Shown here: piece by piece, positions 1-64,000 of the stretch
How positions within the stretch are numbered: the stretch's first letter is position 1
Layout of the letters: each line of letters starts with the position of its first letter
DNA from: Okamejei kenojei
Taxonomy: Eukaryota
Assembly: GCA_035221665.1 (NCBI GenBank)
Contig: CM069168.1
Span: forward strand, 6,386,001-6,450,000
Direction: 5' to 3'
DNA length: 64,000 nt
The notes under the pieces: model-generated
Seen by the model: only the letters and a program-made list of their open reading frames with translations
Databases searched by the model: none
Told to the model about the DNA's origin: nothing
Made by a program: the position numbers and the translations under genes

Positions 1-826
1 ATTGTCCTGTCAGGGACACATGACAATAAACTCCCTTGACTTGACTTGACTGGAAAGACAAAAAGATAACGAAGTTAACCATTAAATAATAGTGTTGTTT
101 TCAAATGACTTTAGTTTAGTTTAGAGAAACGCCACAGAAACAGACTTTTCAGCCCACCAAATCTGCAACGACCAGCGATCCCTGTACATCAACACCACCC
201 ATACACACACTAGGAACAATTTTTACGTTGTAAAAATATTCATACCAAGGCAATTAACCTACAAACTAGTACGTCTTTGAAGTGTGGGAGGAAACCGAAG
301 ATCTTGGAAAAAACCCCACGCTGGTTACAGGGAGAACGTACAAACTCCGTACAGACAGCACCCGTGGTCGGGATCGAACCCGGTCTCTGGCGCTGTAAGG
401 CAGTAGCTCTAACACCACCACAATGTTGTTTAGAATGGGATGAGCGATTCCATATGGCATTTCCCACACAGCTTCATTTACTCCAGCTTCCCCTTTTGCA
501 GGCCACCCTCGGGTTACGGATGCATTCCACTTTTACAGACGTCCCCAAGTCAATTTTGTTCACAAAATTGGAAAATTGAAAAAACAAAAATTACTCGATT
601 TGGTAACTATGCTACCACAGTATTGTAGGCCGGGTCGAGAGGCTCCAACGACGCAGAGGCTCGACCAACCCCGGCCCGGGGTTCGATTGCTGGCGCGAGG
701 AAGATTACATTCCCCCCGATGCAGGAGCTGATTGCCCTGATGCAGAGGGCCCATACGCTGCCGGCTACAAGAGTCAAGATCGTCCCATCAACGAAGGGCT
801 CGAGGCCCCCGACCGTGGGAGAGCAA

Positions 827-1320
827 TTCTTGCTATTGAGGGAGTGCAGCGTAGGTTTACAAGGTTGATTCCCGGGATGGCGGGACTGTCATATGCTGCG
901 AGAGTGGAGGGGCTGGGCTTGTACACTCTGGAGTTTAGAAGGATGAGAAGGGATCTCATTGAAACATATAAGATTGTTAAGGGTTTGAGGCAGGAAACAT
1001 GTTCCCGATGTTGGGGGAGTTCAGAACCAGGGGCCACAGTTTAAGAATAAGGAGTAAGCCATTTAGAACAGAGACGAAGAAACACTTTTTCTCACAGAGA
1101 GTTGTGAGTCTGTCGAATTCTCTGCCTCAGAGGGCAGTGGAGGCAGGTTCTCTGGATGCTTTCAAGAGAGAGCTAGATAGGGCTCTTGAAAATAGCGGAG
1201 TCAGGGGATATGGGGAGAAAGCAGATACTGATTGGGGATGATCAGCCATTATCACATTAAATGGTGGTGCTGCCTCGAAGGGCCGAATGGCCTACTCCTG
1301 CACCTATTGTCTATTGTCAA
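827..1320 (+). mobile_element. CR1/HER1 LINE 3' fragment
   Basis: LAIEGVQRRFTRLIPGMAGLSY...RTRGHSLRI...FFSQRVV..W/SNSLP plus the CR1 3' UTR. Confidence 0.85.
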
Positions 1321-2202
1321 TAGGTGAGATTGAACTTTTTTTCGTCTTCCATCAAGTGAGGAATGTGGAGGAGTCACTGTGGTGGATGTTTATGTTAAAA
1401 TGCATTTTATGTGTTCCGTTGCTTTTTATTTGCATGATGACTGACTAGGCAAATGAAATTCCTCGTATGTTGCAAAACATACTTGGCCAATCAAGTATTA
1501 TTGTGAGTGTATTGTAATGAATGGTGTTGGTCAGGGCCAATTAAGGACACATTAGGGAACATTAATATTCATCTGGTCTGAAGAATGATCTCAACCCAAA
1601 ACGTCACCCATTTCATCTCTCCAGAGATGCTGCCTGTCCCACTGAGTCACGCCAGTATTTTGTGTCTATCTTCCATTATTATTTATTTTATTTTCTTCCC
1701 CAGCCAGGTCACAATGGTACAAAAACAGGATGTCCCATGCTTTATGGCTGGTTTCAATGCTCGTGTCAGTGACTGTTACATTGCACAATAGACTTGTTGT
1801 ACAAGTGTCAATGGGCACGAGTGCTTATCAGTTTCCAAACCAACTCCCTCAATCTCCCCCAGTGAAACTAGCAGCCCGTGTTCATAAGAGACAATGGGGT
1901 CTGTTCATTTGTCGTTCATTTGAATTGAATAATATTTATTACTCATTCGTAAATATGAGATATCCATAACTTTGGCGTACAAAACCTACCCACCCAGTTT
2001 AATCCAAAACAAATAAGTCAGTGTTATGTAGATACAACAATATTACTACATTTCTGGGGTTCAGGATGACATAACAGCATATTTCAAAATTGTCCCTTTG
2101 TCAACGAGACAAGTGCATCTACAGAGCATGTCTTTTTGGCGATTGACACAAAAAGCTGGACTAACTCAGCGAGACAGGCAGCATCTCTAGAGAAAAAGAA
2201 TG

Positions 2203-2236
2203 GGTGACGTTTCGGGTCGAGACCCTTCTTCAGACT
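2203..2236 (-). ncRNA. Minimal hammerhead motif in a Penelope-derived repeat (2140-2720)
   Basis: AGTCTGAAGAAGGGTCTCGACCCGAAACGTCACC on the minus strand. Confidence 0.55.
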
Positions 2237-3156
2237 GGTTAGGGATAATGGAAAAGAGAGATATAACATGGTGATGTGGAGAGATAAAAAAACAATGAAT
2301 GAAAGATATGCAAAAAAGTAATGGTGATAAAGGAAGTAGGCCATTGCTGGCTGTGTGTAGGGTGAAAATGAGAAGCTAGTGCGACTTGGGTGGGAAAGGG
2401 ATAGAGAGAGAGAGGGAATGCCGGGGCTACCTGAAGATTCACCACCCTTTGACTAACCTGAAAGGACTGTTGGGGTCCCTGGACAGAGTTGAGGGAGGAG
2501 GTATAGCGACAGGTGTTGCATTTTCTGCGGTTGAAGGGGAAGGTGCCGGAGTGGGGGTGGTTTGGGTGGGAAGTGATGAGTTTAACCAGGAAGTTGGGGA
2601 GGGAACGGTCTCTACATCACCCATTCCTTTTCTTCGGAAATGCTGCCTGTCCCGCTGAGTTACTCCAGTTTTTTGTGTCTATCTTTGGTTTAAACCAGCA
2701 CCTGCAGTTCCATCCTACCAATTATTTATTTTTGGAGATCAGGATCATGATTTTTTAATGTTTACGGCAAGATACAAGAATTGTCTGTCTCCTTAGTCTA
2801 GATCGGACATTTCAGAGACTTGGAAATTGCAAGCTGGAGTCGCTTCGTGGCGATTGCATGCTGTTTTGAAAGTGAATCTAATGACAGACACAAAATATTA
2901 GACTAACAGCATCTCTGGAGAGAAGGAATGGGTGATGTAGACTCATTGTTTTAGGTTGAGACCCTTCTTCAGACTATATCATTGTATGTTATGATTTGAT
3001 GGATAGCATGCAGAACGAGCATCTTGCTGTATCTCTGTACACGTCACAATAAAGATCCCGCTCATCCAAAATTCCTTTCCCAGCTGCTGGGCTTCAAGCT
3101 TGTACAGAAATGAGAAGACAAAACTATAATGCAAATGAAAACTACAATGCTCTAAC

Positions 3157-3289
3157 CTTCGAAAGCCTCCCGTTAACGTTATAATTGCATCAGGCAGAAA
3201 TCTGTGTACAGCTCTTTCCACAAAGTGCTTGATCCAATCTGCCTCTGCCCTTGTAACTGGTGCACAGAGGTCATTATGATACAACAGAC
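3157..3289 (-). CDS. POLM: POLM coding exon 7 (palm start); the rest of the gene lies beyond the window start
   Basis: 133 nt, AG/GT; (G)LLYHNDLCAPVTRAEADWIKHFVERAVHRFLPDAIITLTGGFRR with the Pol X TGGFRR motif. Confidence 0.92.
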
Positions 3290-3504
3290 CTGGAAAACAA
3301 AAGAGTTACCCATAGTAAAGCAAGGACTATTGTCAACTATTTGAAATGTTTTGAAATATTGTCCAGTTAACACAGTTCCCTATCGCCCACGATGACTAAA
3401 GGGTGCGTTGCTCCAAGGCTTTCACAACAGTTACTCCTGCCATTATGTTAGCATTTGGAAACTCCGCAACTTACTGCCCTAATGTACAGTAATGTACAGC
3501 TCTG

Positions 3505-4255
3505 CATTTGGAGTATTGTGAGCAATTTTGGGCTCCATATCTGAGGAAGGATGTGCTGGCTCTGGAGAGGGTCCAGAGGAGGTTTACGAGAATGATCCCG
3601 GGAATAAGTGGGTTAACATACGATGAGCGTTTGACGGCACTGGGCCTGTACTCGCTGGAGTTTAGAAGGGTGAGGGGGACCTCAATGTAACTTACCGAAT
3701 AGTGAAAGGCCAGGATAGAGTGGATGTGGAGCAGATGTTTCCAATTGGGGGAAGAGTCTAGGACCAGAAATCACAGCCTCAGAACTAAAGGATGTATCCT
3801 TTGGAAGGAGATGAGGAGGAATCTCTTTAGTCAGAGGGTGGTGAATCTCTGGAACTAATTGCCACAGAAGGCTGTGGAGGCCAAGTCAATGTATTCAAGA
3901 AGGAACTGCAGACGCTGGAAAATCGAAGATAGACAAAAATGCCGGAGGAACTCAGCGGGTGCTGCAGCATCTATGGAGGGAAGGAAATAGGCAACGTTTT
4001 GGGCCGAAACATTGCCTATTTCCTTTGCTCCAAAGATGCTGCCGCACCCGCTGAGTTTCTCCGGCACTTTTGTGTACCAAGTCAATGTATGATTTTAAGG
4101 CAGAGATACATCGATTGTTGATTAGTGCAGGTGTCAGAGGTTATGAGGAGAAGGCGGAATGGGGTGAGGAGGAACGATAGATCTGCCATGATTAAATGGC
4201 AGAGTAGACTTGATGGGCCAAATGGCCTAATTCTGTTCCTATGACTTATGACCTT
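3505..4255 (+). mobile_element. CR1 LINE 3' fragment
   Basis: LEYCEQFWAPYLRKDVLALERVQRRFTRMIPG; interrupted by the 3895-4076 insertion. Confidence 0.85.
3895..4076. mobile_element. Penelope-derived fold-back insertion inside a CR1 fragment
   Basis: 14-bp TSD CCAAGTCAATGTAT (3881-3894, 4077-4090); inverted arms. Confidence 0.75.
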
Positions 4256-5668
4256 ATGAGCAACATCTCCATTAGTGCAGAGGAACACGTTAACATGAAC
4301 AGGTTAATGGGTCAAAAGCGAGTTAATTCTTCTCTTCCTTTCCTCTGCTTTCTTCTTCCTCTTTTACTTGCTCATAAAACATAATCTGCATTTCAATTTC
4401 TCATGTAGAAAGAAACAAAGAACTGCTGATGCTGCTTTACGAAGACACAAAATACTGGAGTAACTTAGTGGGTCAGGAAGCATCCTGGAGAACATGGATA
4501 GAGGAGGTTTTAGGTTGCGACCCTTCTTCCTAATGTGGATAGGTGATGTATCGGTTCAGGACCCTTTTTCCGAACAGGGATACTGATGTTTTGGGGTGGG
4601 ACCGTTCCTCCAACATGGATAGGTGAAGTTTCTGGTCAGGACGCTTCTATCTAACCAAATAGGTGAACAAGATAGGTCTTTATTCTTTGGAGCGCAGAAG
4701 GTTAAGAGGGGACTTGATAGAGGTCTTTAAAATTATGAGAGGGATAGACAGAGTTGACAGAGTGGATAAGCTTTTTTCCATTGAGATTAGGGAAGATTCA
4801 AACAAGAGGACATGATTTGAGAATTAAGGGCCAAAAGTTTAAGGGCAACATGAGGGGAACTTCTTTACTCAGAGAGTGGTAGCTGTGTGGAATGAGCTTC
4901 CAGTGGAAGTGGTGGAGGCAGGTTTGATTTTATCATTTAAAAATAAATTGGATAGGTATATGGACGGGAAGGGAATGGAGGGTTATGGTCTGAGTGCAGG
5001 TAGATGAGACGAGGTGAGAGTAAGTGTTCGTCACAGACTAGATGGGCCGAGATGGCCTGTTTCCGTGCTGTCATTGTTATATGGTTTTGGGTCGGCACAC
5101 TTCTTCTTACTTTCTCATGCCTGCACCCCCACCTCAATGGAGGTGGTACAGTGGCAGAGTTGCTGCTACACAGCGCCAGAGATCCGGGTTCCATCCTGAC
5201 TGTGGGTACTGCCTGGAGGGAGTTTGTACCTCTTCCCTGCGATCATGTGGGTTTTCTCTGGGTGCTCGCGTTTCCTCCCACACTCCAAAGACGTACAGGT
5301 CTGCAGGTTAATTGACCGGTAAAAATTGTCCCCAGTGTACGTGGTGATCACTGGTCAGCATGGACTCGGTGGGCCGAAGGGCCTGTTTCCATGCTGTATC
5401 TTTAATATCAAAGCCTCATTTATAACTTCATGCAGACCTAGAGTATTGTAGCATCCCTCCATTTCTTTAATTCTGACCTGTGACTCTCGTCATTCAAGCA
5501 CAATAATTAACACTGAATTCCCCATATTCACGATTCTAGGAACACACGAACACGACCAAGCCTTTAGTTACTCCTTCTAACTTCACCTCTATTGCTTGGG
5601 GCCAACATTTGCCTGGTTATGCAACTATGAAACATCTGTGATTTGTTAGTCCAGACCACTGGATTACT

Positions 5669-5756
5669 GAAGAAGGGTTTCGGCCCGAAACGTTGCCTAT
5701 CTCCTTCGCTCCTTGGATGCTGCTGCACCCGCTGAGTTTCTCCAGCTTTTTGTGTA
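5669..5756 (+). mobile_element. 88-bp Penelope-derived insertion (hammerhead core + tail)
   Basis: 12-bp TSD CACTGGATTACT (5657-5668, 5757-5768); (CT)GAAGAAGGGTTTCGGCCCGAAACGTT. Confidence 0.7.
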
Positions 5757-6044
5757 CACTGGATTACTAATCTAGTTTTAAAAAAGCCAGTATGTTAATC
5801 AGGGTGTGACTCTGTGCAAACACTACAATGTTTCTGCTGCCTTTTGAATGTCTCACACGATTACAAACAGGCACTTCAGGCTTCTTCAGCCTTTGCCAAG
5901 TTGCAAAGCAAAGCTGTCCAAAATCCACAAGGAGGAAGCCCAACAGGCACCACTGTGCAATAAAGTAGAAAACTGTGAGCTATGAATTTGGCAAAGCTGC
6001 AATATCCTATCCTAACCCTCTTTCCAACTTAAATAGGGCCATCA

Positions 6045-7130
6045 AGTCACATAGGCCCTTCAACCCGACTCAACCATGCCAACAAAGAAGTCCTATCTAC
6101 CCAGGTTTGGCCCATATCCCTCTAAATCTTTCATATCCATGTACCTGGTCAAATTTATTTTAAAGCGTTGTTATAGTACTTAACTACTTCCTCCGGCCCC
6201 TCAGGTTCCTATTTAATCTTTCTCACCCTAAACCTCTGTCCTCGAGTTCTCGATTCCCCTAACCTAGGAAAAAATCCACTGTATCTATTTGCCTCATGAT
6301 TATATACACTTCTAAAAGATCACAATTCGGACTTCTGTGCTCCAAGGAATAAATTCCCAGCCTGGTCAACCTTTCCCTATGACCCAAGCCCTGATATCCT
6401 GGCAACATCCTTATAAATCTTCACTGTACTCTTTCCAATTTAACGCCTTCCTTCCAAATGCGTAGGTGACCAAAACTGAACACAATATCCATATTCTGCC
6501 TCAGCAACATCTTATACAACTGGAACATAACTTTCCAACTTCTATAGTCAGTTTCCTGACTGATGAAGCCCAGCGGGCCAAAAGCCTTCTTCACCACCCT
6601 ATCTTCCGGTGACACCATTTTCATTGAACTCCTTGATCCCTTCCCAGGGCCTACCATTCACTGTGAAGGTCCTGCCCTGGTTTGTTGTCTCTTATCCAAA
6701 GTGAACTTCTTTGCCATTGCTTGACCCACATGCTCAGCTGATCATCATCTGCTTATTCTTGATAACCATCTTCGTCATCAGTGATACCACCTATTTTAGC
6801 ATCTGCAAACATAATAATTCCTTGAACATTCTCATCCAAATAGTTGGTATAGATGGCAAATGGCAATGGACCTAATACCGATCCTTGAGGCACATCACTA
6901 GTCATAGGCCTCCAGGCTGGAAAACGACCTTCCAACACCATCCGGCATGTTTTAAATTCTGTATCCAGTTAGCTCGGTCACCCTGGATCTTGTGCAATCT
7001 AACATTCCAGAGCAGCCACCATGTGGGACCTTATCAAAGACCTTGCTGAGGTCCAAATGGCCAACGTCTATGCCTCTGCTCTCAGCAACCCATTTGGTTT
7101 CTTCTTCAAACAAAACCTATCAATTCGTGA
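6045..7130 (-). mobile_element. CR1 LINE RT fragment
   Basis: VPQGSVLGPL.F.IY.N.LD and KLERVQ motifs. Confidence 0.8.
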
Positions 7131-7136
7131 CTCATA

Positions 7137-7763
7137 GGTAGACAAAAATGCTGGAGAAACTCAGCGGGTGAGGCAGCATCTATGGAGCGAAAGAATAAGT
7201 GACGTTTCGGGTCGAGACCCTTCTTCAGACTGATGTGGGGATGGGGGGGGGGGTGGGATGAAGAAAGGAAGAGGCGGAGACAGTGGGCTGTGGGAGAGCT
7301 GGGCAGGGGAGGGAGGGAGAAAGCAAGGACTACCTGAAATTGGAGGTCAATGTTCATACTGCTGGGGTGTAAACTACCCAAGCGAAATACCTCCGCTCGG
7401 TTCGCAATAACCAACCTGATCTCCCGGTGGCTCAGCACTTCAACTCCTCCTCCCATTCCGAATCTGACCTTTCTGTCCTGGGCCTCCTCCATGGCTAGAG
7501 TGAGGCCCACCGTAAATTGGAGGAACAGCACCTCATATTTCGCTTGGGTAGTTTGCACCCCAGCGGTATGAACATTGACGTCCAATTTTAGGCAGTCTCT
7601 GCTTTCTCCTTCTTTCGCCTCCCCTTCCCAGCTCCCCTACAGCCCACTGTCTGCGCCTCTTCCTTTCTTCTTCCCGCTCCATAAATGCTGCCTCACCCGC
7701 TGAGTTTCTCCAGCATTTTTGTCTACCTTCGATTTTCCAGCATCAGCAGTTCCTTCTTAAACA
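7137..7763 (+). mobile_element. Penelope-like element fragment with inverted pseudo-LTR
   Basis: 7391-7591 encodes a GIY-YIG endonuclease C-terminus (PDLPVAQHFNSSSHS..DLSVLGL..RKLEEQHLIFRLGSLHPSGMN); 7137-7390 is an inverted copy of the 3' end. Confidence 0.8.
7198..7231 (-). ncRNA. Minimal hammerhead ribozyme motif (Penelope-associated)
   Basis: AGT CTGAAGA A GGGTC-TC-GACCC GAAA CG TC ACT: CUGANGA and GAAA core boxes, stem II, palindromic stem III, short stem I. Confidence 0.6.
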
Positions 7764-8087
7764 ATTTGTGTCTCTTGATCTCCCACACAAAACTATGCTG
7801 ACCCTCTATAACAACCCCGTCTTTCCAAATGCATGTGTATCTCGCCCCCTCAGATTCCTCGCCAAGAACTTTCCTACAATGGATTTTAAATTCACTGGTC
7901 TACAGTTCTGTATCCAGTTAGCTTCTTGTCTTGTGTAAGAAGGAACTGCAGATGCTGATTTAAACCGAAGATAGACAGACACAAAAAGCTGGAGTAACTC
8001 ACGGGACAGGCAGCATCTCTGGAGAGAAGGAATGGGTGAGACCCTTCTTCAGACTGGTTAGGGATAAGGGAAACATGAGATATAGAC

Positions 8088-8477
8088 CAATGATCCTATA
8101 GCGGAGCAAGATAGACCACTCCTGCTAAATGCAATGGGCTGACGTTTAGTACGCAACGGAGCGGAATGTGGGCCTTTTTTTCATACATTTCAGTAACCTG
8201 ACCCGACTCGCAGTATAATCAGCGTTGCGGGGGAACAGTGTGTTAATAAATTATATTTCTGAGGAGAAGGTATTTACCAAAGAACTTTTATTTTTACGAG
8301 GATGTTTCCGTAACCGGCTTCCGTCTCCGCACTGGTATCTTTGCTCCGCTATGGGACCTTTGGTGCGGAGACGGAAGCCGGTTACGGAAATGGGGTTGAA
8401 AATTCCCATGACTCTGCCCATGACCGTACTACGTCTTGCTCGTCGAGTGGGCTATCTTGCTCGCTACATTGTCTTTG
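8088..8477. mobile_element. hAT-like MITE (CAAAGATCCTATAG family)
   Basis: TIR-like ends CAATGATCCTATAGCGGAGCAAGATAG...CTATCTTGCTCGCTACATTGTCTTTG; internal hairpin 8305-8390; inverted second copy at 51041-51412. Confidence 0.7.
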
Positions 8478-9202
8478 GTAGCGACGGTGATGTTGAGAGA
8501 TAAAGAACAATGAATGAAAGATAAGCAAAAAAGTAACCACGATAAAGGAAACGGGCTATTGTTTGCTGTTCGTAGGATCAAAATGAGAAGCTAGTGCGAC
8601 TTGGGTGGGGGAGGGATAGAGAGAGAGGGAATGCCGGGGTTACCTGAAGAAAGAGAGATCAATATTCATGATTGTAAGCTGCCCAAGCAAAATATGAGAT
8701 GCTCTTCCTCCAATTTGCGTTTAGCCTCACCGTGACAATGGAGGAGACCTAGTTCTTTATCTTTGCAGCTTCTTAACCAGAGACACACCATTAACCACCG
8801 TCTAATTTTCTGGCACTCACCAATGTCTAACAATGGTGCAGATAACTCAGCCGGGTTCCTGCAATTTCTTTTCCACATTCCCAGTGTCCTTGGATATACC
8901 TGATCACGGCCAGATTTATCTACTTCCATATGTTTTAGGACATCCAGCATTTTCTCTACTGCAATACAGACTTTCATCAAGAATCCTCATTAACTTTCCC
9001 AAATCCCCTGGACTTTGTGTCCTACCTATACTTCTACTGGAATTTGTGATAATTCATGTGTGAGATTTGACATTATTGCCAAAATTGTTCTCCCGTGAAT
9101 AGTCTTCCTTGTTATAAAATGGAAATCGATCTTTTGTCTCCAATTGGAAAGATTTATTTTTCAAAGTATTAGCTGGTTCCCACTTCATCCCAGATTCTTT
9201 CA

Positions 9203-9412
<210 letters not shown>

Positions 9413-9583
9413 CTACAGGACCAGAAACAAGGCTTACACATCGGGGTAACCAGTTACTGACCAACTTGTTACAATCAATAACAGGGTCCTGTCCAACTGA
9501 TTGCTATTCGCAAATAGGTAAAGAATTCCAATTGCATTACAACCATCTCAACCAGGCACTTCACAGCTAAGTTAAAAGTATTA

Positions 9584-9729
9584 AGGGCCGGTTCCACTTA
9601 CGCGACTTTTTCGGCGACTGCCGGCACCCGTCATAGGTCGCCGGAAGTTTTCAACATGTTGAAAATTTACGGCCACGTATGACGGGTGCCGGCAATCGCC
9701 GAAAAAGTCGCGTAAGTGGGACATGTCNT
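9584..9729. mobile_element. PIF/Harbinger-like palindromic MITE
   Basis: Near-perfect palindrome AGGGCC..CCACTTACGCGACTTTTTCGGCG...CGCCGAAAAAGTCGCGTAAGTGGGAC with TTA on both sides; contains one N. Confidence 0.7.
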
Positions 9730-9889
9730 TTAGCAGTCTGAAGAAGGGTCTCGACCCAAAACTTCATCCATTCCTTCTATCCAGAGATGCTGCCTGCCCC
9801 GCTGAGTTACTCCAGCGTTTTGCATCTATCTAATAGCATTTCCAGTTTTGTCTCTGTTCTAATGCACAATCTCTGGCAGATATTTTCTG

Positions 9890-10075
9890 TGTAGCAAACA
9901 CTCAGAACAGGGATCATGTTCTTTTTTTTTTCAAACATGTTGAATGAGCAATAAATGTTGGCCAAAACATAAAGCCTCCCCTCCGCTGCTCTTTAAAATA
10001 CTGCCAGCTGATATTTTCCCATCCATTCAGAGAACAGCTGGATATTGGTTTAACATGTCATCTGAAAGGCAGCAA
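9890..10075 (-). mobile_element. Deu-domain SINE (SacSINE1-like) remnant
   Basis: Minus strand GCTGCCTTTCAGATGACATGTTAAACC...GGCAGTATTTTAAAGAGCAG...TGGCCAACATTTATT resembles the Deu core. Confidence 0.5.
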
Positions 10076-11827
10076 GAAGCAAAATGCTGAAGGAACTCAG
10101 TGGGTCAGGCAGCATCTGTGGAAGCAGAAGCATTATCGATGTTTCTGGGTGAGACCCTGCAATAGGAACTGAATTCTTCCACTGGTTGTCTTTCCAGATT
10201 CCAGTCTCAGGTCTTCAGATGAAAGACACTTCCTCCAATTTTGCACCATTCCTTCGCTACCTGACTTTGATGCAGAGACAACAACCTGGCTACTCAACAC
10301 CCGGCTTGAGATCTAACTATTCCTTTCGTTTATGTTTCATTCGCAAGAGGAAGACTACTTGGCTGAAGTGTCAGCCTGGATTTTGTGCGCATGTTGCTGT
10401 GACAAAGGACTGCACTCGTCCAAAATTTACCAAAAGCCCTGCTTGCATATCAAAATTAGATTAAACATTTCCTGTATAGCAGAAACATGAAGCTATAATT
10501 GATCACAAAAGCAATTTGAAACCCAGCATCATTGTAACAATGTAAGAAAAGAAACTGCAGATGATGGTTTATACCAAAGATAGACATGGGGGCATAGCAG
10601 TAGAGCTACTGACTTATAGAGCCAGAGACCCGGGTTCGATCCTGAGTATGGGTGCTGTCTGTACGGAGTTTGTACGTTCTCTCCGTGACGTGCGTGTGTG
10701 TTCTCCGGGTGATTCTATTATCTATTAGCTTTGGTTTCCTCCCACACTCCAAAGATGTACAGGTTTGCAGGTTAATTGGCTTGTATAAATGTAAAACTGT
10801 CTCCATTATGCGTAGGGTAGTGTTAATGTGCAAGGATCGCTGGTCGGTACTGACTCGGTGGGCTGAAGGGCCTGTTTCCGCATTGTATCTCTAAACTAAA
10901 CTGAACTAAGCAAAATGCTGGAGTAACTCAGCAAATCAGGCATCATCTCTGGAGAAAATGGGTAGGTGGTGTTTCGAGTTTAATCAGACATCTTCAGCCT
11001 AAAGGGTCCTGACCCGAAACGTCAACCCATCCATTTTCTCCAGAGATGATGCATGACCCACTGAGTCACTGCATTTTGTGTCTATCATTTGAAAAATACT
11101 TCTGGATGAGCAGCTAGATTACTGTTTTGACCAGAACCTTTACTTGAGAACACCAAGACTCCCTGGAAGGGTCTCGACCAGAAATGTCACCCATTCCTTC
11201 TCTCCAGATATGCTGGCTATCCCGCTGAGTTACTCCAGCATTTTGTGTCTATCTTCGAAACGTTGGTCTTTTCAAAAAGCGATTGACATTAACCACTGAA
11301 AAATTATCCTAGTAATAGTCATTGTATTAATGTTGCCGTTAGTTTAAACTAGTTTAGATGTAGCATTGTCCACGCCGACCAGCGATCGTCCATTCACACA
11401 CCGTTCTACACACCTTACGCCATAGGCGCAATGTACAGAGTCCAATTACCCTACAAACCCAAAGCTCTATGGGATGTGGGAGGAAACCGGAGCATCCAGA
11501 GGAAACCCACACGGCCACAGGGAGAACGTGCAGACTCCACACAGACAGCATCAGGGGTCAGGATTGAACCTGGGTTACTGGCGCAGTGAAACAGCGACTC
11601 TAACAGCTGTGCCACTGTGCCATTCTAACCAACTACTTTTTCGGATATGTCCCAGACTCGGTCCTGAAACCCATCTGTAAATCGTCCAAACAATAAAGTG
11701 CTGGAGGAGCTCAGAGGGTCAAGTACCATCTGTGGAGGGAAATAGACTGGCAAAGTTTCTGGTCAGGATCCTTCTTCAACCTCAATCTGAAACATCGCCT
11801 GTCCATACCATTCTCACTCAGGCCTAC

Positions 11828-11899
11828 CTTTAGAGTACGATATCTCTCATTCTGGAGTATATTTCCAACTTCACTACAAGTTCCATCTTCAAGGATTTC
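11828..11899 (-). CDS. POLM: POLM coding exon 5
   Basis: 72 nt, AG/GT; EILEDGTCSEVGNILQNERYRTLK. Confidence 0.92.
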
Positions 11900-12042
11900 C
11901 TGCAGCAAAGAATAAGGAGACTTTTCTTCATTTCTTGCAAATAGCCAGAACAGCAACTCTCAATCTTGACATTTGCTAATCTTAATTTTTCCTCTGGAAA
12001 GTAATTTCCTTTTTCTGCATCAACATTAAGACTTAAGTGACT

Positions 12043-12181
12043 TCTTCTTCTTGCGTATGGCGTGCACGGCCTGAAGTTGTCGGACAACTTGTTCTATTTG
12101 ATGTTATTTGATTGTGCGCGGCAGGTTGATTGCATTCGTCGAAACAGGGCGGACCACGTGAAGGTTGCAATCTCCCACCCC
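12043..12181 (-). mobile_element. Short non-autonomous retroposon (RTE-type (GAA)n tail) with a ribozyme head
   Basis: Exact 12-bp TSD ACTTAAGTGACT (12031-12042, 12182-12193); minus-strand 3' end ...CATACGCAAGAAGAAGA. Confidence 0.85.
12128..12181 (-). ncRNA. Minimal HDV-like (CPEB3-like) self-cleaving ribozyme, predicted
   Basis: GGGGTGG(P1) GA GATTGCA(P2) ACC(P3) TTCACGT(L3) GGT(P3') CCGCCCT(P1', G1.U wobble) GTTTCGA C GAA TGCAATC(P2'); P4 absent. Confidence 0.8.
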
Positions 12182-12284
12182 ACTTAAGTGACTACAATGG
12201 AAGTACTAGTCCATATAATTAGCAGTTATTCTGCTGGATATCCAAGGAATGTGACAGACCATAGGAATCATATCATGCCATTAC

Positions 12285-12455
12285 CTTAATCACCTTTCTG
12301 GAATGGACGCCAAGACTGGGAATCCCTTGAAGGTCTTCCATTTTGGTCACGGTGTACGGCAAAGACTTTAGAATTGAGGATGCTCTTGAGAATGCCAAGT
12401 ATCGCCCTTCACTCTCACTTAACTCTGCACTTTCAGCCAGAACATTCAATGCTTC
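12285..12455 (-). CDS. POLM: POLM coding exon 4 (8-kDa domain)
   Basis: 171 nt, AG/GT; EALNVLAESAELSESEGRYLAFSRASSILKSLPYTVTKMEDLQGIPSLGVHSRKVIK. Confidence 0.92.
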
Positions 12456-12514
12456 CTAAAGATCAAGACAAAAGATTAATCTCAATCCATTTTATAATGG
12501 ATAAAATATATATA

Positions 12515-12892
12515 TATATAAAACATATAAAATTCTTAAGGGATTGGACAGGCTAGGTGCAGGGAAAATGTTCCCGATGTTGAGGGAGTCCAGAACCAGG
12601 GGTCGCAGTTTAAGAATAAGGGGTAGGCCATTTAGGACTGAGATGAGGAAAAACGTTTTCACCCAGAGAGTTGTGAATCTGTGGAATTCTCTGCCACAGA
12701 AGGCAGTGGAGGCTAATTCACTGGAGGTATTCAAGAGAGTTAGATTTAGCTCTTGGGGCTAAATGAATGAAGGGATATGGGGGAAAAGCAGGAACGGGGT
12801 ACTGATTCTGGATGTTGCCATGATCATATTGAATGGCAGTGCTTGCTCAAAGGGCCGAATGGCCTACTCTTGCACCTATTCTCTATGTTTCT
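12515..12892 (+). mobile_element. CR1 LINE 3' fragment (similar copies at ~4670-5085, 16500-16860, 47310-47690, 48670-48980, 49490-49990, 50320-50720, 55930-56245, 59440-59800)
   Basis: KMFPMLRESRTRGRSLRIRGRPFRTEMRKNVFTQRVVNLWNSLPQKAVEA and the shared 3' UTR. Confidence 0.8.
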
Positions 12893-13646
12893 ATTTAGAG
12901 AAGTCCATTGCAGTGTATACATTTGGACATGGCCAATTTTTAGCACAATGATACTCCAGTAATCTGATATCAGTGTGGAATTCCAGATGGTTTAATGTCT
13001 GGCTCACTTAAGACCTTTGCACACTTCCCTCTTACTGTGGCCCCGGTTCCTGTGCTGCCTTCCTCTTGCTGTGAAACCTGTTCCACAGTCCCTTCCACCC
13101 TCTAGAGCCCTGCTTCCTTCCTGACCTGACTCTGTTTTCCAAGGTTCCTTGAGATTTACAAGTGCATTGTTTCACAAGCTCTCCTGGGTCATTGGTACAT
13201 TTATTATTGTACTATTTTTTTAAAGCGTGAACTAGCAGCGTGTTGGATTATTATTGGAATAAATCCAATAACCCAGACAATCTGCAAGCCCAACACCAAA
13301 GCCCCAGGCTTGCATGATTCATGGAGTTGTGACGTAACATTCTCAGGTATTCAAACAATTGCTCACGTTATCCACTACATACATATTGAATCATAAGAAC
13401 TCTTCCTTTTTCATCTGTTTCAACAGCCACCATCCCACATACAATTCTGACTGTGAATATTGTGAGAGTCATGTCACAACTGTGTTCTCAAATGACTGAG
13501 GCATTTTACATGCATTTTGTAAACGGGTCCAATAATGAATGTGAGCAGCACCCTCATTCTTCGGAAAATGCCAACAAGCTCTGAAATAATTCCCGCCTAA
13601 GGTTTGGGGTCAGAGAGAGTGGGCTGTGTTGGATGTTGATCGTTAC

Positions 13647-13742
13647 CGTAAATAACATGTTTTTATTCCTTAGCGTTGTCCTTCTTTGACAGGCATATGA
13701 TGAAATAGGTGCCTCACTGGTTGCAACAGCTTCTGCCGATAC
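13647..13742 (-). CDS. POLM: POLM coding exon 3
   Basis: 96 nt, AG/GT flanks; VSAEAVATSEAPISSYACQRRTTLRNKNMLFT contains the YACQR motif of POLM/TdT. Confidence 0.9.
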
Positions 13743-15957
13743 CTAAAAATTCAACATAATTGGCAAGCATTCAATATTTCTGACAAAAGAAAACATCCCA
13801 AACCCCTTGAAAATAAAAAAAAGACCAATCATTAATGAAAAGCATGGTCATCATTCGAGATGTTCTCGACTCCCGTAGCCGGCGGCGTTTGAGCCCTCCG
13901 CATCGGGGCGATCAGCTCCTGCAGTGGAGGGGATGTCAGCTCCCCCGCGCCGGCGATCAAACCTCGCATTGGGAGTGGTCGAGCCTCTGTGGCATTGGAG
14001 CTCCCGACTAGCCTCTCCCGCGATTGCGAGCTCTCGATGTAAAGTCCACAAGCCATGGTTGGAGCGATACCAGGCAAGGGATCGGCTCCGATGTTAAGTC
14101 AATACCACACGGTGGGGCTCCGTCAGTCCGAGGAGGTTTCCAGCTCCATCAATGGTAGGCCGCAGAGCGACCGGAGATATGATCCGTAAAAAAAAAAAAG
14201 CATCTCCAGCCAGGTAAGAAACTGAAAAAAAAGTTTCCCCCGACCCCCTCCCCCTACATAAAACAAACCAGAGAACATTTACACAAACTTTTAAAATGCA
14301 CTAAAAATTAAATAAAAGATGAAAAAACAGACAGACTGTTGTTGATTGAGCAGGCTCCCAGCTCAAATAAGAACCAATGTAATCCGATGTATCTATGAGC
14401 TCTAGGGACACAATGAACGGTAGATGCTGGAATCTTGAACCAAAGATAAAGTTCTGAACCTGCTCAGCGGGTCAGGCAGCATCTTTGGAAGATATGGGCT
14501 GGTGACACTTTGGGTCAGACTCTTCTTCAGTACTTTGGAATTTGTTCACTCAACTTTAAAAATCTGCTGGCCGATGTCTAAATGGGTGGTTTTGGGTGAT
14601 CGACGATTGGAATGATAGTACAGATAACTACAGCGCAGGCAATGGTGTCCATAAATGCCGATTGTCTGCTTTAAACCAAGAAAGTGATTCAATTCACCCC
14701 AACAACCTAACGGTCACTCCACGAAACGATGAGTTGGTTTCAAATACACAGTTATTTTTAAACAAAATATGTATTTTTGTTCCTGCAAGCTAAAAAGACT
14801 AAATGCTGTTTGTTACAAGTGTCGATCGAAGCAATTGCTTGTCAATTTCAATGGCCTCCCACAGTTGTAGTTTAGTTTATTGTCACTTGTACCGAGTGAA
14901 AAGCTTTTGTTGTGTGCTAACCAGTCAGTGGAGAGACACAAACACAAAGAGATTACAATTCAACCATTTACAGTGTGCAGATACATGATAAGGGAATAAC
15001 GTTTAGTACAAGATAAAGCCAGTAAAATCCAATCAAAGAAAGTCCGAGGGTCTCCAAACGAGATGGACTGTAGTTTGGGCCTGCTCTCTCGCAGTGTACC
15101 AAGCAGTCTGTGTTTTTAAAGAGACAGTGGTGGATAATTACTGTAGTGATGCTCCGTTATACAGAGGTCCATAAGAATGAGGGTAGACTGTCATCTATTA
15201 ACTGGTAAACAATGATTTAATTTGGCTTGATTCTGGAGTATTATTGCTCATATTAACTTCCAAGAGCTGGCTTACAAATGCATCTAAACTTTCTAGACAC
15301 AGACCTGGAAGGTGGCCCTTATAGAAGTGTGGTTACATTCCACTGGTTGCCTGGAATCCACACAGCTGAACTTTTCATTCACTGTGCATGCCTCAAAACA
15401 TTGGTCAGGCGTGTCTTGATACAATGAAAACCAAAACAAAGTTGAAAAATGGTTAACGGGTGGATATTTTACAGTAACTTCAGATTTCCCTTAACATTTC
15501 CAACATCAATAGAATTGCGGTCGTGTGTTTGAAGGAATACATTCTTCTTGGCTTGGCCAGCGCAAATATAAACAATAAGCAAGGAACTTGATCAATCAGG
15601 TACACCAGTCCATTGGATCCTTGACCTTAACTGTTTAATTTAGAGATACAGCATGGAAATAGGCCCTTTGGTCCACTGAGTCCGCACCCACCAGTAATCC
15701 CCGCACACTATCACCATCCTACACACACTAGGGACAATTTACAATATTACCAAACCTATTATGTCATTGAAATGTGCGTGGAAACCGAAGCACCCGGATA
15801 AAACCCACAATCTTTAGATATGTAAAAAGGAAAAGATTAGTGAAGACAAATGTAGGTCCCTTACAATCAGAGACAGGTGAATTTATAATGGGGAAACAAA
15901 GAAATGGCAGAACCGTTAAGCGAGTACTTTGGTTCTGCCTTCACTAAGGATGACTAA

Positions 15958-16475
15958 AGATATGGTTCTCCAATTTCTGATGTATTTCTTCCCTTTGTGT
16001 TCATAACCGAGTGGGACGATGCCCTTCCTCATGGATTCTGACATGTTGCCAAACAGATATATACCATTGTTTATTTCCAGCAGGTTTGGGCTCATCCAGT
16101 CCCAGAGCCAAATACAACTTCTCCCGCAAGTTGAGATGTTTTGGTATTGTATTCATCTGAAGTGAATGGATGAGCCGGTCAACTCCTTCAGGATCTGACC
16201 CTAAACATCAGTGATCCATGTTCTCCAGAGATGCTGTGTTACCAGCTGAGTTATTCCAGGACAGTGTAGCACAGGCTAACTGGCTGGTGCATACTCCTGT
16301 TTGGCGTTGTCTGAAAGATCTGTAACAACGGATGACAATTTCTGGGAGGCTGTGCTATCGGTGTGCTTTTTGGCAAACACACTGGCATTGTAGGATCTGG
16401 AGATCCTCAGATATATCAGTTGCGGATGTTTCTGAGATGTCCTCTTCTTCAGGTCAAAATCCTGAATTCCCCATG
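15958..16475 (-). mobile_element. Old Tx1-like (L1 clade) ORF2 fragment
   Basis: Degenerate GNMSESMRKGIV..Y..KG...IRNWRTIS and LRISRSY.AS.F.KK.TDSTASQ. Confidence 0.55.
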
Positions 16476-17684
16476 TGAAACATCAGCATGATAGACGATA
16501 GACAATAGGTGCAGGAGTAGGCCATTCAATGTGATCATGGCTGATCATCCACAATCAGTACCTCATTCCTGCCTTCTCCCCATATCCCCTGACTCCGCTA
16601 TCTTCAAGAGCCTTATCTAGCGCTCTCTTGAAAGTATCCAGAGAACTGGCCTCCACCGCCCTCTGAGGCAGAGAATTCCACACTAACAACTCTGTGTGAA
16701 AAAGTGTTTCTTCATCTCTGTTCTAAATGGCTTACCCCTTATTCTTAAACTGTGGCCCCTGGTTCCCCCAACATCCGGAACATGTTTCCTGCCTCTATCG
16801 TGTCCAAACCCTTAATAATCTTATATGTTTCAATGAGATCCCATCTCATCTTTGTAAATTCCAGAGTACCTTTGCCACAGTGACTGCAGCCATTCAATGC
16901 CAATGTTCGGCCTCTTAAACACACAGTGAACAGGCATTCAACAATTCCAGCAATGCCCACTTCCAGTGAGTGATGGAAATTGCAATGTGAGGAAATCGCT
17001 GTTGCAAAGCAACACGGAAATATACTGATGTAATCATTGACTGCAACTCTTTAGAAAATATGTTCAGTATTTCAAATGCTCATCCATCAACATCAAGCTT
17101 CATTGACTTCTCTTATTCGGAATATATGGAGAAATATTACTAGAGTCTTACAGTCTCAGTGTGGAAACAGGCCCTTCCACCCAACTTGCCCACACCAGCC
17201 AATATCTATCATCTACACCAGTCCAACCTGCCTGCATTTTGCCCATATACCTCTCAACCTGCCCTATCCATGCACCTGTCTAAATGTTTCTTAGTTGCCA
17301 TAGTACCTGCAAAGTACTCTTGAATAGATTTGATTCTATCATGTACAAAAAGACTTGTGCAGGATGTTGGCAAGGCCGCACTCGATACAGCGTTCGGTTT
17401 TGATCACCCTGCTATAGGAAGGATGTTGCTGAACTGCAGTGTAGAGAGGATTCATGAAGGTGTTACCAGGACTTAAGGGTTTGGGCCATAGGGAGAGGTT
17501 GGGCAGGCTAGGCCTTTACTAGAGTGAGTCAAGAGATATGGAAGGGTAAGGTGTGAAAACGAAAGATCAAAGCGGATGAAGCTAAGGAAATGTTGAATGG
17601 TTCAATGTTAGCTGTGGGGAAGATTACAAGGAGGCAAACAAACAGTAAAATTAATCAGGACAGTGAACTGTAGGGTGGGGGAGG

Positions 17685-17718
<34 letters not shown>

Positions 17719-18910
17719 GAATGCAAGGGTTACTTGAAGTTAGCGAAATTCATAATGCTGGATTGTAAGCTGCCCAAGCTAAATATTAGTTTAGTTTAGT
17801 ATAAAGCTGAAACTCGCATTAAAGTGGCTGCTGAACTCACTTCCTGATACAGACAGATCAGACCCTGCTCAGTTTCCAAAAAGTTTTAAAATAGTTGAAA
17901 TTAAGGACACTTTGGTCATGATTCAGGCTGTCCCTGCAGACCGCTGTCTCCATCACTGATGGAGAAGCGTTGAACCTTATGGGACTCCTGGTTCCTAATG
18001 CCTCCTCTCATGAACAGGATCTGAGGCCAATCTCTATTGCCCTCCACATCCTGTCCCCTCACCAGTCCCGTCAGAACATAGAGTAGTACAGCCCAGGGCG
18101 GCAGGTGGCACAGTGGTAGAGCTACTGCCTTATAGCACCAGAGACCCGGGTTCGATCCTGACATGCAGGTCACATTCTCCCAGTGTTCCTGGACCTGGAG
18201 TTTGTCCATCAGCAACATTTGGTTATGGACAGCTGCTACACCGGAGAAAGCCAGCAGACAGACTGCTTGACCTCTCACTACATTGATGGCCTTCCAGTCA
18301 CTGTTGCTTCCAAATGGGATCAACGTGGATACAGAGCCAGATATTGAGGGTGAACTATGCGATTATAGCTATCAATATCAACAATGACCTAATCATGAAT
18401 CAAACCTTCCTGTTGCATTTGACAAAATATCGCAAACTAGGCCCGAACCCCAAACGTCACCTATCCGTTCCTTCCACAAATGCGGCATGGAGGCGCAGCA
18501 GTAGAGTTCCTGCCCTACAGCGCTTTCAGTGCCAGGAACGCGGGTTCGATCTGTATGGGTGCTGTCTGTACGGAGTACGTACATTCTCCCTGTGAACACG
18601 TGGGTTTTCAGCAAGATTTTTGGTTTCCTCCTCCACTCCAAAGACATACAGGTTTGTAGGTTAATTGGCTTGGTTATGAATGTAAAATTGTCCCTGATGT
18701 GTGTAGACAGTGTTAATGTGCGGGGACCCAGCCCAAAGCGCCTGTTTCCACACTGTATCTCCAAACTAAACTAAGATGCTGCATGACCTGCCAACATTGT
18801 ATTTTATTCAAGATTTCAGCATCTGCAGTTCCTTGCATCTCAAAAAATGAATACCTACACTTTTAAAAAATTATTAAATTGTGTTATCCAAGAAAGTTTT
18901 CATTAAATAC

Positions 18911-19091
18911 CTGAAGTCGATGGCGATTTTCCACTTCCAGGGGTCTTTCTGCCCCCATACTCTCGGTAAACCATGCAATATCCACAAGGACCGCCTCAAA
19001 TCCAGCTCTGCAAATTCCATTCTGTTTTTCCAGCAATTCCAAAACCTCATTGCCAGTGTTATTCTCTGCCACAACATGAGTAACCAAGTCG
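18911..19091 (-). CDS. POLM: POLM coding exon 2 (BRCT)
   Basis: Acceptor TTCTTCCTTCCAG; (S)DLVTHVVAENNTGNEVLELLEKQ...DIAWFTESMGAERPLEVENRHRLQ; donor GTATTT; phase joins exon 1 (212+181 nt = 131 codons). Confidence 0.92.
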
Positions 19092-22000
19092 CTGGAAGGA
19101 AGAAACAGTAAAATTCACAAAACTCAAAACTACCCCACGTACAAATCAGAATGTGGCACAAATAACATTCCAGTTAGAGCTTACATCTGAAATGTTAACT
19201 GTTGCTTTACTTGAAAAAAATTTGGAAAAGATTAATCCTGTCATGAATTAATATGTGCGTCGTGAAATTACGAGTATTTTAAAATGGTTTTCGTACTTAG
19301 TTCGCTGATCTCCCAACTCATTTTCTAAATATGTCTTGCTCTCGCTGGTTTGGCTGGTGGATCCATTGCTTTGCAAACAGAGGGATGGAAGGGATGGAAG
19401 AAATCAAGGACATAAAGCAGAGGAATTGGTGTGCACTGGACAAAATTAGACAATATTATGGATGGCACTGTAAGTCAGGTTTGCCAGGCTAACTGGAATA
19501 CCATACATTTAATGTTGCTATTGGATAGGCAATGGTAAAGATGGAACACAAGGAACTGCAGATGCTGGTTTACAAGAAGACACAAAGTACTGGAGTAACT
19601 CAGCAGGTCAGGCGACATCTCTGGAGAACATGGACAGCTGACATTTCGGGTCGGGAACCTTCTTCAAACTGGCTGTAGTAGGGGGAGGGGAGAAGGCTGG
19701 GGGAAAGGGAGGGCTTAGACAAAGCCTGATGTTATAGGTGTACACAGATGAGAGGGGGTTTGGTTGGCAAATGGGTGGTCAAAGGCTACAGATGTACAGG
19801 TTGTACGATGAGGAAAGGAGCAAAATGTGAAGCCAGTGGAAGGGATATAGGTGGAAGGGGGCTGGGATGGGGAGGAGGAGGGAAAGGGAGAACGAGATAT
19901 TGAGAGAAATGGTTGCTCACCTCAGTAGGGCACAAGAGAAGGAAGAAAAAGAAAGAGGAGAGGGGTCAAGCAGGCCTATTTTGTCTCAAAATGTTGCTGC
20001 AGAGCAACAAAATATCCACTCTGGCTATCAGGACAGTTAGCCTCCTTGACAATTCCCACCATTATTAGCACAAAAGCAATGGAAAAGATGCCAGGGGAGT
20101 ATTCTGGGACATCTTTAATATGACGGACTAATTGGTGGCCATTTGCCATTTCTTTTAATTTGGATTTAATTCCAGGTGGAAACTGTTCTTTAACTTCATT
20201 CCAGTGATTTTAAATACCAGTATTGGCTAAAGATCTATAGCCCAAACATATAAGAAGTATTTTGGCTTATTTTCCAAAGAGGCGAGGATTATAGTTTTAA
20301 GACTTTCTAGATGTTTGTTAGATTTCATTCCTCTCATTGTGGCATTTACCCTGTGAACTGGGAGAATTCTGAAAAACAGGCCCCGAGGCAATTCCAATGC
20401 ACTGCAGATAACAGAACAGTACCATTAAATCGCAAGTTAATAAATATTTCATTTTGATTCACTGCCATCGACGTTGACTCACCACTGCAATACTTCTGGT
20501 AAACTACCCAAATCACTATTCATGAGCAGGCAGCATATGAGCCCAGTCCTACCCTCACTCGCTGTCTGGCAGTACACATTTCCAGCTAGATTTCTGCATA
20601 GCAAACAGAATCAGTATTTGACACGGTTCCTTATGGAAGGCTGATCCAGAAGATCAAGGCATAAGGGAGCCACAGTGACTTGGTAGATTGGATTCAAATT
20701 TGACTTGGCTACTGCAGTCTGCTTACCGTTGCAACAGATCCACAGCAGATACCATCTCATAAGTGATAGGAAGACAGAGGGAAGCGGACACGGATGGGAC
20801 ACCCGGAAGGTGTTGGGCACAGCCCAGCAGCAACTCCACAGCGCTCGCAGCGCCTGTGAGCCAGGCCCGACCCCGCCTGTCCAGGGCTGCCGGCCAACCC
20901 GGCGGGACAGGCAGAGCCGAGCTGGAGCCAGCGGCTGCAGCGCCGGCTGCAAGTCCAGGGCCACCCCGGACACCTCCGGTCAGGGACGGGGCCCAGCAGC
21001 AACTCTGCGCACACAGTGCCGGAGAGTCAGGCCGGACCACGGCCACAGACGATGCAGCACCACAGTTGCCGAGACTGTTTATAGCAAGTGACCTATGACC
21101 TGGGCATGCACAGTCGGAATACCGAACTCGCTTATTGTCAGAGTGAGGCCCAACACAAAGTGGAGGAGCAGCACCTCATATTTCGCTTGGGCAGCTTACA
21201 TCCCAGTGGTATGAATATTGATTTCTCTAACTTCAAGTAACCCTTGCATCCCCTCTCTCTCCATCCCTCCCCCACCCGAGTTCTCGACTAGTACCGTGCT
21301 TCTGATTAATTTTCCTGATTGCATGCCTCCTTGTCATTTTCCCCTCAGCTAACAATGAACCACTCTACATTTCCTTATCATTGTCTGCTTTGATCTTTCA
21401 CACTAGACTCCCTCTCCCCTGACTCTCAGTCTGAAGAAAGGTCTCGATCAGAAACGTTACCCACTCCTTCTCTCCAGAGATGCTGTATATCCCGCTGAGT
21501 TATCCCAGCAGTTTGTGCCTATCTTCAGTGTAAACCAGTATCTGCAGTTCCTTCTAACAGTATTGCAACTGTCCAGCTCGTGGTCCAATCAATTCAAAAT
21601 TTGGGCACAGAAGTATAGATTAACAACAAAACCTTTTCTATCTTTGTTAGCTTTACAAAAAGAATATATTGCAGAGTCATTTCCGTGTTTCACGTGTTTA
21701 ACAAATCATAAGATGATCATGTCCTTTGTGTCATGTTATATCACACTTTGCAACCTGCTGCAGCATGTATAGGCTCCCAATTCTCAATATTTCATTTCCT
21801 TTATTTCCGCGACAGTGCAGTGAATCTTGCAACACCGTTTTCAAAGCCTGGGATAGTTGCCTTTTCCTCCATGATAGTAAACTGCTTTTAGTTTACAAAC
21901 TGCTTTCATGATTGTAGACAAAACAATTTTCAATAAGAGAATGGTAAAATCACAGAATTAGTTTATTGTTATTGATGGTGCAATGTGATTGATAGGAGCA

Positions 22001-22904
22001 GAATTGGGCCATTCCACCTATCAAGTCTGCTCTGCCATTCAATCATGGCTGATCTATCTCTCCCTCCGAACCCCATTCTCCAGCTTTCTCCTCATAACCC
22101 CTGACAACTGCCTGAAAAGGCCTCTGCAGCCTTGAGAGAATTACAGACAGCGCAGAGAAGCAGGGCTAACTCCACGGCTCCAGGCTGGTGTCCCGTCAGT
22201 CCAGGCAGGGCTGAAGGTTAACCCGGCGAGACAGGCAGAATTGAGCTGGATTTAGCTCTGCTTCTCCGTGCTGGCTGTAAGCCTGGGTCGTCGTTCCCGT
22301 AAGTCCAGGCAGGGCTAGTAGGTTAACAGGCCGAGTCCCGTCAGTCCAGGCAGGGCTGTAGATTAACCCGGCGAGACAGCCATAGTTGAGCTGGATTTAT
22401 CGCTGCCTCTCTGCGCTGCCTGGGGGCGATGCTCCCGTCTGACTCCCGACGTCTCTGGCCACCCCCGGACGGATAGGACACTCGGGATGGGACGCGGATG
22501 GTCCAGTGGCGGTTCGGCAGCGATTGCGGCACCGGAGACCGGGATCGATCCTGGCTGCGGATGAGACGCAGGTCTATGTCTATGCCGTGTCACGCCTGCC
22601 AAGAGCTTTTATCGCTTGTGACCTTTGACAAATCCCATGATTCCTTGCATTTTTCGGAATACCAAACTCGCTTATTCTGAGGCTATGACCTCTAGTCCTC
22701 GACTCTCCAACTAGTGGTAACATCCTCTCCACATCTAAAGTTTACACCATAAAAAACACAGAAGCCTCATCTTCCTTTGGTAAACTATAAGCTAATTCTG
22801 TATGAACTGATACACTACTACGCTATGCTTTAGCCAGATTCTCCATTCCTCCATTCCCTTTATATATTGATTTCAAAATTTGCCTCGATTTTTCTTTATC
22901 ATGC

Positions 22905-23530
22905 TTTTTTCTTTTTGTTAAATATTTTTATTAGACGTAAGTACATATTAATAGAATATACTTCTCACATACATTCGTAATATTATTAATATTAACAATT
23001 ATGTCATATATTTCTATACTTTTTTTTTGCAGGTAAGAAAAGATAGAGAAAAATACAGTAAGAGTAGGAAATCAAAAATAAAGAAATGAATGGAGTATTA
23101 AAAAAGTTATCCATCATTGGAGATTTATCCATGATTTGTTATTCGTGATTCTTCATCTATTCCATTATTCAGGCTTCAGTCAGGCTCTCGTACCGAGCCA
23201 TTTTGACCTTTTAGATATTCAATAAATGGAGACCATATTCCTCTGAAAAGATCCAACTTGTCCAATAGGACAAGCCTTAATTTTTCCAGATGAAGTGTCT
23301 CCGACATTCCTGTTATCCACATTTTGAGTGTGGGGGATGTAGGACCTTTCCAGAATTTCAATATTAATTTTTTCCCAATTATTAAACTGTAATCAATAAA
23401 AATTATTTGATTTGTTGTTATTAATTGATCTGTTTATAATATTCCCAGTTTTCTTAACTTTGAGTCAGGGATCAGATTCATATTAACAACATTCGAAATT
23501 ATCTTACATTTTTCTGTCCAAAATGCTTTT
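22905..23530 (-). mobile_element. L1-clade LINE 3' fragment
   Basis: KKLILKFWKGPTSPTLKMWITGMSETLHLEKLR...F..IWSPFIEYL, a typical fish L1 ORF2 C-terminus, followed by an A-rich tail. Confidence 0.75.
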
Positions 23531-25400
23531 TTCTGCTCTGCAACCCTATTATATCTCCTGGTCAAAATAGAAAGTGCTCAAATAACTCACTGGGTCAAGC
23601 AGTATCTGTGGGAGAAAAAGACAAATTGAAGAAGGGTCCCAACCCAAAACATCATCTGTTTATCCCCTCACAGATGCTGCCTAACCTGCTGAGTTACTTC
23701 AACACTTTGTGTTTTGCTCAGAATTTGAGCATCTGCAGTTCCTTGTATCTCAATATCTCCAGGTTACCTAGATCACCAACTGACATTAATCAGTGGAAGA
23801 CCTTTATACCATTATCCTGAAAATGCCATCCTAAACCTTTCCACTTTTGCTTCTTTGCATCTGTAAGTTTTCCTCCAAAACACCACATGCCTTGGAAATA
23901 CATCTTTGGTTGTTGGCTCTAAAGCCTTGAACACCCATCCAAGACCCTTCACCAGGAATGTACTAACTTTGAAAGTGTTGCTCACTTATACCTTCACAAG
24001 GCCAATTAAGTCTGGACAATAAATACTCATGGCCAGGAAATGAAAAATACTTCAAATAAATAAAGACATCACTAGAGACATTTATGGCATTAAGCTGCAG
24101 TATTTTCAGCATTTTCTGTTTTTATTTCAGATTTCCAGCAACTGGAAGATTTTGCTTTTGTTACAAAAAACATCCAAATTGCTTAAACATTTGCTATAGA
24201 CAGACATAAAAACTGGAGTAAAAAAGGATAGTTGACATGGACTTGATGGGCTGAAGGGCCTGATTCAATGCTGCTTTAATCTAAACATGTGCATGGAATG
24301 GAGAGTGTGGATCACGTGCAGCAGGAGGAGATTAGGTTAACTTGGCGATAGACTCAAAAAGCTGGAGTAACTCAGTGGGACAGGCTGCATCTCTGGAGAG
24401 AAGGAATGGGAGACGTTTTGGGTCAAGACCCTTCTTCAGACTGATCATCCCTTCTCTCCAGAGATACTGCCTGTCCCGCTGAGTTATTCCAGCTTGTTGT
24501 GTCTATCTTCGTCTCCTGCAAAAGAAAAGTACTTAATATTTTCTTCTTTCGCATTGCCCATCTCACAAAACAGTTGCCATTTCATTCGACACAAGGAATT
24601 GCAGATGCTGGTTTACAAAAAAAAAGACAAGAGTGCTGGCGTCGCTCAGTGGGTCAGGCTGCATCTCTGGAGAACATGGTTCAATGGTGCTTTTTTATTG
24701 TCTCATGTGCGAATTGAGAACACAGGGAAATTATTTTCCTTACAAACAGTCCAGTAGAGTATTGCCATACCCCCGATTGGCAAGTGTACGAAAGCAGTCT
24801 ACAGGCCCCGCATGCAAGAGACACCATGTTTTGGCGCCATTTCCAAAGTCCATGCGCTAGGCTTCATAAGCAGTGTCTGTTCCAGGCAAGTCCCAGGCGG
24901 CTGCGGGCCTCCAGCCGTCTCCTTCCTTGGACGTTACGTCCCTCTCCTGTCCATCTTTGTTCCACAGGGTGCCTGCCGCAGCCGACCACGAGGGCTCAAT
25001 AGGCCAGACCCTGGACCCCTCTCCTCTCCTACTGATCCTGCTGCTCGCCTGTCGTCACTGGCTCCATCCTCCCAGTCTCCGATGGACAAACAGGTGATGC
25101 CACGGTGGTCTCCTCCTTCCAGGCCGGTGGTCCGCCGGGTCCAATGAGCAGGGGACCAGCTTGTTCCTGGACTCCGACTTGGTGAGCTCCCCCTGAAACC
25201 TCAATCCGCCTGACCTTTAGGTGACGTTTCACCTTCTCCAGCCTAACAGAGATGCTGCCTGGCCCACTAAATTACACCAGCACTAAGTGTCCTGTTTTTT
25301 GGAGTTTCATTACATTAGTCCTAAGTTGTGTTAAATTTACTGTTCAGCTTATTTCAAGTTTGTCAGATTCTAGAGTCAGGTACAACTCTAGCCCACTCAC

Positions 25401-25612
25401 CTCATCTGCTCTTCCACGCGAAACCCCTTTTTCCAAGCGAGCTCCGTCAGGAACCTTCTCCTGCTTGACCCCATCCTCCTCTCGACCAGAAATACACCAA
25501 CATCACCAAATTTGACCTTCTTGCCAACTGGGCTGTTTCCATCCAAAGAGCCGTCGTATACAGTAGTCACCGCTGCATCTTTACACCTCTTCTTACGAGG
25601 CATCAGCGCCAT
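25401..25612 (-). CDS. POLM: DNA polymerase mu, coding exon 1 (NLS + N-terminal BRCT)
   Basis: Kozak GCAACCATGG; translates MALMPRKKRCKD...KFGDVGVFLVERRMGSSRRRFLTELAWKKGFRVEEQM, the Pol X (POLM/TdT) BRCT start; donor AG|GTGAGT; upstream acceptor TTTTCTCCCTCAG at 25636 implies a further 5' UTR exon. Confidence 0.92.
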
Positions 25613-26179
25613 GGTTGCGGGCAAGGCAAAGGAACCTGAGGGAGAAAATTGTAGGACAACAGTTAACATTGAAACAAGGATAACCAACTGGGTCAATATC
25701 AGGAGTGAACCTTAACCAGATTAACTTTCTATGATTGACAAGTTTTATTGTGAAACTTAACTCCTGATTTTGGCTGTTGCCCTTCACATTTCCTTCCATC
25801 AAAATCCACATTATAGTTATTAAACTTAACTTTTCTACTTTGCCGCATCTGTTTCCTTGTCGACTACGTTAATTAATATTAATTTTATATTTTAAATTAG
25901 CTGGGGAAGACAACAAGGTCAGGGGGTAACATTTAGCAGATTACTGGAGAAATACTGTGTCAACATGGAGTCAATGTCCTGAGCGAAATTTAAGATGTGA
26001 CCCCATGGCTCTGGACTCCCCCAACATCTGGAACATTTTTCCTGCATCTAAAAGTGAACAGAAAAGATTTAATAGAAAAGTCACATTTAACAATAAAGTT
26101 ACATTTAATTATTATAATGTGGAATTTGATTGCGGGAAACAGCCAAAAGTAGGAGTTACGTTTAACAAATGAAACTTGT

Positions 26180-26520
26180 TAATTATATAAAAAGGAGAGG
26201 GGACGTGCATTCAGGAGAAAGCGTGCTGTACCCCAGTCCCGGGGAAGGTGAGCCGGTGTGGAGCCGCCTCCTCCGGGCGAGGCGGTGAACGCGAGCCCGA
26301 GGCCCGGCCCGGCCCGGCCCGGCAGGCCGCAGGTGGGAGGAGGCTGGAGAGGGGGCGCGGGCACGGGCACGCAAAGCGCGCTCCCGCCGCTTCCCCCCGT
26401 CCGTGCGCGTACACGCGCCGTACCTCAACACGGGCGCGCGCCTCCCCTTGTCCCCAGGCACTTGTCAACACAGATACTGGAGGACAATCCCTCGTCGCCA
26501 ACGGAATAAACATGCATGCA
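26180..26520. promoter_or_regulatory. CpG island / probable POLM promoter and 5' UTR exon region
   Basis: Very GC/CpG-rich, about 0.6-0.9 kb upstream of the POLM ATG; candidate minus-strand donor GAG|GTACGG at 26424. Confidence 0.6.
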
Positions 26521-27020
26521 AGGACGGATTCCCACACACAGCTGGTTTAATCCCAAGAACAGACACAAACAGCAACTTATATAAGTCACCTGATATTGCA
26601 AGGTGATGACATTTGCTGGTTACAATGCATCCCATATAAATAACCTGTGGACAAGGATTGTTCTGCAGAGCTCAACCTGTCTTCAGCCTGTGATTGCTGC
26701 AAAGACCAGACAGCAAAATGTGTTAATTGACACTCCAATTACCCCGTAACCAGACCTCGCACGTCGCGAATTGCCATATTTTGATCATGTAAAATGTAAT
26801 GTTCGTGGATAAGACAGGTTTGGAGCGATATGGACCAAACACGGGCCAGAAAGATGTCCAGAGAGGTTTACAAAACATGTAGGAAGGAACAACATATGCT
26901 AGTTTACATCAAAGATAGATGAGTATAGGGGGGTTGCACGTAAGGTCATCAGGTCGAAGGCGTGATACACGGAGCAACTCAATCCATGAGGAGGACATGG
27001 CAGCTTTCGGCATACACTGT

Positions 27021-27635
27021 TGTGAGATATAGGTTGTGCTCACAATCACTACTCAGAGACTAAATCATGGAAACAAGAAATGCTTTATTTGCGAGTCTGC
27101 AGAGTCGGGTGCCTCTCCAAGTTGAGACACACCAAAGTCAGGAAAGTAAAGCCCCTTTATACACACAATTCTACATTTAACCTCCCATTCTGGCCCTCTC
27201 CAATCAGAGCACTGAGGTGCACAGTCTATAGGTACGTCCCCCCAAAACCTCCCACATCATACGTCGCATGTCCATACATGTGCATGGTAATGAGCAGTTT
27301 CTTGACCAGGGGTGTGTTAGTAATATTCATTTATTTCATTAAGCATGCTCAGTTGTAAATGACCTGCCCCAGTTTGCTCACCTCCAACTGACCTCTCTCA
27401 GTTTTCTTGCATCTGAATTAAAAGCTAGTCTCTACTGACAAGGGTCGCATTTATCACTACTCTACTGATAAGGGTAGCATCCATCACCCCCTTCTAGCGC
27501 TATACAATGCCATCAATCCTTACTCAAGGACAGTTCTGGTAACTTCATCCACAGAATCCTCTCCCTGGCCTCTATCGGTTAGAATCCTCTCCTGAACCCT
27601 TACAATAGTGGGGTTTAATCATTTTATCCCTCACA
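27021..27635 (-). repeat. ERV 3' LTR
   Basis: 615 bp, TG...CA ends; minus-strand TATAAAG (~27155) and AATAAA (~27087); near-identical to 32656-33273. Confidence 0.95.
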
Positions 27636-27653
27636 ATCCTCCCTTTTTCTTTT
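27636..27653 (-). other. Polypurine tract
   Basis: AAAAGAAAAAGGGAGGAT immediately precedes the 3' LTR on the minus strand. Confidence 0.85.
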
Positions 27654-27669
27654 GCTACGCATCTATTGA

Positions 27670-29481
27670 TTAAACCTCAATTTCAAGCTCCTTCAGTTCG
27701 AATTGAAGTAACATTCTCCTAATCTCCTCTTCCTGTGGATCCTGGACCTTCCCTGGTCCCATTATCATTATTTTCTGTATTACCCCTTTCTCTCCCATAG
27801 GCACGACTACAGCCTGCATCTGACTTATACTCCTTGCAATAAGTTCCCTAAAACAAGGGATACAACAGGGGATAAAGATCAGCCCAGCCAATGCACATAG
27901 AAACATGAGCCACCGTTCTCCACCATGTTCCTCGGAGGATGGAATCCCACCATCGGGTTCCCATAATCGAATTCCACTTTTGTATGGGAACAAGTGCCAA
28001 CTTACGGATTCCTTCTGATATGTCAATCACTGCCTGTCCGTTGTCATCGATGTTTAGACAGCAATTAGAGAGGTTGAATTTCCCGCATACCCCTCCTTCT
28101 TCTGCCAGGAGGTAATCTAGGGCCAACCGGTTCTGGTATATTGCTGCTCTCATCTGTGTCTGCTGCTTTGCCAGCATCTCCAGTGCCCCCGCAGTTTGGT
28201 TGGTAATTACCTCCAGTACTGCCTGAAGTCTTATGATCCAGTTTAACATGTATACTGGTGTTCGGTAGCCCCAGGATCCATCCTTTGCCCAAGTGGCTGG
28301 TCCATAGTATGAGATGATTCTTGCGGGAGGCCATTCATCATCTTCCCATTCTCCAATGTCTATTTTCCCCTTCTTCCGATATAGGTCGTCAAATACAGGT
28401 GTTCCTAGCGACCGCCCTTCTTCGGTGTTTAACAGGAAAAATCCCAGTTGTACCAGTCCAATAAAGCAAGTCCCGCTCCAATTTGTCGGTAACACCGAGT
28501 ATGCCTTGTATCCGCATATCCATAACAGTCCTTCAGGGGCCGGTCCACTAGAGCTAACCTTGTTCCATATGTCTCGCAACACCGGGATTCCTTGATAAGG
28601 GTTGTTCCCGGTGCAGTTCCATAGTCCAGTCGATTCCATTCCATTGGTCTTCATCCAGAGCAGTTTCTCCTGTCTTTCTTAGTTGGATACCGTTTAGGCT
28701 CCTCTGGCCACCACACTCGGGACTGATTTGGCCACTGGGTGATGATGCGCTGGCAGGGGCTGCTGCCGACTAGGATGGCATCCCTTGCCCAGGGCCTAGC
28801 GATACACTCAGTCCCAACCAGAGCATCTGTCAGGACCCATGCCTGGGGATCTCGGTCTTGTCCAACTGTCAGGTTCCACTCCATCAGGTCCCATACTTCA
28901 ACAATGGATCCTCTCCACGGCCAACGTGAGCTCATCAGTGGTCCGCCACAGACCCAACAGTTAGTCACATTCAGGGTTCCAGCTATCCGGAGGGCCAAGT
29001 CCACAAACAGGTTTTTCCCTCCTTCAGAGATCTCAATCTGCTTCTTTATGTCTTCATACATTGTCTGGTGCAATTGAGGCTGAGTAGGTGGGGGAGGGGG
29101 AGGCTTGGTGACTACTACTTTCGTTAACCTTGTTATTACTTCCTCCTTCATTTTGTCTAATGTCCATCTTAAGGCATGGAAAGGGAGACCTAACTGTCCT
29201 GTCCTAGTCATACAAACCCATCTCTCCCCCTTTGGGCAGGTAACATACCCAAACCTCCCTACATATCCCCTATTCTCTACCATATAACTTCTTTCCCCCG
29301 TCCTCACAAATAGTTCTAGTCCTCAGGTTATAGCAAGAATCGATCACATGGGAATGATAGGTAAATGATCTGGTTGTCTGCCCTCCGTATCTGATAGGAT
29401 GATAACATTTATCACAGTTATTAATACTTTTTTTACCACAATTACATGCAGAGCAAGCAATACCACGACTGCTCCTTTCAT
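27670..29481 (-). pseudogene. env: ERV env (ERV3/HERV-I-like gamma-type), frameshifted
   Basis: Signal-like MKGAVVVLLALHVIVV at 29481; NLFVDLALRIAGTLNVTNCWVCGG (CXXC); YYGPATWAKDGSWGYRTP; ISD YQNRLALDYLLAEEGGVC; CX6CC CGKFNLSNCC; TM anchor; split by about 4 frameshifts; furin site reads RKKG. Confidence 0.9.
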
Positions 29482-29497
29482 ACTGCTAGTTATACAT

Positions 29498-30620
29498 TTA
29501 TTTTTTTCTAAAAGTTAATGTTAGGGGCTTATTGGCTGGCTTCACCATCCACTGTTCCTCTTTATGAGGAGCGGGTGGGTCAACAGGTCCTTTAACCCGA
29601 ATTGCGTGGGTCCACCCTTTTTCTTTTGTTCGTACTGCTGTCTCGGTTGTCAGTAATACTAGGTATGGGCCGATCCACCGGGGCTGGAGTTTCTCCTCCT
29701 TCCAATTCTTGACCAGTACCCAGTCGTCGGCCTTTACAGCGAGTGGTGGGCTTTGAGCCAATAATCCTTTAGCTTTTAATTCTGTAAGAGAACGAGATAC
29801 TGCCAGTAAATAGTTCCTTAAGAATGCATCACTGCCCTCTATGGTGGGTATTCCTTCTATCTTCCCAAATAAGGTAACCCAAACAACATTTCATAGGGGG
29901 ATACTGCGAACTTTGCATGCGGTCTCCATTGCTTTTCTCAAAGCCTTTCTGTTTCCCCACTGCTCCAAAAGTGTGCCATGTACATATGCTGCTCTTAAAG
30001 CCTTAATTTCTGCCAACTGAGCTAAGCAAGATTGCAGGCAAGCTTCCAATTTGATTACCTTAAAGTCTAATTCATCCTGATGCATCACTTCAAACCCTGC
30101 ATACTTGCTATTATGATCCCTTTAACAAGAAACATCCACAAGCAAAACCTTCTTGTCCCCTTCATTCAAAGGCTCGGACTGTAAAGCATTTCTCAGACTT
30201 GTGTGTCCTTCTTCCTTCATTGTTTTCCTTAATGGCATCACAATTTCAACATGCTTCCCAATCTAGTCTGAACTATATCCTGCCATTCCCAAGATCATCA
30301 TCATCTGTTTTACTGTCTGAGGTTTGGGAACTTCAATTATCGCTTCAATTTGATCCTGCGCTATAGCTTTTACTTCTTTAGATATTACTTGTCCAAAATA
30401 TTCTACCTGCTGCTGACAAAACAACAACTTCTTCCTTTATACATTATGACCTCTTGTGCCATCCTTTCCAAGATAATTACAATGTCTCTCTCTCACATTG
30501 CTTCTCACTTGTGGAACAAACCAACAATCATCCACATACTATATCAACACCTTCCAAATCTGCCTACAACACCTGATTAAAAACATGGGGCTAGTATTTC
30601 AAACCCTGCCACATCCTAGC
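29498..30620 (-). pseudogene. pol: ERV pol remnant (RT, RNase H, IN pieces) with large internal deletions
   Basis: YVDD (~30530), QVEYFGQVISK...PKPQTVKQMMMILGMAGYS, AQLAEIKAL (RNase H), YEMLFGLPYLG and DWVLVKNWKEEKLQPRWIGPYLVLLTTETAVRT (IN C-terminus); stops and frameshifts. Confidence 0.85.
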
Positions 30621-30759
30621 CTAGGTGTCTTTAATACCTCTTCTTAATGTTCTTACCATAGCTATGTTCACCATTATCTTAATATTATTATTATTTCCTG
30701 ATTACCATACCAGTTCACACCCCCAACACACCTTATCCATTACCTATCTCCTTACTAGC

Positions 30760-32260
30760 CTTTCTTGACCTCTTCCTTGAATTCCCTCCCTCCCTTGGGG
30801 ACCCCAGTCCTGTCTGGGCTTATATCCAGATTTATTTCACTCCTGATGGGGCATTTGAGGAAATACTCACCCAAATACATTTATTATTGGCATGGAATTC
30901 TCTGGCCCCTGTTTGGCTCTGTCACAGGACTCCCTGTGTGTCGGTGCATCACTTATTTCAGACTTTTCAACCAGGTCTGTTGTTACTGACAACATTGTCT
31001 TTCCTTTTTCACGTTCTTTCTTTTTGAGCTCTCCAAGTTACATTTGCATCATTTTTCTCTGCACCTCTTCCTGCTGGCCTGCAAGTCTTTTTCCTATCTT
31101 TGCGATATTTCTCAACCTCATTGACCAAATGATCACTGAATCAGGGGTGGGAAATAGATGACAATCCCACCACCTCTTCCAATCTAGACTTGACTTTAGG
31201 AGGAATGACATCCACCACAGTGGTTCAAAATATAGTGTTCATTAACTGGTTGCCTTCTATTTCTTGTTCAGTTTCCTGTCTCCACCTTTTCAGCTTGTTC
31301 TCCAGATAGGCTGCTGGATTTTTGTCTGAGGGCCTGCCATACCCTCTGCCTGACTGTGTCAAACAGCATGCCATTTATTTATTGCATTGTTCACAGCATT
31401 TTTATACCAGCCATCTTCAGTTCTGTCAGTTTAGTGGTTCCTATCACTTTCACCAACAGTGCCTTCAAATCTCCCATAGCCAATAATCGTCCTCCAAAGC
31501 CATAATCCATTTCCTGCCCCATCAGGAATATTGGGTAAGGTATTTTTAGCCCTCTCAGTTTATGGGTGCCCCAAAGGATAATCTGTGTCTGTCCTGCTCT
31601 TATCTGTTTAAAGCAGTCTCATCAATTTATCCCTCTGCTTCCCACTTTAATCCTTTCTGATATGCCTTCTTTCTCATTCTAAACTCAATTTCTTACTTCT
31701 CAGATAGTTCATCCTCCTTTGCAAATTTATTCACCTTCCTTTTAAAATCTTCCACTGACTCCTCCTGATGTATTACCTGTCGTTTCCTACTTTTGTTACC
31801 TCCTCACTGCTTACAATTTCTTAAAGGAATACGCACACCTACCCTAACAGCATGTGGCCTAGAGCAAACAAACTTATCACATATATGAACTTCCTCATTC
31901 ATTCAAAACCGGTTTTTACACAAGTAAGATTCGTTCCAATGAAATTATGCAATTTCCTACACAGATTAAAGTTTCAAAATTTACATATTTTGCACTAACT
32001 CCTCATGTACCTGACCAATCTGTATATGAGTTTCTTCTATAGATTGTGTGAAACCAATCAATATTTCTTTCATGTGCTGCTCCTTCCTTTTTTTTAAACT
32101 TTTCGTATTCAAAACATTTGGCACTGTGATTTTCCTTAGATTTTTGCAACGTTTGAGTGATACTCTGAATATTCTGTACAGCATCCAAAGTGCCCAATCC
32201 TCATCGGAGCCCAGTCGTAGCCACCAGACTGAACTCCCCCTTATTGGTTCCATTGGTTAA
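30760..32260 (-). pseudogene. gag: ERV gag remnant (fish ERV-type)
   Basis: Broken frames around 31600-31430 give GQTQIILWG..L.GLKNTLPNIPDGAGKWI..GRLLAMGDLKALLVKV, recalled as fish class I ERV capsid-like; boundaries approximate. Confidence 0.55.
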
Positions 32261-32634
32261 TCAAAATAACAGAACTTAATCATAGTCTCCTTATCTTTAC
32301 CCCCGGGGCTTCCTTCTCCCCAAGATTGCCTGTGCGGCTCTTCACCATTGAGCCTTTTTCTTTTCCCCCCGGACTCTTACTTTTCCCATTCCGGTTATCA
32401 GACTATTCCCTTCCGACAGACCCTCGGTCGCCCGGGCAATACTTAATAGTCAGTTTTCTTACCCGGGTCCTGTGCACAAGAATCGCTCGACCGTCCCTTG
32501 TTTATTTTTCCAACACTCCCTCTTGTTTCCCGAGTCTCTTGTCCGGATATCACTCGCTCAAACCGCTGATGGCAAGCAAGGAGTTCAGAGACTGCTGAAA
32601 TCAGCAGGGTGTACCGTCCCTTCCTTCCGTGCCT

Positions 32635-32652
32635 CCGCCGACCGAGCCCCCA
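32635..32652 (-). other. Primer binding site, tRNA-Pro-like (partial match)
   Basis: TGGGGGCTCGGTCGGCGG starts 3 nt after the 5' LTR; its first 10 nt match the tRNA-Pro PBS TGGGGGCTCGTCCGGGAT. Confidence 0.6.
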
Positions 32653-32655
32653 CTT

Positions 32656-33273
32656 CGTGAGATATAGGCTGTGCTCACAATCACTACTCAGAGACTAAAT
32701 CATGGAAACAAGAAATGCTTTATTTGCGAGTCTGCAGAGTCGGGTGCGTCTCCAAGTTGAGACACACCAAAGTCAGGAAAGTAAAGCCCCTTTATACACA
32801 CAATTCTACATTTAACCTCCCCTTCTGGCCCTCTCTCCAATCAGAGCACTGAGGTGCACAGTCTATAGGTACGCCCCCCCCAGTACCTCCCACATCATAC
32901 ATCACATGTCCATACATGTGCATGGTAATGAGCAGTTTCTTGACCAGGGGTGCGTTAATAATATTCATTTATTTCATTAAGCATGCTCAGTTGTAAATGA
33001 CCTGCCCTAGTTTGCTCACCTCCACCTGATCTCTCTCAGTTTTCTTGTATCTGAATTAAAAGCTAGTCTCTACTGACAAGGGTCGCATTCATCACTACTC
33101 TACTGATAAGGGTCGCATCCATCACTCCCTTCTACCGCTATACAATCCTTACTCAAGGACAGTTCTGGTAACTTCATCCACAGCTGTGTCAGAATCCTCT
33201 CCCTGGCCTCTATCGGTTAGAATCCTCTCCTGAACCCTTACAATAGTGGGGTTTAATCATTTTATCCCTCACA
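32656..33273 (-). repeat. ERV 5' LTR
   Basis: Second LTR copy; about 20 substitutions and 3 small indels relative to the 3' LTR by eye; its 3'-terminal CA is mutated to CG. Confidence 0.95.
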
Positions 33274-33790
33274 CTGTTAATACACGAAACACATACCTTC
33301 TTGCCTGTTAAAAATGGTCATTTTTTGTGCTGTAAATATTTGTGGGTGCTGCAATTGAAAGCAGGAAGGTTTGCTCTGAACCTGAGCACCAAGGTGTAAG
33401 CGGCCGAAGGAGCACATCCCTCGCGACAGCCCCCACTCTCCCCCCGGGGTCAGCACTGTCAGGCCACGGCTGCCCTCCGCCCCGTCTCCCTCTGTGGGCC
33501 GCACTGTCACGGGCCTGTGGGTCGGCAGCACCCACACCTGGGGCCGGGTGGAGCGGGGCGATGGATCCAGGCAACGTCAGCTGCAGCAGAGTTGGGGACG
33601 GTCTGCTCACTCCGCCCACCCAGTCACTGACTACGCTGCATCGGCTCCCTGACCTCTTCCTCCCCCACCCCCCAACCTCCCCCCGACCCCCTCCTCCTCT
33701 CACCCCTGGCCGCGGGGATAGACGGCCTGGGGTCTGCGGGTGTGCAACCAGTCCGGATGCTGGGACAGGAGAAGGGCCGACTGTGCTGAC

Positions 33791-33821
33791 CAAAGATTAC
33801 AGAGCTCCTCTATAATCTTTG
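33791..33821. mobile_element. 31-bp micro-MITE (hAT-like)
   Basis: CAAAGATTACAGAG-CTC-CTCTATAATCTTTG with a perfect 8-bp TSD GTGCTGAC. Confidence 0.7.
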
Positions 33822-35396
33822 GTGCTGACAGCCATAGTAAATGCTTACCTGCAGTTCACCGCGTGTACTCCAGTTGGCGTTGCATGGCAACAGTACGGGT
33901 CACGGGTCGCGACCTCGACTGCGTGCAACCTCCCTATAGTTGGGATACGTTGGCCGGTGTGGGCAAGTTGGGCCGAAGGGCCTGTTTCCACACTGTATCA
34001 CTCTATGACTCTATGATACTTACCAATCAACAAAATGTTATCTGACCCACTGACTTACTCCAGCTTTGTGTGTCTATCCGATTTAAACCAGCAGCTGCAG
34101 TTCCTTCCAAAACATTTGAATCAGCACAAAGAGTGTGTAGTACATATTGTGGGTGTATATACCTTTAAGGATGATGTATAGATTTTGGTATGACTTCTGA
34201 TGCCCTGTGGCGTAGAGAAGTTGAGAGTTTATTTTAGTTTAGAGATACAACATGGAAATAGGCCCTTCGGCCCACCGACTCAATGTTGACTGTCACACAC
34301 CCGTTCACACTAGCTCTGTGTTATCCCACTTCCTACACACTGGGGGGAATTTGCAGAGGGCCAATTAACCTACAAACCTGCATGTCTTCGGGATATGGAG
34401 GAATCCAGAGCACCCAGAGGAAACCCACATGGTCACTGGGAGAAAATGCAAACTCTGCACAAAACAGCACCAAAGTTCAGAGGTTTCAAAGGTCTTTTAT
34501 TGTCACGTGTACCAATTAAGGTACAGTGATGTGGGAATTATCATACAACCATACTGTGAAAAATGCATCAAGACACACAACTACATAAAAAGTTAACATA
34601 AACATCCACCACAGCAGATTCCCCACATTCCTCACTGAGATGGAAGGCAAAAAAGTCCAAACATATTCTCTCGTCGGAGCAATCGAAGCCCCCGCATCGG
34701 GACGATTGAAACTCCCGCGTCAGGGCGGGCGAAACTCCCGCGGTTTGGAGTCCCCGAAGTCTGTCTTTGACGAGAGACCGCGGGCTCTGTGATGGTAAGT
34801 CCGGAAGAATCCACGGTTGGAGCACTGAGGTCAATCCTTGGCAATGGGATCACGACACGAGCTCCGTGATGTTAAAATCGGCAGCTCTCAAAATCGGTCT
34901 CCAGCAATGACTGCCAACTCCTCAATGTTAGGCCGCAGTGCGGACGGAGATACAGTACGGAAGAAAATCACATCTCCGTCGAGGTAAGAGATTAGAAAAA
35001 GTTTCCCCCACCACCCCCTCCCCACATAAACAAGTTAAAAATCACTAAAAAACATACATTTAACACATACTATTAAACACAAAGGAAAGAAAGGACAGAC
35101 AGACTGTTGGCGAAGTAGGATGGAACCCGGGTCTCTGGCGCTCTGAACAGGCAACAGGTCTATTAGTTACACCACTGTTAATGGCCTATGATGCTCTGCT
35201 TCAGATGGCCTAGATGGTGTCTGCTTTACTGATCTTGTGTCAGTGGTTCTTAACCTGGGGGTCATAACCCCCTATGGGGGTCGTTTGGGGCTATGCCGGG
35301 GGTCATGAAGGGGACACGAATAACATATCAATTTGTTGTGCCCATGTTTAGGAACCTAACAAAGGTACATATCACATACACTATTTTGTTCGCATA

Positions 35397-36997
35397 CAGT
35401 GGCTTGTAAAAGTTTTCATACCCCTTGAACTTTTCCACATTTTGTCACGTTACAACCACAAACGTAAATGTATTTTATTGGGATTTTATGTGACAGACCA
35501 ACATAAAGTGGTGCATAATTGTGAAGGGGAAGGAAAATGATACATGGTTTCCAAATTTTATTACAAATAAAAAACTGAAAAGTGTGGCATGCAAAAGTAT
35601 TCAGCCCCCCTGAGTCAATACTTTGTAGAACCACCTTTCGCTGCAATTGCAGCTGCAAGTCTTTTGGGGTATGTCTCTGACAGTTTTGCACATCTAGAGA
35701 CTGAAATTTTTGCCCATTCTTCTTTGCAAAATAGCTCAAGCTCAGTCAGATTGGATGGAGAGCGCCTGTGAACAGCAATTTCCAAGGCTTGCCAGAGATT
35801 CTCAATTGGATTTAGGTCTGGACTTTGACTGGGCCATTCTAACACATGAATATGCTTTGATCTAAACCATTCCATTGTAGCTCTGGCTGTATTTTTAGGG
35901 TTGTTTTCCTGCTGGAAGATGAACCTCCGCCCCAGTCTCAAGTCTTTTGCCGACTCTAACAGGTTTTCTTCCAAGATTGCCCTGTATTTGGCACCATCCA
36001 TCTTCTCATCAACTCTGACCAGCTTCCCTGTCCCTGCTGAAGAAAAGCATCCCCACAGCATGATGCTGCCACCACCATGTTTCACAGTGGGGATGCTGTG
36101 TTCATGGTGATGTGCAGTGTTAGTTTTCCGCCACACATAGCGTTTTGCATTTAGGCCAAAAACTTCAATTTTGGTCTCATCAGACCAGATGTTTGCTGTG
36201 TCCCCCACATGGCTTGTGGCAAACTGCAAACGGGACTTCTTATGGCTTTGTTTCAACAATGGCTTTGTTCTTGCCACTCTTCCATAAAGGCCCGATTTGT
36301 GGAATGCACGTCTAATAGTTGTCCTGTGGACAGATTCTCCCACCTGAGCTGTGGATCTCTGCAGCTCCTCCAGAGTTACCATGGGCCTCTTGGCTGCTTC
36401 TCTGGTCAATGCTCTCCTTGCCCGGCCTATCAGTTTAGGTGGACGGCCATGTCTTGGTAGGTTTGCAGTTGTGCCATACTCTTTATATTTTCGGATGATG
36501 GATTGAACAGTGCTCCGTGAGATGTTCAAAGTTTGGGATTTAATTTTATAACCTAACCCTGCTTTAAACTTCTCCACAACTTTATCCCTGACCTGTCTGG
36601 TGTGTTCCTTGGGCTTCATGATGCTGTTTGTTCATTAATGTTCTCTAACAAACCTCTGAGGCCTTCACAGAACAGCTGTATTTATACTGAGATTAGATTA
36701 CACACAAGTGGACTCTATTTACTAATTAGGTGATTCTGAAGGCAATTGGTTGTACTGGATTTTATTTAGGGGTATCAGAGTAAAGGGAGCTGAATACTTT
36801 TGCATGCCACACTTTTCAGTTTTTTATTTGTAAAACAATTTGAAAACCATGTATCATTTTCCTTCCATTTCACAATTATGAACCACTTTGTGTTGGTCTA
36901 TCACATAAAATCCCAATAAAATACATTTACATTTGTGGTTGTAACGTGACAAAATGTGGAAAAGTTCAAGGGGTATGAAAACTTTTGCAAGCCACTG
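35397..36997 (-). mobile_element. Tc1/mariner DNA transposon, Passport/PPTN-like (IR/DR)
   Basis: 213-bp TIRs (35397-35609, 36785-36997) starting CAGTGGCTTG; TA TSD on both sides; transposase ORF inside. Confidence 0.95.
35615..36619 (-). CDS. Tc1 DD34E transposase, open frame but probably inactive
   Basis: 334 aa: paired-like HTH with GRPPK, WSDETK, WPSQSPDLNPIE; 5-aa deletion before WSDE, and the second catalytic Asp motif QQDNDPKH reads QQENNPKN. Confidence 0.85.
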   Translation of the reverse strand: MKPKEHTRQVRDKVVEKFKAGLGYKIKSQTLNISRSTVQSIIRKYKEYGTTANLPRHGRPPKLIGRARRALTREAAKRPMVTLEELQRSTAQVGESVHRTTIRRAFHKSGLYGRVARTKPLLKQSHKKSRLQFATSHVGDTANIWSDETKIEVFGLNAKRYVWRKTNTAHHHEHSIPTVKHGGGSIMLWGCFSSAGTGKLVRVDEKMDGAKYRAILEENLLESAKDLRLGRRFIFQQENNPKNTARATMEWFRSKHIHVLEWPSQSPDLNPIENLWQALEIAVHRRSPSNLTELELFCKEEWAKISVSRCAKLSETYPKRLAAAIAAKGGSTKY

Positions 36998-37650
36998 TAT
37001 ATGCATACTGGTGCCAAAAAGGTTAAGAACTACTGCTTGATGCTGCATTTCTGATGAATTTGATATATTACTGATGAGGCTGTGGGAAAGGAGTGATCAA
37101 ATGTGAGGAAAGAAAGATAATGGGCTAACTGGTGGGATGGTGATGATGAGACATTACAGATGTGTTGGTGAGTGGAGCAAGTGTGCATGATTCATATCCC
37201 CCTCCATTTCCTGCATACCACATGTGCCTACCTAAACGTCTCTTAAATGCCAAAAGACTCATTGCCTCCACCACCAACATGACAGTGGGAGGGTTACACA
37301 GACAGACACAAAGTGCTGCAGTAACACAGCATCTCTGGAGAAAAGGAATAGGTGACGTTTCGGGTCAGAGCCCTTCTTCGGACAACGGTCTGAAAAAGTA
37401 TTCCCACCTGAAAGGTCACCTATTTCTTTCCTCCAGCGATGCTGCCTTGACCCGCTGATGTACTCCAGCATTTTGTGTCTATCAGCATCTGCAGTTCCTT
37501 CCTACACAGTGGGAGCACTGTGTACCATTACCAGCTTGGTACAACCTTGTGCATCATTGATGAGGTGCTGTTGAAGTAGTGTGGATACGTGACTGAAGAC
37601 CATTTTGTCGTCAGTACAGAGTGCAGCACTGTTACACGAGTAGGGCCATC

Positions 37651-38350
37651 AGCGATGGCAGCCTCGCCAACAGACTGTCTGTCTTTTTGTCTTTTTTTAA
37701 AGTTTTTTTTAGTGTGTTTTAGTGTGTGGGGGGTGAGGGAGGGGGTCAGGGGAAACTTTTTCTCAATCTCTTACCTTGCCGGAGATGCGATTGTTTTCCG
37801 GATCGTACCGCCAGTCGCCTAACATTATGGAGCTGGAAGCCGTGCTCGGGACTGACTTTGAGCCCCACCGCGGGGCTGTGGACTTGCCATCGGAGCCGAT
37901 CACTTGCCTAGGATCCACGCTCCAACTGCGGCCTCTACGCGGCCTGCAGATTTCATCATCGAGGAGCTCGCAGTCCCGGGTAGAGGCCGATGTTGGGAAA
38001 CTCCAAAGGACGCAAAACGTTTCGACCAGCCCCGGCCCAGTGTCCATTTGCCTGGCGCAGGGGAGTTGAGATTCCCCCCATGGCAGGAGCTTGATCGCCT
38101 CGCTGCAAGGGCCCAAACATCGCCGTCTACGGGAGCCAAGGTCGCCCCGTCAACGGAAGGCTCGAGGCCCCCGACAGCGGGAGAACAAAGAGGGGAAGAG
38201 ATTGAACTTTATTTCGCCTTCCATCACAGTGAGGAATGTGGAGGAGTCACTGTGGTGGAAGTTAAAATGTATTTGTGTGTTTTGTAGCCTTTTACTGGTA
38301 TGACTGTATGACAAATCAAATTCCTCATATGTTGCTAAATATATTGCAAA
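37651..38350 (+). repeat. Unclassified composite repeat with a variable GC-rich core (other copies 628-1510, 13850-14342, 34475-35113, 41740-42268)
   Basis: Shared head GATGGCAGCCTCGCCAACAGTCTGTCTG..CTTACCTCGACGGAGATGCGATT and shared 3' block CCTTCCATCACAGTGAGGAATGTGG..GTGGTGGATGTTTATGTTAA. Confidence 0.7.
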
Positions 38351-38577
38351 AACATGTAGGAATGAACTGCAGATGCCGGTTTACACCAAAGATAGACACA
38401 AAATGCTGGAGTAACTCAGTGGGTCAGGCAGCATCTCTGGAGAAAAGAAATAGGTGAAGTTTCAGGTCGGAACTTTTTCACACAGAGGGTGGTGGGTGTA
38501 TGGAACAAGCTGCCAGAGGAGGTAGTTGAGGCAGGTACTATAACGTTTAAAAGACAGATTAAAAGACAATTTAAAAG

Positions 38578-38888
38578 ATGGTGGCTCAGCGGTAGAGTTG
38601 CTGCCTTACAGCGTAGGCAGCGCCGGAGACCCGGGTTCGATCCTGACTAAGGGTGCTGTCTGTACGGAGTTTGTACGTTCTCCCCGTGACCTGCGTGGGT
38701 TTTCTCCGAGACCTTCGGTTTCCTCCCACACCCCAAAGACGTACAGGTCTGTAGGTTAATTGGTTTGGTGAAAGCAAATTGTCCCAAATGGGTGTAGGAT
38801 AGTGTTAATGTGCGGGGAGTGCTAGTTGGCACGGACCCGGTGGGCCGAAGGGCCTATTTTCGCGCTGCATCTCCAAACTAAACTAAAG
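38578..38888 (+). mobile_element. HE1-type tRNA-derived V-SINE (representative of ~20 copies, e.g. 110-420, 5140-5402, 10590-10908, 11350-11621, 18485-18775, 34230-34470, 43110-43400, 44540-44825, 48305-48595, 53860-54175, 54805-55080, 57855-58130, 58280-58570, 58865-59168, 61560-61850, 63275-63560)
   Basis: A box GTGGCTCAGCGGTAG, B box GGTTCGATCC, V-domain GGGTTTTCTCC..GGTTTCCTCCCAC, CR1-like tail GGGCCGAAGGGCC...(CTAAA)n. Confidence 0.85.
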
Positions 38889-39934
38889 TAAGATACATGG
38901 ATAGAAAGATTTGCAGGGATTTACACCAAATGCAGGGATTAGCTTAGATGGGGCATCTTGGTTGGCTTGGCAAGTTGGGCTGAAGGTCCTATTTCTGTGC
39001 TGTATGACTCTATGGTGGTGCTGCTATAGTGTAGGGGATAGTTGTAGGCTGCAGGATGATATTAACCAGCTGTGATTGATGATTTTTCTTCAGATGCATT
39101 AATGGAGACTGAACCTCGAGTTCATGTCCTTCCTGTTGGAGCCCATGTGGTAACCACTGCCATGCAACTTGGCGGAACTGCAGACGCTGGTTTAAACCGA
39201 AGATAGACACAAAATGCTGGAGTAACTCAGCAGGTCAGGCAGCATCTCTGGAAAGAAGGAATGGGTGACGTTTTGGGTCGAGTTCCGGGTCAGTCTGAAG
39301 AAGGGTCTTGACCCAAAACATCACACATTCCTTCTCTCTGGAGACGCTGCCGGGCCCGCCAACTTACTCCAGCATTTTGTGTCTATCTTCGGCATTAAAG
39401 TCAAGTCAGATCTCATGATTTTAAATAGGGGTGCTGTAGAGGGGCATAGTGGGGACGGGCAGAAATGGGAGGTGAGGGGTGGGTGTCACTGTGTTGTAAG
39501 CTTCACTATTCCTCTGTTGCTGCAACACTATCTTTGCACTCTGTTTGATTTCACTTTTACATTGCCTGTTGCACAGCGGTGCGGCAGGGAAACAGGCTCT
39601 TTGGACCAACTCCTCCATGCCGATCTAAGCTAGTCCCATTTGCCCACATTTGCCCCAAACCGCTCCACACTTTCCCTATCCATGTACCTGCCCAAATGTC
39701 TTATAAATGGTGTTATACAACCTGCATCAACTACCGCCTCTGGCAGCTCATTCCATTACCCACCTTCCTTTGCATGAAAAAGTTACCCCTTTTAAATCTT
39801 TTCCCCTTCACCTATGCCCTCTGGTTCTTGATTCCCCTACTCTACGTAAAGACTCTGTACATGTGCATTCACCCTATCTATTCCCCTCATGGTTTTATAC
39901 ATCTCCATTAAATTACACCAGTTGCACTCACATA

Positions 39935-40521
39935 TCAAGTCAAGTCAAGTCACATTTATTTATATAGCACATTTAAAAAACAACTCTCGTTGACCAAAGT
40001 GCTTTACATTTGTTATAAGAATAGTATACACAAGCAGGCTACATACATATATACAAATAGCCCTCGCTCAGAGGACGTCAGGAAAGGCTTGGGAGAACAG
40101 ATACGTTTTTAGACTAGACTTAAAGGAGTCGATGGAGGGGGCAGTTCTAATGGGGAGGGGGATGCTGTTCCACAGTCTAGGAGCTGCGACCGCAAAGGCG
40201 CGGTCGCCCCTGAGCTTATGCCTAGACCGCGGGACGTTCAGTAACCCCAAGTCGGCCGATCTGAGGGACCTGGAGGTGGTGTAGTGGGTGAGAAGACTTT
40301 TAATGTAGGTGGGGGCAAGCCCATTGAGGGCTTTGTAGACAAAGAGGAGGGTCTTGAAATTAATTCGGAACCGCACAGGGAGCCAGTGGAGAGAGGCTGG
40401 GATCGGGGTGATGTGGTCCCTTTTTCGGGTGCCCGTCAGGAGTCTCGCTGCGGCGTTTTGGACCAGTTGCAGGCGGGACAGGGAAGATTGGCTGATGCCG
40501 GTGTAAAGGGAGTTGCAGTAA
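39935..40521 (-). mobile_element. L2-clade LINE, 5'-truncated, young
   Basis: YCNSLYTG..LQLVQNAAARLLT..DHITPILASLHWLPVRFRINFK...RAFAVAAPRLWNSIP..FKSSLKTYLF with an open frame, 3' UTR and (GACTT)n tail. Confidence 0.9.
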
Positions 40522-41109
40522 TATGATACAATCTACCAGGGTAGCATGCAAATTAAAGTGTTTCACTATATCTCAGTGCGCACAACAATGCTACAGCAAT
40601 ATCAATGTCCACAGGCACCATGTTATAGAGGTTCGATTGACATGCATCAATCTCTCCCTCTCCCCCCCCCACTTTCCCGACACCTTCCACCTACATTCCT
40701 TCCTCTGGCTTCACAATTCTCACATCTTCTAGCCTTATCCCCTTATCTCACTCTTTTTGTCTCTGGTCTTTGTCCAACTATCTGCTAATCAAAACCTCCC
40801 CTCACCTATATCCACCCATCACTTACCAGGAAAAAAAGACACAAAATGCTTAAGTGCTCAACTCAGCGGGTCAAGGTTCAAGGTCATTAAATTTGTGCAA
40901 AAACGATCCTCCATAGTGCTATGATTTTTCGCCACCTTACTCACCATTCTCCTCTGCTGCAAGTCAAATAGGTTTTGTCCCGATCGGTGAAATATTAGAA
41001 AAGTTATTGGTCTGTTATTCGCCAGGACAGCAACGCCAATCACCGGCTGTGAGAATAAAGCTGAAGGAGTGTAGTGAGCAAAGTGCGAGCGGGGGCTGAG
41101 TTCTGCGAG

Positions 41110-41577
41110 CAGGGGCCCACACCACCCCTCTCACACATCCCCTCCGCTACTCCCACAAGCCCCGACACCTCCCTCCCCTACACCCTTCCCACACCCCCCT
41201 TCCCCCACACCCCCTACCCACACCCCCCTACCCTACTCCCCCCTACATCCCCTCCACAACACCTCCACCCACCCCCCACACTCTCCACTACCACACACAC
41301 CCCTCCCTCCCACCACACACGCACCTCCCTCCTACAAGACGCACCCCCCTCCTACGACACACACCCCCTCCCCTACCCCCACAACCCCCCTACCCCCACA
41401 ATCCCCTACCCCCACCATCCCCCCCACCATCCCCCCAACCCCCCTTACCCTCACCACACCCTCACCCACACCCACACCCCCATCCCCCCTACCCACACCC
41501 ACTCCCCCTACCCACACACACCCCCCTACCCCCCCATCCACCCCCCCCCCTCTCCCACACATCCCCCCCCCCCCCTG
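41110..41577. repeat. C/A-rich low-complexity tract
   Basis: Irregular CCCCA/CCCCT runs over ~470 bp. Confidence 0.9.
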
Positions 41578-43561
41578 ACAGGCCACGCTTAAAGTTATCC
41601 CCCTCCCCTGGCTGCAGGACGTTCCCTGCCTGAAGCCGCCCCCCGGCTACAGAACACTCCCGCTGTTGCGTTGGGGGAACAGGTGAGTGGTGGAATATTG
41701 CGTTGGGGGCCAGGCCTCCCGTGTGAGTCTAGTACTAAGTAAAAAGCAACAAGACACACAACCACATAAAAGTTAACATAAACATCCACCACAGTGGATT
41801 CCACATTCCTCACTGTGATGGAAAGCAATAAAGTTCAATCTTCTTCTTCTTTGTTCTCCCGCAGACGGGGCTGTAAAACCATCCGCAGTCGGGCGATCAA
41901 AGCACCTGCAGCCGACGATCGAAGGCCCCGTCGGGGTGATCGAAATGTCGGGGCAATTGAAGCTCACTCCGCAGCATGGAGCTCCTCAATCGGGAGGCCC
42001 ACAGGCTCCCGCGGCTTGGAGCGCCGGGTCGGTCTCCAGGAAAAGCCACCAACTACACGATGTTAAGCTGCAGTGGGGAAGGGGACACGATACGGAACAA
42101 AATCGCATCTCCGTCGAGGTGAGAGATTGAGAGAAAAAATGTCATCCCCCCACTCCTCCCCCAGCCCCCACATAAACAAACCAAGGAACACTAAAACATA
42201 CTTTTTAACACATACTAAAAATAACAAAAAAGCAGGAAGGACAGACAGACGGTTGGCGAGGCAGCCACCCGGGTCATGCAGCATCTCTGGGGAAGATTGA
42301 ACCAAACCGTCACCTCGCCATGGTCTCCAGAGATGCTGCCTGACTGGCTGAGTTACTCCAGCACTTTGTCCTTTATTTTAAACCCACATGAGCAGCTCCC
42401 TGTGTCTATCACTTGCCAGGCTTTGTCCTGCCCCCACCTCTCTTCTAGCTATCTGCCCGCAATAAACCAGAAGAAAGATCCCGATTCAAAACATCACCTT
42501 GCCATGTTCTCCAGAGATGCTGCCTGTCCCACTGAGTTACTCCAACATTTGATGTATTTTTATTGAGGTCAATAGTACTTTCCGATATCAATTAGAATAT
42601 AATGAATCACACACACACACACTTATAATCTGTTTGATTCAGTGACACAAAGGTCAGAGTAATTACTCATTGAGGGAGAATGAAAGTTTTGAGCAATATC
42701 AAAGATAACCATGTAGGGAGGAATTGCAGATGCTGGTTTAAACTGAAGATATGACACAAAAAGGTGGTGTAACTCAGCGGGACAGACATCATCCCTGGAG
42801 AAAAGGAATAGGGTCTCGACCTGAAACGTTACCTATTACTTTTCTCCAGAGATGCTGTCTGACCCGTTGAGTTACTCCAGCATTTTGTGTCCTTCAAAGA
42901 TAACCAGTTGCAGTGGCAACTAAACGTATATCCTACAACTAAAACATTGGAAGATATCCCAAAGGAATTTTGTTTTGCAGAAACCAAAACAGTAGCAGAG
43001 AGAAGGGAGTGAAGCTAAGTTTGTGGTCAGAAAAAAGAACATGGTTATAGATGTTTGAGCCGATTTATTAAAACAGAACAGAAAGTTGCAACAGGGATTA
43101 GAACGGCACAATGGTGTGGCGGGTAAAGCAGCTGCTTCACGGTGCAAGAGATCCGGCTTCCACCCTGACCTCGACTGCTATCCGTGAGGAGTCTGCACAT
43201 TCTCCCTGTGACGTGTGGGTTTCCTCTAGGGGTCATCCTCTCCGATCCCTGTCAGCAAGTAGGGTGATTGGCCTCTGTAAATTGCCCCTAGTGTGGGGAG
43301 TGGATGAGAAAGTGGGATAACGTGGAACCAGTGTGAATGGTGTGGACGGTGAGTCGAAGTGCTTGTTTCCGTGCTGTATCTCTAAACTAAACTCCAAACT
43401 AAAACTTAACAGAGGCTTTTATGGGCCGAGTGCTTAACAGCTGGTGAATGGGAGAGTGTGGGGTAGGGAGGCTCTGTGGTAGAGAAGGGGTTGCAGATAA
43501 ACTGGAGAAGACCAGTAAACCAACATCTGCAGTTTCTTGTGGCACCTTAGTACTAACTATC

Positions 43562-43789
43562 TTTACAGTCATGGAGATATACAGCACGGAAACAGGCCCT
43601 TCAGGCCCTTCCGTCCATGCCGAACAAGATGCCTGATCTAGCTAGTGCCCATCTGCTCATGATTGTCCCATATCCCTGTTTCCTACAGTCATGGGCAGAT
43701 GGGCACTAGCTAGATCAGGCATCTTGTTCGGCATGGACGCGTTGGGCTGAAGGGCCTGTTTCTGTGCTGTATATCTCCATGACTGTAAA
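43562..43789. repeat. Long inverted repeat (hairpin) made of CR1 3' tails
   Basis: About 105-bp arms, nearly perfect, with a ~20-nt loop. Confidence 0.9.
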
Positions 43790-43904
43790 TGTTGTATAAC
43801 GTTAGTACCTCCACCAATGTAAAGCACTTTGGCCAACGAGAGTTGTTTTTTAAATGTGCTATCGAAATACAAAATGATCCCTGTAAATCTTTCCGATCCA
43901 TGGA

Positions 43905-44065
43905 CTTGCGCAAGGCCCATTCCAGACTGCAGGAGTACGTGCTGAGGGACTCACTGAAGCTTTGCGCAGCCATTGCCAAAGCTCTGTGGTAGACAACCAC
44001 AGTCTAGAGTCCTTCCACTGCTGGATGTCGAGGATCAGAGCCTGGTGGGGACACCCATCAAACAA
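43905..44065 (+). mobile_element. Tx1-like ORF2 C-terminus
   Basis: AHSRLQEYVLRDSLKLCAAIAKALW*TTTV*. Confidence 0.6.
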
Positions 44066-44094
44066 GGGAAGGGATATCACCTCCGGTCCGCAAG

Positions 44095-44435
44095 ATCTAA
44101 AGAAATTGCAGAAAATTGTGGACACAGCCCAGACCGTGACACAAACCAACCTCCCTTTCATTGGTTCCATTTACTTCATGCTGCCTCCGCAACATAATCA
44201 AGGACTAGTGGTGCCCTGGATGAACCATCCTACCACAACTAGAGAGCAGTTCTGAACTGTTATTTTGACGGACTTTACTGGCGTTATCTTGCACTAAACG
44301 TTCTTCCTTAATCGTGTATCTGTACACTGTGAACGGCTCGACTGTAATCATGTGTTGTCTTTCCGCTGACAGGATAGCACGCAACAAAAGCTTTTCACTG
44401 TACCTCGGTACACGTGACAATAAACTAAACTAAAC
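44095..44435 (+). mobile_element. Rex1/Babar-like LINE 3' fragment (another at ~54575-54795)
   Basis: KKLQKIVDTAQTVTQTNLPFIGSIY; tail GTACACGTGACAATAAA(CTAAA)n. Confidence 0.55.
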
Positions 44436-45282
44436 TACGGGGGCTACATGGGTGACAAGGAATGTTTTATTTGAACACAGGTGTGAACATTACTGAGTAT
44501 AACACTAATAAATGTATAGACATTGTGAATGTCTGAAGAGTTTAGTTTACAGTCGCAGTATGGAAAACGGTCCTTCAGTTCACCAAATCCATGTCGACCA
44601 TCGATCATTCACATACACTTCTATTTTATCTCACCCTCAACCACTCTACACACAAAGGGACAACTTACAAAGGCCCATAAACCTACAAACCTACACTGCT
44701 TTGTGATGTGGGAGGAAACCGGAACACCCGGAGAAAACCCACAGGGTTTACAGGGAGAACGTGCAAACTCCACACAGATAGCACCCGAGGTTAGGATCGA
44801 AACCAGGTCTCTGGTGCTGCGAGGCAGGAGGAGGTAGTTGCGACAGGCACTATCGCAACATTTAAGCAGCATTTAGATAAGTACATGGATAGGAGACCTT
44901 TAGAAGGAAGGCACACAAAAATGCTGTAGAAAATCAGCGGGTGATGCAGCATCTATGGAGCGAAGGAAATAGGCAAGGTTTCAGGTCGAAACCCTTATTG
45001 GGCCAAATGCAGGCAGGTAGGACCAGTGTAGATGAGACATGTCGGTTGGTGTGGGCAAGTTGGGCTGAAGGACCTGTTTCTGCACTGTATGACTCTGAAT
45101 ACAGTTATAGCACCTGCTTCAACTTCCCCCTCGGGCAGCTTGTTTCATTTATCATCAAATACAATACTTATTTGAAGAGCTTGTTTAAAAATAATCAATT
45201 ACAGTGACCATAATCAAAGTAGGGGAACATTTTATTACCCTCAATGCCAATGGCCAACTGATTAAAATCCTAGATAGTCACA

Positions 45283-46310
45283 TAAAGCTGGAGTAACTCA
45301 GCAGATCAGGCAACAACTCTGGAGAAAACAAAAAGGAATAGGAAAATATTTCAGGTTGAGATCCTTCTTTGAGGGTCAGGAGGAGGGAAACAAGAGATAT
45401 AGATGGTGATATAGAGAACATTCAGGCAAATGAATGAAAGATGTGCAAAAAAGTAACAATGAACAAGGAAACAGACTAATGTTGGATGTGGGCTAGGTGT
45501 TACCAAGTTACACAGAAATGAAACTCAGTGAAACTAGTACAACAACTAGAGTGGGGGAGGGTTTACTTGAAATTAAAGAAATCAATATTTGTACCGCTGG
45601 GTTGTAAGCTGCCCAAGTGAAATATGAGGAGCTGTCGTCAAATTTGTGTGTGGCGCAGGACAGAAAGTTCAGTGTGGGAATGGGAGGGGGAGTTAAAGTG
45701 GTAACCGAGAGATCTCATAAGCCAAAACAGGCAAGACTAGACAAAGGTGGGTTCAGCGAAACGATCGCCCAGTCTACATTTGGTCTCGCCAATGTATAAG
45801 AGTCCACACCTGCAATAACAGATACAGTAGATGGGGTTGGATGGGGTGCAAGTGAACCTGGTGCAGTGGATGGGGTTGGTGGAGGTGCAGGTGAACCTGG
45901 TGCAGTGGATGGGGTTGGATGGGGTGCAAGTGAACCTGCTACAGTAGATGGGGTTGGAGGAGGTGCAGGTGAACCTGGTGCAGTGGATGGGGTTGGATGG
46001 GGTGCAGGTGAACCTGGTGCAGTGGATGGGGTTGGATGGGGTGCAAGTGAACCTGCTACAGTAGATGGGGTTGGAGGAGGTCCAAGTGAACCTGGTGCAG
46101 TGGATGGGGTTGGATGGGGTGCAAGTGAACCTGGTGCAGTAGATGGGGTTAGTGGAGGTGCAGGTGAACCTGGTGCAGTGGATGGGGTTGGAGGAGGTGC
46201 AGGTGACCCTGGTGCAGTAGATGGGGTTAGTGGAGGTGCAGGTGAACCTGGTGCAGTGGATGGGGTTGGAGGAGGTGCAAGTGACCCTCAGCTTCGCCTG
46301 AAAGGACAGG
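45283..46310 (-). mobile_element. Penelope-like element fragment containing an expanded minisatellite
   Basis: Minus strand gives RFTCTPSNPIYC..C.RCGL.YIGET (GIY-YIG) and HLGSLQPSG.NIDF; pLTR-type 3' region at 45283-45560. Confidence 0.7.
45825..46288. repeat. 39-bp minisatellite, 12 units
   Basis: Unit CAGTGGATGGGGTTGGATGGGGTGCAAGTGAACCTGGTG recurs every 39 nt. Confidence 0.95.
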
Positions 46311-46339
46311 TGTTGATCTTTGGTTGTTGTCCTTGGTTA

Positions 46340-47040
46340 CAACGCGACCAGACCATTGGTGGGCACGGTCCCTTTTATGCTAATGTATCTCAAAGGGGCG
46401 GGACAACTAATGCGAATGGTTGTCTGAGGCGGACGTCGGCTGCGTGGCGCCGCTGATTGGCTGTGCGGCCGTCACTCAGCCGCGGCCCCGCCCGCCCGCG
46501 GTGTTAAAGCGCGGCGCTGCCGGAGGGCGGCGCTGTGGAGCGGAGGCAGGCAGCCGGAGACAAGCGCAGTCCCGTCCCGGCGCGTCTGCTCCAGGTGGCC
46601 GGTTCGATCCCCGCATCGCCTCCTCCTCCCCACCGTCCGTCCGCCCGCGGAACTCGCCCCGTTTGCCATGAAGCTGAAGCTGAAGCTGGCAGCCTTTCTG
46701 CTGCTGCTGGCGGCGTGCTGCGGCTCGGGCCGCTGCGCCGGGAGGAACATCGTGCTGATACTGGCGGACGATCAGGACGTGGAGCTGGGAGGAATGGTAG
46801 GTGGGTGGGTGGGTGGGGAGGTAGGTGGTGCCAGGTGGAGCCCGCCTCTCCGCGGGGCAGCTGCAACTTCAGCCCCAGGCACCTCCGCTAGGCGCCGAGC
46901 CTCGCAAGGAGACCGGCGGCGGGAGTGGGACAGCCAGGCGACGTTTCGGGACGGGGTTCCCTTGGTGGGACACCCACAGTGTCCCAGTCCCTTCGCCGGA
47001 CCTTCTCCCTCCACGGGTGAAGCGCCCTGGTTCGTTTCGT
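46340..47040 (+). promoter_or_regulatory. CpG-island promoter of the GNS-like gene
   Basis: Inverted CCAAT boxes (ATTGG at ~46355 and ~46457), GC boxes (GGGGCGGG ~46395, CCCCGCCC ~46486), high CpG density across exon 1. Confidence 0.75.
46668..46796 (+). CDS. GNS: N-acetylglucosamine-6-sulfatase (GNS-like), coding exon 1
   Basis: GCCATG start; signal peptide MKLKLKLAAFLLLLAACCGSGRCAG then the sulfatase motif RNIVLILADDQDVELGGM; donor ATG|GTAGGT; ortholog vs paralog status uncertain. Confidence 0.85.
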
Positions 47041-50000
47041 AACTTACACACAGGGGTTTATACACCGTGCAGGTGGCAACTTGTCAAACCTCCCAGATCA
47101 ACATTAACGCACTTTTTACAGAGAAAAAAAAAGTTTCAGCAAAGCGCAGAAGTTTTAGAGGAACTCTGCAGGTCGGGCAGCATCTGTGGGGAGGAATGGA
47201 CAGGCCACCTTTCAGGTCGGGACCCTTCAGACTCCGGCATCTGCAGCCCCTTGTGTTTGCTGACACATTTCCAGATTTATTGAGCCTCTACCATGTTTCC
47301 TCCTGTGCAGGATGTTGCCCGGACTCGAGGGCCTGAGCTATTGGGAGAGGGTGAGCAAGCTAGGACTCTCCTTTGGGGTACAGGAGGATGAGGGGTGATC
47401 TTAGAGATGTGCAAAATCATGAGTGGTATAGATTGGGTAGATTCACAGAGTATTCTTCCCCACAGTAGGGGTGTCGAGAACCTAGGGTGAGAGGGTGAAG
47501 ATTTAATAGGAGCCCGAGGGGTAACTTTTTTACACAAAGGTGTATGGAACGGGCTGCTGGAGGAGGCCGTTAAGGCAGGTTTGCATAGAGGAATGTGGGC
47601 CAAATGCAGGCAGGTGGGACCAGTGCAGATGCGACATGTTGGTCGGTGTGGGCAAGTCGGGCTGAAGGGCCTGTTTCCACCCTGTATGATTCTAAAGTGC
47701 TGCCTCACCCTGCACTTCCAAAATGTTTTAAAACTTGTTGTGACTTTCATTGCTTTTTGTTTTAACTGTTCTAACTGGCCGATAGCTAACTGTTAGGTTT
47801 AGAAGATGGGTGCAAAATGCTGGAGCAACTCAGCGGGACAGGCAGCATCTCTGGATAGAAGGAATGGGTGATGTTTCAGGTCGAGACCCTGCTTCAGACT
47901 GAAAAAATATTTTTGGGCAGCTGCTGATTGCTGAGAGCAAAGCTGAGCAGAGAAATGAAACTGAAGAAGGGTCTTGACCTGAAACGTCACTCATTCTTCT
48001 CTCCAGAGATGCTGCCTGTCCTGCTGAGTTACTCCAGCTTTTTATGTCTTATCTTTGAAATGAAACATTAAACTGAGTGTGAGCTTGTAATTTGGAAGCG
48101 ACAGGCAGTGAGGAAAAGGGATGGCTGTTGGTGGCACTGGTACAAAAGTTGGGGAGTATTTTGGCTCAGCAGATCATGGTGTGGAATCAATTTGGAGTTA
48201 AGGAGAACAAGGAATACGTTGGCAGTGGTTCAAACCAGGGTTTCTACTGTAAACAAAGGAAACTAAATATTAATAGGTCAAACGAAACAAAATATCAAAA
48301 AGGGGGGGCATGGTGGCACAGCGGTAGAGTCGCTGTCTTTCAGCGCCAGAGACCAGGATTCAATCCCAACTACGGGTGCTGTCTGTACGGAGTTTGTATG
48401 TTCTCCCTGTGACAGTGTGGGTTTTCTCCGAGACCTTTGGTTTCCTCCCACACTCCAAAGGTTTGTGAGTTCATTGGCTTGGTATAAATTTAAATTGTCC
48501 CTCGTCAGTGTAGGATAGTGTTAATGTCCGGGGATCGCTCGTCGGACTCCGTGAGCAGAAGGGCATGTTTCCGTGCTGTATCTCTGAACTAAAGCAAAGC
48601 TCACAAGATGCTGGAGTAACTCAGCAGGTCAGGCAGCATCTCTGGGGATCGTGGATAGGTGACATTTTATGACAATAGACAATGGGTGCAGGAGTAGGCC
48701 ATTCGGCCCTTTGAACCAGCACCATTTGCCATTCAATGTGATCATGGCTGATCATCCCCAATCAGTACCCCGTTCCTGCCTTCTCCCCATATCCCTGGAC
48801 TGCTGTCTTTAACATCCCTATCTAGCTCTCTTGAAAGTATCTGGAGAACCGGCCTCCACCGCCCTGTGAGGCAGAGAATTCCACAGACTCACAACTCTCT
48901 GCGTGAAAAAGTCTTTCCTCATCTCCGTTCTAAATGGCCTACCCCTTAGTCTTAAACTGTGGCTCCTGGTTCTGGACTCTCCCAATTCCCCCATTTTGAA
49001 CTGGCACCCTTCTTGAAAACAAATATATTAAAGACATGTTAACAATGGTAGGTTGGGACACTGTATTAAATTGCCTGGTAATAGCTGCCAGTTAAATTGA
49101 CGCCACATATTCTGCCACAAATGTACATTCCTTTATGTCATGGTATGAAAAGTGGGTCAAACTGTAGATTACAGGGAAAAAAACTATCACATTAAAAAGG
49201 CTTAATATAAGTTGCAACAAAAATGTGTTAGCCGAAGGATTGTGTTTTGGAATTTGACAAAGGATCAGGACAGGATGGGCTGCAGCCTTAATCACAGCCC
49301 TGCTGATGGTGATGGTGGTACAGTGGCGCAGCTGGTAGAAACCCAGGTTCAATCCTGACCTCCGATGTACCTTGTGTGGAGTTAGCACGCTCTCCCTGTG
49401 ACTGTGGGTTTCTTCTGGCTCCTCCAGTTTCTTCCCACATAGCAAAGACTTGTAGGTTAATTGGCATCTGGAAATTGCCTCAAAGTGTATAAGGTAAAGG
49501 AGCAGAATTAGGCCATTCAGCCCATCAAGTCTACTCCATTCGAGGCTGATCTATCTTTCCCTCTCAACCCCATTCTCCTGCCTTCTCCCCATAACCCCTG
49601 ACACCTGTACTAATCTGTCTATCTCTGCCTTAAAAAATATCCATTGACTTGGCCTCCACAGCCTTCTGTGGCAAAGAATTCCACAGATTCACCACCCTCT
49701 GACTAAATAAATTCCTCCTCAGCTCCTTTCTAATGGTACATCCTTTATTCTGAGGCTGTGCCCTCTGGTCCTAGTCTCTCTACATTCACTCTATCCAGGC
49801 CTTCACTATTCAATAAGTTTCAATTAGGTCCCCTGATATCCAGCGAGTGCAGGCCCAATGTCATCAAACGCTCATCATATGTTAACGTTATGAATTCTGG
49901 GATCATTCTTGTAAACCTCCTCTGGACGCTCTCCAGAGCCAGCACATCCTTCCCCAGATGTGGGGCCCAAAATTGCTCACAATATTCCAAATAGTGTGAA

Positions 50001-51040
50001 AGGAATGGTTGAGAAAGTGGGATTACATAGAACTAGTGTGAATAGGTGGTTGATGGTTGGTGTGGGCGGTAGGGCCTGTTTCTGTGCTGTATCAATCGGT
50101 TCAAACCTGTACATTGACTGAGGAAGCCAGAGTGAGAGTAAACTAACCTAAAGCTTATAAAAACAGGTTGTAAGAGCTTCGACAGATACTGAAAAAGGAT
50201 AAAACTAGTAAGTGTAAGACAGAGATTTACCGTATACCTTATGGACAACTCGGGAATAGGTCCTTTGACTCGCGATAGGGGGTAGGCTGTTGGAAGGAAG
50301 TCTGATTTATTGTATTCACTGTAATTTAGAAGGATGAGAGGTTACCTTTTAGAAACATTAAATTCTTAAGGGATTGTGCAGGCTAGATGCAGGAAAAATG
50401 TTCCCGATGTTGGGGGAACTAGAGGTCACAGTTTTCCACAACTAGGGGTCACAGTTTAAGAATAAGGGGTAGGCCATTTAACACTGAGATGAGGAAAAAC
50501 TTTTTCACCCAGAGAGTTGTGAATCTGTGGAATTCTCTGCCACAGAAGGCAGTGGAGGCCAATTCACTAGATGTATTAAAGAGAGTCAGATTTAGCTCTT
50601 GAGGCTAACAGAATCAAGGGATATGGGGAGAAATCAGGAACGGGGTACTGATTCTGGATGATCAGCCATGATCAGCTCGAAGGGCCGAATGGCCTACTCC
50701 TGCACCTGTTTTAATGTTTCTATTGTTCAAGATGTTCTGCAGTTTGAGGAGCATCCACCCCTCCAAGACCACCCCTAGTGGCCTGTTGTAATGAATGGTC
50801 CAACCTGTGATATTAAACTGACTGAGTTCTCGCTGTCCCCCTGTGAAGTGTTTCTCGTGGTCATCTCAGCCCTGACCAGTTGCCTCTCTGCCTGGGCGTG
50901 TGATGAAAAGTTGCAGTGTTTGATAACATCTAGTGCGGAGGGCTTCCAGTGTTGTGTGGCGCCACTTGTATTCGAGCCCTTGGCAGTCCGGGGGGGGGGG
51001 GGGGGGGGGTCGGGTTACGTGACTGGGTGATGGCGGGAAA

Positions 51041-51412
51041 CAAAGATCCTGTAGCGAGCAAGATAGCCCACTCGACGAAACAGACCGTCGTACGGTCATG
51101 GGCAGATCCATGGGTAATTTAAAGCCCCATTTCCGTTACCGTCTTCCGTCTCCGCACCGAAGATCCCATAGGATACTAGTGCGCAGACGGAAGCCGGTTA
51201 CGGAAACATCCTCGTCAAAATAAAAGTTATTTGGCAAAAATCTTCTCCTCATTTTCAGAATTTAAATTTATTAACACAAACTGTTCCCCGGCAACGTTGA
51301 TTACATTGCGAGTTGGGTCGGTTACGCAAATGGAGGAAAGAAAGGCCCACGTTCTGTTCCGTTGCGTACTACACGTTAGCCCATTGCATTTAGCAGGAGT
51401 GGCCTATCTTTG
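51041..51412. mobile_element. hAT-like MITE, second copy
   Basis: Reverse complement of 8088-8477; ends CAAAGAT...ATCTTTG. Confidence 0.7.
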
Positions 51413-52971
51413 GTGGGTAGCAGTTGTCATGTGGTTTAGAAGTGTGCCCTAGTATAAGTATGGAGACCTGGGTCAGACCCCCCACCCCCCCCTCCATTTG
51501 CATGTGTCTTGATCTCTTTACCTGCATGAAGTTCTCTTTGTTTTCATCTCGTGTGGCTCGTTTATTTGCCCGCCTTAATTGTGTAGTTTTCACACTATAT
51601 CCACAAAGCTGTCGTTTTCACACTATGTCCACAAAGCTGTCTTGCTGTCTTCTAAATATGGGCTTTACAGCACCCAACATACGTAGTACAAGCTCTGCTT
51701 CTCTGCCTCTTAAAGTCTGCCCTAAGACAAGTGGTTAACTCTGAGTGAATGCTAGCCAGTGAAAATGTGACTGCACTCCGAACAACTGAGTCTTGTGCGT
51801 CGGAAGGAACTATAGACGCTGGTCTGAACCGAAGATAGACACAAAATGCTGGAGTAACTTAGCCGGTCAGACAGCATCTCTGGAGAATTGTTTTGTTGTG
51901 ATGTTTTGCGGATCGAGACCTTTCTTCAGACTTAGAATCAGGGGAAAGGGAAATGAGAGATATAGACAGTGATGTAGAGAGGTATAGAACAAATGAATGA
52001 AAGATATGCAAAACAAGTAACGATGATAAAGGAAATGGGTCATTGTTAGCTGTGGGCTAGGTGAGAACGAGTACAGACAATGAGACTCAAGACGACTTTG
52101 AAGCTGGTGTGACTTGGAAGGGGGAGGGATGGAGAGAGATGGAATGCAGGGATTACTTGAAGTTGGAGAAATCAATATTCATCCCACTGGGTTGAAAGCT
52201 TGTGTCCTGGGAGAGAGAGTACCAAACTGTGAAGAAGTGTTTCGGCCCGAAATGTTGCCTATTTCCTTTGCTCCATAGATGCTGCCGCACTGCTGAGTTT
52301 CTCCAGCACTTTTGTCTACCTTCTTACTAAACTGGGGGGCTGGCATTTTCTTGCACCTTCTTGAGAAACATAGAAAATGGGTGCAGGGGTAGGCTATTCA
52401 GCCCTTCGAGCCAGCCCTTCGAGCCAGCCCTTCGAGCCATTCAATAAGATCGTGGCTGATGATCTGAAATAAGTACCTCGTACCATAAGACAAGGCGATG
52501 TGGTATTGTTGACTTTTGCAAATGGTGCATTGACCCTGACCAGAAATGATATCCAAACGATTTGTTTGTGTATGAAAATGGCCTTGTGACATTCTCTGAA
52601 CTGAAGGCCAGTAAGCGTGTCATTCAGCCTTACAGTTTCACTTCCTATCAGTAGCCCGAGGTTTTCTCGTGGATGTTCAGTCTGGAGACACTTTGGGGGA
52701 AGTGGATGTGCTGTTGGGACGGGTGCAATACTGACCTTCCACATGACAATCATCTGTTCTGGCTGAGCTTATCCGCCCGCACACGAGTGCGATCAGGAGT
52801 TTGTGTCACTGGAGCCTCACCTGACTGGCTGACGCTCCCATGCACGACTGTGTCAATCCTGGATTGGCAAGAAAAATGTTAAAGTCAAGAGTGTTTTATT
52901 GTCCAGATAGAACAATGAAATTCTTACTTGCAGCAGCACAACAGAATATGTAAACATAGTACGCTGTAAAC

Positions 52972-53395
52972 CAGGGGTCGGCAACCTACGGCCCCTGGGC
53001 TGAATGCGACCTGTAACCCGAAATCATCTCGCCCGTAGGCATCCGGCCCGCTGAGCACCCCGAGCAGCGGCCGAGGGCCCCGAGCAGCGGCCTAACGCCG
53101 AGCTCTGGCTGTATCGCATCCACATTAAAGAAAGAACTGCAGATGCTGGAAAAATGGAAGGTGGACAAAAATGCTGGAGAAACTCAGCGGGTGAGACGTG
53201 CAAGGATTGCATGAGGCTGCCTCACCTGCTGAGTTTCTCCAGCATTTTTGTCTGCCTTCTGTGAACACGTGATTTGATGCCTGCCATCTGGGGCGGGATC
53301 CATGTGTACACGTGATAGATGTGGCCCGCCATCCGCTCACAGATGCGCGAGACACGCGTCCCGGCCCCTATGCAGAACATGGTTGCCCACCCCAT
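52972..53395. mobile_element. hAT-Charlie-like MITE with a nested Penelope fold-back (~53130-53260)
   Basis: CAGGGGTCGGCAACCT...GGTTGCCCACCCC termini. Confidence 0.6.
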
Positions 53396-56300
53396 GTACA
53401 TTCCATTGTTATGGCTGATGTAAAATTTTGGTGGTATTGTGGTGCAGCTGGTATGGAGCTGCTGCCTGGGTTTGATCCTGACCTCGTGTGCTGTCTCTGT
53501 GGAGTTTGCATGTACACATTAGTGCTAAGTCATCACACTTTTGCATCCATTGCCCACAGGCCTTCCCAAACCTGTTGTGCTGCTACAAGTAAGAATGTAA
53601 TTGTTTTGTTACAGATGACACTAAAGCACTCTTCCCTCTCTTGACTCTGTGACTTTCCTCCCTCATCCCAAAGACGTGCGAGTTTCTCGGATAATTCTCC
53701 CCTGCAAGTTGACCCCCAGTGTGTGGGGAGTGGATGAGAAAGTAGGACCACATAGAGTGAGTGTGAATGGGTGATCAATGGCCAGCATGGGTGTCGCTGG
53801 GCTGAAGGGCCTGATTTTAGGTTGAATCTCTAAACTAAACTAAGGGCCAGCCAGCTCAGTGGTGCGGCTGCAGAGTTGCTGCCTTGCAGCGCCAGAGAAC
53901 CAAGTTCGATCCTGACTACAGGTGCCCTCGGTACTGAGTCTGTATGTTCTCCCTGTGAACCTGTAGGATTCTCCAGGTATTCCAGAATCTCCTGGTACTA
54001 CAGATTTCTCCCACACTCCAAAGGTGTGCAGGTTTGTAGGTTAAATGGCTACTACCAATTGTCTCCAGTGGGTAGGATGGTGCTAGTATGCACAGGGAGA
54101 TTGCTGCTTGGTGAGGACTCGGTGGGCCGAAGGGCCTGTTTTCGTACTGTTTCTCTAAAGTTTAAATTAAACTAAGCTAGAAGTTCTTTGGATACTATTT
54201 TGGATAATATCATGGTCCGAATATCATTTTTGATTCTGTTAATACCATGAACAGCCTTGATTAGATGGCCTATGGCTTCCCAGCCATTTCCCTTTTTGTT
54301 GTGAGCTCTCTGTTGATTTGTTGGTATGTGGCTTTTGTTTAATTTTGAGTAAATACAGATGGCGCTGCAGGAACTCAGTGGGTCAGCCAGCATCTATGGT
54401 GCCATCGGATATGTTGCTATTTCGGGCCAAGTCCCCGCATTGGGGCTTGGAGTATCTGAGTTTCTGATTAAATTGGTCAGAATCATGTCTCTGGAAATGG
54501 ATAGTTTATATGTCGAGTGTGAAAGCTGTGATGCAGTGTTGGGGTGTGGGGATGTCGAGACTAGTTTGAAAGCCCAAGAATGAAGGAAGTGGTGAACACT
54601 GCCTGGTCCGTCGGAGGCACTGACCTCCCCACCATCGAAGGGATTTGTAGGAGGTTGCTGCCTCAAAGGCAACCAGCATCTCCAAGGAACCTCGCCACCT
54701 TGGTCATGCTCCCATTTCACTCCTGCCGTCAGGTAGAAGGTATAGGAGCCTGAAATCTATGACCTCCAGGCTCAAGAACAGCTTCTTTCCGATGACCGTC
54801 TGAATTGCGGTGCAACGGTAGAGTTGTTGCCTTACATAGCCAGAGACCCAGGTTCGATAGCGACTATGGGCGCAGTCTGTACATTCTACCTGTGACCACC
54901 TGGGTTTTCTCTGAGTGCTCCAGTTTCCTCCCACGTCCCAAAGACGTGCAGGTTTCTAGACTAATTGGCTTCGGCAAATTGTCCTTGGTGTGTAGGATAG
55001 AACCAATGTATGAGGGGATTGCCAGGTCGGCGTGCTGTGGGCTGAATGGCCTGTTTCCATGATGCATCTCGAAACTAAACTACAAACAATAGCTAAACCG
55101 TGAACTATGAAATGTCTTCTCTGCACTAAGTACTTTAGGTATCTTTGCACTAACGCTGCATTTTAAAAATGTATTGGATTTTTTTGTTGATTACAGTATG
55201 TTATCTCTCAGTACTGTGTTTATAGTCCCAATATGCTGCTGCAAGAAAGAATGTCATTGCTCTGTTTGGTACATAAGACAATTAAACATTCTTGACTCTT
55301 GAACAGTGTAGAGAAAGATTTATTTTGCACATAACCAACTGGCCTATCTCGGACGGCAATGCTTAAGATGAATACTTGATTGGAGTGCTTTAGTTTTCAC
55401 ACCAATATTTTAGAATTCATTAAGAATTCTGTTTCTCTTTCCTTTTCTTTCAACGTAACTTCTAATTAATCTCTATTCTACATTTCAATCTTGAACCTGA
55501 AGTGGAAGTGTGAACATGGCCACATCCTACCACAGTGATGCAGCAAGCTACAAGTTCAGAAGATAAGACACAAAATATTAGAGTAACTCTGGAGAACATG
55601 CACAGGGGTGGTTTCAGGTGGGGAGCCTTCTTCAGTCTGTGTTCTGAAGGACATAGGTCCTGTTCCACACCTGGACAGTTCCTGAACACACAAACCACTC
55701 TTGTGAACAGTGATAATGACTCCATCTAAGATAATTACAGAAATCTTTTAAAAGTGGCAGTGACCTAGGGAACTGCCAAAGCCCCGAAGGGTCCTGACCT
55801 GAAACGTCGTCTATCCAAGTTCTCCACAGATGCTGCCCGACTCACTGAGATACTCCAGCAAATTGTGTGTTTCCTTTCTAAAATAAAATGCCTCAGTCCC
55901 CACATGTCAATTAGTTTATAGAATCAACATAGAGGCAGGAAACATGTTCCCGATGTTGGGGGGAGTCCAGAACCAGGAGCCACAGTTTAAGAATAAGGAG
56001 TAAGCCATTTAGAACGGAGACGAGGAAACACTTTTTCTCACAGAGAGTGGTGAGTCTGGAATTCTCTGCCTCAGAGGGTGGTGGAGGCAGGTTCTCTGGA
56101 TACTTTCAAGAGAGCTAGATGGGGAGTTGGCGGATATGGGGAGAAGGCAGGAACGGGGTACTGATTGGGGATGATCAGCCATGAACACATTGAATGGCGG
56201 TGCTGGCTCGAAGGGCCAAATGGCCTACTCCTGCACCTATTGTCTATTAATATGTTGATAGGTTCTTCGACCCATCAAGTCCAGGTCGACCCTCACCCTC

Positions 56301-59300
56301 ACCCATTCACACAACTTCTATGTTCCACTTTTGCATCCATTCAAGAGTTAAGAGTGCATGTGATTTATACACTCCCTACTCCCATTAGGGGACAATTTAC
56401 AGGCCTATTAACCTTTAAACCCTTTGGGATATGGGAGGAAGCCTGAGCACCCGGAGGAAAAGTTTGCCGTCACAGGGAGGTCATGCAAACTATACGTGGA
56501 CAGGTCGGGATTGAACCCGTGTGTCTGGCACTGAGGCAGTGGCTCTACCAGCTGCACCACAGTGCCCAACCGCTAATGAAGCCTTTGTCAGGGGGACTAA
56601 TCCTTCAGTTGAATTCTAATCCTGTGTTTACTCACTTTGTCATCTATCCTCTACAGTACCGTTACAGTACAGGTCTGAAGAAGGGTCTCGACCCGAAATG
56701 TCACCCATTCCTTCTCTCCAGGGATGCTGCCTGTCCCGCTGAGTTACTCCAGCATTTTGTGTCTACCTTCAGTGTAAACTCTACCTTCAGTGTAAACAAG
56801 CATCTTCATTTCCTTCCTACACAGTACAATCCATGTTTATCTGTAATTGCATTCCTGAGTGTTTCTGTTAGCACTTTGGATGTTTGTGCTTGGGCTCAGG
56901 ATGTTTTATTGAAGTTGTCTTTGCAGTTCGGGCTTTATAGAGGGGCCTGAGGAGTAGATACAGTACATTACACCATCAATCACCTGCGGGCAGTCGGTTC
57001 ACATACAATAATCCATTCTATGCAATGATCAACCTCCTCACAAAGGAGAGTTCAGGAGATTGATCTATCAACCTCTGCATTCATTTCTGTTTGACCATAA
57101 ACAGCAAGTATTTACAATGACTTTGTTTACATTAGGCTGTAAATCAGCAAAGGTAAAGTGGTAGAAGTAAGGAATTGCAGATGCTGGTCTGCAAAGAAAA
57201 AGGCACAAAGTGCTGGAACGACTCAGCTGTACAACTCCGACACAATCTCTGGAGAACGTGGATTGGTGAAGTTTCGGGTTGAGATCCCTCTTCATGTGTT
57301 TCAGTCTGAAGAAGGGTCCCGACCCGAAAAGTCACACATGTTGCCTGATCGGCTGAGCTACTCCAGCTTTTTGTATGTCTTTGGTTTAAACCAGCATCTG
57401 TAGTTCCTCCCTACACATGGCCAGGTGATGTTTTTGGTAGGGACCCTTCTTCAGGCTCATGAAGAATCCCAGCCTGAAACATCACCTATCAGTGTGCTCC
57501 AGAGCTGCTGCCTCACACACTGAGTTACTCCAGCACCCTGACATTTTAAGATTAATGTGTTGTGTCTTTAAATTGCCTTTCTCCTGATCCAGAAATTGAG
57601 ATGTTTTGTGCGGGAATTAGTTTATGACTGGTTTGCATATTGCTGTTTATTACCGTATTATACAATATACAGTAATTATCTTGCAGCTTGTTTACCGTAT
57701 TATACAATATATAGTAATTATCTTGCAGCTTGTTTCTGCCAGTGTATTTTCTTATTGGTTAGGAAAATGTTCATAACTGTGAACAATTTCTATCCTATTT
57801 CTCCAGCTTCAGTGACGTGACAGGAGCAACGTGGTATATGAAATCTTTCTGATTGATTGAAAGGTGCAGCATGGAAACTCGTCTTTCTGCCCATCGATCA
57901 CCTGTTCACACTAGTTCTATGTTATCCCACTTTCTCATCCACTCCCCTACGCACTAGGGGCAATTTACAGAGACCAGTTAACCTACAAACCCCGGATGCC
58001 TTTGGGCTGTGGGAGGAAACTGGAGCACCCACGCGGTCACAGGGGAAGACGTGCAAACTCCACACTCAGACAGCAATGGGAGGTCAGGATCGAACCAGGG
58101 TCTCTGGTGCTGTGAGGTAGTGGCTCTGCCAATAATTAATGAATCAAATTAATTAATTGAATTAATCTCTCTGTGTAATTACTGGTGCTGTTCATCCCAG
58201 ACCCTGATGCCCTTCATAAGGTGGACAGCCCTCAATCATACGTTGTTCCAATCGAGGCCCAGATAAAATGGCAATGCCATAGTTTAGCTTAGATACAGCA
58301 TTGAAACAGGCCCTACGGCCTGCAGAGCCCATGCCGACTATCGATCACCCGTTCACACCAGTTTTATCTTTCTCCCAAACACTCATTTACTTGGGGGCAA
58401 TTTACGGAAGCCAATTAACCTACAGAACGGCACGTCCCTGCGATGTGGGAGGGAACCCTTGCAGTCACAGGGAGAACGTGCAAACTCCACACACTGACAG
58501 CAATGGGAGGTCAGGATGGAATCTGGGTCTCTGGCGCTATGAGGCAGCAGCTCTACCCGCAGCGCCTCCGAGTCTCTCAGCTATGACGGGAAGTCTGAAA
58601 ATAAAATGTTCTGTTTTTGCTGAATTCGTGGTATCGGGATGTCTGAGCTCAGATGGGAAGGGTGTTGCTGTGAGTGATCGCGAGCCTCCCTCACTGCTGT
58701 GTGGCACTGAGATAAAGGCGCATCACTCCCCCAGGAATGTAATGAGCAGCCTGTGTCACCATACAACTGCGTGGGCAATATTAACTGGCCCTAGCCCATG
58801 GTCCCTCTAGAAATATATTGGCATTTCAAGGTCCTCCATAATCACTTTGCATCAATATTCTGTTGCTTAGTTTAGTTTAGAGATACAGCACGGAAACGGG
58901 CCCTTTGGCTCACTCAGTCCGTGCTGACCAGCGATCCCTGCACACTAATACGATCCTACACATACCGAGGACCATTTACAATTCTACCGAAGCCAATTAA
59001 TCTACAAACCTGTATGTTTTTGGCGTGTGGGAGGAAACTGGAGCTTCTGGCGAAAGCCCACGCAGGTCGTGGGGAGAAATGACTAACTCCGTACAGATAG
59101 CACCCGTAGACAGAATCGAACCAGGGTCTCTGGCGCTGCAAGGCAACAACTCTACCCCGGTGCCACTCTTCAAGGTTAGCTGCGTATCCCAATTTCGAAG
59201 GTGCAATCCACCAAACCTTTCTTCCTGCTGTTAGACACAAAAATCTGGAGTAACTCAGCGGGGCAGGCGGCATCTCTGGAGAGAAGGAATGGGCGACATT

Positions 59301-62300
59301 TCATATCGAGACCCTTCTTCAGACTTCTTCCTCCTGCTGGTTCAATGTTAGTTTATTGTCACATGTACCTAACTGTCATTGCATCCAGTTAAATGGCAAT
59401 CCTGCTATCCTCGGGCACAATCATACTGAATACAAGCTCAGGAGGCCGAGGGTGATTTTATTAAGGTGTACAAGATCACAAGAAGAATTGGTACGGTAAA
59501 TGCACAGAATCGTTTACCCAGAGTAGGGACATCGAAGCTTAAGATATGGGTTTAAGTTGAGGTGAGAAAAAATTATTAGGAAGTTGAGGGGTAACTTTTA
59601 CACACTGATAGGTGTATGGTATGAGCTGCTGGAAGAGGTGGTTGAGGCAGGTACTCTCACAATGTTTAAGAAACATTTAGACAGGTACATGGATAAGATA
59701 GGATTAGAAGGATGTGGGCCAAGCGCAGGCAGGTGGGATTAGTGTAGATGGGGCATGTTGGTCAGCCTGGGCAAGTTGGGCTGATGGGCCTGTTTCCACG
59801 CTGTGACTGTGCGTGTGTGTGTGAGAGAGCGTGTAGCTCCGTGCATGCTTGCGAATCTGTGCGCATTTGTACCACACAAGACCACACAGAGTCACTACAC
59901 AAAAGTCGCCACATTTTAAGTGCAACCTGTATCCTTCAAGTCTTAAAATAAAAAACAAATGTTAGTTGCATCCTGGCCATAAAGGCCCGTTGCCCTGGCG
60001 ATGGCACTGGGCCGGAGTTGCAGGGGTCAGCCTGGCCCAATGACGTGACGATGTTACCTGAACTTTCACGCTGACCTGCTGATTGCTCCAGCAATTTGTT
60101 TCTATTTCTTGTAAACTTGCATCTGCCTTTCCATGTGTCCATATCTATGCTTAACGTCCAAGGTTGTTTGCTTAGGATATGAATTAAATCATTTAGCATG
60201 GCTCTTTCCTTGTTCCATGCAACTTTCAGACATACTTAATGCACGTTAGAGTCTTCAAAGCATTGCAAGATAGACGCACAAAATCTGGATTAACTCAGCT
60301 GGTCAGACAGCATGTCTTGAGAAAAGGAATAAATGACATTTTAGGTCTGAAGAAGGGTTGAGACTGGAAAGGTCACCTGTTCCTTTTCTCCAGAGATGGT
60401 GTCTTACCCGCTGAGTTACTCCAGCTTATTGTGTTTATCTTCAGTTTAAACCCGCATCTACAGTTGCTCCCTACACATAAATGCATTGCAATAGCCGCTG
60501 GGCATGCTTGTGTGGTTTAGGGGCCAGCGTTGACCAGAGTTGGGTGGTATCAGAATTGGGAATGTAATATATGTGTGGACATTTCATACTGTGCACTCTA
60601 ATGTTTGAGTTCCCTTTTTAAGTTTGTACGTGACAAGGAGCAAGATGTGGTAAGTTGATGTTGGCGAGGTCCCAGGCTCAAAGCCAGTTCTGAATAACAG
60701 CTGCCTTCAGTAACTGGGTGGCGCAGCTGTAAAGTTCCTGCGTTACAGCGCCAGAGACCAGGGTTCCATCCTCCTTACGGGTGATGTCTGTGCGGAGTTT
60801 GCACGTTCTCCCTGCGACCGTATGGGTTTTCTCAGAGTTCTGGTTTCCTCCCACGCTCCAAAGACGTGTAGGCTTCTGGATGAATTGGCTTCAGTAAAAT
60901 TGTAAATTGTCCCTGGTGTGTAATCTCCTTCATGATCCTTTGAATGAACAAAGATGTGGATTTTTTTTTTTCCCCCTGTAAAAGCTAAGTAGAAACCTGG
61001 TGTGCATACCTTGTACCCCTGGTCAATATGTTTGATGGAGCCATAGTCATTGGCCCCTGTGCCCAATTCCACAATGCCGACCAAACTGCTCAGTCTACAC
61101 AAGTCCCACCTGCCGCCGTTTGGCCATATCCCTCTAAACCTTTCCTGCCCATTCCCTGTCCAAATGTTTTTTAAATATTGTTTTCGTACCTGCCTCAACT
61201 ACCTCCTCCAGTAGCTTCTTTCATAAAGTCACCATCCTCTGAATGAAAAAGATGCCACTCGGGTTCCAATTAAATGTTTTCCCTCTCATCTTAAACCTCT
61301 GCCCCCTGGTTCTCGATTTCTCCCCACCCCCCCATGCATTCACCCTATCCATCTCAGCATTACTTCTTGTGGCTTTCCAATGTTCCACAGGAAGGTCTAG
61401 AGGAGATGTGAATCATGCCAAGGAACGTGACCAAGGTCCAATGCAAGGTGTATGTACGCAGGAACAGGGACAGTAATATAGGACTTCTGTAGCTATCCTC
61501 TGAATCATCCTTTCCACTCCCTCCCCTTTTCCTGCCATCCCCCTCCCGCTCCCAAATAAATCACTAGAGATTTGGAGGCACAGCGTGAAAACTGGCCCTT
61601 CAGCCCACCGAGCCTGCGCCGACCAGCGATCGCCCGTCCACCAGATCTATCCTATGCACTTGGGACAATTTACAGAAGCCAATTAACCTACCAACCTGCA
61701 CTCCTTTGGAGCGTGGCAGGAAACCGGAGCACCCGGAGAAAACCCACGTGGTCACCGGGAGAACGTACAAAGTCCATACACACAGCACCCAAGGTCAGGA
61801 TAGGATCCGGGTCTCTGGTGCTGTAAGGCAGCAGCTTTACCACTGCGACTCTGTGCTGATCCTTTGGGGGGGACTTGAAGTTAAAATAATGTTCGATGCT
61901 AACTTAAAAAGAATCCGTGCGTAGTATTAAGAGACTGAATTCCACGGTGCTTTCTGACCAGAACGTGTGTATGTTGTCTCTACTCCATGGCAATAACCAT
62001 CTTTTCATTTAGTAGTAAAGTTACAAAATTTTGAGATTTAAAAAAATCAAGTCTGCAATTTATCCCATCAGATAAAGCATAAAAATAAGTTTAATTTGAC
62101 ACCTAATTCACTTTCATATCTTCAGTATTAAAGTTATGGACATTTTCATTCTCGGAAATTAGCATCTTGTTCCCTATTGCTTTTCCATTGACTTAACACA
62201 AAAGCTGTGATCGAGGACAGTCAAAAGCCCATAACTTTCTTAAACATTAAGAGAACTGAGAAAAATTTTCAGTTATTATAGATTGAAGCATTCTGAAACA

Positions 62301-62978
62301 AATATGGAACAATCTTACTTGGATGACCTAAATTTAAAGCATATAATTAGTTAGTTACCTAATTGTAGCTGATTACAAAATTCAAATACTAGATCTAAAC
62401 ATCTATCCATTTCTTAAGAAAAGATTAGCCATTTTAAATAGCTTAAGTGTCCAAATAACATTCACACAAGAATTCACAATATAACATGATTTTTAAATCT
62501 CATTGTCATGAATTTATAGGCCAAATGGAAAGAATGTTTAATTCCCGTAATTTAATGGCCATTTAAATCATCTTGCGAGTGGGTTTTTTGTGGAACGCGA
62601 TCGATTGGAACGTTGCGGTTGCAGTGAATTTGAACCCCATATCGGCAGGAAAAACACTGCTGGTTCATATGGGGCCAAAATCACATTTTTGCCAATGAAA
62701 TTTGGATTAAAGTCATCCTAAGAAGCAAGTTTATATGTAAAATAAGCGACTTGCCTTATGTTTTGTCCCCTACGTGAGATCCGTCCCGTTGACGACGTTA
62801 GAAATCTCTTTTTATTTTACTCCAACGATTAAATTGTCCCGCGATTTAAAAAAAACTTCCGAGAAAGCAAGTCGGAACGATTTTTCAGCATCAGCTGGCA
62901 GCCCGAGTTACTCCAGCTTTTTGGGTCCATCTTGTGCTTGTGTAACGTCACTTACCGTGCTGTATCTCACTGTTTCAG

Positions 62979-63038
62979 ACTCCCATGAAAAAGACTCGAG
63001 GCTTAATCGGAGATGCAGGCGTGGTGTTCGCCAACTCG
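62979..63038 (+). CDS. GNS: GNS-like coding exon 2
   Basis: TTTCAG acceptor and GTAAGT donor, 60 nt in phase 0; TPMKKTRGLIGDAGVVFANS aligns with GNS [20 protein letters not shown]. Confidence 0.85.
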
Positions 63039-64000
63039 GTAAGTATAACTCGTTTGTGACCGTACAACTCATGACTTGGTCCAGACCTTGCAGTGGCTTG
63101 TCGGGACTACCTCTTTATTAGAGATCACCTGCTCTGATCTAGATTGGTACTGAATGGTTGCATGCTGCATTCTGTCACCTGGACCAGCCGAGTGCTGCAA
63201 GCCAGAGTCAACATTGATAGAGAGGGGGTAATCAGTAGTGCAAATCGCGCTCCTCTCCATTTCATGATTGAATTTCAGTGTAGTTTAGAGATACAGCGCC
63301 AAAACAGGCCCACCATGTCCGCACCCACCAGCGATCCCCGCACTCTTACACTATCTAGCGACAATTTTACATTTATACCAATCCAATTCACCTACAAACC
63401 TGTGCGTCTTTGGAGTGTGGGAGGAAACCGGAGATCTCGGAATAAATCCATGCAAGTCGCGGAGGAGAACGTGCAAACTCCGTGTAGCCAGCACCCGTAG
63501 TCAGGATCGAACCCGGGTCTCTGGTGCTGTGAGGTGGCAACTCTACCGCTGCGCCATTGTGCTGTCAGTGAGGAGTTTTTGGTGCAAAGGTGCTGGATGT
63601 TCCTATCCACAACGATGGATTAGTTTGGTGTATTTTGGTGCTATTCAGTTATTGCTTTTGCGGCTTCCAGAGGAACCATTCCATGGAAGAGGGAGGGGAA
63701 GAGAAAATACCAGTCACTGCCATACTGGGGAGGCCTCTGTAGGGGTGAAGTTGGACCATAGACCTTTGGCTTTGAGCATTTCTCCACATGTCCAAATAAA
63801 TTATTCTTTACATTCTGTATGGGAAGTGGAACAGGAACTGGCCCTTTAACTCGCACTGCCGAACATAATGTTGAAATATCTGAGGAAGAGTCTTGCCCCA
63901 AAATGTCACCTATTCCTACTCTCCGGAGGTGCTGTCTGTCCCTCTGAGTTACTTCAGCTTTTTGTCTATTCATCACCTTAGAAACAGGTCCTTCTGCCCA

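Follow-up and report, generated by a model that had tools for sequence, protein, structure and literature searches.

We found that the fourth intron of the DNA polymerase mu gene (POLM) of the skate Okamejei kenojei carries one copy of an abundant 140-nt retroposon whose head is predicted to fold as a minimal HDV-like ribozyme. This copy is probably a tolerated, likely folded-shut passenger, and its predicted ribozyme would rarely cut POLM pre-mRNA. The orientation bias of the sister copies, set against control repeats, and a predicted competing helix just past the ribozyme core are the new contribution of the POLM window; by window we mean the whole stretch of DNA analyzed, 64,000 nucleotides in length. 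The features that the argument needs are these:

12285–12455, minus strand: POLM coding exon 4, 171 nt, found by homology (tblastn); an RNA-like contig links it to exons 3 and 5
11900–12284, minus strand: POLM intron 4, 385 nt, GT..AG; 234 nt at the empty site
11828–11899, minus strand: POLM coding exon 5, 72 nt, found by tblastn and present in the spliced contig
12042–12181, minus strand: whole non-autonomous retroposon, 140 nt, with ribozyme head, short body and (GAA)n tail
12128–12181, minus strand: predicted minimal HDV-like ribozyme fold, 54 nt, from sequence and descriptor; predicted cut 5' of 12181
12119–12124, minus strand: CCUGCC blocking strand, element positions 58–63 including C61, predicted to pair with positions 3–8 of the P1 5' strand
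12182–12193, minus strand: 5' repeat of the 12-bp target-site duplication, with no difference listed for organism B, C or E
12031–12042, minus strand: 3' repeat of the 12-bp target-site duplication, overlapping the tail by its first base; changed at one position in organism D

With tblastn, seven coding exons of the host gene were placed on the minus strand, from 25612 to 3156, and the exon at 12455–12285 is the fourth. This exon matches, at 98% identity, a skate protein named DNA polymerase mu; 13 of its 14 homologue matches bear this name, the remaining one being nameless. We took the name from these closer homologues because a comparison with PDB entries alone placed the exon marginally closer to TdT than to Pol μ. 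Exons 4 and 5 share a single open frame. The predicted ribozyme head at 12181 lies in sense to POLM, 103 nt below the exon 4 donor and 282 nt above the acceptor. An earlier note on this DNA had described a ribozyme-like fold in sense in a short POLM intron, about 100 nt below the donor, and our coordinates (12284–11900 for the intron, 12181 for the head) agree with it; its corollary that every POLM pre-mRNA carries the motif in sense is likewise supported.

A search of both strands of the window with an HDV descriptor gave 12181–12128 on the minus strand as the sole match. The predicted fold contains a P1 of 7 bp (positions 1–7 with 30–36) with a G1.U36 wobble at the predicted cut site, a J1/2 at positions 8–9, a P2 of 7 bp (10–16 with 48–54), a P3 of 3 bp (17–19 with 27–29), an L3 at 20–26 that includes U20.G25, and a P1.1 consisting of the single pair C22–G37. 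P4 is absent, with 5 nt in its place, and the predicted catalytic C44 (window position 12138) begins J4/2 and is followed by GAA. The numbering of G1.U36, U20.G25 and C22 coincides with that given for the CPEB3 ribozyme (PMC4836649). The head thus has the P1, P2, P3, L3, P1.1, catalytic C and missing P4 that define a minimal HDV-like ribozyme, and cleavage is predicted. Across 31 close, near-identical copies the pairing holds in 98.2% of cells, compared with 22–44% when the alignment is slid, and a covariation check on these copies found both-sided changes in 0 of 18 pairs. The fold was assigned from base-pairing and conserved positions, independently of any library match or folding z-score; the z-score of the core (+0.92) is uninformative here, as the folding program cannot fold pseudoknots. 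An Rfam scan of the window returned no match at the gathering score and a scan of intron 4 returned no ribozyme match even at E ≤ 10, so that membership of the POLM head in RF00622 was rejected. The one match in these scans, to rliB (E 6.6), was set aside as chance.

The fold is the 5' end of a larger unit. A target-site duplication, a feature absent from the earlier note and perfect over 12 bp, brackets 140 nt of sequence, and the genome contains 7,539 exact 28-nt heads and 470 exact 53-nt cores; 28 further BLAST matches to the element, some of them pieces of one copy, occur in the 1.78 Mb of flanks. With its target-site duplication, microsatellite tail, dispersed high copy number and lack of an ORF, the element is a bipartite non-autonomous non-LTR retroposon. 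Among 100 exact-core copies that we read, 94 start at the G of position 1, and a perfect duplication of at least 6 nt flanks 63. ARAGORN predicted no tRNA gene, and the element begins at G1 of the fold; a tRNA-derived SINE identity was therefore rejected. No autonomous parent was found among the flanks read. Two exact-core copies about 270 kb apart (L103 and L104) have near-identical flanks and therefore reflect a segmental duplication, not two insertions. We found no published description of the skate element or of a POLM ribozyme in a literature search whose scope lay outside subscription journals and Repbase.

The insertion is shared among relatives. Both junctions occur in organisms B, C and E and the 3' junction occurs in organism D, where the 5' junction lacks contig cover, and hence the insertion predates these lineages and is not confined to a single species. 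The element side of the junction contigs is 23–27 letters long, under the 31-letter bridging rule, and runs beyond the duplication, where an empty site reads differently. Flanks of the insertion differ by about 2–3% among the related organisms. Their contigs reach at most positions 1–27 of the core, and near the contig ends we counted, without listed positions, two unplaced differences each in B and E and one in C. In B and E the contigs pass without a branch through a 31-mer that has 40 places in the genome, which suggests that the heads of these two copies may have changed at positions 6–18.

In the window itself, the POLM copy shows no difference from the exact-core pattern over the 54 core positions and six rare differences over the 80 tail positions (one-sided p = 0.042), a contrast weakened because the window was picked for its intact core. 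All six tail differences (window 12042–12127, minus strand) change a base to C or G; one explanation could be GC-biased conversion on a small chromosome. The closest other copy is 97% alike, and C61, C64 and C79 of the POLM copy each occur in 1–2% of 154 tails. Daughter copies sharing its private changes were sought and none was found, so that the POLM copy was rejected as a source of new copies. This also weakens the proposal of the earlier note that element RNA is released in POLM-expressing cells. We rejected C61 as a subfamily marker as well; in the 18 other copies with C61 the change seems to have arisen independently, and these copies do not share the set of changes seen in the POLM copy.

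We examined how copies of the family are oriented within host genes. The sample comprised about 203 distinct loci, 29 of them 3 kb long and the others 10 kb, in which repeats were masked and exons predicted with a predictor that scored six of the seven POLM exons above 22. Pfam was run on 600 exon candidates, namely 450 of the 2,148 in a first list (a total that counts those of the window itself) and 150 of the 1,651 in a second, and 30 of the 600 were rescanned. A locus was counted when it had a non-transposon Pfam match at E ≤ 0.005. We dropped retroelement matches (RVT_1, RNase H, gag protease and a coiled-coil ORF in L062), candidates with no Pfam match, and, at L054, a weak Diedel match opposite a strong IRS match. 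The resulting 20 loci contain five sense and 15 antisense copies (p = 0.041), a small sample in which the exon was confirmed on one side only for some copies. The ratio becomes 6:17 when three weak Pfam matches are added (p = 0.035) and 11:23 when 11 provisionally named genes are added (p = 0.058); Pfam gave no confirmation for five of the provisionally named host exons.

Control repeats in the same 34 loci are balanced, at 33:30, 43:45 and 32:29, or 108:104 when pooled, and Fisher tests against the pooled controls give p = 0.034 for 5:15 and p = 0.063 for 11:23. One repeat that served as an orientation control lies in POLM intron 5 (window 11391–11622, minus strand); it is SINE-like and tRNA-headed, and we take it to be V-SINE-like. 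The earlier note had asked for the insertion to be looked for in related organisms and for the sense/antisense bias of the copies, and had named a species-specific insertion without orientation bias as evidence against its reading; what we found is an insertion shared with B, C, D and E and a modest antisense bias.

Sense copies reside in five Pfam-confirmed host genes, or 11 with weak Pfam matches and provisionally named genes included. Beyond POLM, those near acceptors are at L158 (513 nt above a predicted acceptor), L153 (332 nt above a predicted acceptor, in a host gene whose call is our assumption), L030 and L024. Among the antisense copies, one with an exact core lies about 30 nt from an Ig-domain exon (L152:4970–5141) and another lies inside a 1.1-kb intron of an SCML-type gene (L142:4537–5658). 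The GAA repeat of the tail resembles a splicing enhancer, and the head contains a cryptic donor-like site that scores 5.8, compared with 7.4 for the real donor; the antisense bias could instead stem from either of these. Where intronic transposons lean antisense, the usual interpretation is that sense copies are selected against (PMC3088655; PMC3517506), and the modest bias here would therefore reflect selection against sense copies, not for them. Sense copies seem to have been purged, and the bias is a hint that the family cuts in vivo.

Whether the POLM copy could cut its host transcript depends on the time it is given. For the mouse Cpeb3 ribozyme the next exon is 9,931 nt away and the half-life is 2–3 min, and slow intronic ribozymes are reported to have no effect on splicing (PMC10919898, which cites Fong 2009 for the latter). 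In POLM 282 nt separate the predicted cut site from the acceptor, a race distance 35 times shorter than in CPEB3, and polymerase would cross it in 4–5 s at mammalian rates of 3.5–4.1 knt/min or in 17 s at an assumed 1 knt/min. By simple arithmetic, a CPEB3-like rate would leave 2–8% of POLM pre-mRNA cut within 5–17 s, a range that shifts if the rate of this ribozyme differs. Half would be cut if the intron lingered for 150 s with a half-life of 150 s.

Folding predictions bear on the same question. The core with 50 nt of upstream sequence has a predicted P1 probability of 0.90, above most copies, and as long as the 3' flank has yet to emerge few copies have a more permissive context than POLM, the penalty being lower in only 3 of 94 others. 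Adding 15 nt of 3' flank takes the P1 probability from 0.90 to 0.00, as positions 58–63 pair with positions 3–8 and extend P2. With this 3' flank, the native-fold penalty of the POLM copy exceeds that of 94/94 other copies without upstream flank and that of 89/94 when 50 nt of upstream sequence is included. In a wider span (100 nt upstream, 40 nt downstream) it is 7.7, ordinary among sense copies; these penalties are meaningful as rankings only, because the folding program omits the pseudoknot. The competing strand emerges 9 nt past the core, in under a second. Its helix depends on the rare change G61C: C61 is present in about 1% of exact-core copies, CCTGCC occurs in 0 of the 100 exact-core copies read, and the 36-mer with C61 has 19 places genome-wide. 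In this model, the POLM copy is likely folded shut by the competing helix. A broader tendency for the sense copies that survive to be folded shut more than the antisense copies was unsupported (9 versus 21 copies, p = 0.31–0.87). Furthermore, run X15 of organism A, presumed to be RNA, contains one 1,672-nt contig that joins exons 3, 4 and 5 exactly and differs from the window at three exon positions. Splicing of exons 3-4-5 therefore succeeds; a single contig gives no fraction of transcripts cut.

These observations fit a mechanism in which the 140-nt retroposon inserted in sense into POLM intron 4. The family head would be a P4-less HDV-type ribozyme that cuts the element free from read-through host transcripts, and new copies would begin at G1 through this cleavage. 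Sense intronic copies would be partly purged because cutting pre-mRNA costs the host. Two circumstances likely explain why the POLM copy survived: once the fold has appeared, Pol II needs only seconds to get to the acceptor, and the competing helix (58–63 with 3–8), arising 9 nt past the core, takes the P1 strand. More than 7,500 copies and the predicted folded-shut state make a passenger likely rather than a switch.

In the nearest rival reading, a noticeable share of POLM pre-mRNAs might be cut, releasing element RNA at a cost that the host bears and with no selection for the cutting. The head has every catalytic position, rapid cleavage in vitro is documented for some minimal HDV-like ribozymes (a theta ribozyme, in one case, exceeds 10 per min at 10 mM Mg2+; 10.1101/2023.06.13.544163), and the arithmetic above allows half to be cut in a lingering intron. 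The longer an intron lingers, however, the more the competing helix is predicted to win, and the genome shows no trace of released element RNA in the form of daughters: the best other copy is 97% alike, C61, C64 and C79 are rare, and the other C61 copies do not share its set of changes. We regard such leakage as unlikely. It is very unlikely, in turn, that the whole family is inactive, with a head that no longer cuts and an antisense bias arising from splice-like signals on the sense strand or from chance. The borderline orientation bias, the missing compensatory changes among the 31 close copies, the silence of Rfam, the cryptic donor-like site and the enhancer-like GAA tail would all be in keeping with this. 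The start at G1 in 94 of 100 copies is as expected if cleavage sets the 5' end, however, and together with the absence of a tRNA head by ARAGORN and the alignment of all defining positions with CPEB3 numbering (PMC4836649) it argues against an inactive family.

The least probable reading, likewise very unlikely, is that of a domesticated CPEB3-like regulator, a ribozyme that competes with exon 4–5 splicing and is kept to tune POLM, possibly with the 58–63 helix as its switch. The earlier note had proposed such a cut-versus-splice arrangement, and part of it stands: the motif is in sense in every pre-mRNA, within a short intron, the insertion persists across five organisms (A–E), and the core is intact while the tail drifts (p = 0.042). 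The permissive upstream flank and the Cpeb3 precedent (PMC10919898) would also suit it. The tuned role itself fares poorly. The ribozyme has a head start of seconds only in a race 35 times shorter, other sense copies exist and sense copies are depleted overall, the B and E copies may, on indirect grounds, have changed heads, the fold is predicted shut, and a spliced contig is found. An intact sense copy in some short intron is, moreover, expected because sister copies number thousands, 470 of them with exact cores. A wider scenario, which we think quite unlikely, is that an active P4-less HDV ribozyme family seeded thousands of self-cutting sites in skate introns, that selection removes most sense copies, and that in each survivor a single flanking change creates a competing helix which silences or tunes it, so that the POLM copy would be a snapshot of a retroposon head becoming a CPEB3-style regulator.

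As a regulator of POLM the copy is probably of no importance, and the family matters more. It places hundreds of identical ribozyme heads at varied intron positions and in varied flanks of one vertebrate genome, a ready-made set in which to ask under what conditions self-cleavage within an intron is harmful to splicing. If the orientation bias holds on an annotated genome, it would be population-level evidence for in vivo cutting by minimal ribozymes. Two other features of the POLM neighborhood may be recorded. Just upstream of POLM exon 1 (28819–29779, minus strand) are endogenous-retrovirus-like fragments, with an MLV-type integrase C-terminal domain (Pfam E 1e-10) followed by a stretch that has no fitting Pfam match and is presumably env-like. 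At about 46660–46790 on the plus strand, pointing away from POLM, lies a GC-rich first exon with a signal peptide and a sulfatase-like start; it has no Pfam match, and we take it to be GNS-like.

The same genome also contains repeats with CPEB3-like heads. Of 42 places listed, 30 pass the Rfam CPEB3 gathering score, the best with 66.8 bits, and these repeats, at least 30 in number above the threshold, bear on the origin of the mammalian CPEB3 ribozyme. Those at L209–L218 (for example L214:1501–1575, plus strand) score as CPEB3 with a full P4, and L209, L212 and L214 are about 91% alike for 250 nt downstream of the head. The broken ORFs downstream in L214 we assume to be endonuclease- and RT-like; Pfam gave no match on them. 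The CPEB3-headed element at L214 and the POLM-intron element show no significant similarity.

Compared with known systems, the POLM head resembles the CPEB3 ribozyme (RF00622) in its HDV-type fold and its sense, intronic position (PMC10919898; PMC4836649), and it shares G1.U36, U20.G25, a seven-base L3 and the CGAA of J4/2 with the Rfam consensus. It differs in having no P4 and no Rfam match, in belonging to a retroposon of thousands of copies, in lying 282 rather than 9,931 nt from the next exon, and in being traced in close relatives only. P4 loss defines the minimal HDV-like ribozymes, and the theta ribozymes among them are, like the skate head, about 55 nt long and P4-less, with the catalytic C first in J4/2; they are described from gut phages, beside tRNAs, with cleavage demonstrated, whereas the skate head belongs to an animal retroposon and its cleavage is predicted from sequence (10.1101/2023.06.13.544163). 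The element as a whole is closest in build to the bipartite non-autonomous LINEs and SIDEs (R2 SIDEs, NARTc, RIME and Vingi-1_EE derivatives), which are likewise short, have neither an ORF nor a tRNA head, and share the microsatellite tail, the target duplication and a predicted HDV-like 5' end (PMC5786205; PMC6765202). Elements of this kind are described there as transcribed from introns and cut free by the ribozyme, and their ribozymes are proposed to free them from co-transcripts (PMC6765202). The skate element differs from them in that its head is a minimal P4-less ribozyme and its host a vertebrate. Judged by distance and predicted folding, a CPEB3-like action of the POLM copy on its host gene is unlikely, and the skate head would work, if active as predicted, like an HDV-class, 5'-processing ribozyme of a retroposon.

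What the first reader, a model, noticed from the sequence alone, without database searches (positions are those of the whole stretch)
12043..12193. A 139-bp SINE whose head is a minimal HDV/CPEB3-like ribozyme, starting exactly at the predicted cleavage site
Seen in sequence: an insertion bounded by a perfect 12-bp TSD (ACTTAAGTGACT). Its minus-strand first 54 nt form an HDV double pseudoknot: P1 GGGGTGG/CCGCCCT with the G1.U wobble, P2 GATTGCA/TGCAATC, P3 ACC/GGT, L3 TTCACGT, then the catalytic C followed by GAA. P4 is reduced to GTTTCGA. The element's first base (12181) is G1, the base left 3' of self-cleavage, and the element ends in (GAA)n. Established knowledge: HDV-like ribozymes process the 5' ends of R2/RTE-class retrotransposon RNAs; I recall TTCACGT as the L3 of the mammalian CPEB3 ribozyme; P4-less versions are known mainly from microbiome and phage sequences. 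Inference: a promoterless, non-tRNA SINE family in a cartilaginous fish that cuts itself out of host transcripts and borrows an RTE-type RT. I do not know of a description of it.
Basis: partly seen in the sequence, partly recalled or inferred. Interest (0 to 1): 0.9.

Follow-up and report, generated by a model that had tools for sequence, protein, structure and literature searches.

The report
Ribozyme-headed mini retroposon in polymerase intron
A 139-bp jumping-gene copy, one member of a very abundant family, begins exactly where a tiny HDV/CPEB3-type self-cutting RNA motif would cut itself free; the design is already known from other retrotransposons, but this version is unusually small, sits in a vertebrate, and has not been shown to cut.

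Summary
Window 12043-12181 (minus strand) is a 139-bp insertion between perfect 12-bp target-site duplications. Its first 54 nt fit a strict HDV-ribozyme descriptor, the only such hit in the window and with none in 87 Mb of shuffles. The fit is P1 7 bp with G1.U36, P2 7 bp, P3 3 bp, L3 UUCACGU as in CPEB3, C44-GAA, and no real P4.

Laying contigs from three related species showed 12,000-14,500 contigs per run carrying the family. Unrelated flanks begin at 12181/12182, which is G1, and (GAA)n tails vary in length. The insertion at this site is shared by all three species.

The element lies in sense orientation in a 385-nt intron of a Pol mu/TdT-type gene that is still spliced. It has no tRNA or Pol III-type head, and Rfam gives no hit.

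Best reading: a non-autonomous "bipartite LINE"-type retroposon, like R2 SIDEs, NARTc and RTE-N, with a minimal CPEB3-type HDV-like ribozyme head. Catalysis, the partner LINE (RTE is a guess) and covariation are unproven.

The parts
12182..12193 (.). Target-site duplication, copy upstream of the element's 5' end (ACTTAAGTGACT on + strand)
   Evidence: identical to 12031-12042, and the bases just outside the two copies differ.
12031..12042 (.). Target-site duplication, copy downstream of the element's tail
12128..12181 (-). Head, nt 1-54: candidate minimal HDV/CPEB3-type self-cleaving ribozyme; predicted cut 5' of G1 (12181)
   Evidence: Descriptor hit is unique in the window; 0 hits in 86.9 Mb of shuffles at P2>=7; nested MFE is P1+P3; family 5' ends pile at 12181/12182.
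12175..12181 (-). P1 5' strand (nt 1-7, GGGGUGG)
   Evidence: Pairs 7 of 7 with 12146-12152 (G1.U36, U5.G32); no family variant at 5% or more of depth.
12166..12172 (-). P2 5' strand (nt 10-16), after the 2-nt J1/2 (12173-12174)
   Evidence: 7 Watson-Crick pairs with 12128-12134; duplex -7.4 kcal/mol; no family variant at 5% or more.
12153..12165 (-). P3 (nt 17-19/27-29) enclosing L3 UUCACGU (nt 20-26, 12156-12162)
   Evidence: L3 is identical to the CPEB3 L3. The only family variants are the CpG transitions C24>U and G25>A, about 5% each.
12146..12152 (-). P1 3' strand (nt 30-36, CCGCCCU)
   Evidence: Family variants C31>U (5%) and G32>A (14%) both keep pairing: G6.U31 and U5-A32.
12135..12145 (-). 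J1/4 G37 U38, 5-nt linker replacing P4 (nt 39-43), catalytic-position C44 (12138), G45 A46 A47
   Evidence: C44, A46 and A47 show no variant at 5% or more. The 'N' position 45 is G about 50%, U 41%, A 9% in the family, which fits C-N-R-A.
12128..12134 (-). P2 3' strand (nt 48-54)
12091..12127 (-). Linker/body nt 55-91, A-rich with a duplicated AUCAAAUA motif; variable in length among subfamilies
   Evidence: Loose ends at 12102 and 12112 with related consensus, and internal 'skips'. This copy differs from the family majority at nt 61, 64 and 79.
12074..12090 (-). 7-bp hairpin nt 92-108 with loop CCG; candidate recognition element for the partner reverse transcriptase
   Evidence: Folding. The only variable position, nt 101, lies in the loop: G/U/A.
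12043..12073 (-). 3' region nt 109-129 and (AAG)3A tail nt 130-139
   Evidence: In other copies the tail continues as (CTT)n on the + strand (loose-end consensus).
11900..12284 (-). Host intron (385 nt, GT..AG) of a family-X polymerase gene (Pol mu/TdT type); the element is in sense orientation
   Evidence: RNA-run contigs cover 11821-11904 and 12284-12400 but not the intron. Flanking exons match Pol mu/TdT. Splice sites were read.

Best explanation
This is one old, fixed copy of a very abundant family of roughly 130-150-bp non-autonomous non-LTR retroposons. Each has only two working modules. The first is a 54-nt 5' head that folds as a minimal, P4-less HDV-like ribozyme with a CPEB3-type core. 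The second is a 3' hairpin plus a (GAA)n tail. The proposed life cycle has four steps. A copy lying in sense orientation in any transcribed region is read through by RNA polymerase II (inferred). The head folds and cuts immediately 5' of G1, freeing an RNA whose first base is G1 (inferred from the motif, not assayed). A partner LINE reverse transcriptase recognises the 3' hairpin and tail and copies the RNA by target-primed reverse transcription at an AT-rich site (inferred; partner unidentified, RTE/Rex3-like is only a guess). Because the cDNA runs to the cut end, each new copy starts exactly at G1 and is flanked by a roughly 12-bp duplication (shown for this copy and for the family). This copy sits in a Pol mu/TdT-type intron, belongs to a minor and probably older subfamily, and is shared by three related species. 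The host mRNA is still spliced.
For: There is a perfect 12-bp TSD around exactly 139 bp. The family is huge: 14,568, 12,653 and 13,395 contigs at 80% or more alike in three species, with summed word depth of 1e5-2e6 on 12031-12198 against 5-20 in the flanks. Unrelated flanks (agreement about 0.34) start at 12181/12182: 308+353, 287+338 and 250+353 contigs. No other position in X1 exceeds 76 contigs, apart from the tail boundary at 12041/12043. The head is the only hit of a strict HDV descriptor in the window, with 0 hits in 86.9 Mb of shuffles at equal stringency. The nested MFE equals P1+P3. L3 is identical to CPEB3 and the numbering is the same: U36 is the site of the human U36C SNP. In the family, C44, A46, A47, P2, P3 and the P1 5' strand show no variant at 5% or more. 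The two variable P1 positions keep pairing, and the free position 45 varies. There is no tRNA or Pol III head. [quoted passage not shown] The P1 7 bp, short J1/2, P2 about 7 bp layout is the usual one (PMC4908430).
Against: There is no cleavage assay and no raw reads, so no RNA 5' ends are known. Rfam HDV, CPEB3 and drz models give no hit even at E<=10; this is expected for a P4-less pseudoknot but is still negative. True covariation is absent because the family is too uniform: the two pair-preserving changes are CpG transitions that would preserve pairing anyway. P1.1 is a single G-C pair plus U.U, and P4 is missing, so activity may be low. In the RNA run, contigs crossing the G1 boundary are not depleted relative to DNA (5'/3' boundary counts 54/24 in RNA against 661/357 in DNA). 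This gives no sign of efficient cutting of most copies, although contigs are a poor measure. A precise 5' end would also follow from a fixed transcription start. No autonomous partner was found.
Confidence: 0.7

Rival explanations
1. The family is a real retroposon, but the HDV-like fold of its head is a look-alike. The constant 5' end comes from a fixed transcription start, either an unrecognised internal Pol III or Pol II promoter or a head derived from an uncatalogued small RNA.
For: Precise 5' ends are also typical of Pol III SINEs. Rfam ribozyme models do not hit. There is no compensatory covariation. Descriptor hits occur by chance at about 0.1-0.5 per Mb at looser stringency. RNA contigs cross the G1 boundary freely. 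A weak B-box-like GTTTCGACGAA sits at nt 37-47.
Against: There is no hit to any of 4227 Rfam families, including tRNA, 5S, 7SL and snRNAs, and no ARAGORN tRNA. The best A and B box matches have 3 mismatches of 9 and are too close together. The match is at full stringency: 17 of 17 pairs, G1.U, C-N-R-A, and L3, J1/4 and J4/2 as in CPEB3. It starts on the very base that the TSD and family ends define as nt 1.
Confidence: 0.2
2. This particular copy has been co-opted. Like the CPEB3 ribozyme, it cuts the nascent Pol mu/TdT-type pre-mRNA inside a short intron in competition with splicing and so tunes the gene's output. That would explain why it is kept in three species with an intact head.
For: It lies in sense orientation in a 385-nt intron, 103 nt after the donor site. 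The site is filled in organisms A, B and D. The head of this copy has no difference from the family majority, while the remaining 85 nt have six. The first-reader note s1-880123 proposes this.
Against: Sharing by species only about 2.4% diverged is expected for any neutral fixed insertion. The six body differences look like subfamily markers (C where the majority has T at CpG sites), not post-insertion decay, so the contrast is not evidence of selection. The mRNA is spliced normally in the RNA run. With this many copies, many introns will hold sense copies by chance.
Confidence: 0.05

Closest known systems
R2 SIDEs (short internally deleted R2 elements of Drosophila; PMC3414825)
   Same: Non-coding derivatives that keep only a 5' HDV-like ribozyme, which sets the 5' end by cutting a co-transcript, and the 3' end needed for target-primed reverse transcription.
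   Different: SIDEs insert site-specifically in 28S rDNA, are few in number, have full-size ribozymes with P4, and have a known parent. This family is dispersed and very abundant, occurs in a vertebrate, has no P4, and has no identified parent.
NARTc / L1Tc Pr77 (L1TcRz) and related SIDER/ingi elements of trypanosomatids (PMC3383444, PMC4035085)
   Same: A SINE-like non-autonomous element shares an HDV-like ribozyme as its first roughly 77 nt with its LINE, and the family is dispersed in many copies.
   Different: Pr77 is also an internal promoter. It occurs in protists, has a different ribozyme sequence and is larger. No promoter function is indicated here.
Bipartite non-autonomous RTE derivatives (RTE-N, RTESINE1/2, MAR4, WALLSI3; PMC5786205)
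   Same: Vertebrate elements made only of a LINE 5' end plus a LINE 3' end. Their retention of the exact 5' end has been attributed to predicted 5' ribozymes, and they are presumed to be Pol II transcripts.
   Different: They are usually 200-500 bp with a demonstrated RTE parent. Here the element is 139 bp, relation to RTE is untested, and the ribozyme makes up 40% of the element.
Mammalian CPEB3 intronic ribozyme (PMC10274809, PMC8233481)
   Same: Identical L3 (UUCACGU) and the same numbering from G1 to U36. By my recollection of the human sequence it also has the same G37 U38 (single G-C P1.1 next to U.U) and C-G-A-A-U at J4/2. Both are intronic and in sense orientation.
   Different: CPEB3 is a single-copy, conserved, mammal-only locus with a 7-bp P4 and different P1, P2 and P3 sequences. 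The Rfam CPEB3 model does not hit this element. This one is a mobile-element head.
Minimal HDV-like ribozymes (drz-Mtgn) and theta ribozymes (PMC10879173)
   Same: HDV double-pseudoknot core with the P4 domain missing.
   Different: Those are reported almost entirely (about 99%) from bacteriophages and metagenomes, next to tRNAs. This one heads a vertebrate retroposon.

Membership tests
HDV-like (delta) self-cleaving ribozymes | Nested double pseudoknot in the order P1-P2-P3-L3-P3'-P1'-(P4)-J4/2-P2', with P1 of 6-7 bp, P3 of 3 bp and P2 of about 7 bp | tested here: met
   17 of 17 pairs at nt 1-54. It is the only descriptor hit in the window and there are none in 86.9 Mb of shuffles at P2>=7. 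The MFE gives P1+P3. This shows sequence compatibility only.
HDV-like (delta) self-cleaving ribozymes | Cleavage site at the first nucleotide of P1, with G1 in a G.U wobble | tested here: met
   G1.U36 is present. G1 is the first base of the element by the TSD and by family ends at 12181/12182. The cleavage itself was not observed.
HDV-like (delta) self-cleaving ribozymes | Catalytic C in J4/2 (C-N-R-A) directly before the P2 3' strand | tested here: met
   C44 G45 A46 A47. C44, A46 and A47 have no variant at 5% or more of family depth, and position 45 varies G/U/A.
HDV-like (delta) self-cleaving ribozymes | L3 with U at position 1, C at 3 and G at 6, with P1.1 pairing to J1/4 | tested here: met
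   U20, C22 and G25 are present. C22-G37 can pair, but the second P1.1 position is U21.U38, so P1.1 is weak.
HDV-like (delta) self-cleaving ribozymes | P4 helix (dispensable; absent in 'minimal' members) | tested here: not met
   Only the 5 nt UUCGA lie between J1/4 and C44. This places it with the minimal P4-less variants (PMC10879173).
HDV-like (delta) self-cleaving ribozymes | Mg2+-dependent self-scission leaving a 5'-OH on G1 | not testable with these tools
   Only contigs were available and no raw reads, so no RNA ends could be read.
HDV-like (delta) self-cleaving ribozymes | Compensatory covariation in the helices | tested here: inconclusive
   Only C31>U and G32>A vary in helices. Both keep pairing but are CpG transitions. 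No aligned copies could be obtained.
CPEB3 ribozyme family (Rfam CPEB3 model, mammalian orthologues) | Match to the family model and an orthologous position in the CPEB3 intron | tested here: not met
   There is no Rfam hit at E<=10. The locus is a Pol mu/TdT-type intron and the sequence is a multicopy retroposon. Only the core (L3, spacing) is shared.
SINE in the strict sense (Pol III-transcribed) | Head derived from tRNA, 5S, 7SL or snRNA with an internal Pol III promoter | tested here: not met
   No Rfam family hits at E<=10 in 11900-12350. ARAGORN finds nothing. The best A and B box matches each have 3 mismatches.
SINE in the strict sense (Pol III-transcribed) | Short, non-coding, high copy number, LINE-type tail, TSD | tested here: met
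Bipartite non-autonomous LINE (SIDE / NARTc / RTE-N type) | 5' end and 3' end shared with an autonomous LINE of the same genome | not testable with these tools
   There is no similar head or tail elsewhere in the window and no LINE RT among ORFs of 130 aa or more.
Bipartite non-autonomous LINE (SIDE / NARTc / RTE-N type) | Retains the exact LINE-type 5' terminus (ribozyme) and a 3' recognition module, with few 5'-truncated copies | tested here: met
   5' boundaries concentrate at 12181/12182. There is a hairpin plus (GAA)n tail.

The most novel reading that the evidence does not exclude
CPEB3-type ribozymes may be, in origin, heads of vertebrate retroposons. This family, or its unseen LINE parent, would then belong to the lineage from which the mammalian CPEB3 intronic ribozyme was exapted. 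It shares the unusual core UUCACGU / G-U / C-G-A-A and identical spacing from G1 to U38. It would also show that P4-less 'minimal' HDV ribozymes are a native module of eukaryotic retroelements and not only of phages.
Probability: 0.15. Interest if true: 0.85.

Novelty: new variant of a known kind. Interest (0 to 1): 0.6.

Why it matters
If the head cuts, this would be about the smallest self-defining retroposon known: a 54-nt ribozyme plus a roughly 50-nt reverse-transcriptase handle. It would have amplified to a very high copy number in a vertebrate without any promoter of its own. It would extend P4-less minimal HDV ribozymes from phages to animal genomes. It would scatter thousands of potential RNA-cutting sites through introns and UTRs. 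It would also give a concrete, testable candidate source for the CPEB3 ribozyme, whose origin is unknown. If the head does not cut, the family is simply an unclassified abundant short retroposon.

Tried and rejected
- **Rfam.** cmscan of 11900-12350 at E<=10 and of the whole window at gathering thresholds gave no ribozyme, tRNA or small-RNA hit.
- **Other copies in the window.** Pattern search with 3 mismatches and blastn with word size 7 found none.
- **Other collections.** Exact 20-24-mers of the head were not found in metagenome contigs, genome contigs or viral contigs.
- **The look-up of encoding contigs.** No multi-copy alignment, covariance model or the count of structure pairs test could therefore be made.
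- **Relaxed descriptor.** It gave only a few low-quality hits elsewhere (18553, 35471, 47645, 48148, 55608, 61785), which I judged to be chance.
- **Partner LINE.** ORFs of 130 aa or more hold a Tc1 transposase and a retroviral env-like piece but no LINE RT. The link to Rex3/RTE rests only on a loose tail likeness, and I do not adopt it.
- **Thermodynamic z-scores.** They are not significant, because nested folding cannot score the pseudoknot. I did not count this as evidence either way.
- **A 7-mer literature search.** It was uninformative.
- **Papers not held.** Ruminski 2011, Webb 2009 and Webb & Luptak 2011 were not available.
- **Depth as copy number.** The tool warns against reading it that way, so I give only an order of magnitude.
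- **Consensus and N.** I built no family consensus.

Full report
**What is there.**
The + strand carries ACTTAAGTGACT at 12031-12042 and again at 12182-12193. The bases just outside the two copies differ, so the duplication is exactly 12 bp and encloses exactly 139 bp, 12043-12181.

Read on the minus strand (nt = 12182 - position), the insert begins with G at 12181 and ends in (AAG)3A. It occurs once in the window.

**The head.**
Nt 1-54 can be drawn in the HDV topology without a single mismatch.

| Element | Positions | Notes |
|---|---|---|
| P1 | nt 1-7 / 30-36 | 7 pairs, with G1.U36 and U5.G32 wobbles |
| J1/2 | nt 8-9 | 2 nt |
| P2 | nt 10-16 / 48-54 | 7 Watson-Crick pairs |
| P3 | nt 17-19 / 27-29 | 3 pairs |
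| L3 | nt 20-26 | UUCACGU |
| J1/4 | nt 37-38 | G37 U38 |
| Linker | nt 39-43 | UUCGA, where P4 would be |
| J4/2 | nt 44-47 | C44 G45 A46 A47, running straight into the P2 3' strand |

- Nested folding of the 54-mer returns exactly P1+P3. P2 is the pseudoknot strand that such folding cannot score, which is why the z-scores say nothing.
- A descriptor I wrote requires P1 of 7 bp with G1.U, P3 of 3 bp, L3 of 7-8 nt with C at position 3, G in J1/4, C-N-R-A, and P2 adjacent to P3. It hits the 64-kb window once, here, with P2 = 7.
- 1358 dinucleotide-preserving shuffles of a 64-kb strand (86.9 Mb) gave 46 hits with P2>=4, 10 with P2>=6 and none with P2>=7. The match is far beyond chance for a window.
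- At looser settings a Gb-size genome would hold chance hits. The real weight therefore lies in the match starting on the very base that independent evidence marks as nt 1 of a mobile element.

**The CPEB3 likeness.**
- The mouse CPEB3 'ribozyme cleaved' primer GTTCACGTCGCGGCC (PMC10274809) confirms that L3 is identical.
- The human SNP U36C (PMC8233481) shows that the numbering G1...U36 is the same.
- By my own recollection of the human sequence, which is a lead and not a test, CPEB3 also has G37 U38 (a single G-C P1.1 beside U.U) and C-G-A-A-U.
- By contrast, the conserved R2 core quoted in PMC5035012 (CCUCCUCGUGG) has the commoner UCCUCGU loop.
- The P1 7 bp, short J1/2, P2 about 7 bp layout is the usual one for the family (PMC4908430).
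- P4-less 'minimal' members are known, but about 99% come from phages (PMC10879173).
- Rfam's HDV, CPEB3 and drz models give no hit even at E<=10. That is unsurprising for a P4-less pseudoknot, but it rules out membership of the CPEB3 family as modelled.

**It is a family, and copies start at G1.**
One run search found the source species (organism A) and four related organisms.

I laid contigs of A (DNA), A (a run guessed to be RNA), B and D on 11800-12400 at 80% or more likeness.

- *Abundance.* The counts were 14,568, 548, 12,653 and 13,395 contigs. Summed word depth was 1e5-2e6 over 12031-12198, against about 5-20 in the flanks. The tool warns that this is not a copy number, so I take it only as 'tens of thousands or more'.
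- *5' boundary.* Contigs that continue into unrelated sequence (consensus agreement about 0.34) leave the element at 12181 or 12182. The counts were 308+353 in A, 287+338 (plus 71 at 12180) in B, 250+353 (plus 77 at 12183) in D, and 31+23 in the RNA run.
- *3' boundary.* At the other side contigs leave at 12041/12043, where the loose consensus continues as (CTT)n, meaning longer (AAG)n tails.
- *Other boundaries.* No other boundary in A is supported by more than 76 contigs.

**Variation in the family (share of depth).**
- Inside the head, six positions vary at about 5% or more:

| Position | Change | Share of depth | Comment |
|---|---|---|---|
| C24 | >U | about 5% | CpG in L3 |
| G25 | >A | about 5% | CpG in L3 |
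| C31 | >U | 5% | gives G6.U31, pairing kept |
| G32 | >A | 14% | gives U5-A32, pairing kept |
| G42 | >A | 11% | in the linker |
| G45 | >U / >A | 41% / 9% | the free N of C-N-R-A |

- C44, A46, A47, all of P2 and P3, and the P1 5' strand show nothing at this threshold.
- This pattern is what a working ribozyme would show, but it is weak evidence. The family is young and uniform, the measure is dominated by abundant words, and both pair-preserving changes are CpG transitions that would preserve pairing in any case. There is no true compensatory change.
- This copy differs from the majority at nt 61, 64, 79, 101, 109 and 114. Two of these are CpG cytosines where the majority has T, so the copy belongs to a minor and probably older subfamily.
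- The linker between head and hairpin varies in length among subfamilies (loose ends at 12102 and 12112).

**Age and host context.**
- In B and D, flank contigs run from unique sequence into the element on both sides (records 25 and 32, and 9 and 16). The same insertion is therefore present in all three species, whose flanks differ by about 2.4%.
- The flanking exons encode a family-X polymerase. The exon at 9203-9412 matches Pol mu best (1.6e-13). The exon at 12285-12455 matches TdT and Pol mu about equally.
- The intron is 11900-12284 on the minus strand, with AAG|GTAAT and a pyrimidine tract before CAG|.
- The element is in sense orientation, 103 nt after the donor.
- In the RNA-like run, contigs cover both exons at equal depth and skip the intron. 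That run is therefore RNA, and the gene is spliced normally.
- The same run holds 548 contigs with family members, many embedded in longer transcripts. Contigs crossing the G1 boundary are not rarer relative to the tail boundary than in DNA (54/24 against 661/357). There is thus no sign that most copies are cut efficiently, though contigs cannot show RNA ends or amounts.

**What it is not.**
- There is no tRNA, no hit to any small-RNA family, and no credible A or B box. It is not a classical Pol III SINE.
- No LINE reverse transcriptase, and no second sequence with this head or tail, lies in the window.
- The RTE guess rests on a loose likeness of ...ACGCAAGAAGAAGA to the Rex3 tail GCG(GAA)2(GATG)n (PMC6274825), which I do not regard as evidence.

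**What it is like.**
- The architecture is a ribozyme-bearing LINE 5' end joined to a LINE 3' end with nothing between. This is the 'bipartite non-autonomous LINE' of Kojima (PMC5786205).
- That paper notes that RTE, Ingi and R2 make such derivatives. [quoted passage not shown]
- R2 SIDEs (PMC3414825) and NARTc (PMC3383444, PMC4035085) are the worked examples. The kind is therefore known.
- Four things are new here: the minimal P4-less ribozyme with a CPEB3-type core, the very small size, the vertebrate host, and the very high abundance.
- Six searches of the held library found no description of such a family. Dfam and Repbase could not be consulted.

**Verdict.**
I put about 0.7 on 'non-autonomous retroposon whose 5' end is made by a minimal HDV-like ribozyme'. 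I put about 0.2 on 'retroposon with a look-alike head and a fixed transcription start', and about 0.05 on co-option of this copy as a regulator of the polymerase gene.

First readers of this scan noted other copies of the same family on other pieces of this genome. Those notes are unchecked, but they agree with the family size measured here.

Noticed in passing
window 12182 (base just 5' of G1 on the element strand): More family junction contigs match through 12182 than stop at 12181 (353 against 308 in A, 338 against 287 in B, 353 against 250 in D). About half of the copies therefore have T directly before G1, against roughly a third expected from the AT-rich flanks. This may reflect a target-site or 5'-joining preference; it is unexplained.
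   Followed up: no
window 12120-12179 (-), nt 3-8 with nt 57-62: In the full 139-mer the nested MFE pairs nt 3-8 with nt 57-62 around P2, which competes with P1. The family majority has G at nt 61, which would break this pairing, so the competitor looks specific to this copy.
   Followed up: partly
window 12136-12177 versus 12052-12135: Summed depth over the head is about twice that of the body and four times that of the tail-proximal part, in all four runs. Either other families or the parent LINE share the head, or the more variable body aligns less well.
   Followed up: no
window 35615-36619 (-): An uninterrupted 334-aa ORF with Tc1/Sleeping-Beauty-type transposase domains (HTH_Tnp_Tc3_2 at 1.5e-23, DDE_3 at 2.6e-10), possibly a young DNA transposon.
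   Followed up: no
   Followed up: no
window 18553-18700 (+) and about 61655-61785 (-): Two copies of another repeat sharing ...GTACG(T)TCTCCC.GTGA.CACGTGGGTTTTC... gave low-quality hits to the relaxed HDV descriptor. They are probably a different SINE or LINE core and not ribozymes.
   Followed up: no
window 12338: Both runs of the source species (DNA and RNA) read T where the window has C, inside the polymerase exon. This is an allele or an assembly difference.
   Followed up: no
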